A stretch of DNA of 64,000 nucleotides from a bacterium (GTDB lineage Bacteria > UBA8248): the NCBI GenBank assembly GCA_965200245.1, contig CBDATS010000005.1, forward strand, positions 224,001 to 288,000. Reading direction: 5' to 3'. The translations under genes were made by a program, and so were the position numbers. Shown here piece after piece: positions 1 through 64,000 of the stretch. Within the stretch, counting starts at the first letter, position 1; each line of letters opens with the position of its first letter. Below the pieces are notes generated by a model. It worked only from the letters and a program-made list of their open reading frames with translations, was not told the DNA's origin and searched no databases.

Positions 1-223
1 CAGGCTCAACGATTCTTTCTTCATCGCCCACAATCACGTAGCGCCTGCCTTCCAGCACGAGGTAAAACTGCTCCTCGTTGGGATGGTAATGTGGCGTGGC
101 CCCCTCGCCCCTGAGATACGTCACGACACCCACCTTCATCAATTCTCCCGACACCGCCTTGGCGACCGCAGGCGATATCCCGGAGCGAATCTCTTCCATC
201 TCGGAAATCCTGTAGAATGGCAT
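1..223 (-). CDS. Cupin domain protein (3' end outside the window)
   Basis: Manual translation from ATG 223: MPFYRISEMEEIRSG...TPHYHPNEEQFYLVLEG, with cupin HxHxxEE motif. GGGAGG SD upstream. Paralogue of the next gene. Confidence 0.85.
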   Translation of the reverse strand, partial: MPFYRISEMEEIRSGISPAVAKAVSGELMKVGVVTYLRGEGATPHYHPNEEQFYLVLEGRRYVIVGDEERIVEP

Positions 224-311
224 TCCCTTACCTCCCTTTTTGATTTTGCGTATATTCCCCTCAAAAGACCGCCATTTTGTTCAAAAAACCACGACCGTCG
301 CTGACCACCCA

Positions 312-716
312 TCAAATAAATTCGTGCAGTTTTTCTTCCAGGCGGCGGACAATTTCCTCTGCGTCCTCCGCATCGTGGTGATCCTGATCGAGGCTCCCGT
401 CGCCCGAAGGACTCTTGGCAGTGAACATGCACACATCGTCGATGATGACGCCGCCGTGCTTTGCTCCTCGCGGGATATGCACGATATCTCCCGCGACGAC
501 CAGGCCCTCCTCATCGCCCACGATCATCCATTGCCTGCCCTCGAGGATGAAAAGGAACTGCTCCTCGTTCGGGTGGTAGTGGGGTCTCGACATCTTGCCC
601 TTGGGATAGGTGACGAAACCCACCTTTACCAACTCCCCCGCCAGACCCTTGAAGCGGCCCATAGGCTGGGCAGCCACGTGGGATTCGGCCATCTCGGACA
701 CTCTGTAAAAAGGCAT
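312..716 (-). CDS. Cupin domain protein
   Basis: MPFYRVSEM...PHYHPNEEQFLFILEG...GDIVHIPRGAKH. Start moved to ATG 716 by analogy with the paralogue. Confidence 0.85.
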   Translation of the reverse strand: MPFYRVSEMAESHVAAQPMGRFKGLAGELVKVGFVTYPKGKMSRPHYHPNEEQFLFILEGRQWMIVGDEEGLVVAGDIVHIPRGAKHGGVIIDDVCMFTAKSPSGDGSLDQDHHDAEDAEEIVRRLEEKLHEFI

Positions 717-974
717 TTCGAATCTCTCCTTCCGAATTTTCCTCGCGACACTTCGCAGATTCCGCACACCTGCCACCTTCTACACAAAAACGGCAGGTCT
801 ATCGGGATTCTTGATTATCGTCGACTCCTGTTTCCTGCCATTCTATAGAATCTACCCGCTTTTCACACGACAAAGCCGTGACATGTTTAAAACCATCCCG
901 AATGGATTCGGGTTGTGATAATATTTTTCCGAAAGCTGCCGTGTCACCCAAGCATAAACGGAGAAAGCTCTCCC

Positions 975-1544
975 ATGTCCCGCCACACGAATACTGCATC
1001 CAGAATTCTTGTCGCAGCCTCGCTCGCCGCCATTCTCTTTGGCTGCGCAGTGCAGACGTTTCCCACCCACGGGGTGTTGCGCCAGGGGCTGGCCGAAATG
1101 GTGGGTACTACCGTCGAGGCGCTTGTCGAGAAGATAGGGTATCCGGAAAGCGACGTCAGCGTCAGCGGCCGAAAGGTCTACACTTGGGACCACAGGAGAA
1201 CCTTCACCTACCTCACACCCGAGACCGTCTGCCGTAATGAGATCGTGTTCCACCGACGGGGCCGCCGCGAAGTGACAAGGGTGTGCGACACGCATCAGGT
1301 GGAAAGAACGTTGCTGCACCACTGTACGCTCAAGGTGGAAGCCGATGGTGCGGAAATAATTACCGCGTTCAGTTTCGACGGCAACGCGGACGGTTGCGAA
1401 CACTTCGCCTCGGCTTTCAGAAACATCCCTTACGAGACATGCATCGAAAAACTATCGGGGCTCAAGTTCGCGGTGAACATCGGAACGGAGCCGCAGGAGA
1501 AGCTCTCTGCCGCCATTACCCGGTGCGAGAAGCTATACCGCTAG
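975..1544 (+). CDS. Hypothetical lipoprotein with several Cys
   Basis: Signal peptide with lipobox ILFG-C after MSRHTNT; GGAG upstream. Confidence 0.6.
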   Translation: MSRHTNTASRILVAASLAAILFGCAVQTFPTHGVLRQGLAEMVGTTVEALVEKIGYPESDVSVSGRKVYTWDHRRTFTYLTPETVCRNEIVFHRRGRREVTRVCDTHQVERTLLHHCTLKVEADGAEIITAFSFDGNADGCEHFASAFRNIPYETCIEKLSGLKFAVNIGTEPQEKLSAAITRCEKLYR

Positions 1545-1857
1545 CATGCCTAATCGATTACAGCGAGGATGGCTGCGCGCAGGTAACAGGACTTCCCGGA
1601 ACCTGTCCCCGATATGGGCTTGTGTTCGCGCACGCCCAACCATCGATGTTCATATTCCGGAAAAGCAACGAATTTAGTGTTGCGAGAAAAAGAACAAGTC
1701 AACAATACCTGAATCCAGGCTTTCACCCAAAAACCGGACGTAGACGCCAAAGTCCATACGCGAGACGTTATGGAGCAGATTGGCGACCCGTTACACTACC
1801 TCGTCCTGAGCGATGAGGTGCACATTATCCCGGTGCAGCTCTCGCGCAGAGGCAAAG

Positions 1858-2487
1858 CTACCTCCTCATTTCCTGCGTTTCGCTCTCTCCATCCTGTTCT
1901 CTCGCCTTGCCCGATTCACCCTCAAGCTTTTGCTTCATCCCGCGGACGCCTTCCTTGGCCGAGTCGAGTTTTTCGTCGAGTTTCTCCTTGACGTCGCCCA
2001 GGCCCTCCTGGATATCCACCTTGTCGATTCCCTGGATGTAGGCGCTCACCTGGCGAATGTAGGGCAGGAGCCTATGTCCGTCTCCGCCGGACGAAAAGCC
2101 GGGCGAATGGGTCTCGATAATCATCAGCCCCAGGGCAAGGAAGAAAACACCCTTGGCGCTGCCGATGAGGCCGCCGCCGAGCCTCGATATCCACCCTAGA
2201 ACCGCGATAGACAAAACCCTGAACATCACGCGGAAGAACAAGACGGCAAGCAGCCACGAACCGAAAAAAAGCACCGGCTTGACGAGCGAGTCGAGCAGGC
2301 TGTCCTCGGCGAAGAAGTAGGCCGCGTAGGAACGCAGAAGATCGCTGAACTGCATGGTGAGGAGCGCCGCGATTCCAAGAGCGACCACGGAGAATATCTC
2401 ACGGAAGGATCCGCGCACGCAGCCGCGAATGAGGAACCCACCGACGAAAACGGCAATGACTATGTCAGGAAACGTGAAAGAAACCAT
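1858..2487 (-). CDS. CvpA family membrane protein
   Basis: DIVIAV...RGCVRGSFREIFS and RLGGGLIGSAKG motifs; hydrophobic profile. Confidence 0.85.
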   Translation of the reverse strand: MVSFTFPDIVIAVFVGGFLIRGCVRGSFREIFSVVALGIAALLTMQFSDLLRSYAAYFFAEDSLLDSLVKPVLFFGSWLLAVLFFRVMFRVLSIAVLGWISRLGGGLIGSAKGVFFLALGLMIIETHSPGFSSGGDGHRLLPYIRQVSAYIQGIDKVDIQEGLGDVKEKLDEKLDSAKEGVRGMKQKLEGESGKAREQDGESETQEMRR

Positions 2488-2591
2488 CGATATCCTGAGT
2501 GTTTATGGACGAATATATCCGACAATCAAGACACATAGTTCAAAATGTATCAAACTGGAGCGGTTTTGTCATTCGCATAAGATGTGGTGCG

Positions 2592-3065
2592 TCAAATTCT
2601 CTCTTTCCACATGATCAGGGCGTCTTCCTGGTTGTCCGGATAATAGCGCGGGCGCATGGCTATAGCCTTGAACCCCCATCTTTCGTATAGCGCGACGGCG
2701 GCTGCGTTGCCAAGGCGCACCTCCAGCGTCGCACGAACGAGTCCCCTGGCCCTGGCGCCTTCCAGAATCCTTTCGAGCAAGAAGCCGCCTAAGCCCTTGC
2801 GTCTGTGGGCGGGCGCGACAGCGAAATTCGTGATGTGGCACTCATCCACCACCTCCCACCAGCAGGCGTAGCCCAGAATGCAGGCCTGCAATGCTCCTGC
2901 CTCGTCCGGGGGAGCTTCATCTTCCGTCACGACAAGAAGGTGGGAATTTTCGATCTCGCAAATCTCGCGGATGAAACTCGCCCCCGACCACGGAAGCGGG
3001 AAGGAACACCGCTCGATGGCGAGTACCTGCTCCACATCTTCGACTCTCATGGGCCTCGTCTTCAC
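2592..3065 (-). CDS. rimI: Ribosomal-protein-alanine N-acetyltransferase
   Basis: IERCSFPLPWS, ECHITNFAVAPAHRRKGLG, LEVRLGN, RPRYYPDNQEDALIM. Start approximate. Confidence 0.9.
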   Translation of the reverse strand: MKTRPMRVEDVEQVLAIERCSFPLPWSGASFIREICEIENSHLLVVTEDEAPPDEAGALQACILGYACWWEVVDECHITNFAVAPAHRRKGLGGFLLERILEGARARGLVRATLEVRLGNAAAVALYERWGFKAIAMRPRYYPDNQEDALIMWKERI

Positions 3066-3267
3066 GGTTCCCCTCACCCGGTGACCGGCCTGAAACTGCG
3101 AACGCAGCGAATAGCCCTGAAACTCTTTCGCCCCGGAGTTTTCGGGACTATAATGCGCCAACAAAACAGACATTCCATTTTGATGACATTGGACCATAGA
3201 CCTGCGCCGTAAAAGAAGCCCACTTGCGGCGGATGCGTAAACTCGAAAACCGATACGGAGGATTATC

Positions 3268-3978
3268 ATGGGCGCAACATTGACATATCTGGGACATTCC
3301 TCGTTCGTCGGGCAATCAGACGGCGGCAAGACCTTCTACATCGACCCCTGGCTCGAGGGGAACCCGCGCTGCCCCGAAGTTCAGCAAAGTGCGCAGAGAG
3401 CGGACCTGATCGCCCTCACCCACGGCCATTTCGACCATATCGCGGGCGTCATGGCCGTCTACGGCCAAGGCGGATGCCCGGTTGCGGGTCCTTATGAGCT
3501 GGTAAACCTGATCGCCCAGAACGAGGGCTTCGCAGAAGAGCATGCGGGTGCGATGGGAAAGGGTGGCACGGTGGATTTTGACGGCATCGGCGTCACCCTC
3601 ACCCACGCCATGCACAGTTCAAGCTACAACGAGCCGGGCATCTACGCTGGCGAACCGGCTGGCCTCGTCATGACCTTCGAGGACGGCAAGCGTGTCTACC
3701 ATGCGGGTGATACCGCCGTTTTCGGTGACATGAAAATCATCGGTGAGTTGTATCAGCCCGACCTTTGCCTTCTGCCCATCGGTAGCCGCTTCACGATGGA
3801 CCCGCGCGAGGCGGCCCTGGCCGTCGAGCTCCTGGGGGCGAGCCGGGTCGTGCCGATCCACCACTCGACTTTCCCGCTTCTTACGGGCACGCCCGAACAG
3901 TTCGCCGAAGAAGTCGCGGCGCGTGGGCTTTCACCGGAAATTACCGTTCTGGAGCCAGGCGAGTCCGTGAGCGTCTAG
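3268..3978 (+). CDS. Metal-dependent hydrolase, MBL fold (UPF0173-like)
   Basis: LGHSSF, IDPWL, THGHFDH, HAMHSS, YHAGDT, PIH motifs. Confidence 0.9.
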   Translation: MGATLTYLGHSSFVGQSDGGKTFYIDPWLEGNPRCPEVQQSAQRADLIALTHGHFDHIAGVMAVYGQGGCPVAGPYELVNLIAQNEGFAEEHAGAMGKGGTVDFDGIGVTLTHAMHSSSYNEPGIYAGEPAGLVMTFEDGKRVYHAGDTAVFGDMKIIGELYQPDLCLLPIGSRFTMDPREAALAVELLGASRVVPIHHSTFPLLTGTPEQFAEEVAARGLSPEITVLEPGESVSV

Positions 3979-4032
3979 GCACGCCGCCGTCCAGGCACAA
4001 TGATTTTTTGCGCTTATTGAAAGGAACCACGC

Positions 4033-5802
4033 ATGAGTGAAGCCCCCCAAGTCAACACGCGCACCGAGGATCGCGACGGAATGCGAATCACTTGGCACCA
4101 GCCCATCGAAATGGACGACGGCCTCGTGCTTCGTGCCGATGTGTTCCGGCCCATCCAGGAGGGAAAATACCCCGTCATCCTGACCTACGGCATCTACGCC
4201 AAGGGGGTGGCTTACCAGGAGGGCTATCAACACCAATGGAATAAGATGGTGGCGGATTATCCCGAAACTCTCGAGATGTCCACCAATAAGTACCAGAACT
4301 GGGAGGTGACGGATCCTGAGTGCTGGATTCCCCATGGCTATGTCTGTATCCGCGTGGACTCGCGCGGAGCGGGCTGGTCTCCGGGTTTCATGGAGCCCAA
4401 CTCGCCTCGGGAGATTCAAGACCTTTACCAGTGCATCGAATGGGCCGGCGTGCAGGAGTGGAGCAACGGCAAGGTGGGAATGCTGGGCATCTCCTACTAC
4501 GCGCGCAACCAGTGGCGTATCGCGGGACTGAAGCCCCCCCACCTCACCGCCATCATCCCCTGGGAGGGCGGGAACGACACCTACCGCGATTCGGGCTACC
4601 ACGGGGGCATCCTGAGCCAGTTCCAGGAGCAATGGTCGAAAGTGCAGGTGATGAACGTTCAGTACGGGCGTGGCGAACACGCGAGAAAACACCCCGTGAC
4701 GGGAGAATCTGTCGCAGGCCCCATCACGCTCACAGAAGAAGAACTCGCGCAGAACCGTGTCAACGCCTTCGAGGAACTCAAAAAACATCCCTTCGACGAT
4801 CAGTGGCACCGCGACCGCTCGGCCGATCTCTCCAAAGTCACGCTCCCGCTTCTCACCTGCGCCAACTGGGGCGGCCAGGGGATTCACCCGCGCGGGAACT
4901 TCAACGGCTACATCGAATCGCCCTCGGAAGAAAAGTGGCTCGAAGCACACGGGGATTCGCACTGGTCGCTGTTTTCCAGCAAATACGGACTGGACCTCCA
5001 GAAGCGCTTTTTCGATCATTACCTGAAAGGTATCGATAACGGTTGGGAAAAGACCCCGCGTGTCATGCTGAACATCCGCCACCCGGGACCGAAATTCGTC
5101 CACCGCTTCGAGAACGAATGGCCCCTGGCCCGCACGCAATGGACGAAGTTCTATCTCGATTTGGAGAACAAGGCGCTCGTGAGAGAACCCATAGCTCAGG
5201 AGACGAGCATCGAGTATGACGGCATGGGAGATGGCCTCACGTTCTGGATGCCTCCGATGGAAGAGAAAACCGAGATCACCGGCCCGATGGCGGCCAGGCT
5301 CTTCGTTTCCTCGTCTACCGAGGATGCGGATATCTTCCTTATCGTCCGCGTGTTCGACCCCGAGGGCAAGGAACTCACCTTCATGGGTTCCACCGATCCG
5401 CACACGCCGATTGCGAACGGCTGGCTGCGCGTCTCACACCGCGCCCTCGACCCGGGAAAAAGCACCTTCTACCGACCCTATCATCCACACGACAAGGCTG
5501 AACTTCTGACACCCGGCGAGGTTTACGAGAGCAATATCGAGATTGTCACTTCGTGCATCGTCGTGCCCGTCGGCTGGCGGGTAGCGCTCACCGTGCGCGG
5601 GAAGGACTATGAATACACGGGCGAGCCCAACGAGTTCGCAAAACAGTTCCACTATTCCACGAGAGGCACGGGTGGCATGACGCACAACGACACGGACGAC
5701 AGACCCCCTGCCGTATTCGACAACAAGGTGACTCTACACGCTGGCGGCGGTCGCGATCCCTACCTGCTCCTGCCTGTCATCCCACCCAAAGAAGGAGATT
5801 AG
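4033..5802 (+). CDS. CocE/NonD family hydrolase
   Basis: LRADVFRP, DSRGAGWSPG, WSNGKVGMLGISY nucleophile motif, PepX-like C-terminal domain. Confidence 0.9.
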   Translation: MSEAPQVNTRTEDRDGMRITWHQPIEMDDGLVLRADVFRPIQEGKYPVILTYGIYAKGVAYQEGYQHQWNKMVADYPETLEMSTNKYQNWEVTDPECWIPHGYVCIRVDSRGAGWSPGFMEPNSPREIQDLYQCIEWAGVQEWSNGKVGMLGISYYARNQWRIAGLKPPHLTAIIPWEGGNDTYRDSGYHGGILSQFQEQWSKVQVMNVQYGRGEHARKHPVTGESVAGPITLTEEELAQNRVNAFEELKKHPFDDQWHRDRSADLSKVTLPLLTCANWGGQGIHPRGNFNGYIESPSEEKWLEAHGDSHWSLFSSKYGLDLQKRFFDHYLKGIDNGWEKTPRVMLNIRHPGPKFVHRFENEWPLARTQWTKFYLDLENKALVREPIAQETSIEYDGMGDGLTFWMPPMEEKTEITGPMAARLFVSSSTEDADIFLIVRVFDPEGKELTFMGSTDPHTPIANGWLRVSHRALDPGKSTFYRPYHPHDKAELLTPGEVYESNIEIVTSCIVVPVGWRVALTVRGKDYEYTGEPNEFAKQFHYSTRGTGGMTHNDTDDRPPAVFDNKVTLHAGGGRDPYLLLPVIPPKEGD

Positions 5803-6207
5803 GCACGAACAGGGGTGGATGCAAAACGAAAAAACGGAGGAGCCTGTATAATAGAAACGCTGATGGATTTCATGGTCGTCAGGCTGACGACTCTCGTGGG
5901 GCTCAGGTTCGTCTGTGGCCAAATCACCGATCTTCACGAGCACCCGGAAAGAATTGACAGGGTACTCTCGGTAATCCAGAAATACATGGCAAGGAGCGAA
6001 GAACCGAGCGGTTCTTTGGGTGCACGATCACCGTTTCTTTCCGCAGGACCAAAATCGACTGAGGCACTGCGACCTCAAGCGATGCAGGACTTCCCGGGCG
6101 GAAGACCGAAACCAAATCGGGGCATCAGAGACAACCGTCCTGGGGTTGTCCTTTGTCAGGATGCAGCATGGAGGGCAGGTACGGGTGTTATCGGTTTCCG
6201 GGCGACA

Positions 6208-6975
6208 TCACCCCGCGGCGCCGCGGCCGCCGTCGACCACGATATGCTGGCCCGTGAGATAATCAGAAGCCGATGAGCACAGGAAAAGGGCCGCGCCCGT
6301 CAAATCCTCAGGTGCGCCCGCGCGGCCGGCAGGCGTTCGCGCGAAGACTTCCGCCATCTTCTCGGGATTGGCGAACAGACCCCCCGTCATCGGTGTCCTG
6401 GTGAGTTGCGGCCCCAAGGCGTTCACCTGGATATTGTGCGGTGCCCATTCGAGCGCCAGCGCACGCACGAGGGATACAACTGCCCCCTTGGTGGCGACAT
6501 AGGCGGCCTGGTTTGGCACGGCGCGCTCGGCTACCATGGAAGTGAGCAGGACTATCTTTCCGCCACTCTGGTCGACCATGACTTTCGCAGCTTCCTGCGC
6601 ACAGAAAAAAGCGCCGCGCACATTCGAAGCAAGGAGCGTGTCCACATCCTCTGGCGTGTGATCGAGCGCGGGTTTCACGATGTTGATCGCGGCGCTGTTC
6701 ACCATGACGTCAAGACCCCCGTGGCTCGATACCACCTCCCCCACGAGCGCTGAAACCGAGTCCGCGTCCCCTACGTCGCAGGATTGAAACTGCGCTTCAA
6801 GACCATCCGCCCGCAAGGCTTCGAGTGCTTCATCGCCTCGGTTCCTGGAACGGCCAGCGATTGTGACCCTCGCACCCGCGCCCGCGAGCGCCCTTGCAAT
6901 CGCCAGACCGATACCAGACGTGCCGCCCGTAACGACCGCGACGCGGCCTTCTATCCTGAACTGCTCTATCATCAT
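6208..6975 (-). CDS. SDR family oxidoreductase
   Basis: TGGTSGIG and YVATKGA (YxxxK). Confidence 0.9.
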   Translation of the reverse strand: MMIEQFRIEGRVAVVTGGTSGIGLAIARALAGAGARVTIAGRSRNRGDEALEALRADGLEAQFQSCDVGDADSVSALVGEVVSSHGGLDVMVNSAAINIVKPALDHTPEDVDTLLASNVRGAFFCAQEAAKVMVDQSGGKIVLLTSMVAERAVPNQAAYVATKGAVVSLVRALALEWAPHNIQVNALGPQLTRTPMTGGLFANPEKMAEVFARTPAGRAGAPEDLTGAALFLCSSASDYLTGQHIVVDGGRGAAG

Positions 6976-6997
6976 TTCACTCCCGAAATCTCGATTG

Positions 6998-7807
6998 CTA
7001 CAGACGCGCTCTCAGATATTCCATCGTCCTGGTCGCCGCCGTTTCGAAATCGGGCTTCTGGGCCAGTTGGGCCGAGAGGTAGCCCGTATAGCCTATCTCC
7101 TTGAGCGCGCCTATAATCTCACTGAAGGGAATATGGCCTGAACCAGGGTAGGTGCGCGTGTTGTCGGCGACATGGAAGTAATCGATTCGCGCACCCGCCT
7201 CCCGGATCGCTTCCGCGAAAGAAGCGTCCTCGATGTTCATGTGGAAGCTATCGATCAGAAAACCCACCGCCTCATGGTTCATTTCGTCCAGAAACGCGAG
7301 GCCTTCCTGCGTGGACCGCACGAAGTTCGTGTTGAAACGGTGGTGCGGCTCGAAGAGCATTTTGATGCCGCGTTCCCCTGCCCTGTCGGCACCCGCGCGC
7401 AACCCGTCCCACATCCAAGCTTCGGACTCCGATCTTCGTTCGCCTTCGAGGAGATTCCCCCGGAAGCGACCGATGTTCACCGGACATCCCAGATCGGCCG
7501 CAAAATCTATGTGGCCGAAAAGCCGCTCGATCGCCTCAACACGCACGTCCGCTTCGGGATGGCAGAGTTCGATTTCGTCCTGATAGGAAATGGGAGCTGT
7601 GCCGATGAGGGAGACTTTGAGACCCGATTCCTCAAGCGTGCGATGCAGATCGTCGCGATCGAAAGCGCCCGCGTCACGTGTCGCGAGTTCCACGCCATCG
7701 AAACCCAGGTCTTTCAGGAACATCAGGTTGTCCCGGAACGCGCCACGCACCGCGGGCATGAGCGGCGTCGTCACGTCGGGCGTTGCGACCACGTAGCCGA
7801 TTTTCAT
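6998..7807 (-). CDS. Sugar phosphate isomerase/epimerase (xylose-isomerase-like TIM barrel)
   Basis: GFDGVEL, EPHHRF, DSFHMNIED, HVADNTRTYPGSGH. Confidence 0.85.
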   Translation of the reverse strand: MKIGYVVATPDVTTPLMPAVRGAFRDNLMFLKDLGFDGVELATRDAGAFDRDDLHRTLEESGLKVSLIGTAPISYQDEIELCHPEADVRVEAIERLFGHIDFAADLGCPVNIGRFRGNLLEGERRSESEAWMWDGLRAGADRAGERGIKMLFEPHHRFNTNFVRSTQEGLAFLDEMNHEAVGFLIDSFHMNIEDASFAEAIREAGARIDYFHVADNTRTYPGSGHIPFSEIIGALKEIGYTGYLSAQLAQKPDFETAATRTMEYLRARL

Positions 7808-7994
7808 TCTGTACTGCCCCTTTCATTCCAGCATTCATCAAAATGTATCGCTGTCCCTCTTTCGTTTTCCCGGTGGATGCGGCGATACTATAGCCGCAAG
7901 GGCAGTACGGCGAAAGGGCGACCCAGCATTTTCCGGGCGAAGGCTATCCTGTAGCCTTGAGGCTTGATTCCACTCAAAACCGGAGAGCAAACTC

Positions 7995-8942
7995 ATGAGA
8001 GAAGACCAGAGGCTGCTTCACGGCGCGATTGACACTCACATCCACGCATCACCCAGCCTGTTCCCACGCGTCTGTGACCACATCGAGTGTGCACGCGGGG
8101 CGGCCTCAGTAGGCATGCGCGGCGTGGTCTTCAAGATACATCACGGCGACACGTCGGGACGCATCCCTCTCGTGCGTGAGGTAATGGGCGACGCCATCGA
8201 AATTTACGGCGGCATCACCCTCAACAGCCCGGTGGGCGGGTTCAACCCCTTCGCGGTGGATACCGCCATCAAGATGGGGGCGAAGATGGTGTGGATGCCC
8301 ACCATCAGTTCGCTGAACCACCTCGAGAAACTCGGCGCGCCGCATTTCCCGGGCATGAAGCAGACCAAAGGCGTGAACCTGAAGGAAGAAGGTCTCACCA
8401 TCTTCACCGACAAGAAGCGAACGGAAATACAAGAGGAAGTGAGAACGATCTGCAGACTTATCGCCGATGCGGGAATTTGCCTTAGCACAGGGCACCTGAG
8501 CGTGGACGAGGTGCGCGCCTTGATCCCCCTTGCGAAAGAGGAAGGAGTGAAACACATCATCGTCCAGCACCCGGAATATATCGTGGACGCATCGGCTGAG
8601 GAACAGGTGGAATTCGCAGAGATGGGGGCCTACATCGAGCATCTTGCGATCTTCTGTTTCACTCACTGGGGCGCGTATCCCACCGACAAGAACGCGCCGC
8701 CCATCTCCGTCAGGGAACAGGCGAAGATGGTGAGAGCCGTTGGCGCGGCCAGAACGATTCTGTCCACAGACCTGGGTCAACTCCATAACGCACCCCCCTG
8801 GGAAGGTCTGCGCGTGTTCGTTCAACTCATGCTGGAAAACGGAATAAAATCAGGAGAAATCGAGACCATGCTGCACAAAAACCCCGCCCGCGTACTCGGG
8901 CTTCCCCTGAAAGCCCCCACGCAGGGGGAGGAAGCGCCCTAG
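7995..8942 (+). CDS. Amidohydrolase-like protein (DUF6282-type)
   Basis: IDTHIHASPS, VWMPT, TGH, STDLGQ, NPARVLG. Confidence 0.75.
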   Translation: MREDQRLLHGAIDTHIHASPSLFPRVCDHIECARGAASVGMRGVVFKIHHGDTSGRIPLVREVMGDAIEIYGGITLNSPVGGFNPFAVDTAIKMGAKMVWMPTISSLNHLEKLGAPHFPGMKQTKGVNLKEEGLTIFTDKKRTEIQEEVRTICRLIADAGICLSTGHLSVDEVRALIPLAKEEGVKHIIVQHPEYIVDASAEEQVEFAEMGAYIEHLAIFCFTHWGAYPTDKNAPPISVREQAKMVRAVGAARTILSTDLGQLHNAPPWEGLRVFVQLMLENGIKSGEIETMLHKNPARVLGLPLKAPTQGEEAP

Positions 8943-9037
8943 AGCAAGGAGGCGGTTCGCATACCGTCCCTGTCATGCTCGCTACCTGCAGGGACAGAAT
9001 CGCCACCTGCCCCTGCTTTGGTTCTCGAATCCGGATA

Positions 9038-10327
9038 CTACAGCCTGTACCCGGCCTCCCGAATAAATCGCGCGAGATTCCGCTTCGTTTCGTCCCCCAA
9101 ACTCTCGAACATCTCGATCGTGGCCTGTTTGCTGCCCTCGACCGCCGGCTGATCAAACGGGTTCACCTCGCGCAGAAGACCGCCGTAAACCGCCGCCCAC
9201 TGCCAAAGCGCAATCAAGCCGCATACGTCGGAGGCGGCAAGCGAGTCGAGCGTGAGCACAAAGTGGGGCGTCCCCCTGCTCTCCGCTTCGGCGACAACGC
9301 CCGCGTGTTCCATGTGAAGAAATTCTGTGCCACTCACCCCGCGTGTGAGGCACGCATCCTCACCGAAACTCCCGACGCACATGGAAAGCCCCACTACGTT
9401 CTCGCGCCCCCCGAAATACCTCTGGTTCGAGTGGTGCTGGCTCTCTGGCGCGCCTGCACAGAGAATCGTTTGCCCGCACCCGTCCTTGCAATAGCTCTCA
9501 TGGACAAGCTGCACGATGAGTTCGCCCACTCCCGAAAGCGCGTGGGCGTAAATCGGCATGAATATCTCCGTGTAGCCCGCGTTTTCTGCACGCCAGAGTT
9601 CGAGCGCGAGGTATTTCGCCATGTTCTCGCTTGAGGCTACGGAAACCTTGAGTTTTTCGTGGGTGTCTGCAAAGGCCGCATCTATCTCCCCGGCCAGGGC
9701 CGTGTTGCCGTCCAGCATCGCCAGGGGCAGAAGCGCGTTGTTCTGCGCGGCTGTAAAACGTCCGCCCACCTCGTCGGGATGCGGAAATGTGTCGAGATTC
9801 GCTTCTGCAACCATCAAGGCCAGCTTGCTCGGACCTGATGAAGTGATCGCCAGGGCTGGATAGCCACGTTCCATCAAAATGGCCGTTTCCTGAATCACGT
9901 TTTCGGTGTTGCCGGATTTGCTCACGGGAACGACAAGTGTGTTCTCGGGATTGAACGTGTCACCCCCCCGCAGCAACTCCCCAAACAGTCCACTCATGTC
10001 CGTTCCGTCGAGCAGATGCAGTTTTCGGGAAAACCCACGCCCTGAAAGCGCCAGATAGAGTGCCCACACGTTTCGTATCGACCCCCCGTTTCCGATAACG
10101 ACCAAGTGATCCTTTCCCTGTGCCGCCGCAAGTTTCTCCTCCATGCCCGCGACGTCCGCGCGTTCGGTGGCGAACCAGGGCTCCCCCGGTCCCGCCTGGT
10201 ATTGTGCTATTCGTTCGGCGCACCACGCAGGGTCGTCGAGCAAGTTTTTCTTCTCGCGCCAGAGGTCGCCTTTTCCTCTTTCGCCGATCGGCGTATCGAA
10301 ACCTTTCGTATACAGGTGAAGGCTCAA
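9038..10327 (-). CDS. Divergent glucose-6-phosphate isomerase-like SIS protein
   Basis: GNGGS, SKSGNT, VGGRF, QLVHES, NPFDQPAVEGSK. Confidence 0.75.
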   Translation of the reverse strand: MSLHLYTKGFDTPIGERGKGDLWREKKNLLDDPAWCAERIAQYQAGPGEPWFATERADVAGMEEKLAAAQGKDHLVVIGNGGSIRNVWALYLALSGRGFSRKLHLLDGTDMSGLFGELLRGGDTFNPENTLVVPVSKSGNTENVIQETAILMERGYPALAITSSGPSKLALMVAEANLDTFPHPDEVGGRFTAAQNNALLPLAMLDGNTALAGEIDAAFADTHEKLKVSVASSENMAKYLALELWRAENAGYTEIFMPIYAHALSGVGELIVQLVHESYCKDGCGQTILCAGAPESQHHSNQRYFGGRENVVGLSMCVGSFGEDACLTRGVSGTEFLHMEHAGVVAEAESRGTPHFVLTLDSLAASDVCGLIALWQWAAVYGGLLREVNPFDQPAVEGSKQATIEMFESLGDETKRNLARFIREAGYRL

Positions 10328-10368
10328 AAGCGGACTCCTCTTTTCCTGAATGACGAGAATTGGCCTCT

Positions 10369-11229
10369 CTACGAAAGAGGCCCCTCATCGAGGTGGGCCT
10401 TCATACTGCGCAAGACAATGGGGATCAGGCCGGCACGGGGCAGACCCAGTCGCTCGAAAACGAACTCCGCCGCTTCTTCAGGCGATGCTTCGCCGCACTT
10501 TTGTGATGAAACCTCGCGGATCAGCGCGTCGATTTCCTTGAGATACTCCTGCCCGCTGTCGATATGGCGTGAGAACGCCTCACCGCGCGAGACGGCCCGA
10601 CTCATGGCGGAAAGCAGAACATTCGCCCCGTGAAGCGCTTTCAGCCTCTCGAGGCTCGCAATCGTGTCGCCCACGCAGTCATAGATCGGCAGCGTCCCGG
10701 GTTCCGGCAGCACATCCCCGCAGATGAGCGCACCATCTTCAGGGATGAAAAAAGAGAGACTCCCCGCAGAATGGCCCGGCGTGTGCAACACCCGCACGGC
10801 GACGCCGCCTGGCAATATTTCATCGCCCTCAGAGAGAAAACCGGTGAGCCTTATCGGTCCCGACACCGCATCGCGCATCCTTCCCACCGGACGGACACTG
10901 TTCTGATAGTCCAGGTCCTCGATCATCAGCCTTTCCGCCTCGGGACCCAGGAACTCAGGTCCCGCTCGATCGGCAATCAGGCCGTTCCCGCCGATATGAT
11001 CGAAATGAGAGTGCGTGAGCAGAACATGCGCTATCTCTGCAGGATTCCTGCCGATGGATTCGATGTAGGCGAAAATTTCCGGTGCTGTGGATGCGACGCC
11101 CGTATCGACCAAGGTGAGCGTATCGCCCGTGAGAATGTAGGACGTGACGAACCTCGGGATCCGCTCGCCTGCGGGCGTTTTGATCTCGAACTCCAGCCAG
11201 AGGCAATGCACGTGCGGCGTGATCTGCAT
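10369..11229 (-). CDS. MBL-fold metallo-hydrolase
   Basis: LVDTG, THSHFDHIGG, HTPGHSAGS, GD. Start placed at MQITPH. Confidence 0.85.
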   Translation of the reverse strand: MQITPHVHCLWLEFEIKTPAGERIPRFVTSYILTGDTLTLVDTGVASTAPEIFAYIESIGRNPAEIAHVLLTHSHFDHIGGNGLIADRAGPEFLGPEAERLMIEDLDYQNSVRPVGRMRDAVSGPIRLTGFLSEGDEILPGGVAVRVLHTPGHSAGSLSFFIPEDGALICGDVLPEPGTLPIYDCVGDTIASLERLKALHGANVLLSAMSRAVSRGEAFSRHIDSGQEYLKEIDALIREVSSQKCGEASPEEAAEFVFERLGLPRAGLIPIVLRSMKAHLDEGPLS

Positions 11230-11516
11230 GGGATCATCCTTGACGATGGAGGAAAGGTGAATCGGTTCACCCGACACCGGAAATCTACCAAAACCGCAGG
11301 CTGCATGAAACGCCCTGCCCTGTCTCGCGAATCCCGGACCCGTTCGAACGGCGGGTGCTTGTTTCCTTTATTTTTCTCAAAATCCATAAAGTCTCATCTT
11401 TTCCTCGCCCCTATCTTGCTGTATAAAGCCGCTTTGCGGCGCGTCAGCCGGAAACCCACCTTGTTGGGCTGATACGGTCCGCAGCACCCGGAAAACACTC
11501 GTCTTGGGAGACGACG

Positions 11517-11939
11517 ATGAATACGACTGCCTTGAGCCTCACCATTCTCTCCATCCTGTGCTTCGGCGTCTGGGGATTCTTCATGAAGCTGGGCCAGGAA
11601 CGCCTGGGCGCCATGCCGCATCTCATGGGAATGGGTGTCACCACCGCCGTCGTAGTCGGACTCGCCATGGTGAGCAGGCAATTCCCGCTCCCGCCGATGC
11701 GCGCGGACGTCATGTGGCTGCCCGTGGTCGCCACACTGGCCACCTTGTTGGCGATGCTCTTTCTGGTGCTGGCCCTTGCGAAGGCAGAAGGCCAGACTGC
11801 GGGCGTGGTAGCGCTCTCGGCGCTCTATCCAGGTGTCACGGCGGTGCTGGCGGCGCTGTTCCTTGGTGAGGGTTTCACGCCCGCCAAAGTGGGCGGGCTC
11901 GTCTGCGCCGCTCTGGCCGCATACCTGTTCACCCGCTAG
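11517..11939 (+). CDS. EamA/DMT family transporter (single repeat)
   Basis: About five hydrophobic helices; LYPGVTAVLAALFLGE. Confidence 0.8.
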   Translation: MNTTALSLTILSILCFGVWGFFMKLGQERLGAMPHLMGMGVTTAVVVGLAMVSRQFPLPPMRADVMWLPVVATLATLLAMLFLVLALAKAEGQTAGVVALSALYPGVTAVLAALFLGEGFTPAKVGGLVCAALAAYLFTR

Positions 11940-11956
11940 GCGGGGGCTTTTGAGCC

Positions 11957-14104
11957 ATGACCACGAAACGCGGACTTCGCATCGGCATCGACACGGGCGG
12001 CACTTTCACCGATGTGGTCGGTGTACGCTCGGACACCGGCGAGGTCTTCACCACCAAGACGCCGACGACACCCACCGACTTCAGCGAGGGACTGATTCAG
12101 GGCATCAGGAAAATCCTCTCCGAAACCAAGATTCGCCCTGCCATGGTGAACGGCGTGTTTCACGGGACGACGGTGGCGACGAACGCCATCCTGGAGCGCC
12201 GTTTCGAGGATCTGGGGTTCATCGTCACGGGCGGGTTCCGGCATCTTCTCGAGATCGGAGGTTCGAATGGCGCGGCGAAGGCCAATTATGCCGCCCCGCT
12301 GCTCCAGAAACCTGGAGACGCGCTGGTTTTCCCGGAACGTATCCGCGAGGCGAGAGAAAGAATCTCCGCATCGGGCGAGGTTCTCGAATCATTGAATGAG
12401 CAGGACGCGCTCAGGCTCGCCAAATGGTTCAAGGCGCAGGGAATCGGATCCGTGGGAGTGTGTCTCCTCCATGCCTACGCCAACCCGGTACACGAAGAAC
12501 TCATTCTCGAAGCATTCGAGCGCGAATACCCCGAATGTTTCGTGAGCATATCGAGCGAGGTCATCCCCGAGCCCGGCGAATACGAACGCGCCATCACCAC
12601 CCTGCTCGATGCGTGTATCAAACCGCGCATCAAGGCCTATATCGAGAGTGCCTCGAAAAAAATCGAGGACACGCTTGGCGGTACACCATTCATGATCATG
12701 AAGAGCAACGGAGGCGTCTCCACAGCGCGCGAGATCGCGAAACGGCCTATAGGCACCGTGCTCTCAGGACCTGCCGCGGGCGCGCTCTCCGCCGCCTTTC
12801 TGGGCAAACTCTCAGGCCATGAGCAGCTCATCACCCTGGACGGTGGCGGCACATCGACCGACATCGCCGTCATCGAGGGCGGGGAAGCGAAGCGCGCCAC
12901 CCGGCACCGGTTGGATGAATTTTATTTGAGAATACCGATAATCGATGTCGTCACCATAGGCACCGGAGGCGGATCCATCGCCTGGCGAAGCCCGGAGGGA
13001 AGGCTTCGCGTGGGTCCCCGCAGCGCGGGTGCGGACCCGGGTCCAATCTGTTACGGCAAAGGAGGTCAGGAACCCACCCTCACTGACGCGAACCTGCTCC
13101 TAGCACGAAGTCCGCTCCACCTGGCGGGTGGCGAGGTGAAGCTCAACAAGGCACTCGCCATGAAGGCCATGCGCGATCTGGCGCGCAGGTTCGACATGAA
13201 CCCTCACGAAATGGCCTCGGGCGTAGTCGAAATCGCTGCATGGAACCAGACCCACGCCGTGCGCCGTGCGACGGTGCAGCGGGGCATTTCTCCCAAAAAT
13301 TTCGCCTTGATGGCATTCGGCGGTTCAGGACCCTTGACTGCAGGTCTCGTGGCGGAACTCCTCGAAATCGACACCGTCATCGTTCCGCCTTTCGCGGGTA
13401 TGACGAGCGCCTTCGGTTTGGAAGTGGTCGATTTGGTGAACGACTACGCGGCGGCGCATTACCAATCCGAGGAAAGCCTTCAGCCCGAAGCCCTGGGCGA
13501 CGCCTATGAGAGGCTCGAAGCCCAGGCGTCGGCTGGACTCGAAAACGAGGGCATCCCCGTCCACAGGCGGATGATGCGGCGTACTGCAGAACTGCGCTAC
13601 CAGGGAGAGGCCACCGAAATCGAAGTCGACGTACCCGGCGGCTACCTCACCCCGCCTGTGCTGACAGAGATTTTCGAGCGCTTCCACACGCTCTACCAGC
13701 GCCGCTACACCTACAACCACAAGGGAAACCGCCCCGTGGAAATCGTGCACTTGCGCGTCACGGGAATCGGCCTGACGGAACCGCCCAACCTGCCACTCAT
13801 CCCCGCAGGCGACGACAGCCCGGAGGAAGCCTACAAGGGTGCGCGCCTAGTCTGGTTCAAGGAACTCGGCGGGTTTCACGATACGCCGGTCTACTACCGC
13901 GAGCGGTTGCTCGAGGGCAACTACATCCCCGGGCCCGCCATCGTCGAGAGCTTCGGCAGTACGACGACCATCTTCCCGAAGCAGGAAGCGCGGATGGACA
14001 GGTACGGGAACCTGGTGATTCGCTTTCGATCCGAAATCCTGGAACGCGACAGGCGCGCTGGAAGGCCGACGGGCGATCACGGGGTGGGAGCAGCCTGGAA
14101 ATGA
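11957..14104 (+). CDS. Hydantoinase/oxoprolinase subunit A
   Basis: GIDTGGTFTD, HGTTVATNA, SGPAAG, DGGGTSTD, GPRSAGADPGP. Confidence 0.92.
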   Translation: MTTKRGLRIGIDTGGTFTDVVGVRSDTGEVFTTKTPTTPTDFSEGLIQGIRKILSETKIRPAMVNGVFHGTTVATNAILERRFEDLGFIVTGGFRHLLEIGGSNGAAKANYAAPLLQKPGDALVFPERIREARERISASGEVLESLNEQDALRLAKWFKAQGIGSVGVCLLHAYANPVHEELILEAFEREYPECFVSISSEVIPEPGEYERAITTLLDACIKPRIKAYIESASKKIEDTLGGTPFMIMKSNGGVSTAREIAKRPIGTVLSGPAAGALSAAFLGKLSGHEQLITLDGGGTSTDIAVIEGGEAKRATRHRLDEFYLRIPIIDVVTIGTGGGSIAWRSPEGRLRVGPRSAGADPGPICYGKGGQEPTLTDANLLLARSPLHLAGGEVKLNKALAMKAMRDLARRFDMNPHEMASGVVEIAAWNQTHAVRRATVQRGISPKNFALMAFGGSGPLTAGLVAELLEIDTVIVPPFAGMTSAFGLEVVDLVNDYAAAHYQSEESLQPEALGDAYERLEAQASAGLENEGIPVHRRMMRRTAELRYQGEATEIEVDVPGGYLTPPVLTEIFERFHTLYQRRYTYNHKGNRPVEIVHLRVTGIGLTEPPNLPLIPAGDDSPEEAYKGARLVWFKELGGFHDTPVYYRERLLEGNYIPGPAIVESFGSTTTIFPKQEARMDRYGNLVIRFRSEILERDRRAGRPTGDHGVGAAWK

Positions 14105-15813
14105 ATGCAAACCCCATCGTGAGCGAAATCCTGGCGGGCTCGCTGCGCGCCATTGAGGAGGAAGTCGAAGACCTCCTTGCGCGCATCTGGCGAAGTCCGT
14201 CCCTGCGCGACGCGGGCGACTTCTCTGTCTGCCTGTTTGACCGCTTCGGACGCGCGCTCACCGGACGGGTGCTCGCCACAGGTCCCGCACCCGTCATCCG
14301 ATCGCATCCCGAGATGATTGAGGGCGACGTTTTTCTTCACAACGACCCCTATATGCCCCCGGCAGGACTGGGCGAAACCGCAGAACTCTGCCTCACACGT
14401 CCGCTGTTCGCAGATGACACGCTCATCGCTTTCCTGCAGATCAGGGGCCGCCACGACGACCTTGGCGGCACACTTCCCGGCGGGGCGAGCGTCGGGTCGC
14501 GCGAAAGCTACCACGAGGGTGTCCTCATCCCGCCTGTGCGCATATCGCGCGGCGATGAGACAATTGCGGACATCAAGACCCTGCTTTTGCGGAACAGTCG
14601 CCAGGCCCATCATTTAGGCGATGACATCGACGCGCAACTCGGTGCGCTGCGCGTCGGTGCGACACGCCTGAAAGAACTGACGAGGCGCTACGGGGCGGAA
14701 AATCTGACAGCCTGTTTCGCCGATTTGCTGAGAGAGTGCGAACTCGCGTTTCGCAGCCAACTCATCCCGCAGATTCCCGAAAAAAGCTGGACGGCCCAAA
14801 CCGCCGTCGAAACGGACGGCTTGAACGGGCCCCATGAACTCACCCTGAAACTCACACGGCGAAAAGATGTCCTGCACATCGAATTGGACGCAGCCCCTCA
14901 GGCACAAGGTCCCATCAACTGCCCGCTTGAAGGAGAAGGTACGCAATTCCTGACCCGCCTCCTCGCCCCCATGTTGCTGCACCTTCAAGGCGAGGGGAGC
15001 GAGACGCCCCTGAACGACGGCGCCTTGCGGGCATTCAGGATCCAGTTGCCCAGCACCGCTACCATACTCACCCCCCGCTTCCCCGCACCGACGGGCTTGA
15101 GATCGCTCACGCTTGGCAAGCTGCTCTCGGCGTTCGGCGAGGCGCTCTTCGAAGCCTCAGGCGGCCGGACGCCCACCGGTTTCGACAACCTGAGGACGCT
15201 CAGTTTCTGGGGACAGGATGAACAAGGCGACTTCCACCTGCTGAGGGAAGCTCTTGGCGCAGGCGCGGGTGCGCGCATGGAGGGGGACGGGGCATCCGCC
15301 GTTTCCCCGCTCGGCGCGACTGGCGGCATGCCCATCGAGGTGATGGAGGCACGCTACCCTGTGCGGGTCGAGTCGATGGGACTCACGCAGGATTCCGGAG
15401 GCGCGGGCTTGCGGCGTGGCGGTCTGGGCGTTTTTCGGGAATACCGGATGCTTTTCGACGGCGTATCGGCGAGCGCGGCAGGAAACGCCGAGGCGGGTCC
15501 CGCAGGCGCCGCCGGCGCATCCGCCGGAAAGCAATATGAAATACGCCGTCACTCCGGCAAAAAAAGCGCGCAAGCCCCTGCCGTCGGCGCCTCCACGACG
15601 TTTGCAAACGGCGATTTGATACGCGTCTCCACCCCCGGCGGCGGGGGATGGGGCGACCCCGAAAAGCGCGAACCCGAAGATGTGCGGGCCGACGTTCTGC
15701 GAGATTTCGTCTCGATCAGGGCAGCCGAGACTCTCTACGGCGTGGTTCTGGGCAAGGCGCCGGACTTCAGAATCGACGAGGACGCAACCCGAACACGCAG
15801 GCAAGGGAAATAA
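14101..15813 (+). CDS. Hydantoinase B/oxoprolinase family protein (degenerate motifs)
   Basis: NDPY, HDDLGG, EG, DSGGAGLRRGGLG, TPGGGGWGDP. ATGA overlap with subunit A. Confidence 0.85.
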   Translation: MNANPIVSEILAGSLRAIEEEVEDLLARIWRSPSLRDAGDFSVCLFDRFGRALTGRVLATGPAPVIRSHPEMIEGDVFLHNDPYMPPAGLGETAELCLTRPLFADDTLIAFLQIRGRHDDLGGTLPGGASVGSRESYHEGVLIPPVRISRGDETIADIKTLLLRNSRQAHHLGDDIDAQLGALRVGATRLKELTRRYGAENLTACFADLLRECELAFRSQLIPQIPEKSWTAQTAVETDGLNGPHELTLKLTRRKDVLHIELDAAPQAQGPINCPLEGEGTQFLTRLLAPMLLHLQGEGSETPLNDGALRAFRIQLPSTATILTPRFPAPTGLRSLTLGKLLSAFGEALFEASGGRTPTGFDNLRTLSFWGQDEQGDFHLLREALGAGAGARMEGDGASAVSPLGATGGMPIEVMEARYPVRVESMGLTQDSGGAGLRRGGLGVFREYRMLFDGVSASAAGNAEAGPAGAAGASAGKQYEIRRHSGKKSAQAPAVGASTTFANGDLIRVSTPGGGGWGDPEKREPEDVRADVLRDFVSIRAAETLYGVVLGKAPDFRIDEDATRTRRQGK

Positions 15814-15858
15814 TTTCGTGCTTTCGTCCTCAAAGCATTGGATTCAAGATGCAGATGA

Positions 15859-16998
<1,140 letters not shown>

Positions 16999-17012
16999 GG
17001 GGCACACAAACA

Positions 17013-18236
17013 ATGGCGACGATCACGAGCACCATTGAAAACGGCGAGCCGAAACTCGGCGTCGAGGACATTGACGTCTCGGGCAAGCGTGTTTTCCTGC
17101 GCGTCGATTTCAACGTGCCACTCGACGATCAGGGACACATTACCGACGACGCCCGCATCCGCGCGGCCCTGCCCACTATCAATTATCTGCTGGACGAGGG
17201 CGCGCGGGTCGTCATCGGCTCCCACATCGGTCAGCCCAGGGGGAAGGTCGACCCGCGAAACTCCCTGGCCCCCGTCGCCAAGCGGCTTGCCCGGCTTCTG
17301 GAGAAGGAATGTCCCTTGGCACCTGCCTGCACGGGACCGGATACCCGGAGTATGGCCGAGGAGATGAAGCCCGGCCAGGTGCTCGTGCTGGAGAACCTTC
17401 GGTTTCATCCGGGCGAGGAGAAAAACGACGAGAAATTCGCCCGCGAACTCGCATCGCTGGCCGATATCTACATCGGCGACGCTTTCGGGAACGCCCACAG
17501 AAATCACGCCTCTATGTCGGCGATCACGAAATTCCTGAACCCCTCCGTCGCCGGTTTTTTGATGATCAAGGAGGTGAGCTACCTGAGCGGGGCGGTGAAC
17601 AACCCGATGCGCCCCGTTGTGGCGATTCTGGGTGGCGCGAAGGCGAGTGCGAAGATCGGCATCGTCGAGCGCATCCTGCCCAAGATGGACAAGATCATCA
17701 TCGGGGGCGGCATGGCGGGCACTTTCCACCGCGCACTGGGCTATGAGATGGGAAACAGCCTGGTCGAGGAACATATGGTGGACACGGCGATTTCAATCAT
17801 GAACAAGGCGCAGGAGTTGGAAGTGAAGTTCTACCTCCCCAGCGACTATGTGATAGCAGACAAGTTCGAGGCTTCGGCCGAGACCAAGGTGGTGCCCGCA
17901 CAAGAAGTACCCGACGAGTGGTACGCACTTGACATCGGACCTGCCAGCACGACTCTTTTCGGCGAGGTGCTCCAGGACGCGAAGACCATCATCTGGAACG
18001 GGCCGATGGGCGTGTTCGAGGTGGACGCCTTCTCGCGCGGCACCTACGCGATGGTGAACCATGTCGCGAACTCCTACGCCCTGACGATAGTGGGCGGCGG
18101 CGATACGGATGTGGCCGTTCACGCGGCAGGCGAATCGCGCCGCATCTCCTACATCAGCACGGGCGGCGGCGCCTTCCTGGAACTGCTCGAGGGAAAAGAA
18201 CTTCCCGGCCTGGCCTGTCTCACGGATAAACACTGA
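17013..18236 (+). CDS. pgk: Phosphoglycerate kinase
   Basis: RVDFNVP, LENLRF, WNGPMG, STGGGA. Confidence 0.97.
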   Translation: MATITSTIENGEPKLGVEDIDVSGKRVFLRVDFNVPLDDQGHITDDARIRAALPTINYLLDEGARVVIGSHIGQPRGKVDPRNSLAPVAKRLARLLEKECPLAPACTGPDTRSMAEEMKPGQVLVLENLRFHPGEEKNDEKFARELASLADIYIGDAFGNAHRNHASMSAITKFLNPSVAGFLMIKEVSYLSGAVNNPMRPVVAILGGAKASAKIGIVERILPKMDKIIIGGGMAGTFHRALGYEMGNSLVEEHMVDTAISIMNKAQELEVKFYLPSDYVIADKFEASAETKVVPAQEVPDEWYALDIGPASTTLFGEVLQDAKTIIWNGPMGVFEVDAFSRGTYAMVNHVANSYALTIVGGGDTDVAVHAAGESRRISYISTGGGAFLELLEGKELPGLACLTDKH

Positions 18237-18266
18237 ATCAACCCGAAACGAGAAAAGGAATGCACG

Positions 18267-19043
18267 ATGCGGCGCGCTCTCGTGGCCGGCAACTGGAAGA
18301 TGAACAAGACGATTGCGGAGGCGCGTGCACTTGCGCACGAGGTGGCCCGGAGCGTCACCGAAGAAGACCTCACAGGCATAGATGTCGTTCTGGGACCGCC
18401 CTATCTTGCTCTTCCCGCGGTGGCAGACACACTGGAAGGCAGCACCATCGGCGTCGCCGGGCAGGATTGTTGCCATCATTCCGACGGTGCATACACCGGC
18501 GAAGTGAGCGTCTCAATGCTCAGGTACGCAGGCGCGACCCACGTCATCCTCGGGCACAGTGAACGGCGAGAGATGGGAGAAGACGATGTCCTCATCGCCC
18601 GGAAGGCGGCGGCGAGTGTGGATGGTTTGATTCCGATAATCTGCCTCGGGGAGTCGCTCTCCACGAGAGAGGCCGGGGAGACGCTCACGCACATCGCCTA
18701 TCAGGTGGAGCATTCGATACAGGGCGCGTTTGACTCCCCTCCTGTGGGGGGCTTTGTCATCGCGTATGAACCCATCTGGGCCATAGGCACCGGCCTCACG
18801 GCCACGCCCGATCAGGCCCAGCAGGCGCACGCCTTCATCCGCGAGCAGCTCGAAAATATTTTTGGCTTGGAATGCGCGCAAGAAACGCGTATTTTATACG
18901 GTGGCAGCGTAAAACCGGACAACGCCTCGGATCTGTTTGCACAGCCTGACATTGACGGTGGCCTGATCGGCGGAGCGAGCCTCAAGAGCGAAGATTTTCT
19001 GGAAATCATCCGTGCCGCGCGGATATATTCCGAATCAACATGA
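18267..19043 (+). CDS. tpiA: Triosephosphate isomerase
   Basis: AGNWKMN, GHSERR, AYEPIWAIGTG, YGGSV. Confidence 0.97.
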   Translation: MRRALVAGNWKMNKTIAEARALAHEVARSVTEEDLTGIDVVLGPPYLALPAVADTLEGSTIGVAGQDCCHHSDGAYTGEVSVSMLRYAGATHVILGHSERREMGEDDVLIARKAAASVDGLIPIICLGESLSTREAGETLTHIAYQVEHSIQGAFDSPPVGGFVIAYEPIWAIGTGLTATPDQAQQAHAFIREQLENIFGLECAQETRILYGGSVKPDNASDLFAQPDIDGGLIGGASLKSEDFLEIIRAARIYSEST

Positions 19044-19056
19044 AAAGAGCGAGAAA

Positions 19057-19386
19057 ATGACAATCGTTTTGACAGTCCTGCACGTAGCCGTGGCTATTTG
19101 CCTGATTCTTTCGGTACTTCTCCAGGCCGGGAAAGCCGGCGGCATGGGTGCCGCCTTCGGCGGATCGAGCGATACGATGTTTGGCGCGCGGGGTCCCGTG
19201 AACTTTCTGAGCAAGGTCACGACCGGAGCCGCCGTACTCTTCATGGTGACCTCGCTTCTGCTCACCTATATCGGCTCGCATAACGCCAACCAGGGCGGTT
19301 CGATCGTGCCCGCAGCACCCATACAAAACACGCCTGCGCAGAATGCAACACAGACCCCGAAACCCGCCGCCCCCGAGAAGAAATAA
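19057..19386 (+). CDS. secG: Preprotein translocase subunit SecG
   Basis: VLLQAGKAGGMGAAFGG, two TM helices, follows tpiA. Confidence 0.93.
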   Translation: MTIVLTVLHVAVAICLILSVLLQAGKAGGMGAAFGGSSDTMFGARGPVNFLSKVTTGAAVLFMVTSLLLTYIGSHNANQGGSIVPAAPIQNTPAQNATQTPKPAAPEKK

Positions 19387-19430
19387 GGCGCGCAACTTTT
19401 TCCATCATTCACGCGCGCTGAGGATCCACG

Positions 19431-21497
19431 ATGCTGATCAGGCGCATTCTTCTTCTGCTCCCCCTCCTCATCGCGGCAGCGTTGTTGCAGTCCTATTTCT
19501 GGGTACCGACTTTTTCCGACCAGACCAAGGGCGGCAACGATGCGCGCCTTCGCCAGTTCATTACAGGCTCCATCGGCGACGCCCAGATACTGAACCCCAT
19601 TCTCCATTCCGACACGGCGAGCGGGGCAATCGTCGATCAGGTTTTCGAGGGTCTCATCGACAGGGACCGCGACCTCTCCTACCGGGGCCGTCTGGCCTCC
19701 TCTTGGAAAATTTACGAGGAAGCGTTTTTCGTTCCCCATCCCGAGGGGCCGGGAGCGAAGGTCCTGGCGGATCGCATCGAGCGTGCGCGCGACAAAGGCG
19801 GAGCGGAATGGCTGGATAACATTGAAAAAATCGAGACACTCGCTCCCTCAGAAGAGAAAACCACCATCCGCACCCCACCGCCAAAGCGCGGGAAACAGGA
19901 GGTCGTCATTGCCTATCCCGAACGGGTAAAGGTGACGCTCAAGAGCGTGGATCAGGACCTTTTCAAGCATCTGGAGAAGTTGCTGGGAGAGAAATGGGTC
20001 GCCAAAGACCCCGTTCTCCTTATAAAAACCAGGCTGCGCAAATCATTGGTTCCCTCCGCCGCGAGGCGTGTCAAGCTCACCGAGCACAACCCGATCATCA
20101 TCTTCAAACTCAGACGGGGAGTTCGCTTCCATGACGGCCACGAGTTCGACTCGGGCGACGTGCGCTTCACCTACGAAGCCATCATGAATCCCAGGAACCT
20201 CTCCCCGAGGGTACCGGACTACGAACCCGTCAAGCGCATGGAGACGCCTGACAAGTTCACCGTCAGGATCACCTACAAACGTCTCTATTCGCCTGCTTTC
20301 GGATCCTGGGGCATGGGGATGTTGCCAGAGCATCTGCTGAACGGGGAAAAGCTGGCCGAAGAAGCGAAGCGCCAGAATAAGGACCCAAAGGCGTTCAGCC
20401 TGCGCCAGAGCGGTTTCAACCGGAAACCTGTAGGCACGGGGCCTTTCATATTCAAGGAATGGCGCTCTGACGAACTCATCCGCCTCGCACGGAACGAAGA
20501 CTATTGGGAAGGACCGCCCGAATATCACGAATATGTCTACAGGATACTGCCCGATCCCCTTACGCAGGAAATCACTTTCTATGCGGGTACGGTGGACCGC
20601 TACGGAGCGGGCACGCACCAAGTGGAACGACTCCGGAAAGACCCGAGGTTCCAGGTATTCTCGGGTCTCGGCTTCGGATACGCCTATATCGGCTATAACC
20701 ACAGGCGCTGGCCGTTTCAGGATGTGCGGGTGCGTCGGGCGCTGGGCATGGCAGTGAATACCAGGCAGATTCACCGCTATGTGATGAACGGCCAGGCGGA
20801 GGACATCACGGGCCCCTTTGTGAAGCAAAGCCCGCATTACAACCGCAGCATAAAGCCTTTGCCCTACGATCCCGGGGGAGCGGAGCGGCTGCTGCACGAG
20901 GCGGGGTTCAGAAAAAAAGACGGGTTATTGATGAAAGACGGCAAGCCCCTGGCCTTCAGCCTGATGACGAACCACGGCAATGAGATCAGGCGCGCCGTGG
21001 GGACGGTCGTGCAGGACGCCTGGAAAAAGATCGGCGTCAAGATCAGTTTCTCGCAAGTCGAGTGGGCCGTGTTCATCCGAAAACACATCAACCAACTCGA
21101 TTTCGACGCGATCATCCTGGGATGGAGCATGGGCCTCGACCCGGACCTTTACCAGATATGGCATTCGAGCCAGACGAAAAAGGGCCAACTCAATTTCGTG
21201 GGCTACAAGAACCCCAAAGCGGACGACCTCATCATCAAGATACGTCAGGAATACGACCCCGCAAAACAGGTCCGCTACGCGCACGCGCTGCACCGCATCA
21301 TCGCAGCGGAGCAGCCCTACACGTTCCTGTACGTCAGCAAATGGACGGCGCTGCTCGACAGGAAAATCGCCATCGCCAGACACCTCAAAAACGGCAAGAT
21401 AAAACCCGAACAAATCCGCCCCACAATAACGGGCAACTATTCGTTCGATTTCAACGAGTGGCTCAAGTTCCCCACCACCCCCCGTTTCGAGAACTGA
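19431..21497 (+). CDS. Peptide/nickel ABC transporter substrate-binding protein (family 5)
   Basis: LNPILHSD, FHDGHEF, PVGTGPF, DVRVRRA. Confidence 0.9.
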   Translation: MLIRRILLLLPLLIAAALLQSYFWVPTFSDQTKGGNDARLRQFITGSIGDAQILNPILHSDTASGAIVDQVFEGLIDRDRDLSYRGRLASSWKIYEEAFFVPHPEGPGAKVLADRIERARDKGGAEWLDNIEKIETLAPSEEKTTIRTPPPKRGKQEVVIAYPERVKVTLKSVDQDLFKHLEKLLGEKWVAKDPVLLIKTRLRKSLVPSAARRVKLTEHNPIIIFKLRRGVRFHDGHEFDSGDVRFTYEAIMNPRNLSPRVPDYEPVKRMETPDKFTVRITYKRLYSPAFGSWGMGMLPEHLLNGEKLAEEAKRQNKDPKAFSLRQSGFNRKPVGTGPFIFKEWRSDELIRLARNEDYWEGPPEYHEYVYRILPDPLTQEITFYAGTVDRYGAGTHQVERLRKDPRFQVFSGLGFGYAYIGYNHRRWPFQDVRVRRALGMAVNTRQIHRYVMNGQAEDITGPFVKQSPHYNRSIKPLPYDPGGAERLLHEAGFRKKDGLLMKDGKPLAFSLMTNHGNEIRRAVGTVVQDAWKKIGVKISFSQVEWAVFIRKHINQLDFDAIILGWSMGLDPDLYQIWHSSQTKKGQLNFVGYKNPKADDLIIKIRQEYDPAKQVRYAHALHRIIAAEQPYTFLYVSKWTALLDRKIAIARHLKNGKIKPEQIRPTITGNYSFDFNEWLKFPTTPRFEN

Positions 21498-21498
21498 C

Positions 21499-22494
21499 TT
21501 GGCCGCCTATATCATCCGCACAAGTCTTTTCAAGCTGGTGACGCTGTTCATCATCTCGATCGTGAGTTTCCTGATCATCCACCTTGCCCCCGGGGAACCG
21601 AGCCAGATCGATCCTCTGAATCCGCGCTTCACCAAGGAAGACCTCGCACGCTACCGGGCCGCCTTCGACCTGGACAAACCGCTTCCGGTGCAATACTGGC
21701 TCTTCTACAAGAAATTCTTCACCAACGAACTCACGAGTCTCAAGGACAACCAGCCCGTTTTCGGAAAGATATGGCGACGCTTCCTCATCAGCCTGCCCCT
21801 GTTCATCGTGGGCACCATCATCACCTGGTGCCTGTCATTTCCGCTGGGAATTGCGGGCGCGCTGCGCCGCTACAGCGTATTCGACCGTTCCACCACGTTC
21901 TTGAGTTACCTCATGATCTCGATGCCGAGCTTCTTCCTGGCCTACATCCTCATAATTGCCGTCGTTCAGGGAGTCACTCTGCCCTTCATCGACTACCGTG
22001 TGCCGGGACTCGAGGTCTCCGTCCTAGGAATCGAGACCTTCGGTCGAGGCGATGTCTCTCCCTTGTTCCGCATCAATGACCGCATCTGGCATCTAGTGTT
22101 GCCGAGTCTCGTGGGAGCAATAGGCGGCATCGCCGTTCTCTCGCGCTACGTGCGTGGTCAGATGATCGAGGTAGTGGATTCGGACTTCATTCGCACGGCA
22201 CACTCGAAGGGTCTGGACGAGAGCACCGTGAACTACGTCCATGCCCTGAGAAACGCAGGTCTGCCCTTCGTCACCATGTTCGGCCTTATCCTGCCGGGGC
22301 TGATCGGCGGCTCGGTAATCATCGAGAACATCTTCGCCTGGCCCGGTATGGGACGTTTGGGCTTCGAGGCTGTACTGGCACGGGACTACCCCGTCATCTT
22401 GAGCCTGAACTTCATCTCCGCCATTCTGGTCGTCATCGGCACATTCATCTCCGACATTTTGCTGGTCATCGTCGACCCTAGGATCCGCCTATGA
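21499..22494 (+). CDS. Peptide ABC transporter permease (DppB/OppB-like)
   Basis: LDKPLPVQY, HLVLP, FIRTAHSKGL, HALRNA, WPGMG, RDYP, DPRIR. Confidence 0.92.
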   Translation: MAAYIIRTSLFKLVTLFIISIVSFLIIHLAPGEPSQIDPLNPRFTKEDLARYRAAFDLDKPLPVQYWLFYKKFFTNELTSLKDNQPVFGKIWRRFLISLPLFIVGTIITWCLSFPLGIAGALRRYSVFDRSTTFLSYLMISMPSFFLAYILIIAVVQGVTLPFIDYRVPGLEVSVLGIETFGRGDVSPLFRINDRIWHLVLPSLVGAIGGIAVLSRYVRGQMIEVVDSDFIRTAHSKGLDESTVNYVHALRNAGLPFVTMFGLILPGLIGGSVIIENIFAWPGMGRLGFEAVLARDYPVILSLNFISAILVVIGTFISDILLVIVDPRIRL

Positions 22495-23993
22495 ACGAAA
22501 CCTTAGAAATGCGCGAGATGATTGAGGAGATGGGAGAAGAACTCACCCCAGGCCAGCGCGTCTGGCGGCACCTGCGGCGAAACCGCATGGCGATGGCGGG
22601 CGGGGTCGTGCTGGTCATATTCTTCACCCTGGCAGTCATCGGTTTTTTCAATTCCGTACTCATGAGTGAACCGATGTTCGACGCCAACGTCGTACGCCTG
22701 CCCGACAAGCTCAAGGCCCCCTTCTCCGTCCCGAATGTGGAGCAGGTTCCCAAAGCAAATCTACCGCGTTTCGGGATGTACCTGTTCGGCACCGATGACC
22801 TGGGCCGCGACGTGTTCGCCAGAATGCTGGAAGGCACCTTCATCTCGATGTCGGTGGGTTTCGTGGCCATCGGCATCGCTACGTTCCTGGGTATCGCCAT
22901 CGGCGGAATCGCGGGCTTTTACGGAGAATTCAGGCCGAGCGGCACGCCGCTGTTCGGCTTTGTCGGGGCGGGCCTCACGGGTTACGCCGTTTGGAACGAA
23001 CTGGGTTTCCTGGCCCTGTTCTTCTGCGCCGCAGGCGCATGCGCGGGACTATCGGTGCGCCGCGAAGGCCGTTCCCTGTTCCTGGAGGGCATGATATTCG
23101 GCGCGCTGTTGGGCCTAGCGCTCGGCTCGTTCGAACCGTTCGGGTTCAGCGGATTCACGTCCGATTTCGGCCTCAAGGTGCGTACACCCTATTGGCACGA
23201 GGGATTCCTGGGCACGATCTGTCTCGTAACGCTCGCGGCCTTCGGCGGGGCGCAGGGGCGAAACGCTGAGGAAAGTGTGGCGGACGGCGTCGCCTTGAGT
23301 GCGGTGACAGGTGGAGGACTCGTCTATTTCTCTCTCCTGCTGTTGGGCCTCTACCTCGTTTATCCGAGCCATTCGGCGCATCTTTGGACGAGCTTTGCAG
23401 GAGCGGTGGTCTGCGTGTTCCTCTACAAAAGATTTGATGCCACCGAGTATCTGCGCAGTTTCAGACTACCCAAGGTGGACGTCATCTACACCACGGTCGT
23501 GGATGTGCAACTTTCATTCCCCTCGTTTTTCGTGCTCCTGACCATCCTAGCGCTCGTGACACCCAACATCTGGATCATCATGGTGGTCATCGGTGTCCTG
23601 GGCTGGGTGGGACCCGCGCGTTTCGTGCGCGCAGAGGTTCTGTCGCTGAGGGAACAGCCCTTCGTGGAGTCTGCGCGCGCGTCGGGCGGCTCAGACGGAC
23701 TCATCATATTCCACTATCTCATTCCCAATTCGCTCGCACCCGTGCTGGTCTCCGCCACTATCGGTATCGCAGGCGCGATTCTTACAGAAGCGAGCCTGAG
23801 CTTTCTCGGCTTCGGTGTTCCACCACCCCAGGCGAGTTGGGGGAATATTTTCTCAGACGGGAAGAAATACATCTTCGACGCACCTTGGCTCACCTTCATA
23901 CCGGGTTTTGCGATACTTATCGTCATGCTTGCCTTCAACCTGTTCGGCGAAGGCCTGCGCGACGCCATGAACCCGAAGGCGAACTCCAGATAG
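22491..23993 (+). CDS. Peptide ABC transporter permease (DppC/OppC-like) with large internal insertion
   Basis: FGTDDLGRD, ARFVRAE, EASLSFLG, GEGLRDA; about 180 extra, largely hydrophobic residues. Confidence 0.9.
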   Translation: MNETLEMREMIEEMGEELTPGQRVWRHLRRNRMAMAGGVVLVIFFTLAVIGFFNSVLMSEPMFDANVVRLPDKLKAPFSVPNVEQVPKANLPRFGMYLFGTDDLGRDVFARMLEGTFISMSVGFVAIGIATFLGIAIGGIAGFYGEFRPSGTPLFGFVGAGLTGYAVWNELGFLALFFCAAGACAGLSVRREGRSLFLEGMIFGALLGLALGSFEPFGFSGFTSDFGLKVRTPYWHEGFLGTICLVTLAAFGGAQGRNAEESVADGVALSAVTGGGLVYFSLLLLGLYLVYPSHSAHLWTSFAGAVVCVFLYKRFDATEYLRSFRLPKVDVIYTTVVDVQLSFPSFFVLLTILALVTPNIWIIMVVIGVLGWVGPARFVRAEVLSLREQPFVESARASGGSDGLIIFHYLIPNSLAPVLVSATIGIAGAILTEASLSFLGFGVPPPQASWGNIFSDGKKYIFDAPWLTFIPGFAILIVMLAFNLFGEGLRDAMNPKANSR

Positions 23994-24014
23994 AGGATCG
24001 TGGATAGGGAAGCG

Positions 24015-24044
24015 TTGACAGCCGAGCGCGGGCAGCGCTATATA
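24015..24044 (+). promoter_or_regulatory. Putative sigma70 promoter for tRNA-Leu
   Basis: Perfect TTGACA, 18-nt spacer, then TATATA, about 45 nt upstream of the tRNA. Confidence 0.5.
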
Positions 24045-24087
24045 GCCTCATGATCCGGGCGTTGGCCAAAAATGCTCAGGACTTCAC

Positions 24088-24175
24088 GCCCAAGTGGTGG
24101 AATTTGGTAGACACGCTAGCTTGAGGGGCTAGTGGGGGCAACCCCGTGTCGGTTCGAGTCCGGCCTTGGGCACCA
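24088..24175 (+). tRNA. tRNA-Leu(GAG)
   Basis: Acceptor stem GCCCAAG/CTTGGGC, anticodon arm CTAGC-TTGAGGG-GCTAG, long variable arm, GTTCGAG T-loop, encoded CCA. Confidence 0.96.
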
Positions 24176-24291
24176 TTATACTTTCTTCCTTGCCATATGT
24201 ACAAAACTCCTATTGTGATGGATGTGGAAGATTAGGGAACTTCAAACTTCCATCAATCCAATAGCTACCAGCCACCGCAGGCCATATGGAG

Positions 24292-25644
24292 TCAGTTGCG
24301 CGTCGCGCCGAACGCGGCGGTAAGGTCGGCGCGCTCGAGGCTGCCGGCAACACCCTCGTGACCGGACCCGTAGAAATGCCCGCTCAGGGTGCCGTCGTCG
24401 CCTCCGGTACTGCGCAGGTAGTTTCCACCGACTGTAATCGTATAACCGAGACTTCCCGTGTTCCACCGGGAGCCGGTTCCGAGCGCGCCGGGCACCGTGT
24501 CTGCGGCCCACGTTTGCAGTTCGGTAAAGTCCGCACGTCCGTTCATTGTCAGGAGGTTGACACTGATCGAGGCATTGCCTCCTGCCACCCGCAGGTCGGG
24601 CGTGAAGCCAAGCAGGCCACCGTTCCATGTCACGGTCCCCGAAAGACTGCCGTTGTCCTGGAGCGCACCCTGAGGCTCGTCGCCCGATGTCCAGGGCATG
24701 CTCACGCCGTTGCTGTGGCGCACGCCGAACGAGAAGTTGCCGAGTTCGCCGCTGAGGTGGATGGTCTCCCGGGACCAGTCTCCCAGATCCAGAACCGACA
24801 GGTCCTCGGGTTGCGTCCCTTCGCCCAGTCTCGTGTAGAGCGCAAGGAGCGCTGCCGCGTCAACAGCCGGCAGCGAGCCATCCAGGCGGAACCACGAGTT
24901 GTACATGTTGGAGTCCTCGAAGGCCGGTGCCTCGACATGCCCGTGCAACCCGAGCGCGTGCACCAATTCGTGCACGAGCACAGAGACCGCTTGATGATCG
25001 GGGCGGAAGTCAAAAGTACCTCTGGCCATCTCGACGGACGAGGCTCGCGCCCCCTTCTTCTCCCATCGGCCCTGTCTCTCGTCGTACTCCTGGTACAAGG
25101 AAAGAGGTGCCCACGCTATCCCCCCGGTAGGTGCTGTCCTGGTAGGTAATGATTCGACGAATTCGACGAAAATCTGGCCGTCCGGGACGTTCGGAAGAGA
25201 CTCTTCCCACTCACCTGCGGCGCCGGCGGGCGCATCGGCCCCGAAAGTCAGATGATGCTCGTAGGGGAGTGCACGGTTGACGAGCGCGACCGCGTACATG
25301 ATGATCGCCCGCTCACGCCGAGTCGCACTTTCTGCTATTCGGACAGTGGGTGCCGACGGGAACCGCACGAGCCCCGGATCATGTGGACCGTAATAGGAGT
25401 TTGGCCCGTCTTTCCACGGACCTCCGCTCGCGTGTACGCCCATGTATTCGACGATTCGACTCGCTTGCTCGCCATCGTGGGACAGTCGCTACGAAGTCGT
25501 AACTGAGTCAAACGGCTCTTCCGGGACCACCGGATCCGGCATGACCATTGGGGGCGATGAAGCAGAGTTACTTCCCCCGCCCCCTCCACCACATCCAGGC
25601 AACGCCAATACCACGACAAGACACATTACAGCCCATGTTTTCAT
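24292..25644 (-). pseudogene. Surface lipoprotein with HExxH zinc motif and TbpB-like C-terminal barrel, interrupted by in-frame TAG
   Basis: ATG 25644 MKTWAVMCLVVVLALPG-CGGGGGGS is in frame with ORF 24292-25443. Single TAG at 25489-25491 (codon 52). Confidence 0.75.
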
Positions 25645-25875
25645 TTCACCTTCCCCTCATATGATGACAAAAATCCGAACTTCCCGATGAGGCTGGGCCG
25701 TGTTTACTTATTGGGGAGTGTGGAAACGGGTAAAAATAGAACCGATCAGTGGTTTGCGGAACTTGATACATAAATCCCCAAATTTGCAAAACCCCTCATC
25801 CAGAAGAATAAAACCGTCACGCCCAGGTGATGGTGCCCACGCTGGCGATTCGAGTCTTGTGTTCTTCCCAATCAT

Positions 25876-26484
25876 TCAGGGTCGAGCAACCTTGATACGC
25901 CACTGCCTGAACTTCGCCTCGGTGGACGCGCACGGCGCCAGTACGAGACTGCGCGACATGTACGGCCCTGCCGACCTGGCAGAGGCACCGACAACGAGAC
26001 AAAGCGTGCGGTCCGCGCCAGGGCGGAATTCCATCGCCCTCGTGTCGTAGTCGAAAACCTGGCCGGGGACATCCTTCGCGCAATCCACCAACCCCAGCGA
26101 TACCCCGGCGGCAGCCAGCGCCAGTAGCGTGGCGCACTTTCCGGAAAAGGTGGCCGAAGCAATCCGCCGCGACGCCTTCTCGTAGCGGAATTGCACGTCA
26201 CCGCCACGTGGCTTGCACGAGTGCGCATGCAACCGCTCGCCGAACCCGCGTCCGACGGTGTCGATGCACCAGCCCAGTCTGTCCTGCTCGTCCAGATTAT
26301 CCGTCAGGTAGATAACCGGCGCCGGAGTCCGGAGGTCGGGCGGCTCCGCATACACCGCCGAACCAGGGCCGAGCAACAGGAGAGCAGCCAGATGTGCAAG
26401 CACCTTGACGGCCGAACCGGCACCAAGGCGGCCATGGAGTCCTGAACGCTGCCGTCGGTCGCCCATCGCTGGGATAGTTTTCAT
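25876..26484 (-). CDS. Secreted protein with ricin-B (beta-trefoil) lectin-like domain
   Basis: Signal-like segment; WCID...HSC...QF, CATL...DC...QVF, CLVV...PC...QW repeats. Confidence 0.65.
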   Translation of the reverse strand: MKTIPAMGDRRQRSGLHGRLGAGSAVKVLAHLAALLLLGPGSAVYAEPPDLRTPAPVIYLTDNLDEQDRLGWCIDTVGRGFGERLHAHSCKPRGGDVQFRYEKASRRIASATFSGKCATLLALAAAGVSLGLVDCAKDVPGQVFDYDTRAMEFRPGADRTLCLVVGASARSAGPYMSRSLVLAPCASTEAKFRQWRIKVARP

Positions 26485-26625
26485 TTCCGGATACCTCCAT
26501 TCTCACCATTGTCTTTGTGTCATGACACGTCAACGAATCAGGCGGCAACTTGCTATCAATCAATTATTCTCCAAAGCAGCCATGCCATTCGGAAGTATCG
26601 AGACGGGCCTGCCCCGTTCGCTCCC

Positions 26626-27153
26626 TCACTCTGTCTTGGGCTGCGGGGCATGATACCTGCGGTACTCCTCCCCGAAGCAGAGCGTGGAGAAATCACGCAT
26701 CCGGTCGAAGAAGATAAGTCCATCGAGATGGTCATACTCATGCTGGCACACGCGCGCGGCGAAGCCTTCGAGTTCCTCGGCATAGGCGCGTCCTTGCGCG
26801 TCCACGGCTTCCAGGCGCACACGGTCGTTTCGCGGCACTCGGCCATGAATGTCGGGAATGCTGAGACAACCTTCCCAATCCTCCCACCCGTCAACTCCCA
26901 GGGGCGTGATCTTCGGGTTCACAACCACCCGCAGTGTCGCCTCATCATCCGGATCCGTCTGCATGACGAACGCCCTGAGCCCGTAGTGCACTTGCGGCGA
27001 CGCCAGACCTACGCCCGCATATTCGTGCATCGTCTCAATCAAGTCATCGATAAAGGCTGCGAGTTCGGGGCTTCCAAGTTCTTCCGGTACGATTTCGCGC
27101 GACTTTTCGCGCAGGACGGGATGGCCCATGTGGGCGACCTTCAGTATGGGCAT
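26626..27153 (-). CDS. def: Peptide deformylase
   Basis: GVGLASPQ, EGCLS, QHEYDHLDG. Confidence 0.96.
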   Translation of the reverse strand: MPILKVAHMGHPVLREKSREIVPEELGSPELAAFIDDLIETMHEYAGVGLASPQVHYGLRAFVMQTDPDDEATLRVVVNPKITPLGVDGWEDWEGCLSIPDIHGRVPRNDRVRLEAVDAQGRAYAEELEGFAARVCQHEYDHLDGLIFFDRMRDFSTLCFGEEYRRYHAPQPKTE

Positions 27154-27162
27154 CTCCCACTC

Positions 27163-27879
27163 CTATCCGTTTCGGGAAGAGACAGGTGACAAGGCAGCGA
27201 ACCAGGCAGCCAGTCTGCCGGGATCGACGGTCTCCTCCAGCGAGTCCACCACATGGTCGGCTTCGGTGAGCTTGTCGGCAGGGTAGCTCGTCGTCACCGC
27301 GAGCGTGCGCATGCCTGCGGCGTTGCCCGAGCGTACACCAGCGACGGAATCCTCCACCACGAGGCACGAAGACGTCGGAATCGGTTCGTCGAGACTTTCA
27401 TTGATACGCACAAGAGCCGTCAGGAAACTTTCCGGATCCGGTTTTCCGCAGCTTACCATCTCCGCCGTCACGATGACCGGGAAACAATCGATGAGACCTG
27501 CCCGCTCAAGCACGGGTCGCACTTCGTGCCCCAAGGCCCCGCTCGCAATCGCCAGGGGCCAGTGTACAGCCGCCGTGCGAATCATCTCCGCGGCGCCGGG
27601 CAGAATCTGTGGTGCTGACGCGATTTCCTGATAGCACGCTTCTTTCATCTCGAGAAGCTGCTCGAAACGATCCGGCTCGACAACCACGCCGCGATCATTC
27701 AGCACGTGACTGAACAGCAACCTGTCGTCGAACGCGAGGTAGCGCTCGGCGTATTCTTCTTCCGTCAGATCGATGTCCAGTTCTACAGAGAGCACCGCCT
27801 GGAACGCCGCCAGGTGGAGCGGTTCGCTGTCCGCGATGGTGCCGTCGAAATCGAAAATTATCGCCCTGAGTTCTGCCAT
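27163..27879 (-). CDS. HAD family phosphatase
   Basis: FDFDGT, KPDPE, VEDS. Confidence 0.9.
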   Translation of the reverse strand: MAELRAIIFDFDGTIADSEPLHLAAFQAVLSVELDIDLTEEEYAERYLAFDDRLLFSHVLNDRGVVVEPDRFEQLLEMKEACYQEIASAPQILPGAAEMIRTAAVHWPLAIASGALGHEVRPVLERAGLIDCFPVIVTAEMVSCGKPDPESFLTALVRINESLDEPIPTSSCLVVEDSVAGVRSGNAAGMRTLAVTTSYPADKLTEADHVVDSLEETVDPGRLAAWFAALSPVSSRNG

Positions 27880-27894
27880 CGTTTCATCGCGGCC

Positions 27895-28659
27895 TTACAG
27901 CCACCCTCCCCCGTCTTCAAATATACTCTCGCCCGTGATGTAGGCCGACGCGTCGGACGCGAGAAATACCGCAAGACCCACGATATCCGCAGGCTCGCCG
28001 ATGCGGCCAAGTATCGTTCTCTCGTTCAAACCCTCCTCCACTTTCGGGTCCGCCAGCGCGGGCGCCAGCATCGGCGTTCTGTGCACGCCCGGACAGATGC
28101 AGTTTACGCGAACACCCCGTCCACCCCACTCGGCGGCGAGCGATTTCGTCATACCCACCACGCCGTATTTGCTCGCGTTATACGCCGCGCGCGCCGGCCT
28201 GTGCGCCCGCTCGCCCAGAAACGTGCCGATGTTCACGATGCTGCCAGAACCGCGCGCGAGCATTCCGCGACCTGCGGCCTGCGCGCACAGAAAGGCGCCC
28301 GTGAGGTTCACGTCGACCACGAAGCGAAAATCATCGGGCGAAACGTCCGTACTCGGGTCTGTGTTTATCACGCCCGCTCCGTTTACGAGAACGTCCACGC
28401 TTCCGAATGTCTCTTCTGTCCGCCCCACAGCGCGGGTCACCTCGTCCACTTTCGTCACGTCCGCCGCGATGGCGAGCGCGCGGTGCCCCAGAGACTAGAT
28501 ATGACGAGCAGTATCTTCCACCAGGTGAACTCGCCTGCCGAGAACAGCTACATCCGCACCGGCCTCGCCCAAACCCAGCGCCATCGCCTCACCCAGGCCA
28601 GTGCCGGCGCCCGTCACCAAAGCCACCTTGCCGTCGAGCCGAAACTTGTCGAGTATCAA
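27895..28659 (-). pseudogene. SDR oxidoreductase interrupted by in-frame TAG
   Basis: TTG 28659 MILDKFRLDGKVALVTGAGTGLG is in frame with ORF 27895-28458 (YNASK). TAG at 28495-28497. Confidence 0.85.
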
Positions 28660-28895
28660 ACCCTTGCTCCCTGAATTTCATGAAAGATACAGAGGCGATC
28701 CACACTGCTCGCCTGAAAGCGCCCCAAGCTATGGGATGGCGCATGGGAGTGTCAATGCGGAGGCGCGCTTTTGGTCCAGGACAGGCAGCGTGGCGACATG
28801 CCTTCATTGTCCGTAACGTACGGGAGGGATAGAATCCGCCCGATACGCCCGTTCCATCGCCTCACTTCTTTCACTACCCGGGGTAGGTCGTCCGA

Positions 28896-29579
28896 ATGCC
28901 CAATGCTACAAGCCAAACCCCAAAAGATGTGAAGAATGAAACCTGTCCCCTCTGTGGGGCGGGCGAGGCGGGACTTTACCTCCACGCCGATGCGCGTGAC
29001 TATGCGCATTGCCCGACCTGCCGGCTCATCTTCGTTCTGCCCGGGTTCTGGCCCTCGCCCGAGACGGAAAAAGCGAGGTACGAACAGCACAGGAATTCCG
29101 CCTCCGATACAGGCTACATCGCCTTTCTCCACCAGTTGCGTGATCCCCTGGTGAAATTGCTGCACGGGAGTGCGCGCGGGCTTGACTTCGGCGCGGGGCC
29201 TGCGCCTGACGGACGCCCAGTGTTGTGCGAGTTGTTCGGGACGAAGGGGTTTGAGTGCCTGCCTTTCGATCCTTATTTCTTCCCGGAGATGCCCGAAGGC
29301 CCTTTTGATTTCATCGTCGCGAGCGAAACCTTCGAGCATTTAAGGCAACCGGGGAAGGAGATCGAAAATATCTGTGAAAACCTGAAGCCAGGCGGATTGC
29401 TCGGCGTCATGACGGCATTCTGGGAAGAGGCATTGTTCATGAACAACTGGCACTACAGGCGCGATTTCACACATCTATGTTTCTACAGGCTGGAAACTTT
29501 CGTGTGGATCGAAGAGCATTTCGGTCTCAAGCGCCGCTGGACGGATGAACGTCGCGTCATCATCTTCGAAAAATCCTGA
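28896..29579 (+). CDS. Class I SAM-dependent methyltransferase with N-terminal CxxC pair
   Basis: CPLC...CPTC, GLDFGAGP, FDPYF, WHYRRDFTH. Confidence 0.85.
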   Translation: MPNATSQTPKDVKNETCPLCGAGEAGLYLHADARDYAHCPTCRLIFVLPGFWPSPETEKARYEQHRNSASDTGYIAFLHQLRDPLVKLLHGSARGLDFGAGPAPDGRPVLCELFGTKGFECLPFDPYFFPEMPEGPFDFIVASETFEHLRQPGKEIENICENLKPGGLLGVMTAFWEEALFMNNWHYRRDFTHLCFYRLETFVWIEEHFGLKRRWTDERRVIIFEKS

Positions 29580-29769
29580 TACGGCTGGGTCCTCATTGCT
29601 ATCTCAATAATCTGGCAAAGGACACATCCGCTCTCTCTCCGACAGAAATTTCATCCGTTTCATTCACATCCAGATTTTTCATATTGCTTGTTCGCACCCA
29701 AGCGGTGTGGCATTCTTGGCGCCTGAAGGAAACGCTTGATTCATGTGGGGAAACAGTCTCTTGCGAACC

Positions 29770-31494
29770 ATGAAAACGGACATCCTCATCCTGGGCTCGG
29801 GTGGAGCAGGCCTGCTCGCAGCACTCGCCGCGCACACGCAAAACCCCGCACTCGACATCATCGTCGCGGTCAAGGGATTATTTGGGAAAAGCGGCTGTAC
29901 ACGTATGGTGCAGGGCGGCTATAACGTCGCGCTGGCAGAAACCGACTCAGTGGAGAACCACTTTCTCGACACCTTGCAGGGCGGGGCGTGGATTAACGAT
30001 CAGGAACTCGCCTGGACGCTCGTGAGCCATGCACCGGGCTGCGTGGAACGGCTCGAAACCGTGTGCGGGTGCTTTTTCGATCGCAACGAAGACGGTACGA
30101 TCCACCAAAAAGCCTTTGCGGGCCAGAGTTTCGACAGAACGGTGCACAAAGGAGACCTGACCGGCATCGAGATCACCAACCGCGTGGCCGAGCAACTCGT
30201 CAGACGCGAGGTGGACGTTCTGGAAGAAACGCGTGCGGTGGCGCTCCTGCCCGCCAGGCACGAGCCGGAGAGAATCGCTGGCGCCTTGTTACTCGATATC
30301 CGAAGCGGCGAGTTCATCGCCGTGAACGCCAAGTGCACACTCCTCGCCACCGGCGGCGGCCCGACGCTGTATAAGATATCCGCCTGCGCGCAGGAACTCG
30401 CCACCGACGGCATGGCTCTCGCCTGGGAGGCGGGTGCATCGTTCTGCGACATGGAGATGGTACAGTTCCACCCCACGGGCATCCTGACGGGAGACGGGCT
30501 CCAGATAACCGGCACACTGCTCGAAGAGGGCCTGCGCGGTGCAGGTGGACATCTCAAGAATGCGGCCGGCGAGCGCTATATGGAACGCTACGACCCCGAG
30601 CGCATGGAACGCGCCACGCGCGATGTAGTGTCCCGCGCGGGTTTCACCGAGATCATCGAGGGCCGGGGCACCGAGCGCGGCGGTGTGTTCATCGACGTAA
30701 GTCATCTGGGAAAATCCTTCGTGCGCAAGAACTTCAAGGGCATGGTCGAGCGTTGCGCCGATCTGGGTTATGACCTCATCGGCGGCCCCGTGGAAGTGAC
30801 CCCCACCGCGCACTACATGATGGGCGGCGTAAAAATTGACACCACGTGCCAAACGAATCTCCCGGGTCTATATGCCGCGGGAGAGGATGCGGGCGGCACG
30901 CACGGCGCGAACCGTCTGGGCGGAAACGGGGTCGCGAACGCCACGGTGTTCGGCGAAATCGCAGGCGAAGCGATGGCCGAAGAAGCTGCAGACTCCCCTC
31001 TCTTGCCATATGACGTGGAGACGCTTGCAAGGGCAGAGGAGAAAACACTCGACTCCCTCGGCGATGGCGAATCCCCCTATCCCATCCGCGCGGAACTGAA
31101 AAACACCATGTGGGACAAGGTGGGCCTGAGAAGAAACGGTGCGGACATCCAGAACGGGATCCGGAAACTTCTGGACCTCAAAGGGCGTGCGGCGGAGACC
31201 CGCGCGGAAGGCAAGCGTGCCTACAACCTCGCCTGGCAGCACACGCTCGACGTGAGAAACCAGATTTGCGTCGCGGAACTGATTGCCTATTCGGCGCTCG
31301 AGCGCGACGAGAGCAGAGGCAGCCACTACCGCGATGATTGCTCCCATACGGCGGACGAGGACCTCTACAACGTCTATATCAAGAAAGAGGATGATGCGGC
31401 GGTCATCGAACGGAAGCCTGTCGTGTTCAGTCGCCTGCATCCCAAGGCAGAAACCGCCGCACAGACGGCACCGGAACCCAACTTCATCGATTGA
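29770..31494 (+). CDS. Succinate dehydrogenase/fumarate reductase-like flavoprotein
   Basis: GSGGAG, QFHPT, EGLRG, RDVVSR, HYMMGG, HGANRLGGN, ESRGSH. Confidence 0.88.
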   Translation: MKTDILILGSGGAGLLAALAAHTQNPALDIIVAVKGLFGKSGCTRMVQGGYNVALAETDSVENHFLDTLQGGAWINDQELAWTLVSHAPGCVERLETVCGCFFDRNEDGTIHQKAFAGQSFDRTVHKGDLTGIEITNRVAEQLVRREVDVLEETRAVALLPARHEPERIAGALLLDIRSGEFIAVNAKCTLLATGGGPTLYKISACAQELATDGMALAWEAGASFCDMEMVQFHPTGILTGDGLQITGTLLEEGLRGAGGHLKNAAGERYMERYDPERMERATRDVVSRAGFTEIIEGRGTERGGVFIDVSHLGKSFVRKNFKGMVERCADLGYDLIGGPVEVTPTAHYMMGGVKIDTTCQTNLPGLYAAGEDAGGTHGANRLGGNGVANATVFGEIAGEAMAEEAADSPLLPYDVETLARAEEKTLDSLGDGESPYPIRAELKNTMWDKVGLRRNGADIQNGIRKLLDLKGRAAETRAEGKRAYNLAWQHTLDVRNQICVAELIAYSALERDESRGSHYRDDCSHTADEDLYNVYIKKEDDAAVIERKPVVFSRLHPKAETAAQTAPEPNFID

Positions 31495-31519
31495 CGACAA
31501 AACGGAGCCGAAACAACCG

Positions 31520-31867
31520 ATGACGACAGCAAAAGACCCCACCAAGAAACCTCCTGTCTGGAAGATCAGTGCATGGCGCTCGATGTATCCGGGCATGTGG
31601 TCCTGGGTGTTGCAGAGGCTCTCGGCGCTCGCGCTCATCGTCCTGTTTCCGCTCCACGTGATGAACCCCTACGTCGATGAAGTACGAATCGCCATGCTTC
31701 TCCTCGTCGTCTGGCACGCCATGCACGGCATCAAGGTGATCCTGACCGATTTCGGTTTTCCCGATCGCCACCAGCGGAAACTCTTCTGGGTGTTGTGCGT
31801 GGTGGGCGTGGCCGCGTTTTTCTGGCTGGGCTATGTGCACAGGGAATACTGGAGATTCGCCTCGTGA
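31520..31867 (+). CDS. Succinate dehydrogenase-type membrane anchor
   Basis: WVLQRLS, HAMHGIKVILTD, three TM helices. Confidence 0.75.
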   Translation: MTTAKDPTKKPPVWKISAWRSMYPGMWSWVLQRLSALALIVLFPLHVMNPYVDEVRIAMLLLVVWHAMHGIKVILTDFGFPDRHQRKLFWVLCVVGVAAFFWLGYVHREYWRFAS

Positions 31868-32694
31868 ACAAAGATGCGCAAGTGGGTGAAGAAGCACAGG
31901 ACAAGGCGGCACAGGAAGAGCCGTCTCCAAAGACGCAGGAACGCCCGAGTGTACGCGTCAGAATCCGCCGGGGCACCGCCGCGGATGATCCAGATGAGTG
32001 CTTCGACGTATTCGAGGTCGAAACCGGACCGCGCATGACAGTGCTCGACGCCTTGGTCGCCGTCCAGAGTTCGCAGGACGCCACGCTGTCTTTCCGTTAC
32101 TCCTGCCGTGTGGGCATGTGCGGAACCTGCGCACTGGAAATAAACGGTCGCCCTGCCTGGGCATGCAGGACACGGCTTGAGGGACTCGGTGATGAAATAA
32201 CGCTTGAGCCGCTCACCAATTTCCCGGTGATTCGCGATCTGGCAGTCGACATGTCACTGTTTTTCGAAAAGATGAAACGAGCGCGTGGATGGCTCGAACC
32301 GAACAAGGCGGCGCAGAACGCGCCAGCGCTCATCCCGCCCAACTCGCGCGAACGCAAGCGCATCGAGTCACACATCGAATGCATCACGTGCGGCATCTGC
32401 TATGCTTCTTGTTCCATTGCAGGGCATGATAGCGATTACTTGGGGCCTGCAGCGCTCAACCGCGCCTACACGCTCGTGAATGACAGCCGAGACGACTTAA
32501 GGCCAGAGAGACTTCTGGAAGTTTGTACCGAGGACGGCGCATGGCGCTGCCACTCGCAATATAACTGCACCGAGAGTTGCCCAAAGGGCATCAGTCCTAC
32601 AGGTGCCATCAAGGGACTCAAGCGCCGCGCCGTGACGGGTGGCGTCAGACAATTCGCCGCATCCATCTTCCGGGGCCGTGCGCCCGGCGCATGA
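31864..32694 (+). CDS. Succinate dehydrogenase/fumarate reductase iron-sulfur subunit
   Basis: CRVGMCGTC, CITCGICYASC, CHSQYNCTESCP. Confidence 0.9.
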   Translation: MNKDAQVGEEAQDKAAQEEPSPKTQERPSVRVRIRRGTAADDPDECFDVFEVETGPRMTVLDALVAVQSSQDATLSFRYSCRVGMCGTCALEINGRPAWACRTRLEGLGDEITLEPLTNFPVIRDLAVDMSLFFEKMKRARGWLEPNKAAQNAPALIPPNSRERKRIESHIECITCGICYASCSIAGHDSDYLGPAALNRAYTLVNDSRDDLRPERLLEVCTEDGAWRCHSQYNCTESCPKGISPTGAIKGLKRRAVTGGVRQFAASIFRGRAPGA

Positions 32695-32713
32695 GAACGT
32701 GGAGGACATCCAA

Positions 32714-33664
32714 ATGCCGACCGTGGAAACGCAAGCCATCAGCAGCGAACTGATCAGGGAAGTGGCCTTCGAGCTCAATCGCCGCGCCGCCATCGGAATC
32801 CCCAAAGACGTGGGCGATTCCATCGCCGACATGGCCGAGCGCGAAACCCAGAAACTCTCGAAGTTCGTGCTGCTCGAAATTGTCAACAACTACAAGGTGG
32901 CCGTGGACGAGCAGCGGCCCATGTGCGCCGACACGGGGCTTCCACGCTTTTACGCAAAAATCGGAAACGACGCCGCCATCAAGGGCGGATTCGTGGCGCT
33001 GGAGCGATCCATCCGACAGGGAACGGCGGACGCAACCGAGCGCGTTCCCCTGCGTCCGAACCGGGTGCATCCCATCACCCGGCATGATTACAATAACAAT
33101 GTCGGCATCCACGCCCCCACGGTGGATTATTCATGGGAACCGGACGTCGACTGGATAGAACTCACAAGCTTTCACAAGGGTGGCCTCTTCGGCGGGGACT
33201 ATCGGATGCTCTTCCCCACCGACGGGATCGACGGTATCAAGCGCTTCTTTCTCGATGTGATCAGCGAATTCTTCAAGCGCGGCCTTTCATGCCAGCCAGC
33301 AATCGTGGGAATCGGCATCGGCGGCACGAAGGACACCTGCGTGCGGCTCGCCAAGGAAGCGGCGTGTCTTCGCGTGGTGGGGGACAGGAACCCGGATCCC
33401 CAGATCGCGGAACTGGAAGGGGACCTGAACGAACTGGGCCGGAGGACAAGCCTGGGCCCCATGGGCTTCAAGGGCGAGGGCGCGGTGATGGACACCCACA
33501 TCGAGGTGGCCTACACCCACACGGGCGGAATGCCCATATCGATCCATCATCAGTGTTTTGCGCTCAGACGCGCCACCGCGCGGGTTCACCCCGACGGTAG
33601 CGTGGAATATCGCGAAAATCCCCTTTGGTTCACAGACTACTACCGCCGCGACGGAATAGCCTGA
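32714..33664 (+). CDS. Class I fumarate hydratase / tartrate dehydratase alpha-like subunit
   Basis: PMCADTG, CQPAIVGIGIGG, LGPMG, QCFALR; GGAGG SD. Confidence 0.85.
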   Translation: MPTVETQAISSELIREVAFELNRRAAIGIPKDVGDSIADMAERETQKLSKFVLLEIVNNYKVAVDEQRPMCADTGLPRFYAKIGNDAAIKGGFVALERSIRQGTADATERVPLRPNRVHPITRHDYNNNVGIHAPTVDYSWEPDVDWIELTSFHKGGLFGGDYRMLFPTDGIDGIKRFFLDVISEFFKRGLSCQPAIVGIGIGGTKDTCVRLAKEAACLRVVGDRNPDPQIAELEGDLNELGRRTSLGPMGFKGEGAVMDTHIEVAYTHTGGMPISIHHQCFALRRATARVHPDGSVEYRENPLWFTDYYRRDGIA

Positions 33665-33686
33665 GCGGCGCGGGAGGCTTCTGAAT

Positions 33687-34370
33687 ATGAGCGGCACCGC
33701 AGACCTGGAAATGAATGAACATTACCTCTCAACGCCCGCCTCGCCGGAAGATCTTGCGAAGCTCGAACTGGGCGACGTCGTCTATTTCGACGGCCTGGTA
33801 TTCACCGGCAGAATCGGCCTCTACAAGAAACTCTTTGACGAAAAAGCAACCCCGCCGGTGGACATCGCCTCGCTCACGAACGTGACGTTCCACTGCTCGC
33901 CCGCCGTGGGGCGAAACGAAGCAGGCGATTGGGAAGTGGCTGCCGTCACGGCCACGGCGAGTTTTCGCTTCGAGAAACACCTCCCCCTTCTGATGGACGG
34001 GCACGGAGTGCGCTGCGTCATCGGAAAGGGCGGTATGGCACAAAAATTCTACGAGGACCACTTCAAGCGGCTGGGCGCAGTGTTCCTTAACACGGTGGGC
34101 TACGGCATCGGTGCACAGTACGGGCGTGGCATCACGGGTGTGAGGAACGTCTATTGGCTCGATGAACTTGGCATCGCGCAGGCCATGTGGGTGTTCGAAG
34201 TAAAAGGTTTCGGCCCGTTTCTTGTGGAATGCGACGCCCGGGGCAACAGCCTCTACCAGATGGCACTCGCCGAGACGAACGAGGAACTTGGCAAGCTCTA
34301 CGAGGGATTGCCGCTTCCCACGCTCAAGCGCTTGGGCGAGGTCCACAACCCCGAAGACGAGGTATTCTGA
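33687..34370 (+). CDS. Class I fumarate hydratase / tartrate dehydratase beta-like subunit
   Basis: LELGDVVYFDG, IGKGGM, WLDELG, FGPFLVECDARGNSLY. Confidence 0.82.
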   Translation: MSGTADLEMNEHYLSTPASPEDLAKLELGDVVYFDGLVFTGRIGLYKKLFDEKATPPVDIASLTNVTFHCSPAVGRNEAGDWEVAAVTATASFRFEKHLPLLMDGHGVRCVIGKGGMAQKFYEDHFKRLGAVFLNTVGYGIGAQYGRGITGVRNVYWLDELGIAQAMWVFEVKGFGPFLVECDARGNSLYQMALAETNEELGKLYEGLPLPTLKRLGEVHNPEDEVF

Positions 34371-34414
34371 CACCTTCCCGGAAATTGAACGGCAACACCA
34401 ACGAGAGGATGGAA

Positions 34415-35422
34415 ATGTCGAAAGGAATTGCCTGGGTCACTACAAGTTGGCTGAGCAGCCTCGAAGACCCGATGCGCCACTTCCGGCGGCTCGAAACCGA
34501 AGCAGATCTGGAGGTGAGAATAGAATCGAACGGCTTGGACAAGACGGAAGAAGAACTCATCGCCACCCTTCCCGGCGTGGTTGTCACCTTTCCAAGTAAC
34601 GACCCCTACAACGAGCGCACCCTTGCAGCGGCGTCACACTTGAAACACATCGCCAGAACAGGAGTAGGCTTCAACTCCGTCGACCTGGAGGCCGCCACGC
34701 GCCACGGGGTAGTCGTCACCAACGCGCCGGGCCAGAATTCTGACTCCGTGGCCGAGCACACCATCGGTCTCATGCTTTGTATCGCACGGAAAATCGCCCT
34801 GTGCGACAAGAAAATGCGCGCGGGCGAGTGGGCGGATTTGCGAGTACCCTTATCACCGCTTCGAGGCAAAACGCTGGGCATGATCGGGTTGGGCGACATC
34901 GGCAAGCGCGTGGCGAGGCGCGCCGTGGCCTTTGGCATGGAGGTCATCGCCCATGATGTTGTACGAGATGAACGATTCGCCGCTGAGGTGGGCATTTTCT
35001 ATGAATCTCGTGAAGAGGTGACGCGCCGGGCGGATTTCATCACCTGCCACGTGCCACTGAACGACTCGACGCGCGGCATGGTGGACGAGAAATTTCTCTC
35101 CGCCATGAAACCGAGCGCCTATTTCATCAACACCTCACGCGGCCCCGTAGTGGACCTCGACGCCGCCGCCACGGCTTTGGAGCGCGGTATCATCCAAGGC
35201 GCGGCACTCGATGTTTTTCCGAACGAACCAGTCGATTACCGCCACCGCATCTTTTCGCTCGACAATGTCGTCCTTACCCCTCACATCGCCGGCCTGGGCG
35301 AGGACGCTTGTGAACTGTCGCTCGAGTTCGCCGTCGCCGCCGCGCTCGACGTCATCGCCGGAAGGTGTCCGGCGGGGCTTCTCAATCCGGATGTACTGGA
35401 AAAAGCGGGCATCAAGGACTAG
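34415..35422 (+). CDS. D-isomer-specific 2-hydroxyacid dehydrogenase (SerA-like)
   Basis: GVGFNSVD, GLGDIG, NTSRG, LDVFPNEP, TPHIAG. Confidence 0.9.
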   Translation: MSKGIAWVTTSWLSSLEDPMRHFRRLETEADLEVRIESNGLDKTEEELIATLPGVVVTFPSNDPYNERTLAAASHLKHIARTGVGFNSVDLEAATRHGVVVTNAPGQNSDSVAEHTIGLMLCIARKIALCDKKMRAGEWADLRVPLSPLRGKTLGMIGLGDIGKRVARRAVAFGMEVIAHDVVRDERFAAEVGIFYESREEVTRRADFITCHVPLNDSTRGMVDEKFLSAMKPSAYFINTSRGPVVDLDAAATALERGIIQGAALDVFPNEPVDYRHRIFSLDNVVLTPHIAGLGEDACELSLEFAVAAALDVIAGRCPAGLLNPDVLEKAGIKD

Positions 35423-35491
35423 AGTGAACCGTCGCCCTGTTCCCGACTCGACAGGTATCATACAGTCAGCCGCCATATCGAGGAAGAATCC

Positions 35492-36889
35492 ATGCGGAAC
35501 ACAAAGAAACTGCGGGCCATCCTGATCGCCGCCTGTCTCCTCCTGCTTCTCGCCGCACCGTATCCAGGGGCCGACGCCAAGGCGGAGAACGCCCTGCGCG
35601 TTCCGTGGAAGGTGACCGAACACAGGATGAAGAACGGAATGCGCGCCCTTCTATTGCCCGACAACAGCGCACCCATGGTAGTCATGAAGATTTGGTACGC
35701 CGTCGGAAGCCGCGACGAGCAGCCCGGTCTCACGGGAATGGCTCATTTTCTGGAACACATGATGTTTCGCGGCACGAAGAAATACGGCCCAAAGGTATTC
35801 AGCGAGATCGTCAAGAAAAACGGTGGTACGCACAACGCGTTCACGAGTTTCGACTACACCGCGTACTATGAGCGTATCGCTTCGGACAGGCTGGAACTCA
35901 TCATCGAACTAGAAGCCGACCGCATGGTGAACATGATTCTCGAAAAAACAGGCTTCGATGCAGAGAAAGACGTGGTGCACGAGGAAAGACGTACCTATGA
36001 CGACCGTCCGTCGCACATGTTCTGGGAACAACTCCGGGCTGTCGCCTACACAAACCACCCCTACAAGAACCCGATTCTCGGTTGGCCCGGGGACGTGGAG
36101 GCCATCACTATCAAGGACATGGAGGCGTTCTACAAGCGCTTCTACAGCCCGGAGAATGCCACGGCCGTTCTGGTGGGCGACTTCAGAGTGGAAGAAGCTA
36201 TCGCGCTTCTCGAAAAGCATTTCGGGAAAATCCCCAAATCCCCGATCTTCAGGAAAAGGTCGAAACTCGTTGAGTTCCCCCAGAAGTCCGAGCGCAGGGT
36301 GTACGTGCGCGCGGCCGCGCAGCTTCCCTACGTGGCGATCGCCTATCACGCCCCCAACTGGAAGAGCGAGGACGCGCCCGCCCTCGTGATGCTGGAGGCC
36401 ATACTCGGCGGCGGAGAGACCTCGCGGGTCCACCAGAGGCTGGTCCGCATGGACACCATCGCCCTGGCCGCGGGTACGGATTACACCTACGTCTCCGCAG
36501 ACCCGATGGCCTTTTATTTATACGCCAGGCTGGCGCCCGGCAAGAAGGCCTCCGATGCCGAGAAGGCCCTGCTCGAGGAGGTGGAAAAACTCATCGAAAA
36601 AGGCGTGACGGACGAGGAATTCCGTCGCGCGCTCAGGAGCATCGAGGCGAACACGGTTTTCGCTATGGACTCGCATTACTACCGCGCGAGTCTCCTCGGC
36701 CGGGCGGCGATTGCGGGCGATTGGCGTCTACTCGAGGGCTACCTGCCCGCCCTCAGGAAAGTGACGCCCGCCGATGTGGTCCGCGTCGCGAAAAAATATC
36801 TGAACCACAACAACAAGACCACCGCCGTGCTCATACCAACCAAGAAAAACCGCCGCGCCAGTGCCGCCAAAAGCCGGGGAGGAAGCTAG
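35492..36889 (+). CDS. M16 family zinc peptidase
   Basis: HFLEHMMF (HxxEH), NAFTS, signal peptide. Confidence 0.92.
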   Translation: MRNTKKLRAILIAACLLLLLAAPYPGADAKAENALRVPWKVTEHRMKNGMRALLLPDNSAPMVVMKIWYAVGSRDEQPGLTGMAHFLEHMMFRGTKKYGPKVFSEIVKKNGGTHNAFTSFDYTAYYERIASDRLELIIELEADRMVNMILEKTGFDAEKDVVHEERRTYDDRPSHMFWEQLRAVAYTNHPYKNPILGWPGDVEAITIKDMEAFYKRFYSPENATAVLVGDFRVEEAIALLEKHFGKIPKSPIFRKRSKLVEFPQKSERRVYVRAAAQLPYVAIAYHAPNWKSEDAPALVMLEAILGGGETSRVHQRLVRMDTIALAAGTDYTYVSADPMAFYLYARLAPGKKASDAEKALLEEVEKLIEKGVTDEEFRRALRSIEANTVFAMDSHYYRASLLGRAAIAGDWRLLEGYLPALRKVTPADVVRVAKKYLNHNNKTTAVLIPTKKNRRASAAKSRGGS

Positions 36890-36890
36890 C

Positions 36891-38222
36891 ATGAAACTCT
36901 ACCGCATTCTTTGGACACTCGCTGCCGTTCTGCTCCTCTCGCCCGCTGTGGCGGACGCAGACATCATGACTTACGAACGCGAGGAATTGCCCGGCGGCGG
37001 CGTATTGCTGGTCAAACAACACAAACAGCTACCCATGGTGCGAGTTGCCGTCTCGATTCCCGCGGGCGCACACCATGAGACGCCCGAACAGGCTGGGCTC
37101 GCGAACCTGACCGCCACCCTCCTCGCCCGGGGCACGAAAACGAGAAACGCCTCCGATATCGAGAAAACGAATGACTCCCTGGGCGGCGGGGTGGGTGCCG
37201 AGACCGACCGCGCGCGCGCGAAGGTCTCAATGCGCGTGCTGACGCGGGACTTGGATGAGGGCCTCTCCCTGCTGGGCGATGTGCTCAGGAACCCTGTCTT
37301 CCCTGCAGAGGAGATAGAAAAAACGAAAAAACGTATCCTGGGTAGCCTCCGAAGGCAGCGCGAGCGACCCAGCCACCTGGCGAACAAGATGCTCCGGAAA
37401 AGTCTTTTCGGCGAAACCCCCTACGGCCGTCAGGTGGAGGGAACGGAGGCATCGATCAAGAATCTACGCAGAGAGGACCTCCTCCACTTCCACAAAAAAT
37501 GGTACGGCATGAAGGGGGCGATCTTCGTCTTCGTGGGCGACGTTTCACGCAAGCGCGCACGGGAACTCGTTCTGGCCCGCTTCAAGAACTGGCGGGCGGA
37601 GGGAGGCAAGCTCCCCGGGATGACACCCCCCGCTGCGCCGAAAAAGATGCAGGTGGTCAAGCTCGACCGTCCGCTTTCCCAAACTACCGTGATTCTGGGT
37701 AGCCGCTCTCTAAAGCGCACGGATCCGGATTTCTACGCCGCGCGCGTAATGAACTACATTCTGGGCGGAGGCGGCTTTTCCAGCAGGATCATGGACAACC
37801 TGAGAGAAGACAAGGGTCTCGTATACAGCGTCTATAGCTATTTCGCCTCGGGTCGTCACGCTGGCCACTGGCGGCTTGTCCTGCAGACGAAGAACAAGAC
37901 CGCGAATGAGGCCATCCACGAGGCTATCGCGGAGGTTAATCGCATCCAAGAAAAAGGCGTGAGTGACAAGGAGCTTCAAGACGCCAAGGACTTCTTGACA
38001 GGTAACTTCGCCACGCGCTTCGGCTCGTCAGGCCGCATTGCGGGCTATATTCTCGCGGTGGAGATTCTGGGTTTCTCACCCGGCTATGCGGATGAGTATC
38101 TCAGGAAAATTCGCGCCGTCACCAGGGAGCAAATCCTCGCTGCAGCGAGAAAACATATCAGGCTCAATGAGTCCACCCTCGCCGTGGTGGGGAATTTGAG
38201 CGAGGCAAAGCTCGCCTATTGA
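36891..38222 (+). CDS. M16 peptidase non-catalytic partner subunit
   Basis: Lacks HxxEH; LGGGGFSSR, REDKGLVYSV. Confidence 0.88.
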   Translation: MKLYRILWTLAAVLLLSPAVADADIMTYEREELPGGGVLLVKQHKQLPMVRVAVSIPAGAHHETPEQAGLANLTATLLARGTKTRNASDIEKTNDSLGGGVGAETDRARAKVSMRVLTRDLDEGLSLLGDVLRNPVFPAEEIEKTKKRILGSLRRQRERPSHLANKMLRKSLFGETPYGRQVEGTEASIKNLRREDLLHFHKKWYGMKGAIFVFVGDVSRKRARELVLARFKNWRAEGGKLPGMTPPAAPKKMQVVKLDRPLSQTTVILGSRSLKRTDPDFYAARVMNYILGGGGFSSRIMDNLREDKGLVYSVYSYFASGRHAGHWRLVLQTKNKTANEAIHEAIAEVNRIQEKGVSDKELQDAKDFLTGNFATRFGSSGRIAGYILAVEILGFSPGYADEYLRKIRAVTREQILAAARKHIRLNESTLAVVGNLSEAKLAY

Positions 38223-38251
38223 GACGCGCAGGCTTTTGAAGAGGAAACAGG

Positions 38252-38647
38252 ATGAAACGTGAAACGATAACTTCCGATACGCTGGCCGCACCCGCCGGGC
38301 ACTTCTCGCACGGGGTTGTCACCGAGGGCGGACGTACGCTCTACGTGGCAGGCCAGACACCTCTCGACGAGTACGGCAACCTCGTCTGCCCGGGCGACCC
38401 CGAGGGTCAGGCACGCCAGTGTTACCAGAACATCGAGAAGGTCATCCAGGCCGCTGGCGGGCGTATGGCGGATACGGCGAAAATCCAGGTCTTTGTGACG
38501 AGTCTCGACTACAGGGCTGCCGTCGGCAAAGTTCGGGCCGAGTTCTTTCCCAATGACCCGCCGGTGAGCACGTTTCTGGTGGTATCGAGTCTGGCCGAAC
38601 CCGCTTTTCTCGTGGAAGTCGAGGCGGTCGTTCCTCTGCCCGATTAA
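38252..38647 (+). CDS. RidA/YjgF family protein
   Basis: LYVAGQ, QARQCYQNI, LVEVEAV. Confidence 0.9.
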   Translation: MKRETITSDTLAAPAGHFSHGVVTEGGRTLYVAGQTPLDEYGNLVCPGDPEGQARQCYQNIEKVIQAAGGRMADTAKIQVFVTSLDYRAAVGKVRAEFFPNDPPVSTFLVVSSLAEPAFLVEVEAVVPLPD

Positions 38648-38659
38648 GAGAACGAACCA

Positions 38660-39049
38660 GTGAACGTAAATACCACCCTGCGCTGGGTGCTCGCACTCGG
38701 AGTCATGACGGGGATTCATCTGTTGACAGCGGCTAGCGGGCAGAATCCCTCCTCTGCCCTGCCGGTCGGGGTGGACAAAATCATACACGTCTGCGAATTT
38801 GGGCTCCTTGGCTTTCTACTCTGGCGGCCATGGCGGGAGACGTTTCCCCACTGGGCCGAGGGAAGGACAGCTCTTTTTGTCTTTGCGCTCACTGCTTTGA
38901 ACGGCTTGGGCGACGAGTTGCACCAGGTATTTCTCCCCCACCGGACCGCTACATGGGGAGACGTCGCGGCGGACGCCGCTGGAGGCGGGGTTGCCGTCTT
39001 GTGGTGTCTACACCGCGAGAAGGGCCGGCCCACAGTAAGACCGCAATAA
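38660..39049 (+). CDS. VanZ family protein
   Basis: DKIIH, DELHQVFLPHR, DVAADAAG. Confidence 0.85.
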   Translation: MNVNTTLRWVLALGVMTGIHLLTAASGQNPSSALPVGVDKIIHVCEFGLLGFLLWRPWRETFPHWAEGRTALFVFALTALNGLGDELHQVFLPHRTATWGDVAADAAGGGVAVLWCLHREKGRPTVRPQ

Positions 39050-39063
39050 GCAGGAGGAACCCG

Positions 39064-39513
39064 ATGGCCAGCATTCGAGAAACACTCACCGAAGACATGA
39101 AGTCCGCCATGCACGCAAAGGAGACGCTCAGGCTCTCCACCATCCGGATGGTTCGCTCCGAAATTTTGAACAAGGACAAGGAAAGCGGCGAAGAAACATC
39201 ACCCGAAGATATTCTCAAACTGCTCCAAAGTATGGTAAAGAAACGAGAGGAAGCTGCCGAGCATTACGTAGCCGCTGACCGCGAGGACATGGCCCGGAAA
39301 GAACGAGACGAGATTCAGATCATCCTGGGTTATCTCCCCTCGCAGATGGAAGATTCAGAAATTGAAGCAACAGCCCAGGCGATCATCGAGGAAACCGGGG
39401 CCTCCACGATGAAGGATATGGGTAGGATAATGGGAATTCTCACACGTGAACTGGCCGGGCGCGCCACGGGTGCCCGGATATCCCAGGCAGTACGGAAACT
39501 CCTGGGCTCATAA
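39064..39513 (+). CDS. GatB/YqeY domain protein
   Basis: DMKSAM, KKREEA, YLPSQM, MKDMGRIM. Confidence 0.9.
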   Translation: MASIRETLTEDMKSAMHAKETLRLSTIRMVRSEILNKDKESGEETSPEDILKLLQSMVKKREEAAEHYVAADREDMARKERDEIQIILGYLPSQMEDSEIEATAQAIIEETGASTMKDMGRIMGILTRELAGRATGARISQAVRKLLGS

Positions 39514-39528
39514 TAAGGAGGTCTCCAG

Positions 39529-39924
39529 ATGAAAAAGCCTGCCTATCGCCTAGAAGATGTCGCTACAGCGTATCAATGCGACCCCGAGCAGGAGGAGATC
39601 ATCTCCGCTCTGGCCGAGCGCGATTATCGCGTATTCGAGGTCGAGCAACCCGCCGGAGCTTTCGTGCCCTACCACACGCATAATGAAGAAGAAGCCGTGA
39701 TCGTCATCGAGGGCCAGATGCAGTTCAACGTGGAAGAAGAACTCGTCCTCGTTCAACAGGGCGAGGTGATCACCATCCGCGAAGAAGCCATCCACAGTGC
39801 CGCCCAGGTGGGCGAGGAGAAGGCGAAGCTTCTGCTCGCCTTCCCGAACGACGGAAGCGACCCGCCAGTCATCGACCTTGACTTGGACGGCGATGAAGAG
39901 GATGACAGCCTCGGCTACGCCTGA
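39529..39924 (+). CDS. Cupin domain protein with acidic tail
   Basis: PYHTHNEEE...H; AGGAGG SD. Confidence 0.8.
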   Translation: MKKPAYRLEDVATAYQCDPEQEEIISALAERDYRVFEVEQPAGAFVPYHTHNEEEAVIVIEGQMQFNVEEELVLVQQGEVITIREEAIHSAAQVGEEKAKLLLAFPNDGSDPPVIDLDLDGDEEDDSLGYA

Positions 39925-40369
39925 GTCCAACTACTTCGCATACGGGGCAAACCTGCACATCGCCCAAATGAAAGCCTTATGTCCGAAAAGCGTACCTGTA
40001 TGCCCTGCGCGCCTGGAGGACTATCGCCTCACCATAGCCCTGCCCGCCGCAGCGCGCGGAAACCAGCCCGGCTGGGCCACAGTGACACCCGAGAAAGGTG
40101 CCGAGACGCCGGGCGCCCTGTTCCACCTTCATCCAGACGACTTGAAAGCACTCGACCATTTCGAGGATTACCCGGCACTCTACGGACGCGAAGAGGTGGA
40201 AATCCTGACAGCGGAAGGACGTCACAGGGCCATGCTCTACGTGATGCGGCATCCCTTGCGGGCGGCGCACCCAACAACGCACTATGTCGAGACACTCCGG
40301 CAGGGATACCGGGATTTCGACCTGCCCATAGAAGTGCTGGAGGGCGTTTTGGGGGAATCTTATTACTGA
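39902..40369 (+). CDS. Gamma-glutamylcyclotransferase family protein
   Basis: YFAYGANL, LDHFEDYP. Confidence 0.85.
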   Translation: MTASATPESNYFAYGANLHIAQMKALCPKSVPVCPARLEDYRLTIALPAAARGNQPGWATVTPEKGAETPGALFHLHPDDLKALDHFEDYPALYGREEVEILTAEGRHRAMLYVMRHPLRAAHPTTHYVETLRQGYRDFDLPIEVLEGVLGESYY

Positions 40370-40711
40370 ATCGTATCCAGGGAGTAGAACCGCCGATAAC
40401 CCAACGTCGGTCAGAAGCCCTTGCTAACTGCCGGCGAAAGGCCAGGCTGCAGCCTCAAGACATCCCACGAACAAAGCCGCCTGTTGGAATTCCATCATTT
40501 CCCGCTCTTCTTCACTATACCTGAGTTGAACCCGGATATACTGTTCTGCCGAAGCTACGGGAACCATATCTTCTGGCCTTGTTCCCACCCCCGTAATATA
40601 CGTCCCATAATGTATTCAATAATTCCTTCCATGAAGTTCAGGTGAAGTTGGTGAGTCATTACCAGCATTTTCGAAAAAAGGGACCTGATATTTTGCTACC
40701 ACCCCACAACT

Positions 40712-40966
40712 CTAATACGGCCACAAATATCCGCCGCCACTGGCGTCTTTCAACTGTTCATCGGTGAGCCGGGACGGAGGCGGAAGGACGAGATAGCTGT
40801 TCTCGGCGTCGTCTTCCATCACATGCAGGTTGAAATTCTCCGGCATCGTTACCCCGAACTCCTCCGATATCACGGCCTTCGGTTCAGAAATCAGACGGGC
40901 GCGGAACTCCTCGCTGTCGCCTGCCTTCTCGATCAGATGCTCGCGCACCTCGGTTACGGATTTCAC
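40712..40966 (-). CDS. NHLP leader peptide family RiPP precursor
   Basis: GTG start with AAGGAG SD; KAGDSEEFRARLISEPKAVI, YLVLPP, LTDEQLKDASGG, then GYLWPY. Confidence 0.85.
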   Translation of the reverse strand: MKSVTEVREHLIEKAGDSEEFRARLISEPKAVISEEFGVTMPENFNLHVMEDDAENSYLVLPPPSRLTDEQLKDASGGGYLWPY

Positions 40967-41388
40967 TCTGGTCTCCTTTCCTGAGGAAATGGGTATGGGT
41001 GGATCCCTCCGATTACTTTTTGTATCGTTGTCATGAGCAGGGTATGGGATATTCCGGCGGGAAAGAAAGAAATTATTGACGTTTTTCTGGTGAGGAGCAG
41101 GCTTCCGCCCGGGAAATCGGTGGCCGAAATATCCTTTTTCCCAAAATGAGGTCGTTATGTCCCCTCCTCCTGTCTGCAAAAGACATTCCCTGTCTTGCAG
41201 GAAAGAGTCACGAGGACTTCCGCACACAAATTTCGGAGATGACAGTGATGTCCGTCTGCATGAAATCCAGGGATGTGGTTAAGGCGCGGTACGCAAGATG
41301 AAGGTATTCAGGCTTGCGGATTTAAGTATACAATTCCCAAACAAAGAACAAAAAACCTGCCTCCTGGCCGCAAAAGTGTCAGGGCGTC

Positions 41389-41874
41389 CTAGAAGTCACC
41401 CTTCTCCTGCAAATAAGGCACGAGGCCACCCGCCTCGATCATCGCCCAAAGACCACCGGGAAAAGGCGTGAAGGTGATGGTCTCATCTCCCACACGGGCC
41501 TCTCCGGCCACAGGGTCGACTTCAATTTCATCACCCGCCCGGATGGCGTCAGTATCGCACGTGATGACGGGAAGCCCTGAATTGATGGCATTTCGGTAGA
41601 ACATGTGCCCGAAACTCTTGGCGAGTACGCAGCTCACACCGAGTTCCCTGAGCACCACAGCAGAATCCTGACGGCTGCTGACGAGGCCGAAGTTCTCCCC
41701 CGCTACCACCAAGTCGCCTGGTTGCACATTCCGGGAAAAATCAGGGTCGAGTTCCTTGAAGGCGTCTCGTTTGAGTTCTTCCATCGCAGTGCCCGGCGGG
41801 CGGTATTTGACGGACAGATGCATGTCGGTGCTTATATCGTCGCCGAAGCGGTGGACGCGTCCCCTAATCTCCAC
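41389..41874 (-). CDS. Isopropylmalate/homoaconitase-like dehydratase small subunit
   Basis: FGDDISTD, AGENFG, SFGHMFYRNAINSG, AGGLV. Confidence 0.88.
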   Translation of the reverse strand: MEIRGRVHRFGDDISTDMHLSVKYRPPGTAMEELKRDAFKELDPDFSRNVQPGDLVVAGENFGLVSSRQDSAVVLRELGVSCVLAKSFGHMFYRNAINSGLPVITCDTDAIRAGDEIEVDPVAGEARVGDETITFTPFPGGLWAMIEAGGLVPYLQEKGDF

Positions 41875-41898
41875 AATTCCAGTCTCCTCGTTGTACGC

Positions 41899-43155
41899 CT
41901 AGAGAAACTCCCTCGGATCGGTGATGCGGCCCGTCACCGCGCTTGCCGCAACCGTGGCAGGCGAACCTAGGTATATCTCGGCCTCCTTGCTGCCGAGCCT
42001 GCCCGGGAAATTGCGGTTTGCGGAGGATATGGCCCGTTCGCCGTCGGCGAGACAGCCGTTCCCCGTCATCGAGGCGCAAGGCCCGCAAGCGGCGGTGAGC
42101 ACGGCGGCGCCCGCCTCAGCCAACGCACCGATAGCTCCACTCTTTGCAGCGGCCTCGTAAATCTTCTTGCTCGTGGGCGCGACGTAGAAGCGAACGCCCG
42201 GCGCAATCTTCTTCCCACGCACGATGTGCGCCGCGATCAGGATGTCCTCGAGCCTTCCATTCGTACAAGTGCCCACGAACGCCTGCTGGACGGGCAGGCC
42301 CGCGTAGTTCTCGATGGGGTGTGCATTTCCTGTGGCTGGAGGAGCAGCCACGACGGGCGTGAACGAGGAGATGTCGAGAACGATTCTCCTCGCATAGACG
42401 GCGTCCGGGTCAGGGCTTACGGGCGCATTGAAGCGCGCGCCATGCGCCCGCGCCCAATCGAGCGCCTTATCGTCCACTTCCATGATTCCCGTCTTCGCCC
42501 CCATGTCGACCGACATGTTCGCGATGGTGAAGCGAGCGTCCATCGAGAGATCCGACAGCGCATCCCCGCCATATTCCACCGCCATGTAGTTTGCGCCGTT
42601 CTCGCCCATCTCACGCGCGAGGACGAGTTCCATATCCTTCGAGAAAACGCCATGCGCGAGCGCGCCAGTGAACTCCACGCGGATACTCTCGGGCGTCTTG
42701 AACCACATCTTCCCGGTAGCGTAGGCCGAGGCGATTTCCACGCTCTCCACGGCCACACCCATCGCGCCTAGCGCACCGTAGGTGCACACATGACTGTCGC
42801 CGCCGACTGCAAGTGCGCCTGGCCCCACGCGTCCCTCCTCGGTCACCACTGTGTGGCAAACGCCCGCGCCCGGCTCGAAGATTTCGACCCCGTTTTCCTC
42901 ACCGAAGATTCTGAGCTTCTTATGGTGGTTCGCCCAGAGAACGTCTTGCGCGGGCACGAAATGATCGATGATGAAATCTGTCTTCTTTGGGTCCATGCGG
43001 AACCTGAAACCCGCCTCACGGAAGATGTCGACCGCCTTCGGTCCTTTGGCGTCGCCCGCCATGACATAGTCGAGTTCGGCGATCACCAAATCACCCGCCT
43101 TGGCCTCGTATTCAGCATGCGTAGAGAGGATTTTTTCCGCCATCGTCTGACCCAC
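41899..43155 (-). CDS. Isopropylmalate/homoaconitase-like dehydratase large subunit
   Basis: DH, GVCH, DSHVCTYGA, GTCTNGR, CGPC, NRNFPGR. Confidence 0.9.
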   Translation of the reverse strand: MGQTMAEKILSTHAEYEAKAGDLVIAELDYVMAGDAKGPKAVDIFREAGFRFRMDPKKTDFIIDHFVPAQDVLWANHHKKLRIFGEENGVEIFEPGAGVCHTVVTEEGRVGPGALAVGGDSHVCTYGALGAMGVAVESVEIASAYATGKMWFKTPESIRVEFTGALAHGVFSKDMELVLAREMGENGANYMAVEYGGDALSDLSMDARFTIANMSVDMGAKTGIMEVDDKALDWARAHGARFNAPVSPDPDAVYARRIVLDISSFTPVVAAPPATGNAHPIENYAGLPVQQAFVGTCTNGRLEDILIAAHIVRGKKIAPGVRFYVAPTSKKIYEAAAKSGAIGALAEAGAAVLTAACGPCASMTGNGCLADGERAISSANRNFPGRLGSKEAEIYLGSPATVAASAVTGRITDPREFL

Positions 43156-43358
43156 AGTGTTCTCCTTCATCTATACCGAAACGGAGCCACTTATATACAC
43201 CAAATATCAGTTGCGCGGAATTATGAAGGGGGTGAATTTAGGGACGAATTCAACAAATGGGAAGGCACGCGCCGGGAATCTGCGAAACAGTCGCCACACT
43301 CTGAAAAATTGCTTTGACTTTCCGCCCGCTCCCTGTGAAACTGATCGTGAGGGAGATC

Positions 43359-44522
43359 ATGAAAACTCTACGCAAGAACCCGATGCCAAAGTCCCGGAAA
43401 GTGAGCAACCCGAAGGCCTTGCTCTGCCATTTCGTTTTGACACTCTTGCTCCTTTGCACCACACCAGCCTGGGGGGAAGAGCGGCAGACGGCAACCGGCC
43501 CGGTTTTGGTCGAGCAGGTGGCGACGGGCCTCGATACACCTTGGGGACTCTCGTTCCTGCCGGACAGAGCCTTTTTGGTAACCGAGCGCGGCGGTTCTCT
43601 GTTCCACTTCGATTCCAGGCGACGCAAGCTCAGGGTCTCCGGCGTCCCGGCAGTTTATGCGTGGGGGCAAGGCGGGTTGATGGATGTCGTTGCCGCGCGA
43701 GATTTCCAGAAAACACGTACGATTTTCCTTGCCTATTCGAAACCCTCCCGAGGCGGTGCGGGTACGGCACTCGCCGTCGCCACGCTCTCATCCAACAACC
43801 GAAAGATCGAGAACCTGCGTATCATCTTCGAGATGGCGGCACCTTCCCGAGAATGGCGTCACTTCGGCTCCCGCGTCGTGGAGGCACCAGATGGAACGCT
43901 CTTCCTCACACTCGGTGATCGGGGAGACGCCCATAAGGCACAAGACCTATCCGTTCACCACGGCAAGATCGTCCGCATCCGCCGTGACGGCAGCATCCCC
44001 CCGGACAATCCCCTCATCGGGCGGGCGGGGGCTCGCCCTGAAATCTGGTCGTGGGGTCACAGAAACCCCCAAGGCGCTGCTCTCGATGCGAAGGGGACAC
44101 TTTGGGCCGTAGAGCACGGCGCGCGCGGTGGAGACGAAATCAACCGGATCATGAAAGGGCGCAACTACGGCTGGCCGGTCATCTCCTATGGCCGTCACTA
44201 CTGGGGCGGGAAGATCGGCGAGGGGTTTGCCAAAGAGGGTATGGAACAACCCGACTTCTACTGGGACCCTTCCATCGCGCCTTCAGGAATGGCCATATAT
44301 TCTGGGCGGCTCCGCCCGGCCTGGCGCGGACAGTTTTTCATCGGCTCGCTGAAATTCGACCACATCTCCCGGCTGGATATGGCAGGTGGCTTCCGGGAAT
44401 TGGAGCGTTTGTCCTTCCCTGAGACCGGTCGCGTGCGCGACGTGCGTGAAGCACCGGACGGAACGCTCTGGTTCCTGTCGGAGGAAAGAGAAGCAGTCTA
44501 CCGGATTACCCCCCGACGGTAA
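43359..44522 (+). CDS. PQQ-dependent sugar dehydrogenase (YliI/sGDH family)
   Basis: GQGGLMD, HFGSR, GHRNPQG, EHGARGGDE, NYGWP. Confidence 0.9.
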   Translation: MKTLRKNPMPKSRKVSNPKALLCHFVLTLLLLCTTPAWGEERQTATGPVLVEQVATGLDTPWGLSFLPDRAFLVTERGGSLFHFDSRRRKLRVSGVPAVYAWGQGGLMDVVAARDFQKTRTIFLAYSKPSRGGAGTALAVATLSSNNRKIENLRIIFEMAAPSREWRHFGSRVVEAPDGTLFLTLGDRGDAHKAQDLSVHHGKIVRIRRDGSIPPDNPLIGRAGARPEIWSWGHRNPQGAALDAKGTLWAVEHGARGGDEINRIMKGRNYGWPVISYGRHYWGGKIGEGFAKEGMEQPDFYWDPSIAPSGMAIYSGRLRPAWRGQFFIGSLKFDHISRLDMAGGFRELERLSFPETGRVRDVREAPDGTLWFLSEEREAVYRITPRR

Positions 44523-45003
44523 CACACATCCCCTTTTCATACCCCAATCGTTTTCGCGGCGACGTTCCGCTCCAGGGATTCTTGGTCCCACATTCCTGAA
44601 AAGTTCGATCAGAGAGTTGAAAATTCCATTGATACAGGAAGTGCTGCCGTCTTTTTCCGGAAGTGGCAGTCTTTTCCTCCACATCTTCGCGACAGTTGTC
44701 GAAATCCTTGCAAAGATACCGGTCTCCTGCCCCGCAATTTCAGGATGCCGTACCCGTTGCAGAGGCGTATCTACGCAAGTATTTCTCGTCTCACACACTC
44801 AAGGGAATCGTGTTCATGGTGGGGATAACAGCCAGCTCTCAACTGTTCATCAACTGCCAGGTTCTCAGAATCTTTCTCTTTATCCAGCCCAAAATCCGCG
44901 CCACGGCGGAGAACAAAGCAGCGCCTCACGTGGGGCATGCTGCTTGACTGGGCAGCGTTTCATGTTTTTCATCCACGGGCTTCGGGATACGGGTTCCCAA
45001 GGT

Positions 45004-45357
45004 TCAGTCCCTGCCTGCTTCCGGACGTTCTTCGTTTTTTGGGACGATGTCGTAGAGATAATCAAACGAATATATGCCAGCGCCACACCCGCCCCGCCAG
45101 ATGAAATTGATGGCGTAGCGCCCCACCATCTCGACGTTTTCAAGCTCTGCAGGCCCACTCGGCCCCGTGAGGACAGAGAGGGGGTTCTTCTCGCGCTCCT
45201 TACGCTTTTCCTTGCAGTTCGCACATGGGCAAAGGGCCGCCAGATAATCGAAGCCATAGGCGCTCTTCTCCCCGCTCGCCCATTCGACGCGAAATTCGCG
45301 GGCGGGCTTATCTACCGTGAGATCGACTGGGTGGGCCTTTTTTTCCATTGCGCTCAT
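45004..45357 (-). CDS. DUF971 / GBBH-like N-terminal domain protein
   Basis: LAALCPCANC, VGRYAINFIW, GIYSFDYL. Confidence 0.85.
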   Translation of the reverse strand: MSAMEKKAHPVDLTVDKPAREFRVEWASGEKSAYGFDYLAALCPCANCKEKRKEREKNPLSVLTGPSGPAELENVEMVGRYAINFIWRGGCGAGIYSFDYLYDIVPKNEERPEAGRD

Positions 45358-45384
45358 GAAACGTAAACCTCGAATGGGCAGCGA

Positions 45385-46044
45385 TTATCTCGACTTCATG
45401 CCGTATTTCTCGTACTTCTTTGCCGAGGCTGAACTGCGCTTGGCGGATTCGGGCGTTTTGAGCTCCAACAGATAGGGACGCTCGACCGATGTGGCACTCA
45501 CGGCGTCAAGGAGCCCCTGCTCGTCGCCCTCTTTCTCCCAGTCACCCTCTTCCAGCTTGACGAATACAGGCTTGCCTTCTCCCAAATCGAGCGTGGGGAC
45601 GCCGAAGATGCCTTGATCGGCCGCTTCTTCATGTTCTTGCGCGATGAGAGGAATCGTGGCGCCACTTTTCATATCCTCTTCCCAGCGAGCGACGTCAAGA
45701 CCCACATCCACGGCGATATCGCGCAGCACCAACTCGCTGGTGATGTCCTTTCCGTCCCTGTGCTTCGCCCGGTGTAGCGCCACGTGGTATCTGTCGAATT
45801 GCGTCTCGCCTTGCAAGGCCGCGCATTTGGCCGCCTGATGCGGGGGGAGGTCCCTGCTCGGGAAAGTCTGATCTTCCCAAGCCTTCCAGTCCTCGCCGCG
45901 CGTGGGGCCGAAATTCGCCTGCTCCAGCACAAAGGCCTTGTAACTCACTTTCAGACCGCTTCTTTTCCCCTGGAGACGAACGAGCCACTCCATGGCTCTG
46001 TAAGCGTAGGGTCAGACATAGCAGTTCCACATGACGAGGTTCAT
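45385..46044 (-). CDS. DsbA/FrnE-like thioredoxin-fold selenoprotein (CxxU)
   Basis: ATG 46044 with AGGGAG SD; MNLVMWNCYV-TGA(46012-46014)-PYAYRAMEWL is in frame with ORF 45385-45993; GIFGVPT cis-Pro loop. Confidence 0.85.
45982..45998 (-). promoter_or_regulatory. Putative bacterial SECIS hairpin
   Basis: GAGCCA-TGGAG-TGGCTC; loop starts at nt 20 after the UGA, with G at loop position 2. Confidence 0.65.
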
Positions 46045-46155
46045 GGTTTTTCTCCCTTAAAAACAAGTTATCAAGGAATATGGCGAGCCAATGATACACC
46101 ACAAGAAAGCAGATGAAAAAGCGGAGCAACGCCTTTTGAGTATAGCTTATTCCCA

Positions 46156-46755
46156 CTAGCCATCAGATGCGAGCGCCTTGTTGAGGAGTGCCTCCGCACC
46201 AGCATTCATCGAAATCTCCCTGGCGACCTCCCGCCCGCGTGGAGACATCTTCCGCCATGTTTTCCGCAAGATACCTATAATTTTCTCTTCATCATGAAGA
46301 CGGGAGAAATCCCAAAAATAGCTCTCCAGAAACACCAGGCAGGCGACATCCTCAAGTGTCTGGGTTTCCGGGTTTGTTTTTATACCCTGCTTTTTGAGCA
46401 GCATCCGCACGCGATCTATCACATCCCCTTCATAACCCACCTTTTCCAGTATCTCGGCCACTTTTTCGCCGTGATAGTCGTACAGGCGGGTGCGCCATTG
46501 GTGGTACCCCTTCCTGTCCAGAGGATAACTCGAACGAGGAATCTCCCACCGGCGTATGTGTTGGCCCCTCACCGCCAAACAGAGGGTCTCGGAAGCGTGT
46601 GGCTCGATGGTTTGGAGCCATTTCGTCATTCTCATCGAATACAAAAACTCTTCAGGATAATCTTCGCCTTCAAATTTCTCGAAATTCGGGTCCCGTAAGT
46701 TCGCCTCGTCTATAAGACGCATAGCTTCTTCAAATCGGCCAGGGTTTTCACTCAT
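46156..46755 (-). CDS. DUF4202 family protein
   Basis: IDEANLRDPN, QHIRRWEIPRSSYP, GYHQWR, LEDVACLVFL, KTWRKMS. Confidence 0.85.
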   Translation of the reverse strand: MSENPGRFEEAMRLIDEANLRDPNFEKFEGEDYPEEFLYSMRMTKWLQTIEPHASETLCLAVRGQHIRRWEIPRSSYPLDRKGYHQWRTRLYDYHGEKVAEILEKVGYEGDVIDRVRMLLKKQGIKTNPETQTLEDVACLVFLESYFWDFSRLHDEEKIIGILRKTWRKMSPRGREVAREISMNAGAEALLNKALASDG

Positions 46756-46929
46756 GATGAGGAACCTTCTTCGTAATGTTGGACACTCAAAATCATTCCT
46801 GAACAACACGACCCAATAATAAACACCTGTTCGGGTTGACAAAAGCGTGCGATCGGAATATTTTTCAAAGTTGTTAATTAATTCAGTCAACAATGAAAGG
46901 GAAACCACTCTCCAAACAGGAATATCTCT

Positions 46930-47727
46930 ATGTATCAAGGAAAAGTGCAGATAGTGGGAGCTGGTCCTGGAGATCCGGACTTGCTTACACTCAAGGCGGC
47001 GAAAGCCTTATCGAACGCGGATATCGTTATCTATGATCGTCTCGTAAATCCTGAAGTTCTTGCACTTTGCCCGGAAAGCTGTCAACGCATTGATGCGGGC
47101 AAATCCAGCGGGCGACATACCATGAATCAAGAAGATATCAATAAATCTCTCGTCCATTTCGCTCATAGCGGTTTTCAGGTAGTGCGTCTGAAAGGTGGAG
47201 ACCCTTTCGTATTCGGGCGTGGTGGAGAAGAAGCGCAAGCTCTCGTCGAAGCCGGCATTCATTTCGAAATCATACCAGGCATCAGTTCTGCACTGGCCGT
47301 GCCTGCGTATGCAGGAATACCTGTCACACAACGAAATCTCGCCTCATCATTTACGGTCGTAACGGCCCACGAAGACCCCAGCAAACCGAAAACACAGGTA
47401 GATTACGAGCATTTGGCAAAAGATAAGGGAACACTTGTTTTTCTCATGGGCGCACGTTCCATTGGGCGTATATCAGCCGCTCTCATCGAAAACGGCATGG
47501 CAAAAGACACACCCACCGCCATCATTGAAAACGGAACCACGAAAAGGCAATTCACCTTACGTTGCGCTTTGGCGGAAGCATCGAGCCTCGCGCAACGCGA
47601 AGAGATATCCCCACCTGCTGTTTTTCTCGTAGGCCCCGTCGCCGGACTTGAGGAGCTTGTATGGTTCGAGGCCGATGAGAGTCAGGAAATATCCTGGCGT
47701 TGTTTCCCGGAAGCATTCTTGAACTAA
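46930..47727 (+). CDS. cobA: Uroporphyrinogen-III C-methyltransferase
   Basis: VGAGPGDPDLLT, RLKGGDPFVFGRGGEE, PGISSA. Confidence 0.93.
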   Translation: MYQGKVQIVGAGPGDPDLLTLKAAKALSNADIVIYDRLVNPEVLALCPESCQRIDAGKSSGRHTMNQEDINKSLVHFAHSGFQVVRLKGGDPFVFGRGGEEAQALVEAGIHFEIIPGISSALAVPAYAGIPVTQRNLASSFTVVTAHEDPSKPKTQVDYEHLAKDKGTLVFLMGARSIGRISAALIENGMAKDTPTAIIENGTTKRQFTLRCALAEASSLAQREEISPPAVFLVGPVAGLEELVWFEADESQEISWRCFPEAFLN

Positions 47728-47812
47728 TCCCACTTCGTTCATACCGGGCTTTGGCCCAAGCTACATTCATCATCCGATATGCATATAGAACGGTTTACAT
47801 AAGGGGCATGCA

Positions 47813-49615
47813 ATGCACGAAGAATCACGAAAACCACTCTCTGCAGAAACACTGGGCGTCATTCCGGTGATTCCCGAAGAATTCGATGATTTCGAAACAC
47901 AAGCCATCAGATTCCGAAAGGGTGAACTCGAAAACGGTGAATTCCTCCCTTACCGGTTAAAGCGCGGCGTATACGGCCAACGCCAAGCGGATGCGCAGAT
48001 GGTACGCGTGAAAATACCTTTTGGCGGTCTAAGTGCTTCTCAGATCGAAGCTCTTGGACGCGTATCCCGCGATTATGCGCCACTGGGAAAAGGCCATGTA
48101 ACAACACGGGAAAACGTACAGTTTCACTTTGTCCCTCTCGATAAAGCCGCCAAAGTTTTGAGACTTCTGGGTGAAGTGGGACTCACTACGCGGGAAGCTT
48201 GTGGAAATTGTGTAAGAAACGTCACGGGATGTCCCTATGCGGGTGTTTGTAAAGATCAAGTATTTGACGCTACTCCTCACGCAGGTGCGTTCGCACGTTA
48301 CTTCGTTCGGAAGCACTTCACGCAGGATTTGCCTCGCAAATTCAAAGTGGCATTCTCCAGTTGTGCTTCGGACTGCGTGGTCGGCGGAATTCACGACATC
48401 GGTTTCATACCGGTAATCAAGGAGGTGGAAGGAACTCCCCTGCATGGCTTCAAGATGCTCGTGGGCGGCGGACTCGCCACATTCGCGCGTACCGCCGAGG
48501 TGCTTTACGAGTTCGTCCCCGTATCCGATTTCCTCAGGGTGAGCGAAGCCCTGATTCGGGTTTTTGATCAGGCTGCCGAACTTAGAAAATCCCGCTTCAA
48601 GGCACGCATCAAGTTCCTCGTGAGTTGGATAGGGATAGACGGACTGCGCGAACGTGTCGAAGAAGAACTTAAAAAAGACTGGGCGAAAGAGCCCGTTAAC
48701 CCTGAACCTAACCTTTGGAAAGACAACGAAGAAGCCGACGCTCCACCAGTTTTGAACACACTGAACGGTGCGAACGCAAATCCGAATGGCGACTCGGCGG
48801 ATTATCACGCATGGAGAAAAACGAACGTCACCTCACAAAGGCAAGAAGGTTATTTCACCGTCGAGATTAAACTTCCCCTGGGGAACATCCACACAGATCA
48901 GTTCTTCGCCTTGGCCGATCTCACACGAAGATTCGCGAGAGGACGAGCCAGAACGAGTTTCGAGCAAAACCTCGTTCTCCGGTGGGTGCGGGAAGGAGAA
49001 CTTTATCCTCTCTGGAAAGAACTTCAACGTATCGGTCTCGCCGAAAAAGGCGCACGTGAGATATCCGACGTGGTTTCCTGCCCGGGAACGGATTCGTGCA
49101 AGCTCGGCATTACTTCTTCCATGGGTCTGGCGAATGCCATTCGTGACACGCTCCAGGAAGTCGATCAGGATCCGCTCACGCAGGAGATACACATCAAGAT
49201 GAGCGGTTGCCCCAATTCATGCGGTCAGCATCACATCGCGAACATCGGCTTTCATGGAGGAACGCTCAGATCGAACGGAGCGATGTTGCCAGCTTATGAA
49301 ATCTTCCTCGGCGGCCAATACGAAACTCCTGACGGAGAAATCCGTATCGGCAAGCGTATCCAGGTTCGGATTCCCGCCAAGCGCGTCCCCGCAGCGTTAA
49401 AGAAGATGTTGTCTCACTATCAGGGAAACAGAAATGAAGGCGAGCGTTTCAATGAGTTTTTAGACCGCGTGGAAGGCGCTTCCTTCGAAGAATTGTTGCA
49501 AGAGTTTCATCTTGCTGGTCAATTCAACGACGAATCCGATACGGACTTGTTCATCGACTGGAGTCAGAACAAACAATACGTACTCGAGAGGGGAGAAGGC
49601 GAATGCCTAGCCTAG
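47813..49615 (+). CDS. Ferredoxin-type nitrite/sulfite reductase (siroheme-4Fe4S)
   Basis: TTRENVQ, CGNCVRN, LPRKFK, CPGTDSC, SGCPNSCGQH. Confidence 0.9.
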   Translation: MHEESRKPLSAETLGVIPVIPEEFDDFETQAIRFRKGELENGEFLPYRLKRGVYGQRQADAQMVRVKIPFGGLSASQIEALGRVSRDYAPLGKGHVTTRENVQFHFVPLDKAAKVLRLLGEVGLTTREACGNCVRNVTGCPYAGVCKDQVFDATPHAGAFARYFVRKHFTQDLPRKFKVAFSSCASDCVVGGIHDIGFIPVIKEVEGTPLHGFKMLVGGGLATFARTAEVLYEFVPVSDFLRVSEALIRVFDQAAELRKSRFKARIKFLVSWIGIDGLRERVEEELKKDWAKEPVNPEPNLWKDNEEADAPPVLNTLNGANANPNGDSADYHAWRKTNVTSQRQEGYFTVEIKLPLGNIHTDQFFALADLTRRFARGRARTSFEQNLVLRWVREGELYPLWKELQRIGLAEKGAREISDVVSCPGTDSCKLGITSSMGLANAIRDTLQEVDQDPLTQEIHIKMSGCPNSCGQHHIANIGFHGGTLRSNGAMLPAYEIFLGGQYETPDGEIRIGKRIQVRIPAKRVPAALKKMLSHYQGNRNEGERFNEFLDRVEGASFEELLQEFHLAGQFNDESDTDLFIDWSQNKQYVLERGEGECLA

Positions 49616-50055
49616 AAAAACAATCCGAACTTCTGGACGAGACTTCCAGGGATCAGGTAAAAACGGCGGTTTTGCTCGTTGGTCACGGTAGCCGCGCCCG
49701 AAACGCGAACGAAGCGCTTTTCCGCGTCGTTGAACATTTTCAGAAGGCGTGGCCGCATCGTATATTGAAGGCGGCATTTCTGGAGATCAGCTATCCCTCG
49801 ATTCCCGAGGGAGTCGATTTGTGTGTATCTGAAGGGGCTGAGAGAATCATCATCATCCCCTATTTCCTTTTCAGGGGCAATCACGTAGCCGTGGACTTGC
49901 CCGCCTTCATTAAAGAAAGCAGGGGAAAATACCCGGAAATAGATGTCATCCTAGGTCCGCATCTCGGCTTTCATCCAAAGATGATTGAGATCGTCGACGA
50001 GCGCATCCAGCAAGTGCTCGATACGCTAAAATTTGAGGAAAAGGCACTCCCATGA
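49603..50055 (+). CDS. Sirohydrochlorin chelatase (SirB/CbiX)
   Basis: VGHGSR, AFLE, PYFLFRGNH, HLG. Confidence 0.88.
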   Translation: MPSLEKQSELLDETSRDQVKTAVLLVGHGSRARNANEALFRVVEHFQKAWPHRILKAAFLEISYPSIPEGVDLCVSEGAERIIIIPYFLFRGNHVAVDLPAFIKESRGKYPEIDVILGPHLGFHPKMIEIVDERIQQVLDTLKFEEKALP

Positions 50056-51064
50056 ATAAACAGAATGGCTCCGTCAGACCAATAGCAGTTTATTATGAAC
50101 ATCCCGATTGGTTCAGAAAACTATTCGATGAGCTGGACGCAAGAAACATTGCCTATGAAAAAATGGAAGCACACAATCACCGTTTCGACCCGTCGGAAAC
50201 CGAATCGACTTATTCTGTGATTGTAAACCGCATGAGCCCATCCGCATGGGCTCGAGGGCATACCCATGCGATTCCCTACACACTTGAGTATTTCGCGCAT
50301 CTCAAGGCGATCGGCGCCAACGTGATTAACGGCTACGAGGCTTATCTCCATGAATTCTCAAAAGTGCGCCAAACCCGCCTGTTAAAGGCCCTGGGGGCCA
50401 ATCATCCGAGGTCCCGGGTGATTAACCATCCCTCACAGGCTCTGGCTGCGGCCGAGGGGTTCAGCTTTCCCGTCATCACAAAGGCAAATATTGGTGGGAG
50501 TGGCGCAGGCATACAAAAGTACGATACACCTGTGGGAGTGGCGCAGGCATACAAAAGTACGATACACCTGAAGAACTCCAGCAAGCGGCCGATAATGCGA
50601 GTATCAATTTCGGTATCGATAGTTTGGCTCTCGTTCAGGAATATATTCCACCCCGCGGAGAACAAATCGTCCGGGTCGAGGTATTGAATGGCGCGTTCCT
50701 ATACGCGATCCAGCTTGCTTTGGTGGATCCAAATTCATTCAATCTCTGTCCTGGCAGTTATTCTCGCCGCAATGAGGAGGTCGCATGTGGTGTAAACGGC
50801 AGGAACGCCCTGATTGAGAAAGTTACGCCACCTCAAGAGGTTATCGATACCGTCGAGAAAATTATGCGAACAGCCAACATCGAAGTCGGTGGCGTCGAAT
50901 ATCTGGTCAGCGACAAGGATGGGGAGATATATTATTATGACATCAATGCGCTCTCGAATTTCGTGGACGATGCGCAGAATGTGGTCGGTTTCGACCCTTG
51001 GCCGTTGATGGCCGATTTCATTCTCGAGCGTGCGCATCATCCTGCCCCTTCAGTAAGTTTTTAA
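50052..51064 (+). pseudogene. RimK-like ATP-grasp protein, frameshifted by 38-bp tandem duplication
   Basis: KANIGGSGAGI in the first ORF; QEYIP, GGVEY, YDINALSNF in the second. Removing one repeat copy restores a 324-aa frame. Confidence 0.85.
50494..50569 (+). repeat. Perfect 38-bp tandem duplication
   Basis: GTGGGAGTGGCGCAGGCATACAAAAGTACGATACACCT at 50494-50531 and again at 50532-50569. Confidence 0.97.
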
Positions 51065-51117
51065 CGCTCACGTTCGAGGCGCTTTGATGCGCTTGCTAAC
51101 TTTCCTATAATGCCGGG

Positions 51118-52014
51118 GTGTTTGAGACAGCTGCCGTATACGCCCTCATATCAGCAATTTTACTCGCGTTAAGGGATATCTTCGGACGCTTCGCGGTTCT
51201 TGGCATAGATCCCATCACCGGTACAGCCTTCTCGGCCATTATCGGCCTGCCCGTCCTGTGGATTATCTCTGTTTGGAGAGGAGATTTTTCAGACCCTTGG
51301 CCTGATTTCGGCTGGCCTCTGGGTTTCATCGCTATCGCAGGAATTTTCAGGGTCTGCTTCGCCCGCACCATGCTCTTTGCGGCCACTCAATATATTGGAT
51401 CCGCACGTACGAGCACCATCGTAGCCACGAACCTGATATTCGCCGTATTCTTCGGGGTCGTTTTTCTGGATGAGACACTCACATTCAGAATCGGGCTGGG
51501 TGCCTTCCTGGTTTTCACTGGATATATCTTTATCGCCAGGAGTCATGTGAATCAAAAGAAAGGAGCGGCCTCTCCAAAAACGTATGTCGGAATGGGATTG
51601 GCTTTGGGATGCGCGCTGGCTTTTGGAGCGGCCGCAGTACTTGTGCGACCAGCGGTAGGTTTTTTTACTTCCCCAAACGAAGCGAACCTCTATTCCAATA
51701 TTTTCGCGGTAGGAGCCTTTCTGCCTTTCCTGTTTCGCAAAGGGGAAATTGGTGCGATCAAGAACTGGACTCCTGGCAACTGGGGATTTATCTTCCTAGC
51801 CGGATTATCAGCAAGTCTCGGCGTCACTTTTTTATATTTCGCGCTGGCGTCCGCACCCGTCGTCTACGCTTTTCCCGTCTCGCAATCGAGGCCGTTGTTC
51901 GCCATCGCAATTTCATGGACTTTTCTCCAGTCGGAAGAGAAAATGAACTGGCGCGTCGTGGCTGGTGCGACTGCTATTTTTCTAGGCACGGTAAGTTTGA
52001 TTTTCAAGGAATGA
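51118..52014 (+). CDS. EamA/DMT family transporter
   Basis: About ten TM helices; two EamA repeats (FLDE, LQSEE). Confidence 0.85.
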   Translation: MFETAAVYALISAILLALRDIFGRFAVLGIDPITGTAFSAIIGLPVLWIISVWRGDFSDPWPDFGWPLGFIAIAGIFRVCFARTMLFAATQYIGSARTSTIVATNLIFAVFFGVVFLDETLTFRIGLGAFLVFTGYIFIARSHVNQKKGAASPKTYVGMGLALGCALAFGAAAVLVRPAVGFFTSPNEANLYSNIFAVGAFLPFLFRKGEIGAIKNWTPGNWGFIFLAGLSASLGVTFLYFALASAPVVYAFPVSQSRPLFAIAISWTFLQSEEKMNWRVVAGATAIFLGTVSLIFKE

Positions 52015-52188
52015 AGTAAATTGACACTTTCAAAGGAAACGACTGGAAAACAGTCAAACATTGTTTGGACATCAGTATTTCGTGAAGTACCTGGAAACAG
52101 AAATAAGGCGAATTGCAAGCAAGCAGAAATTAGAATACATTTTTATTGAACCCTATAAGTGGATCGGTTATTCAGGAGGTCATCACAC

Positions 52189-52524
52189 ATGATGAACATC
52201 GGGGAAGAAAAAGCGGATTCTGTTATCGTGCTCACGATCGAAGGGCGTGCCGACGGTTTCACTGCGCCGGATCTCGAAAACCGGATTTCTGAAATCGTCG
52301 ATCGTGGTGACGTGCATGTAATACTTGATTGCGCAGAAATGACGTACATCAGTAGTGCCGGATTGCGCATTTTTCTCACAGGCGCCAGAAAATGCCAGCA
52401 GAACGGCGGCAAATTGATGATTTGCGCGCTGCAACCCGACTGCAAGTCTGTGATAGAAACCAGCGGTTTCCATACTGCAATCGATTGCCATAATACACGT
52501 GAGGCAGCCCTCGCGGTGTTTTAA
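52189..52524 (+). CDS. STAS domain anti-sigma-factor antagonist
   Basis: GRAD, YISSAGLR phosphorylation motif; AGGAGG SD. Confidence 0.9.
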   Translation: MMNIGEEKADSVIVLTIEGRADGFTAPDLENRISEIVDRGDVHVILDCAEMTYISSAGLRIFLTGARKCQQNGGKLMICALQPDCKSVIETSGFHTAIDCHNTREAALAVF

Positions 52525-52535
52525 AGGAGTGCGCC

Positions 52536-53189
52536 ATGCTGACATTTGTCGATGAAATTTTGTTGCTGATGCTTGATGACGAGAAAGGTTCGTTCCTTCC
52601 GATTCGAGAAAGTACGATGGGATATGTGCTTGCGGGCGCCGTTTTGATGGACCTTGCGTTTGCAGGCCGCATCGACACCGACCCAAACCAGTTGATGGTA
52701 CTGGACAATTCACCCATCGGTCATCCAGTTCATGATCGTATTCTGAAAGACATCGCTGCGCACAACGAAACCAGAGATACAAAAGCCTGGATCGAAACCA
52801 TTTCCCGGGAGGCTAATGAAATCCGCGAGCAATCCCTGTCCAGCCTGGTCGATAACGGTATTCTGGAATCACAGGAAGAAAAGTTCCTGTGGGTTTTCAG
52901 GGCGCGGAGATATCCTGTGATCGATGGCCGCGCCGAGCGTGAAGTGAAACTGCGCATCACAGGTGTTTTGCTGTCAGATGAAACTCCGGATCCAAAAGAC
53001 GTCGCTATTATCTGTCTCGCCGATGCCTGTAACATTCTACGCGACGTGTTTTCCGATAGGGAAATCAAACGTATCCGGCCTCGTATCGAACAGGTCCGCA
53101 AGCTGGATCTGATCGGCCGTGAAGTCAGTGGGGCGATTCAGGAAATCGAGAAGGCAATTATGGCAGCGATGACGCACGCCCACCACTAG
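52536..53189 (+). CDS. GPP34 (Golgi phosphoprotein 3-like) family protein
   Basis: DEILLLMLDDEKG, LAGAVLMDL, LVDNGIL, FLWVF..RRYP. Confidence 0.8.
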   Translation: MLTFVDEILLLMLDDEKGSFLPIRESTMGYVLAGAVLMDLAFAGRIDTDPNQLMVLDNSPIGHPVHDRILKDIAAHNETRDTKAWIETISREANEIREQSLSSLVDNGILESQEEKFLWVFRARRYPVIDGRAEREVKLRITGVLLSDETPDPKDVAIICLADACNILRDVFSDREIKRIRPRIEQVRKLDLIGREVSGAIQEIEKAIMAAMTHAHH

Positions 53190-53331
53190 AAACTGAAGAT
53201 TTTGAGCCTCGCTCAAGCCAAAGGACATCAGTATTTTCCATCTTGGTCGGAAAATAAGGAAGGGGTTTACCAAGCAGATTGAAGCCGACAGCGACGCAGG
53301 CACAGTATTACTTTAGTTCTACCTTATGACG

Positions 53332-53732
53332 TTATTCAGAAGTTCCAGGGTATTTCTCCTCTGCTTCCTCGGCCCCTCTCGCCATATTATAATCTTCATC
53401 CAGTTCCCCTGTTCCTGCCGGGAATTTCACGGTGAAGAAAGTGGCCTCGCCATCAACGGCCCTGCTCCTGTGATTCGTATACCTGGGAATGTGAATCAAA
53501 TCCCCACGCTCCACGATCTTGTCTTCTTCCCCCAGGATGTAGTGCAGCTTGCCATCCAGAACGAGCGTGAACTGCTCTTCATTCGGATGCATGTGCAGGG
53601 GGGGGGACCCTCTCCTTCCGGCTTCGTGACGATGCCCACCTTCATGAACTCGCCCGTAACGCTTTTGGCCTTGACCTTGGGATTCGTCTTGCTGTTGCTC
53701 TCCTTCATCCTTTCAATTTCGTAAAAAGGCAT
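53332..53732 (-). pseudogene. Cupin paralogue frameshifted in a C9 tract
   Basis: MPFYEIERM...GEGPP joins LHMHPNEEQF only if the run at 53598-53606 is 7 or 10 nt long. Confidence 0.85.
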
Positions 53733-53761
53733 ACGCATCCTCTTCCTTGCTAGGGGGAAAT

Positions 53762-54883
53762 CTACATTTCCTCATATTCACTGATAGGCATGGGTAACGC
53801 GACCGGCTCTTTGCGTTTCGCTGAAACGTCCATCGCCATGGTGAGCAGCAGATTGCTGTGCCCGTCCTGTACGGTGGCATGCGGCGTGTCCAGTCCAGTG
53901 TAAACACGCCCGAACCAGGCATTCGTTTCTTCTCGCATCGGACCCCAGAGTTGTTCGAACACGATATCTCCGGGCGGATAACTCGCCAAAAAATCCACGT
54001 TACGCTTGATATCGGGCGTGTAGCCAGCAGGTTGCGCATTTTCACTGGCCAAAACCAAATCCCTATGTGTGTCATCGATGGTGAGAACACCTTCGGTTCC
54101 CACGATACCGATTTCAAGACTATAGACGGAACCGGGCCAGACCGTAGGCAGCGCCCAGGAAATGTTCATGCTCCATATTGTGCCGTCATCAAAAGTGAAG
54201 ATACCCAAAGTCGCGTCTTTGGTTCCATAGGACGCACCCAGCGCCTTATCCATAGAACGGGCATAGATCTCTACGGGTGTTTTCCCTTCCATCAACCACA
54301 TACAGATATCGAGGCTGTGCGTTCCCGAGACAACCATAGGCGTGAGTATGCCCCGGTATTCGGTTTTCTCTACCGTGGCTATGGGAACCAGGCGGTTCAT
54401 AAAAGCTCTAGTGACAACCGTGGTGACGTCGCCCAACTGACCGGTGCGTATCTTTTCCTTGGCGACCAGAAACCGCCTTCTGAATCGTTGTGTATAGCCG
54501 ACGACCGCATCAAGTCCCGCATCTTCGATGGCATTCAAAACCCGAGCCGAATCAGCCGCATTCGTAGCCAGCGGTTTTTCGATGAACAGGGCATGGCCCC
54601 CATCCACGGAAGCTAATATGGGACCTACGTGCTCGTTCTCCTCTGTGGCAATGATGGAAGCCGTCACCTCGGGACGAGCCAGGAGTTCCTTGTAATTTGT
54701 GGTGAAAAAATCAGCATTCGTGTCCTCGGCGAGTTTCCTTCCCACCTTCTCGTTGATGTCACAAAGGCCCAGCCACTCAACACCAGGATAGTCACGGGCA
54801 AATTCGGCGCGGATTCTACCGATCGTTCCGCAGCCTACAACTGCCAAACCGATGGGTGCTTTTTTCCCATTTTCGCTACTCAT
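53762..54883 (-). CDS. Gfo/Idh/MocA family oxidoreductase
   Basis: VVGCGTIG, IEKPLA, GYTQRF, GTHSLD. Confidence 0.9.
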   Translation of the reverse strand: MSSENGKKAPIGLAVVGCGTIGRIRAEFARDYPGVEWLGLCDINEKVGRKLAEDTNADFFTTNYKELLARPEVTASIIATEENEHVGPILASVDGGHALFIEKPLATNAADSARVLNAIEDAGLDAVVGYTQRFRRRFLVAKEKIRTGQLGDVTTVVTRAFMNRLVPIATVEKTEYRGILTPMVVSGTHSLDICMWLMEGKTPVEIYARSMDKALGASYGTKDATLGIFTFDDGTIWSMNISWALPTVWPGSVYSLEIGIVGTEGVLTIDDTHRDLVLASENAQPAGYTPDIKRNVDFLASYPPGDIVFEQLWGPMREETNAWFGRVYTGLDTPHATVQDGHSNLLLTMAMDVSAKRKEPVALPMPISEYEEM

Positions 54884-54987
54884 TACCTACTCCCTGTAAT
54901 TTACAATTAAATTTTCGTGCGGCGCACCTAGAGACAATCTCAGCGGGGAAAATCACGCGCCAGCGCACAGAATGGACAACCCGGAAA

Positions 54988-55350
54988 CTAGTCTTTCAAT
55001 TCGATTCGAGTCCCCTCGAAGAGTCTGTCCCCTCGGTTCTCCACGGCGTGCAGTCCCTCTCTTTCCACCCAGAAGGGAACGCCTTCCCTCCGACCAGGGT
55101 TTACGACGCGGGCCTCGCCTTTGTCGTCGTAATAAATGATTTCCGGAAAACTCGTAATGGTGAATACACTCTCCCATTTGTGCGTGTGCTGTTTTTCCAA
55201 TTCACCCGGCTGAATCGTCACGCGCAAAACGCGAACCCGATCATTTTCAAAAATAATTTCGTGATTATCAGGAGCCGCTGTTACTGCATCCAGTTCTTCG
55301 GGTGTTCCGGGAATGTATTCGGGTCTTCCTGACCCAGTATTTTCGCTCAA
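54988..55350 (-). CDS. Cupin-like protein
   Basis: FENDRVRVL, HTH, HAVEN, IELK. Confidence 0.75.
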   Translation of the reverse strand: MSENTGSGRPEYIPGTPEELDAVTAAPDNHEIIFENDRVRVLRVTIQPGELEKQHTHKWESVFTITSFPEIIYYDDKGEARVVNPGRREGVPFWVEREGLHAVENRGDRLFEGTRIELKD

Positions 55351-55388
55351 CTTCTATCCCCCCAGTGAAAAGACAAATTGCATACCTG

Positions 55389-56324
55389 CTAAGTGAACAA
55401 TGATTTCGGAAGCATGGCGTGAACCCCTTTCACGCCGTTTACGATTTGAGTAATTCTCAAGTCAACGGCCAGGCTGCAAAGCGTGTAGGCGTCATCCTTG
55501 CTCATCCCTCGCAACTCTCCCAAGAATCGAATCGTCTCCCGCAAAGCCATTTTGGCCGCATTGTCGAGGATGGTGTCGAACCCCATCAGGATATAATGCG
55601 TGTCGGTTTCCGCGCGGGGATTTTCGAGACGCAGGTCTTTTCTGAGGATAATTTCCATCGTCCCCGAAAGGCCCGTTTCGATAGCTGTCAGACATGCCTC
55701 TCCGTCTCCCTGACAGCCGTGCCCGTCGCCTACGGAAAACAAGGCGCCTTCGTTGAAAATCGGAAAATAGGCTATGGAACCAGAGATGAGTTCCTTGTTG
55801 TCCAGATTTCCACCCCAGGAGCTTGGGGGGTAACTCCCCACACGTCCCATGGAAGGTGGAGGCGCTACACCGAAATTTCCGAAATACGGCCTGAGGGGCA
55901 CCTTGACGCCCGCACCCCAGTCACCCGTTTGTTCTTTTAAATCGAGGTTCACAATGACAGCGCGTGTATACGGAAAATCCTCGGGCAATCCGCCCATCAT
56001 CGGCCGGATGGCGTTATATCCCCAGTCATAGCGGGTCTTGACTTCTTGGATGCGAACCTCGAGTACGTCTCCGGGCTGCGCGTCTTCTACAGCGACAGGG
56101 CCCGTCATGATATGGGGACCGAGTTCCTGGGGTACATCCGCGATGATGTTTCTCAAATTTCGGGATGCCCGATCTCCAAGTTCCGCCAGATATTCCTCTC
56201 GGCCCGATTCCGTATGAACTACCAGCGTGTCACCCGAACGAATGCGCATCACCGGCTCCAAAGAAGCATCATAATAGCCCCAATGAACAGTATCCGGTTT
56301 CGCAATCAATTCATGAGTCGCCAT
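55389..56324 (-). CDS. Acetamidase/formamidase family protein
   Basis: HIMTGPV, GGNLD, GDGHGCQGDGE. Confidence 0.92.
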   Translation of the reverse strand: MATHELIAKPDTVHWGYYDASLEPVMRIRSGDTLVVHTESGREEYLAELGDRASRNLRNIIADVPQELGPHIMTGPVAVEDAQPGDVLEVRIQEVKTRYDWGYNAIRPMMGGLPEDFPYTRAVIVNLDLKEQTGDWGAGVKVPLRPYFGNFGVAPPPSMGRVGSYPPSSWGGNLDNKELISGSIAYFPIFNEGALFSVGDGHGCQGDGEACLTAIETGLSGTMEIILRKDLRLENPRAETDTHYILMGFDTILDNAAKMALRETIRFLGELRGMSKDDAYTLCSLAVDLRITQIVNGVKGVHAMLPKSLFT

Positions 56325-56810
56325 CAACACACTCCTTCAACGAGAATACACTCCGGCAGCGTCGAATGAACGCCTTTTGTTACGTTCACAATCTGTTTGA
56401 CACGTAAATCGATCGCCAGTTTTCACAGCGAATAGGCGTCTTCCCTGCTCATACATCGCAACTCGCCAAGAAATTTTTGCGTTCCCCTGAATATCGTTTG
56501 AGCCGCGTTATCGAAAACCAGGCCAAACTCCATGAGGACCTGATGAGCGGGTGTCTTCGCGCGAGGCATTTCCAAACTCACATCCTTCCGCGCGATGAGT
56601 TCGACCTTCGCGGACACGCCACCCTCCAGGGCCGACAGACAACTTTTCCCTTCACCTTGGCAACTGTACCCTTCGCCTATGACGAACAATGCGCCATAGT
56701 TGAATACAGGCAGATAGACGCAAGGACCCGCGATAGATTCCCGGTTGTCCATGTTTCCACCCCAGATGCCCGGCGGAGTGGATGAAACCCGGCCGACGTC
56801 ATAACCCCAC
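56324..56810 (-). pseudogene. Decayed third acetamidase/formamidase copy
   Basis: GRVSSTPPGIWGGNMD...GEGYSCQGEGK...DAYSL*KLAIDLRVKQIVNVTKGVH. N-terminal half missing, internal stop, metal ligands lost. Confidence 0.85.
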
Positions 56811-56875
56811 TAGATGGAATGGGGTTTTCGCAATCGCATATTCGGCCAAAGGCTGCCCTCTCCAGAGTTAAAAAC

Positions 56876-57811
56876 TCAACCGAACAGCGATTTGGGCACC
56901 ATCGCGTGCACCCCCTTGGTACCATTCACGATTTGGGTGACGCGCAAATCGACCGCCAAACTACACAACCTGTACGCGTCATCGCGGCTCATACCCTGAA
57001 GCTCTCCCAAAAACTGAATCGTCTCCCGCAAGGCCATCTTCGCCGCGTTGTCGAGAATCGGGTCGAAACCCATCAGGATGTAGTGTGACTCCGTTTCCGC
57101 GCGCGGGACTTTGATGTTTATATCCTTACGGACGTTCATTTCGAAAACGCCGATGAGACCCATCTCGATTCCGTTGATGTTCGCCTCCCCATCCCCCTGA
57201 CAGCCATGTCCGTCGCCTACGGAGAACAAGGCGCCTTCATTGAAAACAGGTAAATAAATCGACGAGTTGGCTGTGAATTCCTTACAATCCATATTGCCAC
57301 CCCACTCTCCTGGTGGAGACGACGACACGCGCCCAAGTGCCGGATCGGGTGCTACCCCGAAATTTCCGAAAAAAGGCCCGAGTGGCACCTTGACCCCCGC
57401 TCCCCAGTCCCCCGTTCCTCTCTCCTCATCTACCTCGACAATCACCATTCTAGAATAAGGGAAATCCTCCGGCAGACCACCCGCAAGGGGTCTGAAACCG
57501 TTGTAACCCCAGTCATAACGGGGCCTGATATCACGAATCTTAATCTCAAGAACATCGCCGGGTTTGGCACCCTCGACCGCCACTGGACCTGTCATGATGT
57601 GCGCCCCGGGACCGTGTTCCAAAGTCTCCAGGATTCGCTTTAGATTATCCGAGATTCTCTCGGGATGTTTTTCCAGAAAATCCTTGCGCCCAGATTCGGT
57701 CTTCACGACAAGCGTATCGCCGGAAGAAATCGTCATGACGGGAGCGAGAGCCGAGTCATAAAAACCCCAATGGCAGGTATCGACGGTGGTATCAAGTTCA
57801 TGCGTGGCCAC
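56876..57811 (-). CDS. Acetamidase/formamidase family protein
   Basis: HIMTGPV, GGNMD, GDGHGCQGDGE; close paralogue of 55389-56324. Confidence 0.92.
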   Translation of the reverse strand: MATHELDTTVDTCHWGFYDSALAPVMTISSGDTLVVKTESGRKDFLEKHPERISDNLKRILETLEHGPGAHIMTGPVAVEGAKPGDVLEIKIRDIRPRYDWGYNGFRPLAGGLPEDFPYSRMVIVEVDEERGTGDWGAGVKVPLGPFFGNFGVAPDPALGRVSSSPPGEWGGNMDCKEFTANSSIYLPVFNEGALFSVGDGHGCQGDGEANINGIEMGLIGVFEMNVRKDINIKVPRAETESHYILMGFDPILDNAAKMALRETIQFLGELQGMSRDDAYRLCSLAVDLRVTQIVNGTKGVHAMVPKSLFG

Positions 57812-58429
57812 AAGAACTCCTCCATTTTTCTTAACTACGGCAAAAATAATACCCTGGAAGGATATCGTCAGGTTTCAGTGAACCCTGTACGATAAGGACC
57901 CTTTGGCATGTTCAGGATTCGCCGTGGACTCTATCATCTAGTGCCTTTAAGATCAAAAATCCAAAACCAAAACAAGCGGGTCGAAAACCGTTTTCACCAA
58001 CGAAGGTCAGGCGTCGCCGGTTTCCTCTTAAATCCGTATGGCCACTTTAGCCCGAAGCCCATAGGACCTTCGTTGATAATGAGGCGGGCACCAGGAACGC
58101 CTTTGCGTTTCATCAGAAGCGATCCAGCAACGAAATTCAAAGTTCACCGTATCGAACATTTCTGGATACCTCCCTTCGACCTAAAGGGAATTCCGCTTTC
58201 TGTGCTCATGTCAGCGTTGATAAGACCCACAATGGAACGAGATTGGAAAACCCAAAAACTGCTTGCTTGATAAGTATTTGCCGATAATCGACAAGCCTTC
58301 TTCCCTGAGTCGCAGATGAATAGTGGTAATCACTACAGCAGGATGTGAAATGCAGCCGTTTATTGATGTATGGTATGCAAGAATGAAACGCGGGCAAACA
58401 AGAAGTGATGGCTCGTGGAGATATGAAAA

Positions 58430-59713
58430 TTGTCTGACGCAAAAAAGTGCTTGTCCAGATTGATGCTACTATACACCTTGTTCGCAGCTGGGTTGTTACT
58501 TTCCGGCTGCGCCGACTCCCTTCACCCCAAGGTAAAACCAAGTTCCGTCAAAATCCTGAAAAACGCCATTGAGGTGGAGTTCAACGAACTGACCCGTGAA
58601 TTCGACCTAATCGACCAAAAAGGCGACTTGGCCCTTTGCGCTCCCCTGCACTTCGGGGTAGCGCGTTTCGCCGTCTATCAGGCAGTGGAGGAAAAAAGAA
58701 CTGCCACCATGGCACAATTGACCCGCTTCATCATCAGGGCACGAGCGGCTATCAAGCGGGCGGAAGAGAAGATGAAAAAAAATCAGTGCGTCGACCAGGA
58801 CGGTGACGGACTTACCGATCTTGTGGAAAACCACAAATACAATACCCAGCCGGATAACGCCGACACCGATGGAGATGAGGTTTCCGACACCCTAGAAATC
58901 CGCCGGTACCGAACCAACCCGCTCAAGGCCGATACGGATGGCGACCTGCTTGACGATGGAGACGAAATATCACGCGGCTTGAATCCGCTGCTCACTGATA
59001 GCGACGGGGACGGATATATCGACGGCATCGAGATCGCTCAAGGTTCGAACGCACGCGATGCATGTTCACAGCCACTAGATGCACAAAATCTAGACCGACT
59101 GCACGAATGCAGACCGAAACGAATTCATGCCAAACCCGTCCAAGCCAAGACACCACAAGAACGAACTCCAGTGACCACACTCAAGACGAAACAAATCTCG
59201 GACAAAAAGAGATTGCACAAGGCCGAAAAACCGAAAACGAAGCCTGCTTCCTCGTCATCCCCTAAAAGGCACCGAAAGCCCGAAAAAGTGAAGTTCGAGG
59301 ACAGAAAGCTGAAACCTTCTATCACCAGCAACGGGGCATATCCGGGGCAAAAAAATCAGGTGCCGCGAACCCTCCAAGAAAATACCACCACTTCTTCTGA
59401 CAATGCGGCACCAGCCAGTTCCGACCTCCATCATGCCAACGTGAATCACAATGAGATACTCATCCCCATACGGCCGAAAGCGAATCAACACGAAACGTCA
59501 AAAACAAATCTCGAGGAAAAACCAGGCAAGGCAAACCGCGAAGAACCTCAGGTTCACGCGCCTCTCACCGTTTCTCTCGCAGAGAACCACGAAAAACCGG
59601 AAAAACCCGCCGAAGCATCTTCCGTACCCCAATTTCCGAAGCCTGCCCTAAAAAAGAGATTTCCTCCTTCAAACGAGAAATTCCCCTCCGCGATTTTCAT
59701 GAGGTTGTGGTAG
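58430..59713 (+). CDS. Lipoprotein with four DxDGD calcium-binding (thrombospondin type 3-like) repeats and disordered tail
   Basis: Lipobox LLSG-C; DQDGDG, DTDGDE, DTDGDL, DSDGDG; K/P/S/E-rich C-terminus. Confidence 0.7.
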
Positions 59714-59862
59714 AGTCAGTTTTATCATTCTTGGTTGACTACAGATGTACATGCCGGAACGCGACCGGCCATTCATCATGGATACTATCTACCCGAGAAC
59801 CAATAACCATCGCATCGCGATTTGCATCGTTTTTTCTTCGTAGAACAATAGGAGCAAAGAAC

Positions 59863-61554
59863 ATGACGGAGCAGAAAACAGCCCTGAACCGATTCAGCTG
59901 CCGTATCACCCAGCCGCCCTCACAGGCTGCCTCTCAGGCCATGCTCTACGGTGCGGGGCTGGATGAAATCGACATGAAAAACCCACAGGTCGGCATCGCC
60001 AGCATGTGGTGGGAGGGAAATTCCTGCAACTTTCACCTAAACCGGCTTGCCGAATACATCAAGCAAAGTGTGAATGACGAAAAAAAAATGGTCGGCCTCA
60101 TTTTCAACACTATCGGCGTAAGCGACGGTATCTCCATGGGCACGGAAGGCATGAGATACTCCCTCCAGTCGCGAGACCTCATCGCCGATTCAATTGAGAC
60201 CGTCGTCGGCGCGCAGTGGTACGACGCCTTGGTCACCCTCCCGGGATGTGACAAGAACATGCCCGGTTCCATTATGGCAATGGCGCGACTCGACCGACCC
60301 AGCCTCATGGTATATGGCGGCACTATCAGTCCGGGATTCCTTAACGGAGAGAAGCTGGACGTAGTTTCCGCTTTCCAGGCTTATGGAGAGTACTTTTCCG
60401 AAAAAATCGATGAAGAGCGCTTCCAGTCGATCATCCGGCACGCCTGCCCGAGCGGGGGCGCATGCGGTGGCATGTATACGGCGAACACGATGTCCTCATC
60501 CATTGAAACGCTTGGAATGAGCCTACCCTACAGCTCGTCAAATCCCGCCATGAGCGATGACAAGAAAAACGAGTGCCACGACGTGGGAAAAGCCATTTAT
60601 CATCTGCTTGAGAACGACATCAAGCCCAGCGACATCATGACGAAACAAGCGTTCGAGAACGCGATCACCATCATTATGGCACTCGGCGGTTCTACGAACG
60701 CCGTGCTTCACTATATCGCGATCGCCAAAGCGGTTGGAGTCGAACTCACTATCAACGACTTTCAGGAAATCAGTGACAGAACGCCTTACATTGCGGACTT
60801 AAAACCCAGCGGGAAATTCGTCATGGAAGATCTCCACGACGTTGGCGGCGTGCCTGCCGTTCAAAAACTTCTCCTGAAAGAAGGTCTGCTCCACGGCGAT
60901 TGCCTCACCGTCACAGGCAAAACGCTCGGCGAAAACATCGAAGCCTTGCCCGACCTCCATGCGGACCAGAAAATCATCGTGCCACTTTCCTCCCCCATCA
61001 AGAAAACGGGGCACCTCCAGATTCTCTACGGAAACCTTGCGAGCGAGGGTGCCGTCGCCAAAATTACGGGAAAAGAGGGAGAGCGATTCGAGGGTCCTGC
61101 ACGCTGTTTTGATTCCGAGGAAGACGCCCTGAAAGGCCTGGAAGAGAAGAAGGTGAAAAAAGGTGACGTCGTCATCATCCGTTACGAAGGCCCTAAGGGC
61201 GGCCCGGGGATGCGGGAGATGCTCACGGTTACCTCCGCGATCATGGGAGCTGGTCTTGGAAACGACCTCGCCCTCATCACGGACGGCAGGTTTTCGGGCG
61301 GCACGCACGGCTTCGTCGTCGGGCACGTCACGCCCGAAGCCCAAAGCGGCGGTCTTCTCGCACTTGTCGAAGACGGCGACACAGTTCTGATCGACGCCCA
61401 AAATCGCGTTATGGAACTCAAGATACCCGAGGAGGAGATTGAGAGACGGCGTATGGCCTGGAGTGCACCCCCGCTGAAATTCACGAAAGGCACGCTCTAT
61501 AAATACGCCAAATGCGTATCTTCAGCTTCTGAAGGATGCGTGACAGACGAATAG
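59863..61554 (+). CDS. ilvD: Dihydroxy-acid dehydratase
   Basis: [44 protein letters not shown]. Confidence 0.96.
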
Positions 61555-61624
61555 AAGCAGGACAAAAGAACAGGAGAGAGGAGAGCAAACGACTCCCCTC
61601 TTCATTTGTAACCAATTTACTCGC

Positions 61625-62089
61625 CTATGTTGCGCCGGTTTTCCTTTTACGGTTGGCGTATTCCTTGAAATACCCTGCGATAAAGGAGTTCTCTCAGTCG
61701 AAATCGACGTCGCGCGCCTTTTGCAATACTTCGTCTCCGCCCAAGTCTTCTTCTTCGGCTAGATGAATCAACGAGCAAATCCCGGCTCGCCTCACGCCTT
61801 TTCAATGAACGTACACCAGACCGTCTTTTCTGGCCTTGTGAAGTGTTTGGTGGATTTCCGTCGACAATTCTTCGTTTATGCTATCGGCATTCACGGGGAT
61901 ATGCACGAAATTCATACCCAGTTCACACGCCGCTTTTCTCTCCGCATCGAGTGGCAGTTCCAACTCTTCTTCATCAGCCGAACGAACATTCACAACAAAT
62001 TTTATCCCTTTGTCCGCCAGAATCTTCATATCTGTTTTGCCAGGCTGACTTCCAAACACGAGATTTTCAGCCAACTCGAAATAACCCAT
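61625..62089 (-). CDS. DUF442/Blh phosphatase-like sulfurtransferase with two putative selenocysteines (U96, U132)
   Basis: SQP, VVNVR, FVHIPV, VYVH-TGA(61802-61804)-KGVRRAG...DFD-TGA(61694-61696)-ENSFIAGYFKEY...TAG(61625); 154 aa. Confidence 0.8.
61662..61687 (-). promoter_or_regulatory. Putative SECIS hairpin for the second UGA
   Basis: TCCTT/AAGGA lower stem, TATC/GGTA upper stem, GCAG loop starting at nt 16 after the UGA. Confidence 0.45.
61772..61789 (-). promoter_or_regulatory. Putative SECIS hairpin for the first UGA
   Basis: CGAGC-CGGGATTT-GCTCG, extendable by G-U pairs; loop starts at nt 18 after the UGA. Confidence 0.6.
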
Positions 62090-62113
62090 TCGATTTCTCC
62101 CGTATATTTGTTT

Positions 62114-62956
62114 TCAAACTCGTTGCACCAGTTCTCGACAACGAAGCAGGCAGGTCACCTTTTGCTCTTCCCCGTCACGCTTGTAAATCCCAAGCAGATT
62201 ATTAATCATTCTCTCCACAATGCGGCGGGGTGGTGTTTCCTGTAAAAACCGCATATCGAAATGATATCCGAGCCCCCGTACAATCGTCGCACAATCCTCT
62301 ACGTTCAAGCGTTTTCCTCTCTCGAAGGGATCTAAAAATATAGGGTCCCCTTCACCTTGATATTTGACGATGAAATGTCCCGGCATCCCGACTCCATGAA
62401 AAGGGAGTTTCAGCCGTCTGCCAAGAATCAAATATAAAGCAGAAAGCGATATGGGAATGCCCCGTCTCCGCTCCAGAACGCAATTCATGAAGCTATTCTG
62501 CGCAGCATAATAACTATCACGAGCTCCATCGAAGCGAAGCTCTCCGTGCAAGTATTCCACGACTTCATCGACGATGGCGTCCGCCCGGTTCATGCCCTCC
62601 AAACGTTCAAGCAAATGATTTTCCATGCCAAGCAGTTCGTCTTTATTCAACCTCAAGTCTTCGAGTGGATGGCCGAAGGACGCCAACAAGAAGCACGCGT
62701 CTTCCAGGTTCGCATCTTCTACCGAGGAAAGTGACCAGTCCGCAAAAGCGATTTCGATTTGATTGTAATGGAATTGCAGCAGCGACGGAGGAAGAATCAC
62801 CTCGTTCGCCTCACTTCTCTTCATCATGCAAAGAAGTCTTCTCTGCTCGTCAGTCGAGAATCCGGAAACCTGTCGGTCCAAAACCGTCGTTACATCTGGT
62901 GAACCGTCACTCAACAAATGACAGATGGCCTCTAATTGCGAGTCACTCAAAGACAA
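62114..62956 (-). CDS. SirB1 / transglutaminase-like superfamily protein
   Basis: YYAAQNSF, VLERRRGIPISLS, GVGMPGHF, LDPFERG, RMINNL. Confidence 0.88.
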   Translation of the reverse strand: MSLSDSQLEAICHLLSDGSPDVTTVLDRQVSGFSTDEQRRLLCMMKRSEANEVILPPSLLQFHYNQIEIAFADWSLSSVEDANLEDACFLLASFGHPLEDLRLNKDELLGMENHLLERLEGMNRADAIVDEVVEYLHGELRFDGARDSYYAAQNSFMNCVLERRRGIPISLSALYLILGRRLKLPFHGVGMPGHFIVKYQGEGDPIFLDPFERGKRLNVEDCATIVRGLGYHFDMRFLQETPPRRIVERMINNLLGIYKRDGEEQKVTCLLRCRELVQRV

Positions 62957-63166
62957 AATAGAACTCCTTCATGATTATACCCTGAACAAACCAGGCAAAA
63001 TCAGTATAACTTCCATTCCTTGCATCATCTCACCAAGCTACATCTGCATTGATTAGTCAGGGACATAATTCCCCCTCGCGATTCGCTCATCCCCTAGTCA
63101 CGGCATTTGCATTATGGTATTTTAATTTGAGCTTATTCACAATTCGCATACAACGAGAGACATGTC

Positions 63167-64000
63167 ATGACCACATATGCTGACGTGGTTGCGGACGTTC
63201 TTGAGGACGCAGGCATCGAGTTTATATTTGGGGTGCCTGGAAGCTTAAGTTCAGTCGAACTCATCGAAGCCGCCAGAAAACGCGACATTCGCTACATCCT
63301 TTGCAGTAACGAGAGCAGCGCTGCCGTGATGGCGGGGACATACGGAATCATGACGAGGCGGCCAGGAGTCGTCAGCACAGGAGTCGGTCCGGGGGCGGCT
63401 GCCGTCCTCCACGGCGTGGCAAACAATTTCCTGGAACGCGCACCATGCCTTATTTTGACCGACCGCTTCTCTGATGAACAGTTCCGCCGTCAAGGCAGGC
63501 AAAGGCTTGATCAGGATCGGTTGCTGCGCCCCATTACAAAAGCCACCTTCAAACTCGCGAAGGATAACGCGGCGGTAGTCATCAGACGGGCACTGACTCT
63601 GGCCAACGAAGGGAGGCCGGGGCCCGTACATGTGGATCTCCCGTACGACGTAATGCAGGCGAGCGCAGGAAAAGATGATTTCCCTCCTAAAGAGGACCCT
63701 CAGAAATATATTGGACGCATCGGGTCGGCTCACCCGGGAATCCGCACTACTCTCAAGGCGATCTCGGAGTCGAGCAACCCGATAGTGATCGCGGGGTTGC
63801 AGGTAAACCGATCGGGAGAAGAGGCGAAAAAAGAGTTCGTTTCTTTCGCCGAAAAACTCGGAGCTCCCGTTCTCGCCGCACCCTCTGCGAAGGGCGTGTT
63901 GCCGGAACACCACCCCCTCGCCATGGGTACCTTCCGGGGTGCTCCATCAGAACGGGAATTGATCGACAAGTCGGACCTGTTCATCTTGGTAGGCTTCGAT
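63167..64000 (+). CDS. Thiamine-pyrophosphate-binding enzyme (acetolactate synthase-like), runs off the window
   Basis: Manual translation MTTYADVVADVLEDAGIEFIFGVPG...NESSAAVMAG...GPG...GRPGPVHVDLPYD. Confidence 0.88.
   Translation, partial: MTTYADVVADVLEDAGIEFIFGVPGSLSSVELIEAARKRDIRYILCSNESSAAVMAGTYGIMTRRPGVVSTGVGPGAAAVLHGVANNFLERAPCLILTDRFSDEQFRRQGRQRLDQDRLLRPITKATFKLAKDNAAVVIRRALTLANEGRPGPVHVDLPYDVMQASAGKDDFPPKEDPQKYIGRIGSAHPGIRTTLKAISESSNPIVIAGLQVNRSGEEAKKEFVSFAEKLGAPVLAAPSAKGVLPEHHPLAMGTFRGAPSERELIDKSDLFILVGFD

Follow-up and report, generated by a model that had tools for sequence, protein, structure and literature searches.

A UGA codon at the catalytic position of a DUF442/TIGR01244-type protein from a UBA8248 bacterium is well supported as encoding selenocysteine, and a second in-frame UGA is most likely a lineage-specific nonsense change

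The window analysed here, a stretch of 64,000 nucleotides from contig CBDATS010000005.1 of a UBA8248 bacterium, contains a DUF442/TIGR01244-type gene that is crossed by two in-frame UGA codons. The question raised by this locus is whether both of them encode selenocysteine (Sec), as a preliminary description of the window had proposed, or whether each has to be explained in its own way. By translation, the gene (61625..62089, minus strand) comprises 154 codons from an ATG at 62089-62087 to a TAG stop at 61627-61625 (minus strand), with TGA at codon 96 (61802..61804, minus strand) and again at codon 132 (61694..61696, minus strand). This is the frame that had been put forward, and our translation reproduces the peptides quoted for it; the open reading frame obtained with translation table 11 ends, as had also been reported, after ...VYVH, at 95 aa. 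A Shine-Dalgarno-like GGGAG, recognized by eye in the sequence, lies at 62097..62101 (minus strand), 7 nt 5' of the ATG. Codon 96 occupies the catalytic Cys position of an H-[C/U]-x4-R loop, codon 132 occupies a position that is an invariant Trp (TGG) in the clade, and codons 133-154 (61628..61693, minus strand), which correspond to a C-terminal helix region, continue in frame to the ancestral TAG, with a tail that aligns with those of the orthologues.

Upstream of this gene lies a SirB1-like (Transglut_core2) gene (62114..62956, minus strand; PF13369 in Pfam, E 1.6e-39), and the 24 nt said to separate the two are indeed found after its TGA stop (62116-62114). On its other side, the gene under study is convergent with ilvD. 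Among loci L025-L053, the SirB1-like gene stands 5' of the Sec-DUF442 gene in 28 of 29 cases, as opposed to 0 of the 10 paralogue loci, and it is a conserved partner of the Sec-DUF442 gene. The pair formed by both genes, convergent on ilvD, is kept across genera. Elsewhere in the window, the list of open reading frames includes one of 427 aa at 58430-59713 (plus strand), with a lipoprotein-like N-terminus and a low-complexity basic Pro/Lys tail, in which D-x-D-G-D motifs of a thrombospondin type 3 or calcium-binding-like kind are repeated.

The assignment of the protein to the DUF442 family was addressed with profile searches in which Cys was written for Sec. The score against PF04273 (BLH_phosphatase/DUF442) is 28.3 bits, above the cut-off of 26.1, and the cut-offs of the related Pfam families PF22741 and PF22785 are also passed. 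The NCBIfam matches to TIGR01244 (45.2 versus a cut-off of 85.85) and to NF040641 (Blh; 63.2 versus 625) both remain below cut-off and span residues 6-134/135. An AlphaFold model with a mean pLDDT of 91.5, for which a 31-sequence alignment served as input, predicts a strand at residues 91-96 followed by a helix at 100-113, which is the layout of a PTP-like active-site loop, here H-U-x4-R, and a further helix at 138-152, with pLDDT values of about 90 up to residue 150. The top matches of this fold in the PDB are the DUF442 structures 2f46 and 3gxh (Foldseek E 2.5e-8 and 5.9e-8; TM 0.73-0.80), dual-specificity and tyrosine phosphatases come next, and 2f46 is the sole PDB match by sequence (E 0.0028). 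In this regard, the gene product would be a small cytoplasmic enzyme with the PTP-like DUF442/TIGR01244 fold, carrying Sec in place of the catalytic Cys of the H-C-x4-R loop.

The proposal that the first UGA sits at the catalytic Cys of this loop is borne out by the homologues. When 1.84 billion representatives were searched, 593 matches reached E <= 0.001. The columns were counted in the best 150 of these 593, of which 132 have Cys at column 96, 143 have His at column 95 and 141 have Arg at column 101. P0024, which at 42% identity is the nearest of the full-length Cys forms, reads H-C-K at the UGA96 site. At the codon level, all 59 related Nitrospinaceae-type loci carry TGA at column 96, comprising 30 of 30 loci of the first set, 10 of 10 paralogues and 19 of 19 loci from metagenomes, some of the last being duplicates of genome loci. 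The metagenome loci were recovered by a scan with the alignment as query, and several of them are the very contigs of genome loci (L067 = L047, L069 = L062) and hence non-independent; the metagenome scan with the single protein as query returned no relatives.

Past UGA96, residues R101, A102, G103, C105, S106, L107 and H109 are invariant in the 31-sequence alignment. When 51 genomes of the phylum were searched in six frames, 35 of them had matches, among these all 22 other members of the genus. In each genome of the genus, the top match continues across the TGA to about residue 150, with the exception of a weak 96-residue fragment (G024). Of the 22 homologues in the protein database, 20 are exactly 95 aa long, i.e., cut at UGA96, and one entry of this 95-aa type is labelled Nitrospinae bacterium. 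As these database entries end at 95 aa, the proteins as currently annotated lack the active site and half of their length.

Each of the two UGA codons had been described as followed by its own hairpin, with a loop starting 16-18 nt downstream. This is the case for UGA96, where the loop begins after 17 nt, and not for UGA132, where a loop of only 4 nt starts 26 nt downstream of the codon. The RNAalifold consensus of 40 sequences predicts a SECIS hairpin at 61770..61791 (minus strand) with a 7-bp stem (61791-61785 / 61776-61770) that begins 10 nt after UGA96 and occupies columns 14-20 and 29-35 as counted from the UGA, and with a G-rich loop of 8 nt between them, CGGGAUUU (61784-61777, minus strand). 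Four of the seven pairs are invariant in 40 of 40 sequences and the other three vary on one side (A-U/G-U), so that none is broken anywhere; the window copy alone has G-U for G-C at one pair. Since compensatory double changes occur at none of the seven pairs in these 40 sequences, the support for the SECIS element comes from conservation and not from covariation. In this regard, Ala102, Gly103, Cys105 and Ser106 are each encoded by a single codon in 40 of 40 sequences, as is Gly100 in the 36 of 36 that have Gly, and at the other invariant four-fold sites 3-5 codons are in use, the commonest of them at a frequency of ~0.45-0.55. The synonymous divergence is 0.385 (dS) for codons 97-131 versus 0.958 for codons 1-95. 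The folding energy of the hairpin by itself is unexceptional (z -0.72), with 179 of 500 random in-frame TGG codons being at least as stable in this respect, and no Rfam family, SECIS or otherwise, was identified in a scan of 61550-62150, whose sole match was a chance snoRNA (E 9.8). Following established bacterial Sec decoding, SelB with Sec-tRNA(Sec) would bind the hairpin at 61791-61770 and insert Sec at UGA96, and the same arrangement of UGA96 and hairpin is present in each related locus examined.

The genome was also searched for the Sec machinery, as the preliminary description had suggested, and tRNA-Sec, SelA, SelB and SelD are all found in it, with scores that exceed the curated cut-offs. 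The tRNA-Sec reaches 75.9 bits versus a cut-off of 47 and is called by ARAGORN too, as SeC(TCA); the genes for SelA and SelB share a contig, with that of SelB lying ~1 kb downstream, and SelD itself contains an in-frame TGA. In this genome TGA is the commonest stop codon, ending 855 of the 1791 ORFs of >=300 codons; a UCA anticodon is confined to tRNA-Sec, and a single tRNA-Trp(CCA) is encoded. A genome-wide reassignment of UGA to Trp is therefore ruled out, given the long ORFs that TGA ends and the lack of an extra UCA tRNA. Two odd calls by ARAGORN were recorded along with these tRNAs. One is a 91-nt 'tRNA-Pyl(CTA)' (G000:C8:91646-91736; L083:1247-1337), which coincides in part with the 3' end of a 373-aa ORF, is matched by no tRNA family of Rfam at E <= 1 and is probably a false positive; the other is a 93-nt call of an undetermined tRNA (G000:C4:1003962-1004054). 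Taken together, the comparisons made at this codon and in its surroundings offer good support for UGA96 as a genuine Sec codon at the catalytic site, decoded by the standard bacterial mechanism.

Two paralogous Sec-DUF442 copies are present in most genomes of the genus. In the genome studied here, the paralogue is intact, with Sec and Trp at the two positions, and is located at G000:C5:487841-488296 (L054:1501-1956). An OsmC-like gene (L054:1047-1481, plus strand) lies ~20 nt upstream of this paralogue and has an in-frame TGA in the context G-F-U-L-L-T, which is the UxxT motif of a known OsmC-like selenoprotein family. On account of this in-frame TGA, locus L054 would hold two selenoprotein genes in tandem.

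Codon 132 presents a different picture. In every related locus that reaches this site the codon is TGG, namely in 29 of 29 orthologue-type, 10 of 10 paralogue and 17 of 17 metagenome loci, and because these 56 close relatives all have Trp, the ancestral codon is taken to be TGG. A 'second TGA' that the genome search flagged in other homologues turned out to be the terminal stop of those genes. The claim that both UGA codons encode Sec is thus upheld for UGA96, which is aligned with Cys and is TGA in 59 of 59 clade loci, and is not supported at UGA132, where 56 of 56 relatives have Trp. The same division emerges from the pairing of Cys with UGA that had been proposed as a check: it is found at column 96 (Cys in 132 of the best 150 of 593 homologues) and not at column 132, where Cys occurs in 31 of those 150 and TGG in all 56 close relatives.

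Across the wider family, column 132 is Cys in 31, Leu in 26 and Trp in 10 of the best 150 of 593 homologues, with other residues in the remainder, and Cys is found in 17 of the best 30. The C-terminal G-F-[DE]-C motif named in the preliminary description is therefore real, and it belongs to distant Cys-type homologues, those with Cys at this column. Column 132 switches repeatedly between Cys, Trp, Leu and other residues, and where it is Cys it represents a second conserved cysteine of the wider family; a chalcogen at this column is chemically meaningful there, judging from the 31 Cys among the best 150. Codon 105 (61775..61777, minus strand) encodes a Cys that never varies within the Sec clade, that is shared by P0024, the nearest Cys-type relative of this clade, and that occurs in only 4 of the best 150 homologues of the wider family. 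Having Trp132 together with Cys105, the Sec clade and P0024 may have relocated the second redox thiol, and Cys105 is a possible resolving residue in view of its invariance.

The condition of the window copy was compared with that of its orthologues. At sites that are invariant in the genus, the window copy has six private changes (R18K, T31F, P47L, D73E, W132stop and S136F), the most of all, versus 0-4 in 20 other orthologues. Its divergence relative to the SirB1-like and neighbouring genes gives a ratio of 1.53 within a range of 1.07-2.00 (17 loci; L028 and L042-L044 excluded), and the lineage of the window copy appears simply to be long. The whole-gene dN/dS of 0.144 falls within the 0.119-0.196 of the orthologues (21 loci), and the gene is therefore not an old pseudogene. 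For the tail, dN/dS is 0.37 in window pairs versus 0.23 in other pairs, values that come from 19 codons in 18 loci (L042-L044 excluded). The tail after UGA132 is still open and in frame. From the in-range divergence and dN/dS it follows that the nonsense change is either recent or tolerated.

Further readings of UGA132 have to be weighed against such a nonsense change. In the one closest to the preliminary description, U96 and U132 would form a catalytic/resolving pair that mirrors C96 and the Cys of G-F-E-C in distant homologues. The frequency of Cys at column 132 in the wider family (31 of 150, and 17 of the 30 best, among the best 150 of 593) speaks for this pair, together with the 22 further open codons to the ancestral TAG, the normal whole-gene dN/dS and a hairpin with a G in its loop that falls inside 16-37 nt, the usual distance from UGA to apical loop in bacterial SECIS elements. 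This hairpin (61656..61675, minus strand), however, is AU-rich and weak (-3.6 kcal/mol folded alone), and its loop, CAAG, has no G in the first two positions. It is built from the codons of G-Y-F-K-E-Y, its sequence is near-identical in the TGG-bearing orthologues L025 and L026, and it is a by-product of the coding sequence. Neither is its stability above chance, as 420 of 500 random in-frame TGG codons (84%) have an equal or stabler hairpin in the same position range, and 60% of 4000 random in-frame TGG sites fold equally well or better over +4..+55. Across the orthologue loci, the nucleotides after codon 132 show no conservation of sequence or structure and vary like ordinary coding sequence, and the residue itself is Trp, not Cys, in each of the 56 close relatives whose sequence extends this far. 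At 21%, the TGA/Cys proportion likewise falls short of the >50% rule used in PMC1088965. With TGG as the codon of the clade, no conserved structure and a hairpin held in common with L025 and L026, the double-Sec idea and the diselenide pair that it implied are left unsupported, and we consider them very improbable. Little credence can be given, too, to UGA132 being a newly born Sec site of this single lineage, which would use the fortuitous weak hairpin and rebuild the two-Cys layout.

UGA is also known to be the leakiest stop codon of bacteria, and the near-cognate tRNA-Trp(CCA), of which this genome has one, might read UGA132 as Trp at a meaningful rate, making the TGA a down-tuning allele. 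TGG>TGA is the sole nonsense change whose read-through product is the ancestor, and the intact tail and the normal whole-gene dN/dS would fit with this scenario; on the other side stand the role of TGA as the main stop of the genome, the lack of a dedicated UGA-reading tRNA apart from tRNA-Sec, the lack of an evident read-through signal and the somewhat higher dN/dS of the tail (0.37 versus 0.23, 19 codons). Since Sec insertion and read-through multiply, the yield would moreover be low, and we regard a meaningful rate of read-through as unlikely. The TGA could finally have arisen as an error of assembly or sequencing, or could belong to a minority allele in a population whose main allele is TGG. 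The assembly consists of 15 contigs with an estimated contamination of 8.11%, the sole run covering the site (X1) may be the source of the assembly, and the organism is absent from the raw reads of X9. Yet a Logan contig of run X1 (24 kb, depth 14.8), which was built independently, is identical over 61500-62200 (701 bases), TGA132 included, and the TGA is therefore not a random read error, with the proviso that X1 may be the assembly source. Five runs, furthermore, contain at least half of the sampled words, and the runs of two studies (P1 and P2) at least 98%. Coverage is limited to 61859-62200 in run X6 and to the end of ilvD in the RNA run, X7. An artefact or minority allele seems hardly probable.

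UGA132 is most likely a nonsense substitution (TGG>TGA) specific to this lineage, at the site of a conserved Trp, and the combination of Sec at codon 96 with a private nonsense change at codon 132 is, with fairly high confidence, our best explanation of the gene as a whole. According to this explanation, the otherwise invariant TGG would have turned into TGA in the copy of this genome alone. As no SECIS element follows UGA132 and UGA is a normal stop in this genome, release factor would end most chains at residue 131, with the loss of Trp132 and of the C-terminal helix; the helix that the model places at 138-152 would be removed by a stop at 132. A small fraction of chains in which tRNA-Trp reads through the codon would restore the ancestral protein.

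As for the novelty of the family, PF04273, TIGR01244, DUF442 and a phosphatase-like fold are absent from all 119 rows of Table 1 of PMC13188914, a 2026 review that presents 119 prokaryotic selenoprotein families with their domain accessions. The impression that this family is not among the described bacterial selenoproteins is thereby confirmed for that catalogue. The NCBIfam scan found no selenoprotein-specific model, its only matches being NF040641 and TIGR01244, and a search of full-text literature found no report that joins DUF442, PF04273 or TIGR01244 with selenoprotein or selenocysteine. Sec-DUF442 is thus apparently an uncatalogued selenoprotein family, one that might nevertheless be listed in BSepDB or in supplementary lists. 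The BSepDB paper was the sole full-text match for Nitrospin* with selenoprotein, and its Table 2 gives 48-54 selenoprotein genes for three MAGs labelled Nitrospinota, Nitrospinaceae and Nitrospinae (GTDB UBA8248), which places Nitrospinota among the bacteria richest in selenoprotein genes.

With Sec-DUF442, the catalogue would gain a family in which a sulfurtransferase fold of the PTP-like type carries Sec. Its SECIS is unusually rigid, most genomes of the genus have two paralogues of it, and a SirB1-like gene is its conserved partner. Our findings also call for caution: even where distant homologues have Cys at the aligned column, an in-frame UGA of a genuine selenoprotein gene can be no more than an ordinary nonsense change.

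With respect to known systems, the DUF442 domain of Blh acts as a thiosulfate sulfurtransferase that moves sulfane sulfur to cyanide or GSH, according to passages of PMC5823870. By analogy with this domain, the protein of the window would probably carry sulfane sulfur, or selenium, on its selenolate. The DUF442 domain of Blh from Xylella fastidiosa and Agrobacterium tumefaciens has the fold and the H-C-x4-R loop in common with the window protein, and the stand-alone size of ~150 aa is shared with the DUF442 sulfur-transferase domain. Unlike Blh, the window protein has Sec for the catalytic Cys and no fusion to a persulfide dioxygenase, and the partner of its gene is SirB1-like, in contrast to the bigR operon in which Blh is encoded.

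The two DUF442 proteins of determined structure, NMA1982 (PDB 2f46) and that of Shewanella putrefaciens (3gxh), are 18-24% identical to the window protein and have Cys where it has Sec; at the column of residue 132, 2f46 has Leu in the phmmer alignment. The G-F-E-C Cys-type homologues (P0026, P0027, P0030 and P0029, the last being fused to rhodanese domains) are 33-38% identical over the whole domain and have the catalytic Cys at column 96, but combine Cys132 with a hydrophobic residue at 105, whereas the Sec clade and P0024 combine Trp132 with Cys105. Finally, the rhodanese-type selenoproteins (PF00581 forms 1-5 in Table 1 of PMC13188914), also bacterial and SECIS-dependent, have Sec at the catalytic Cys of a sulfurtransferase-type loop, as is the case here; the rhodanese fold, however, is unrelated to the PTP-like fold of the window protein, which has no Pfam match to PF00581.
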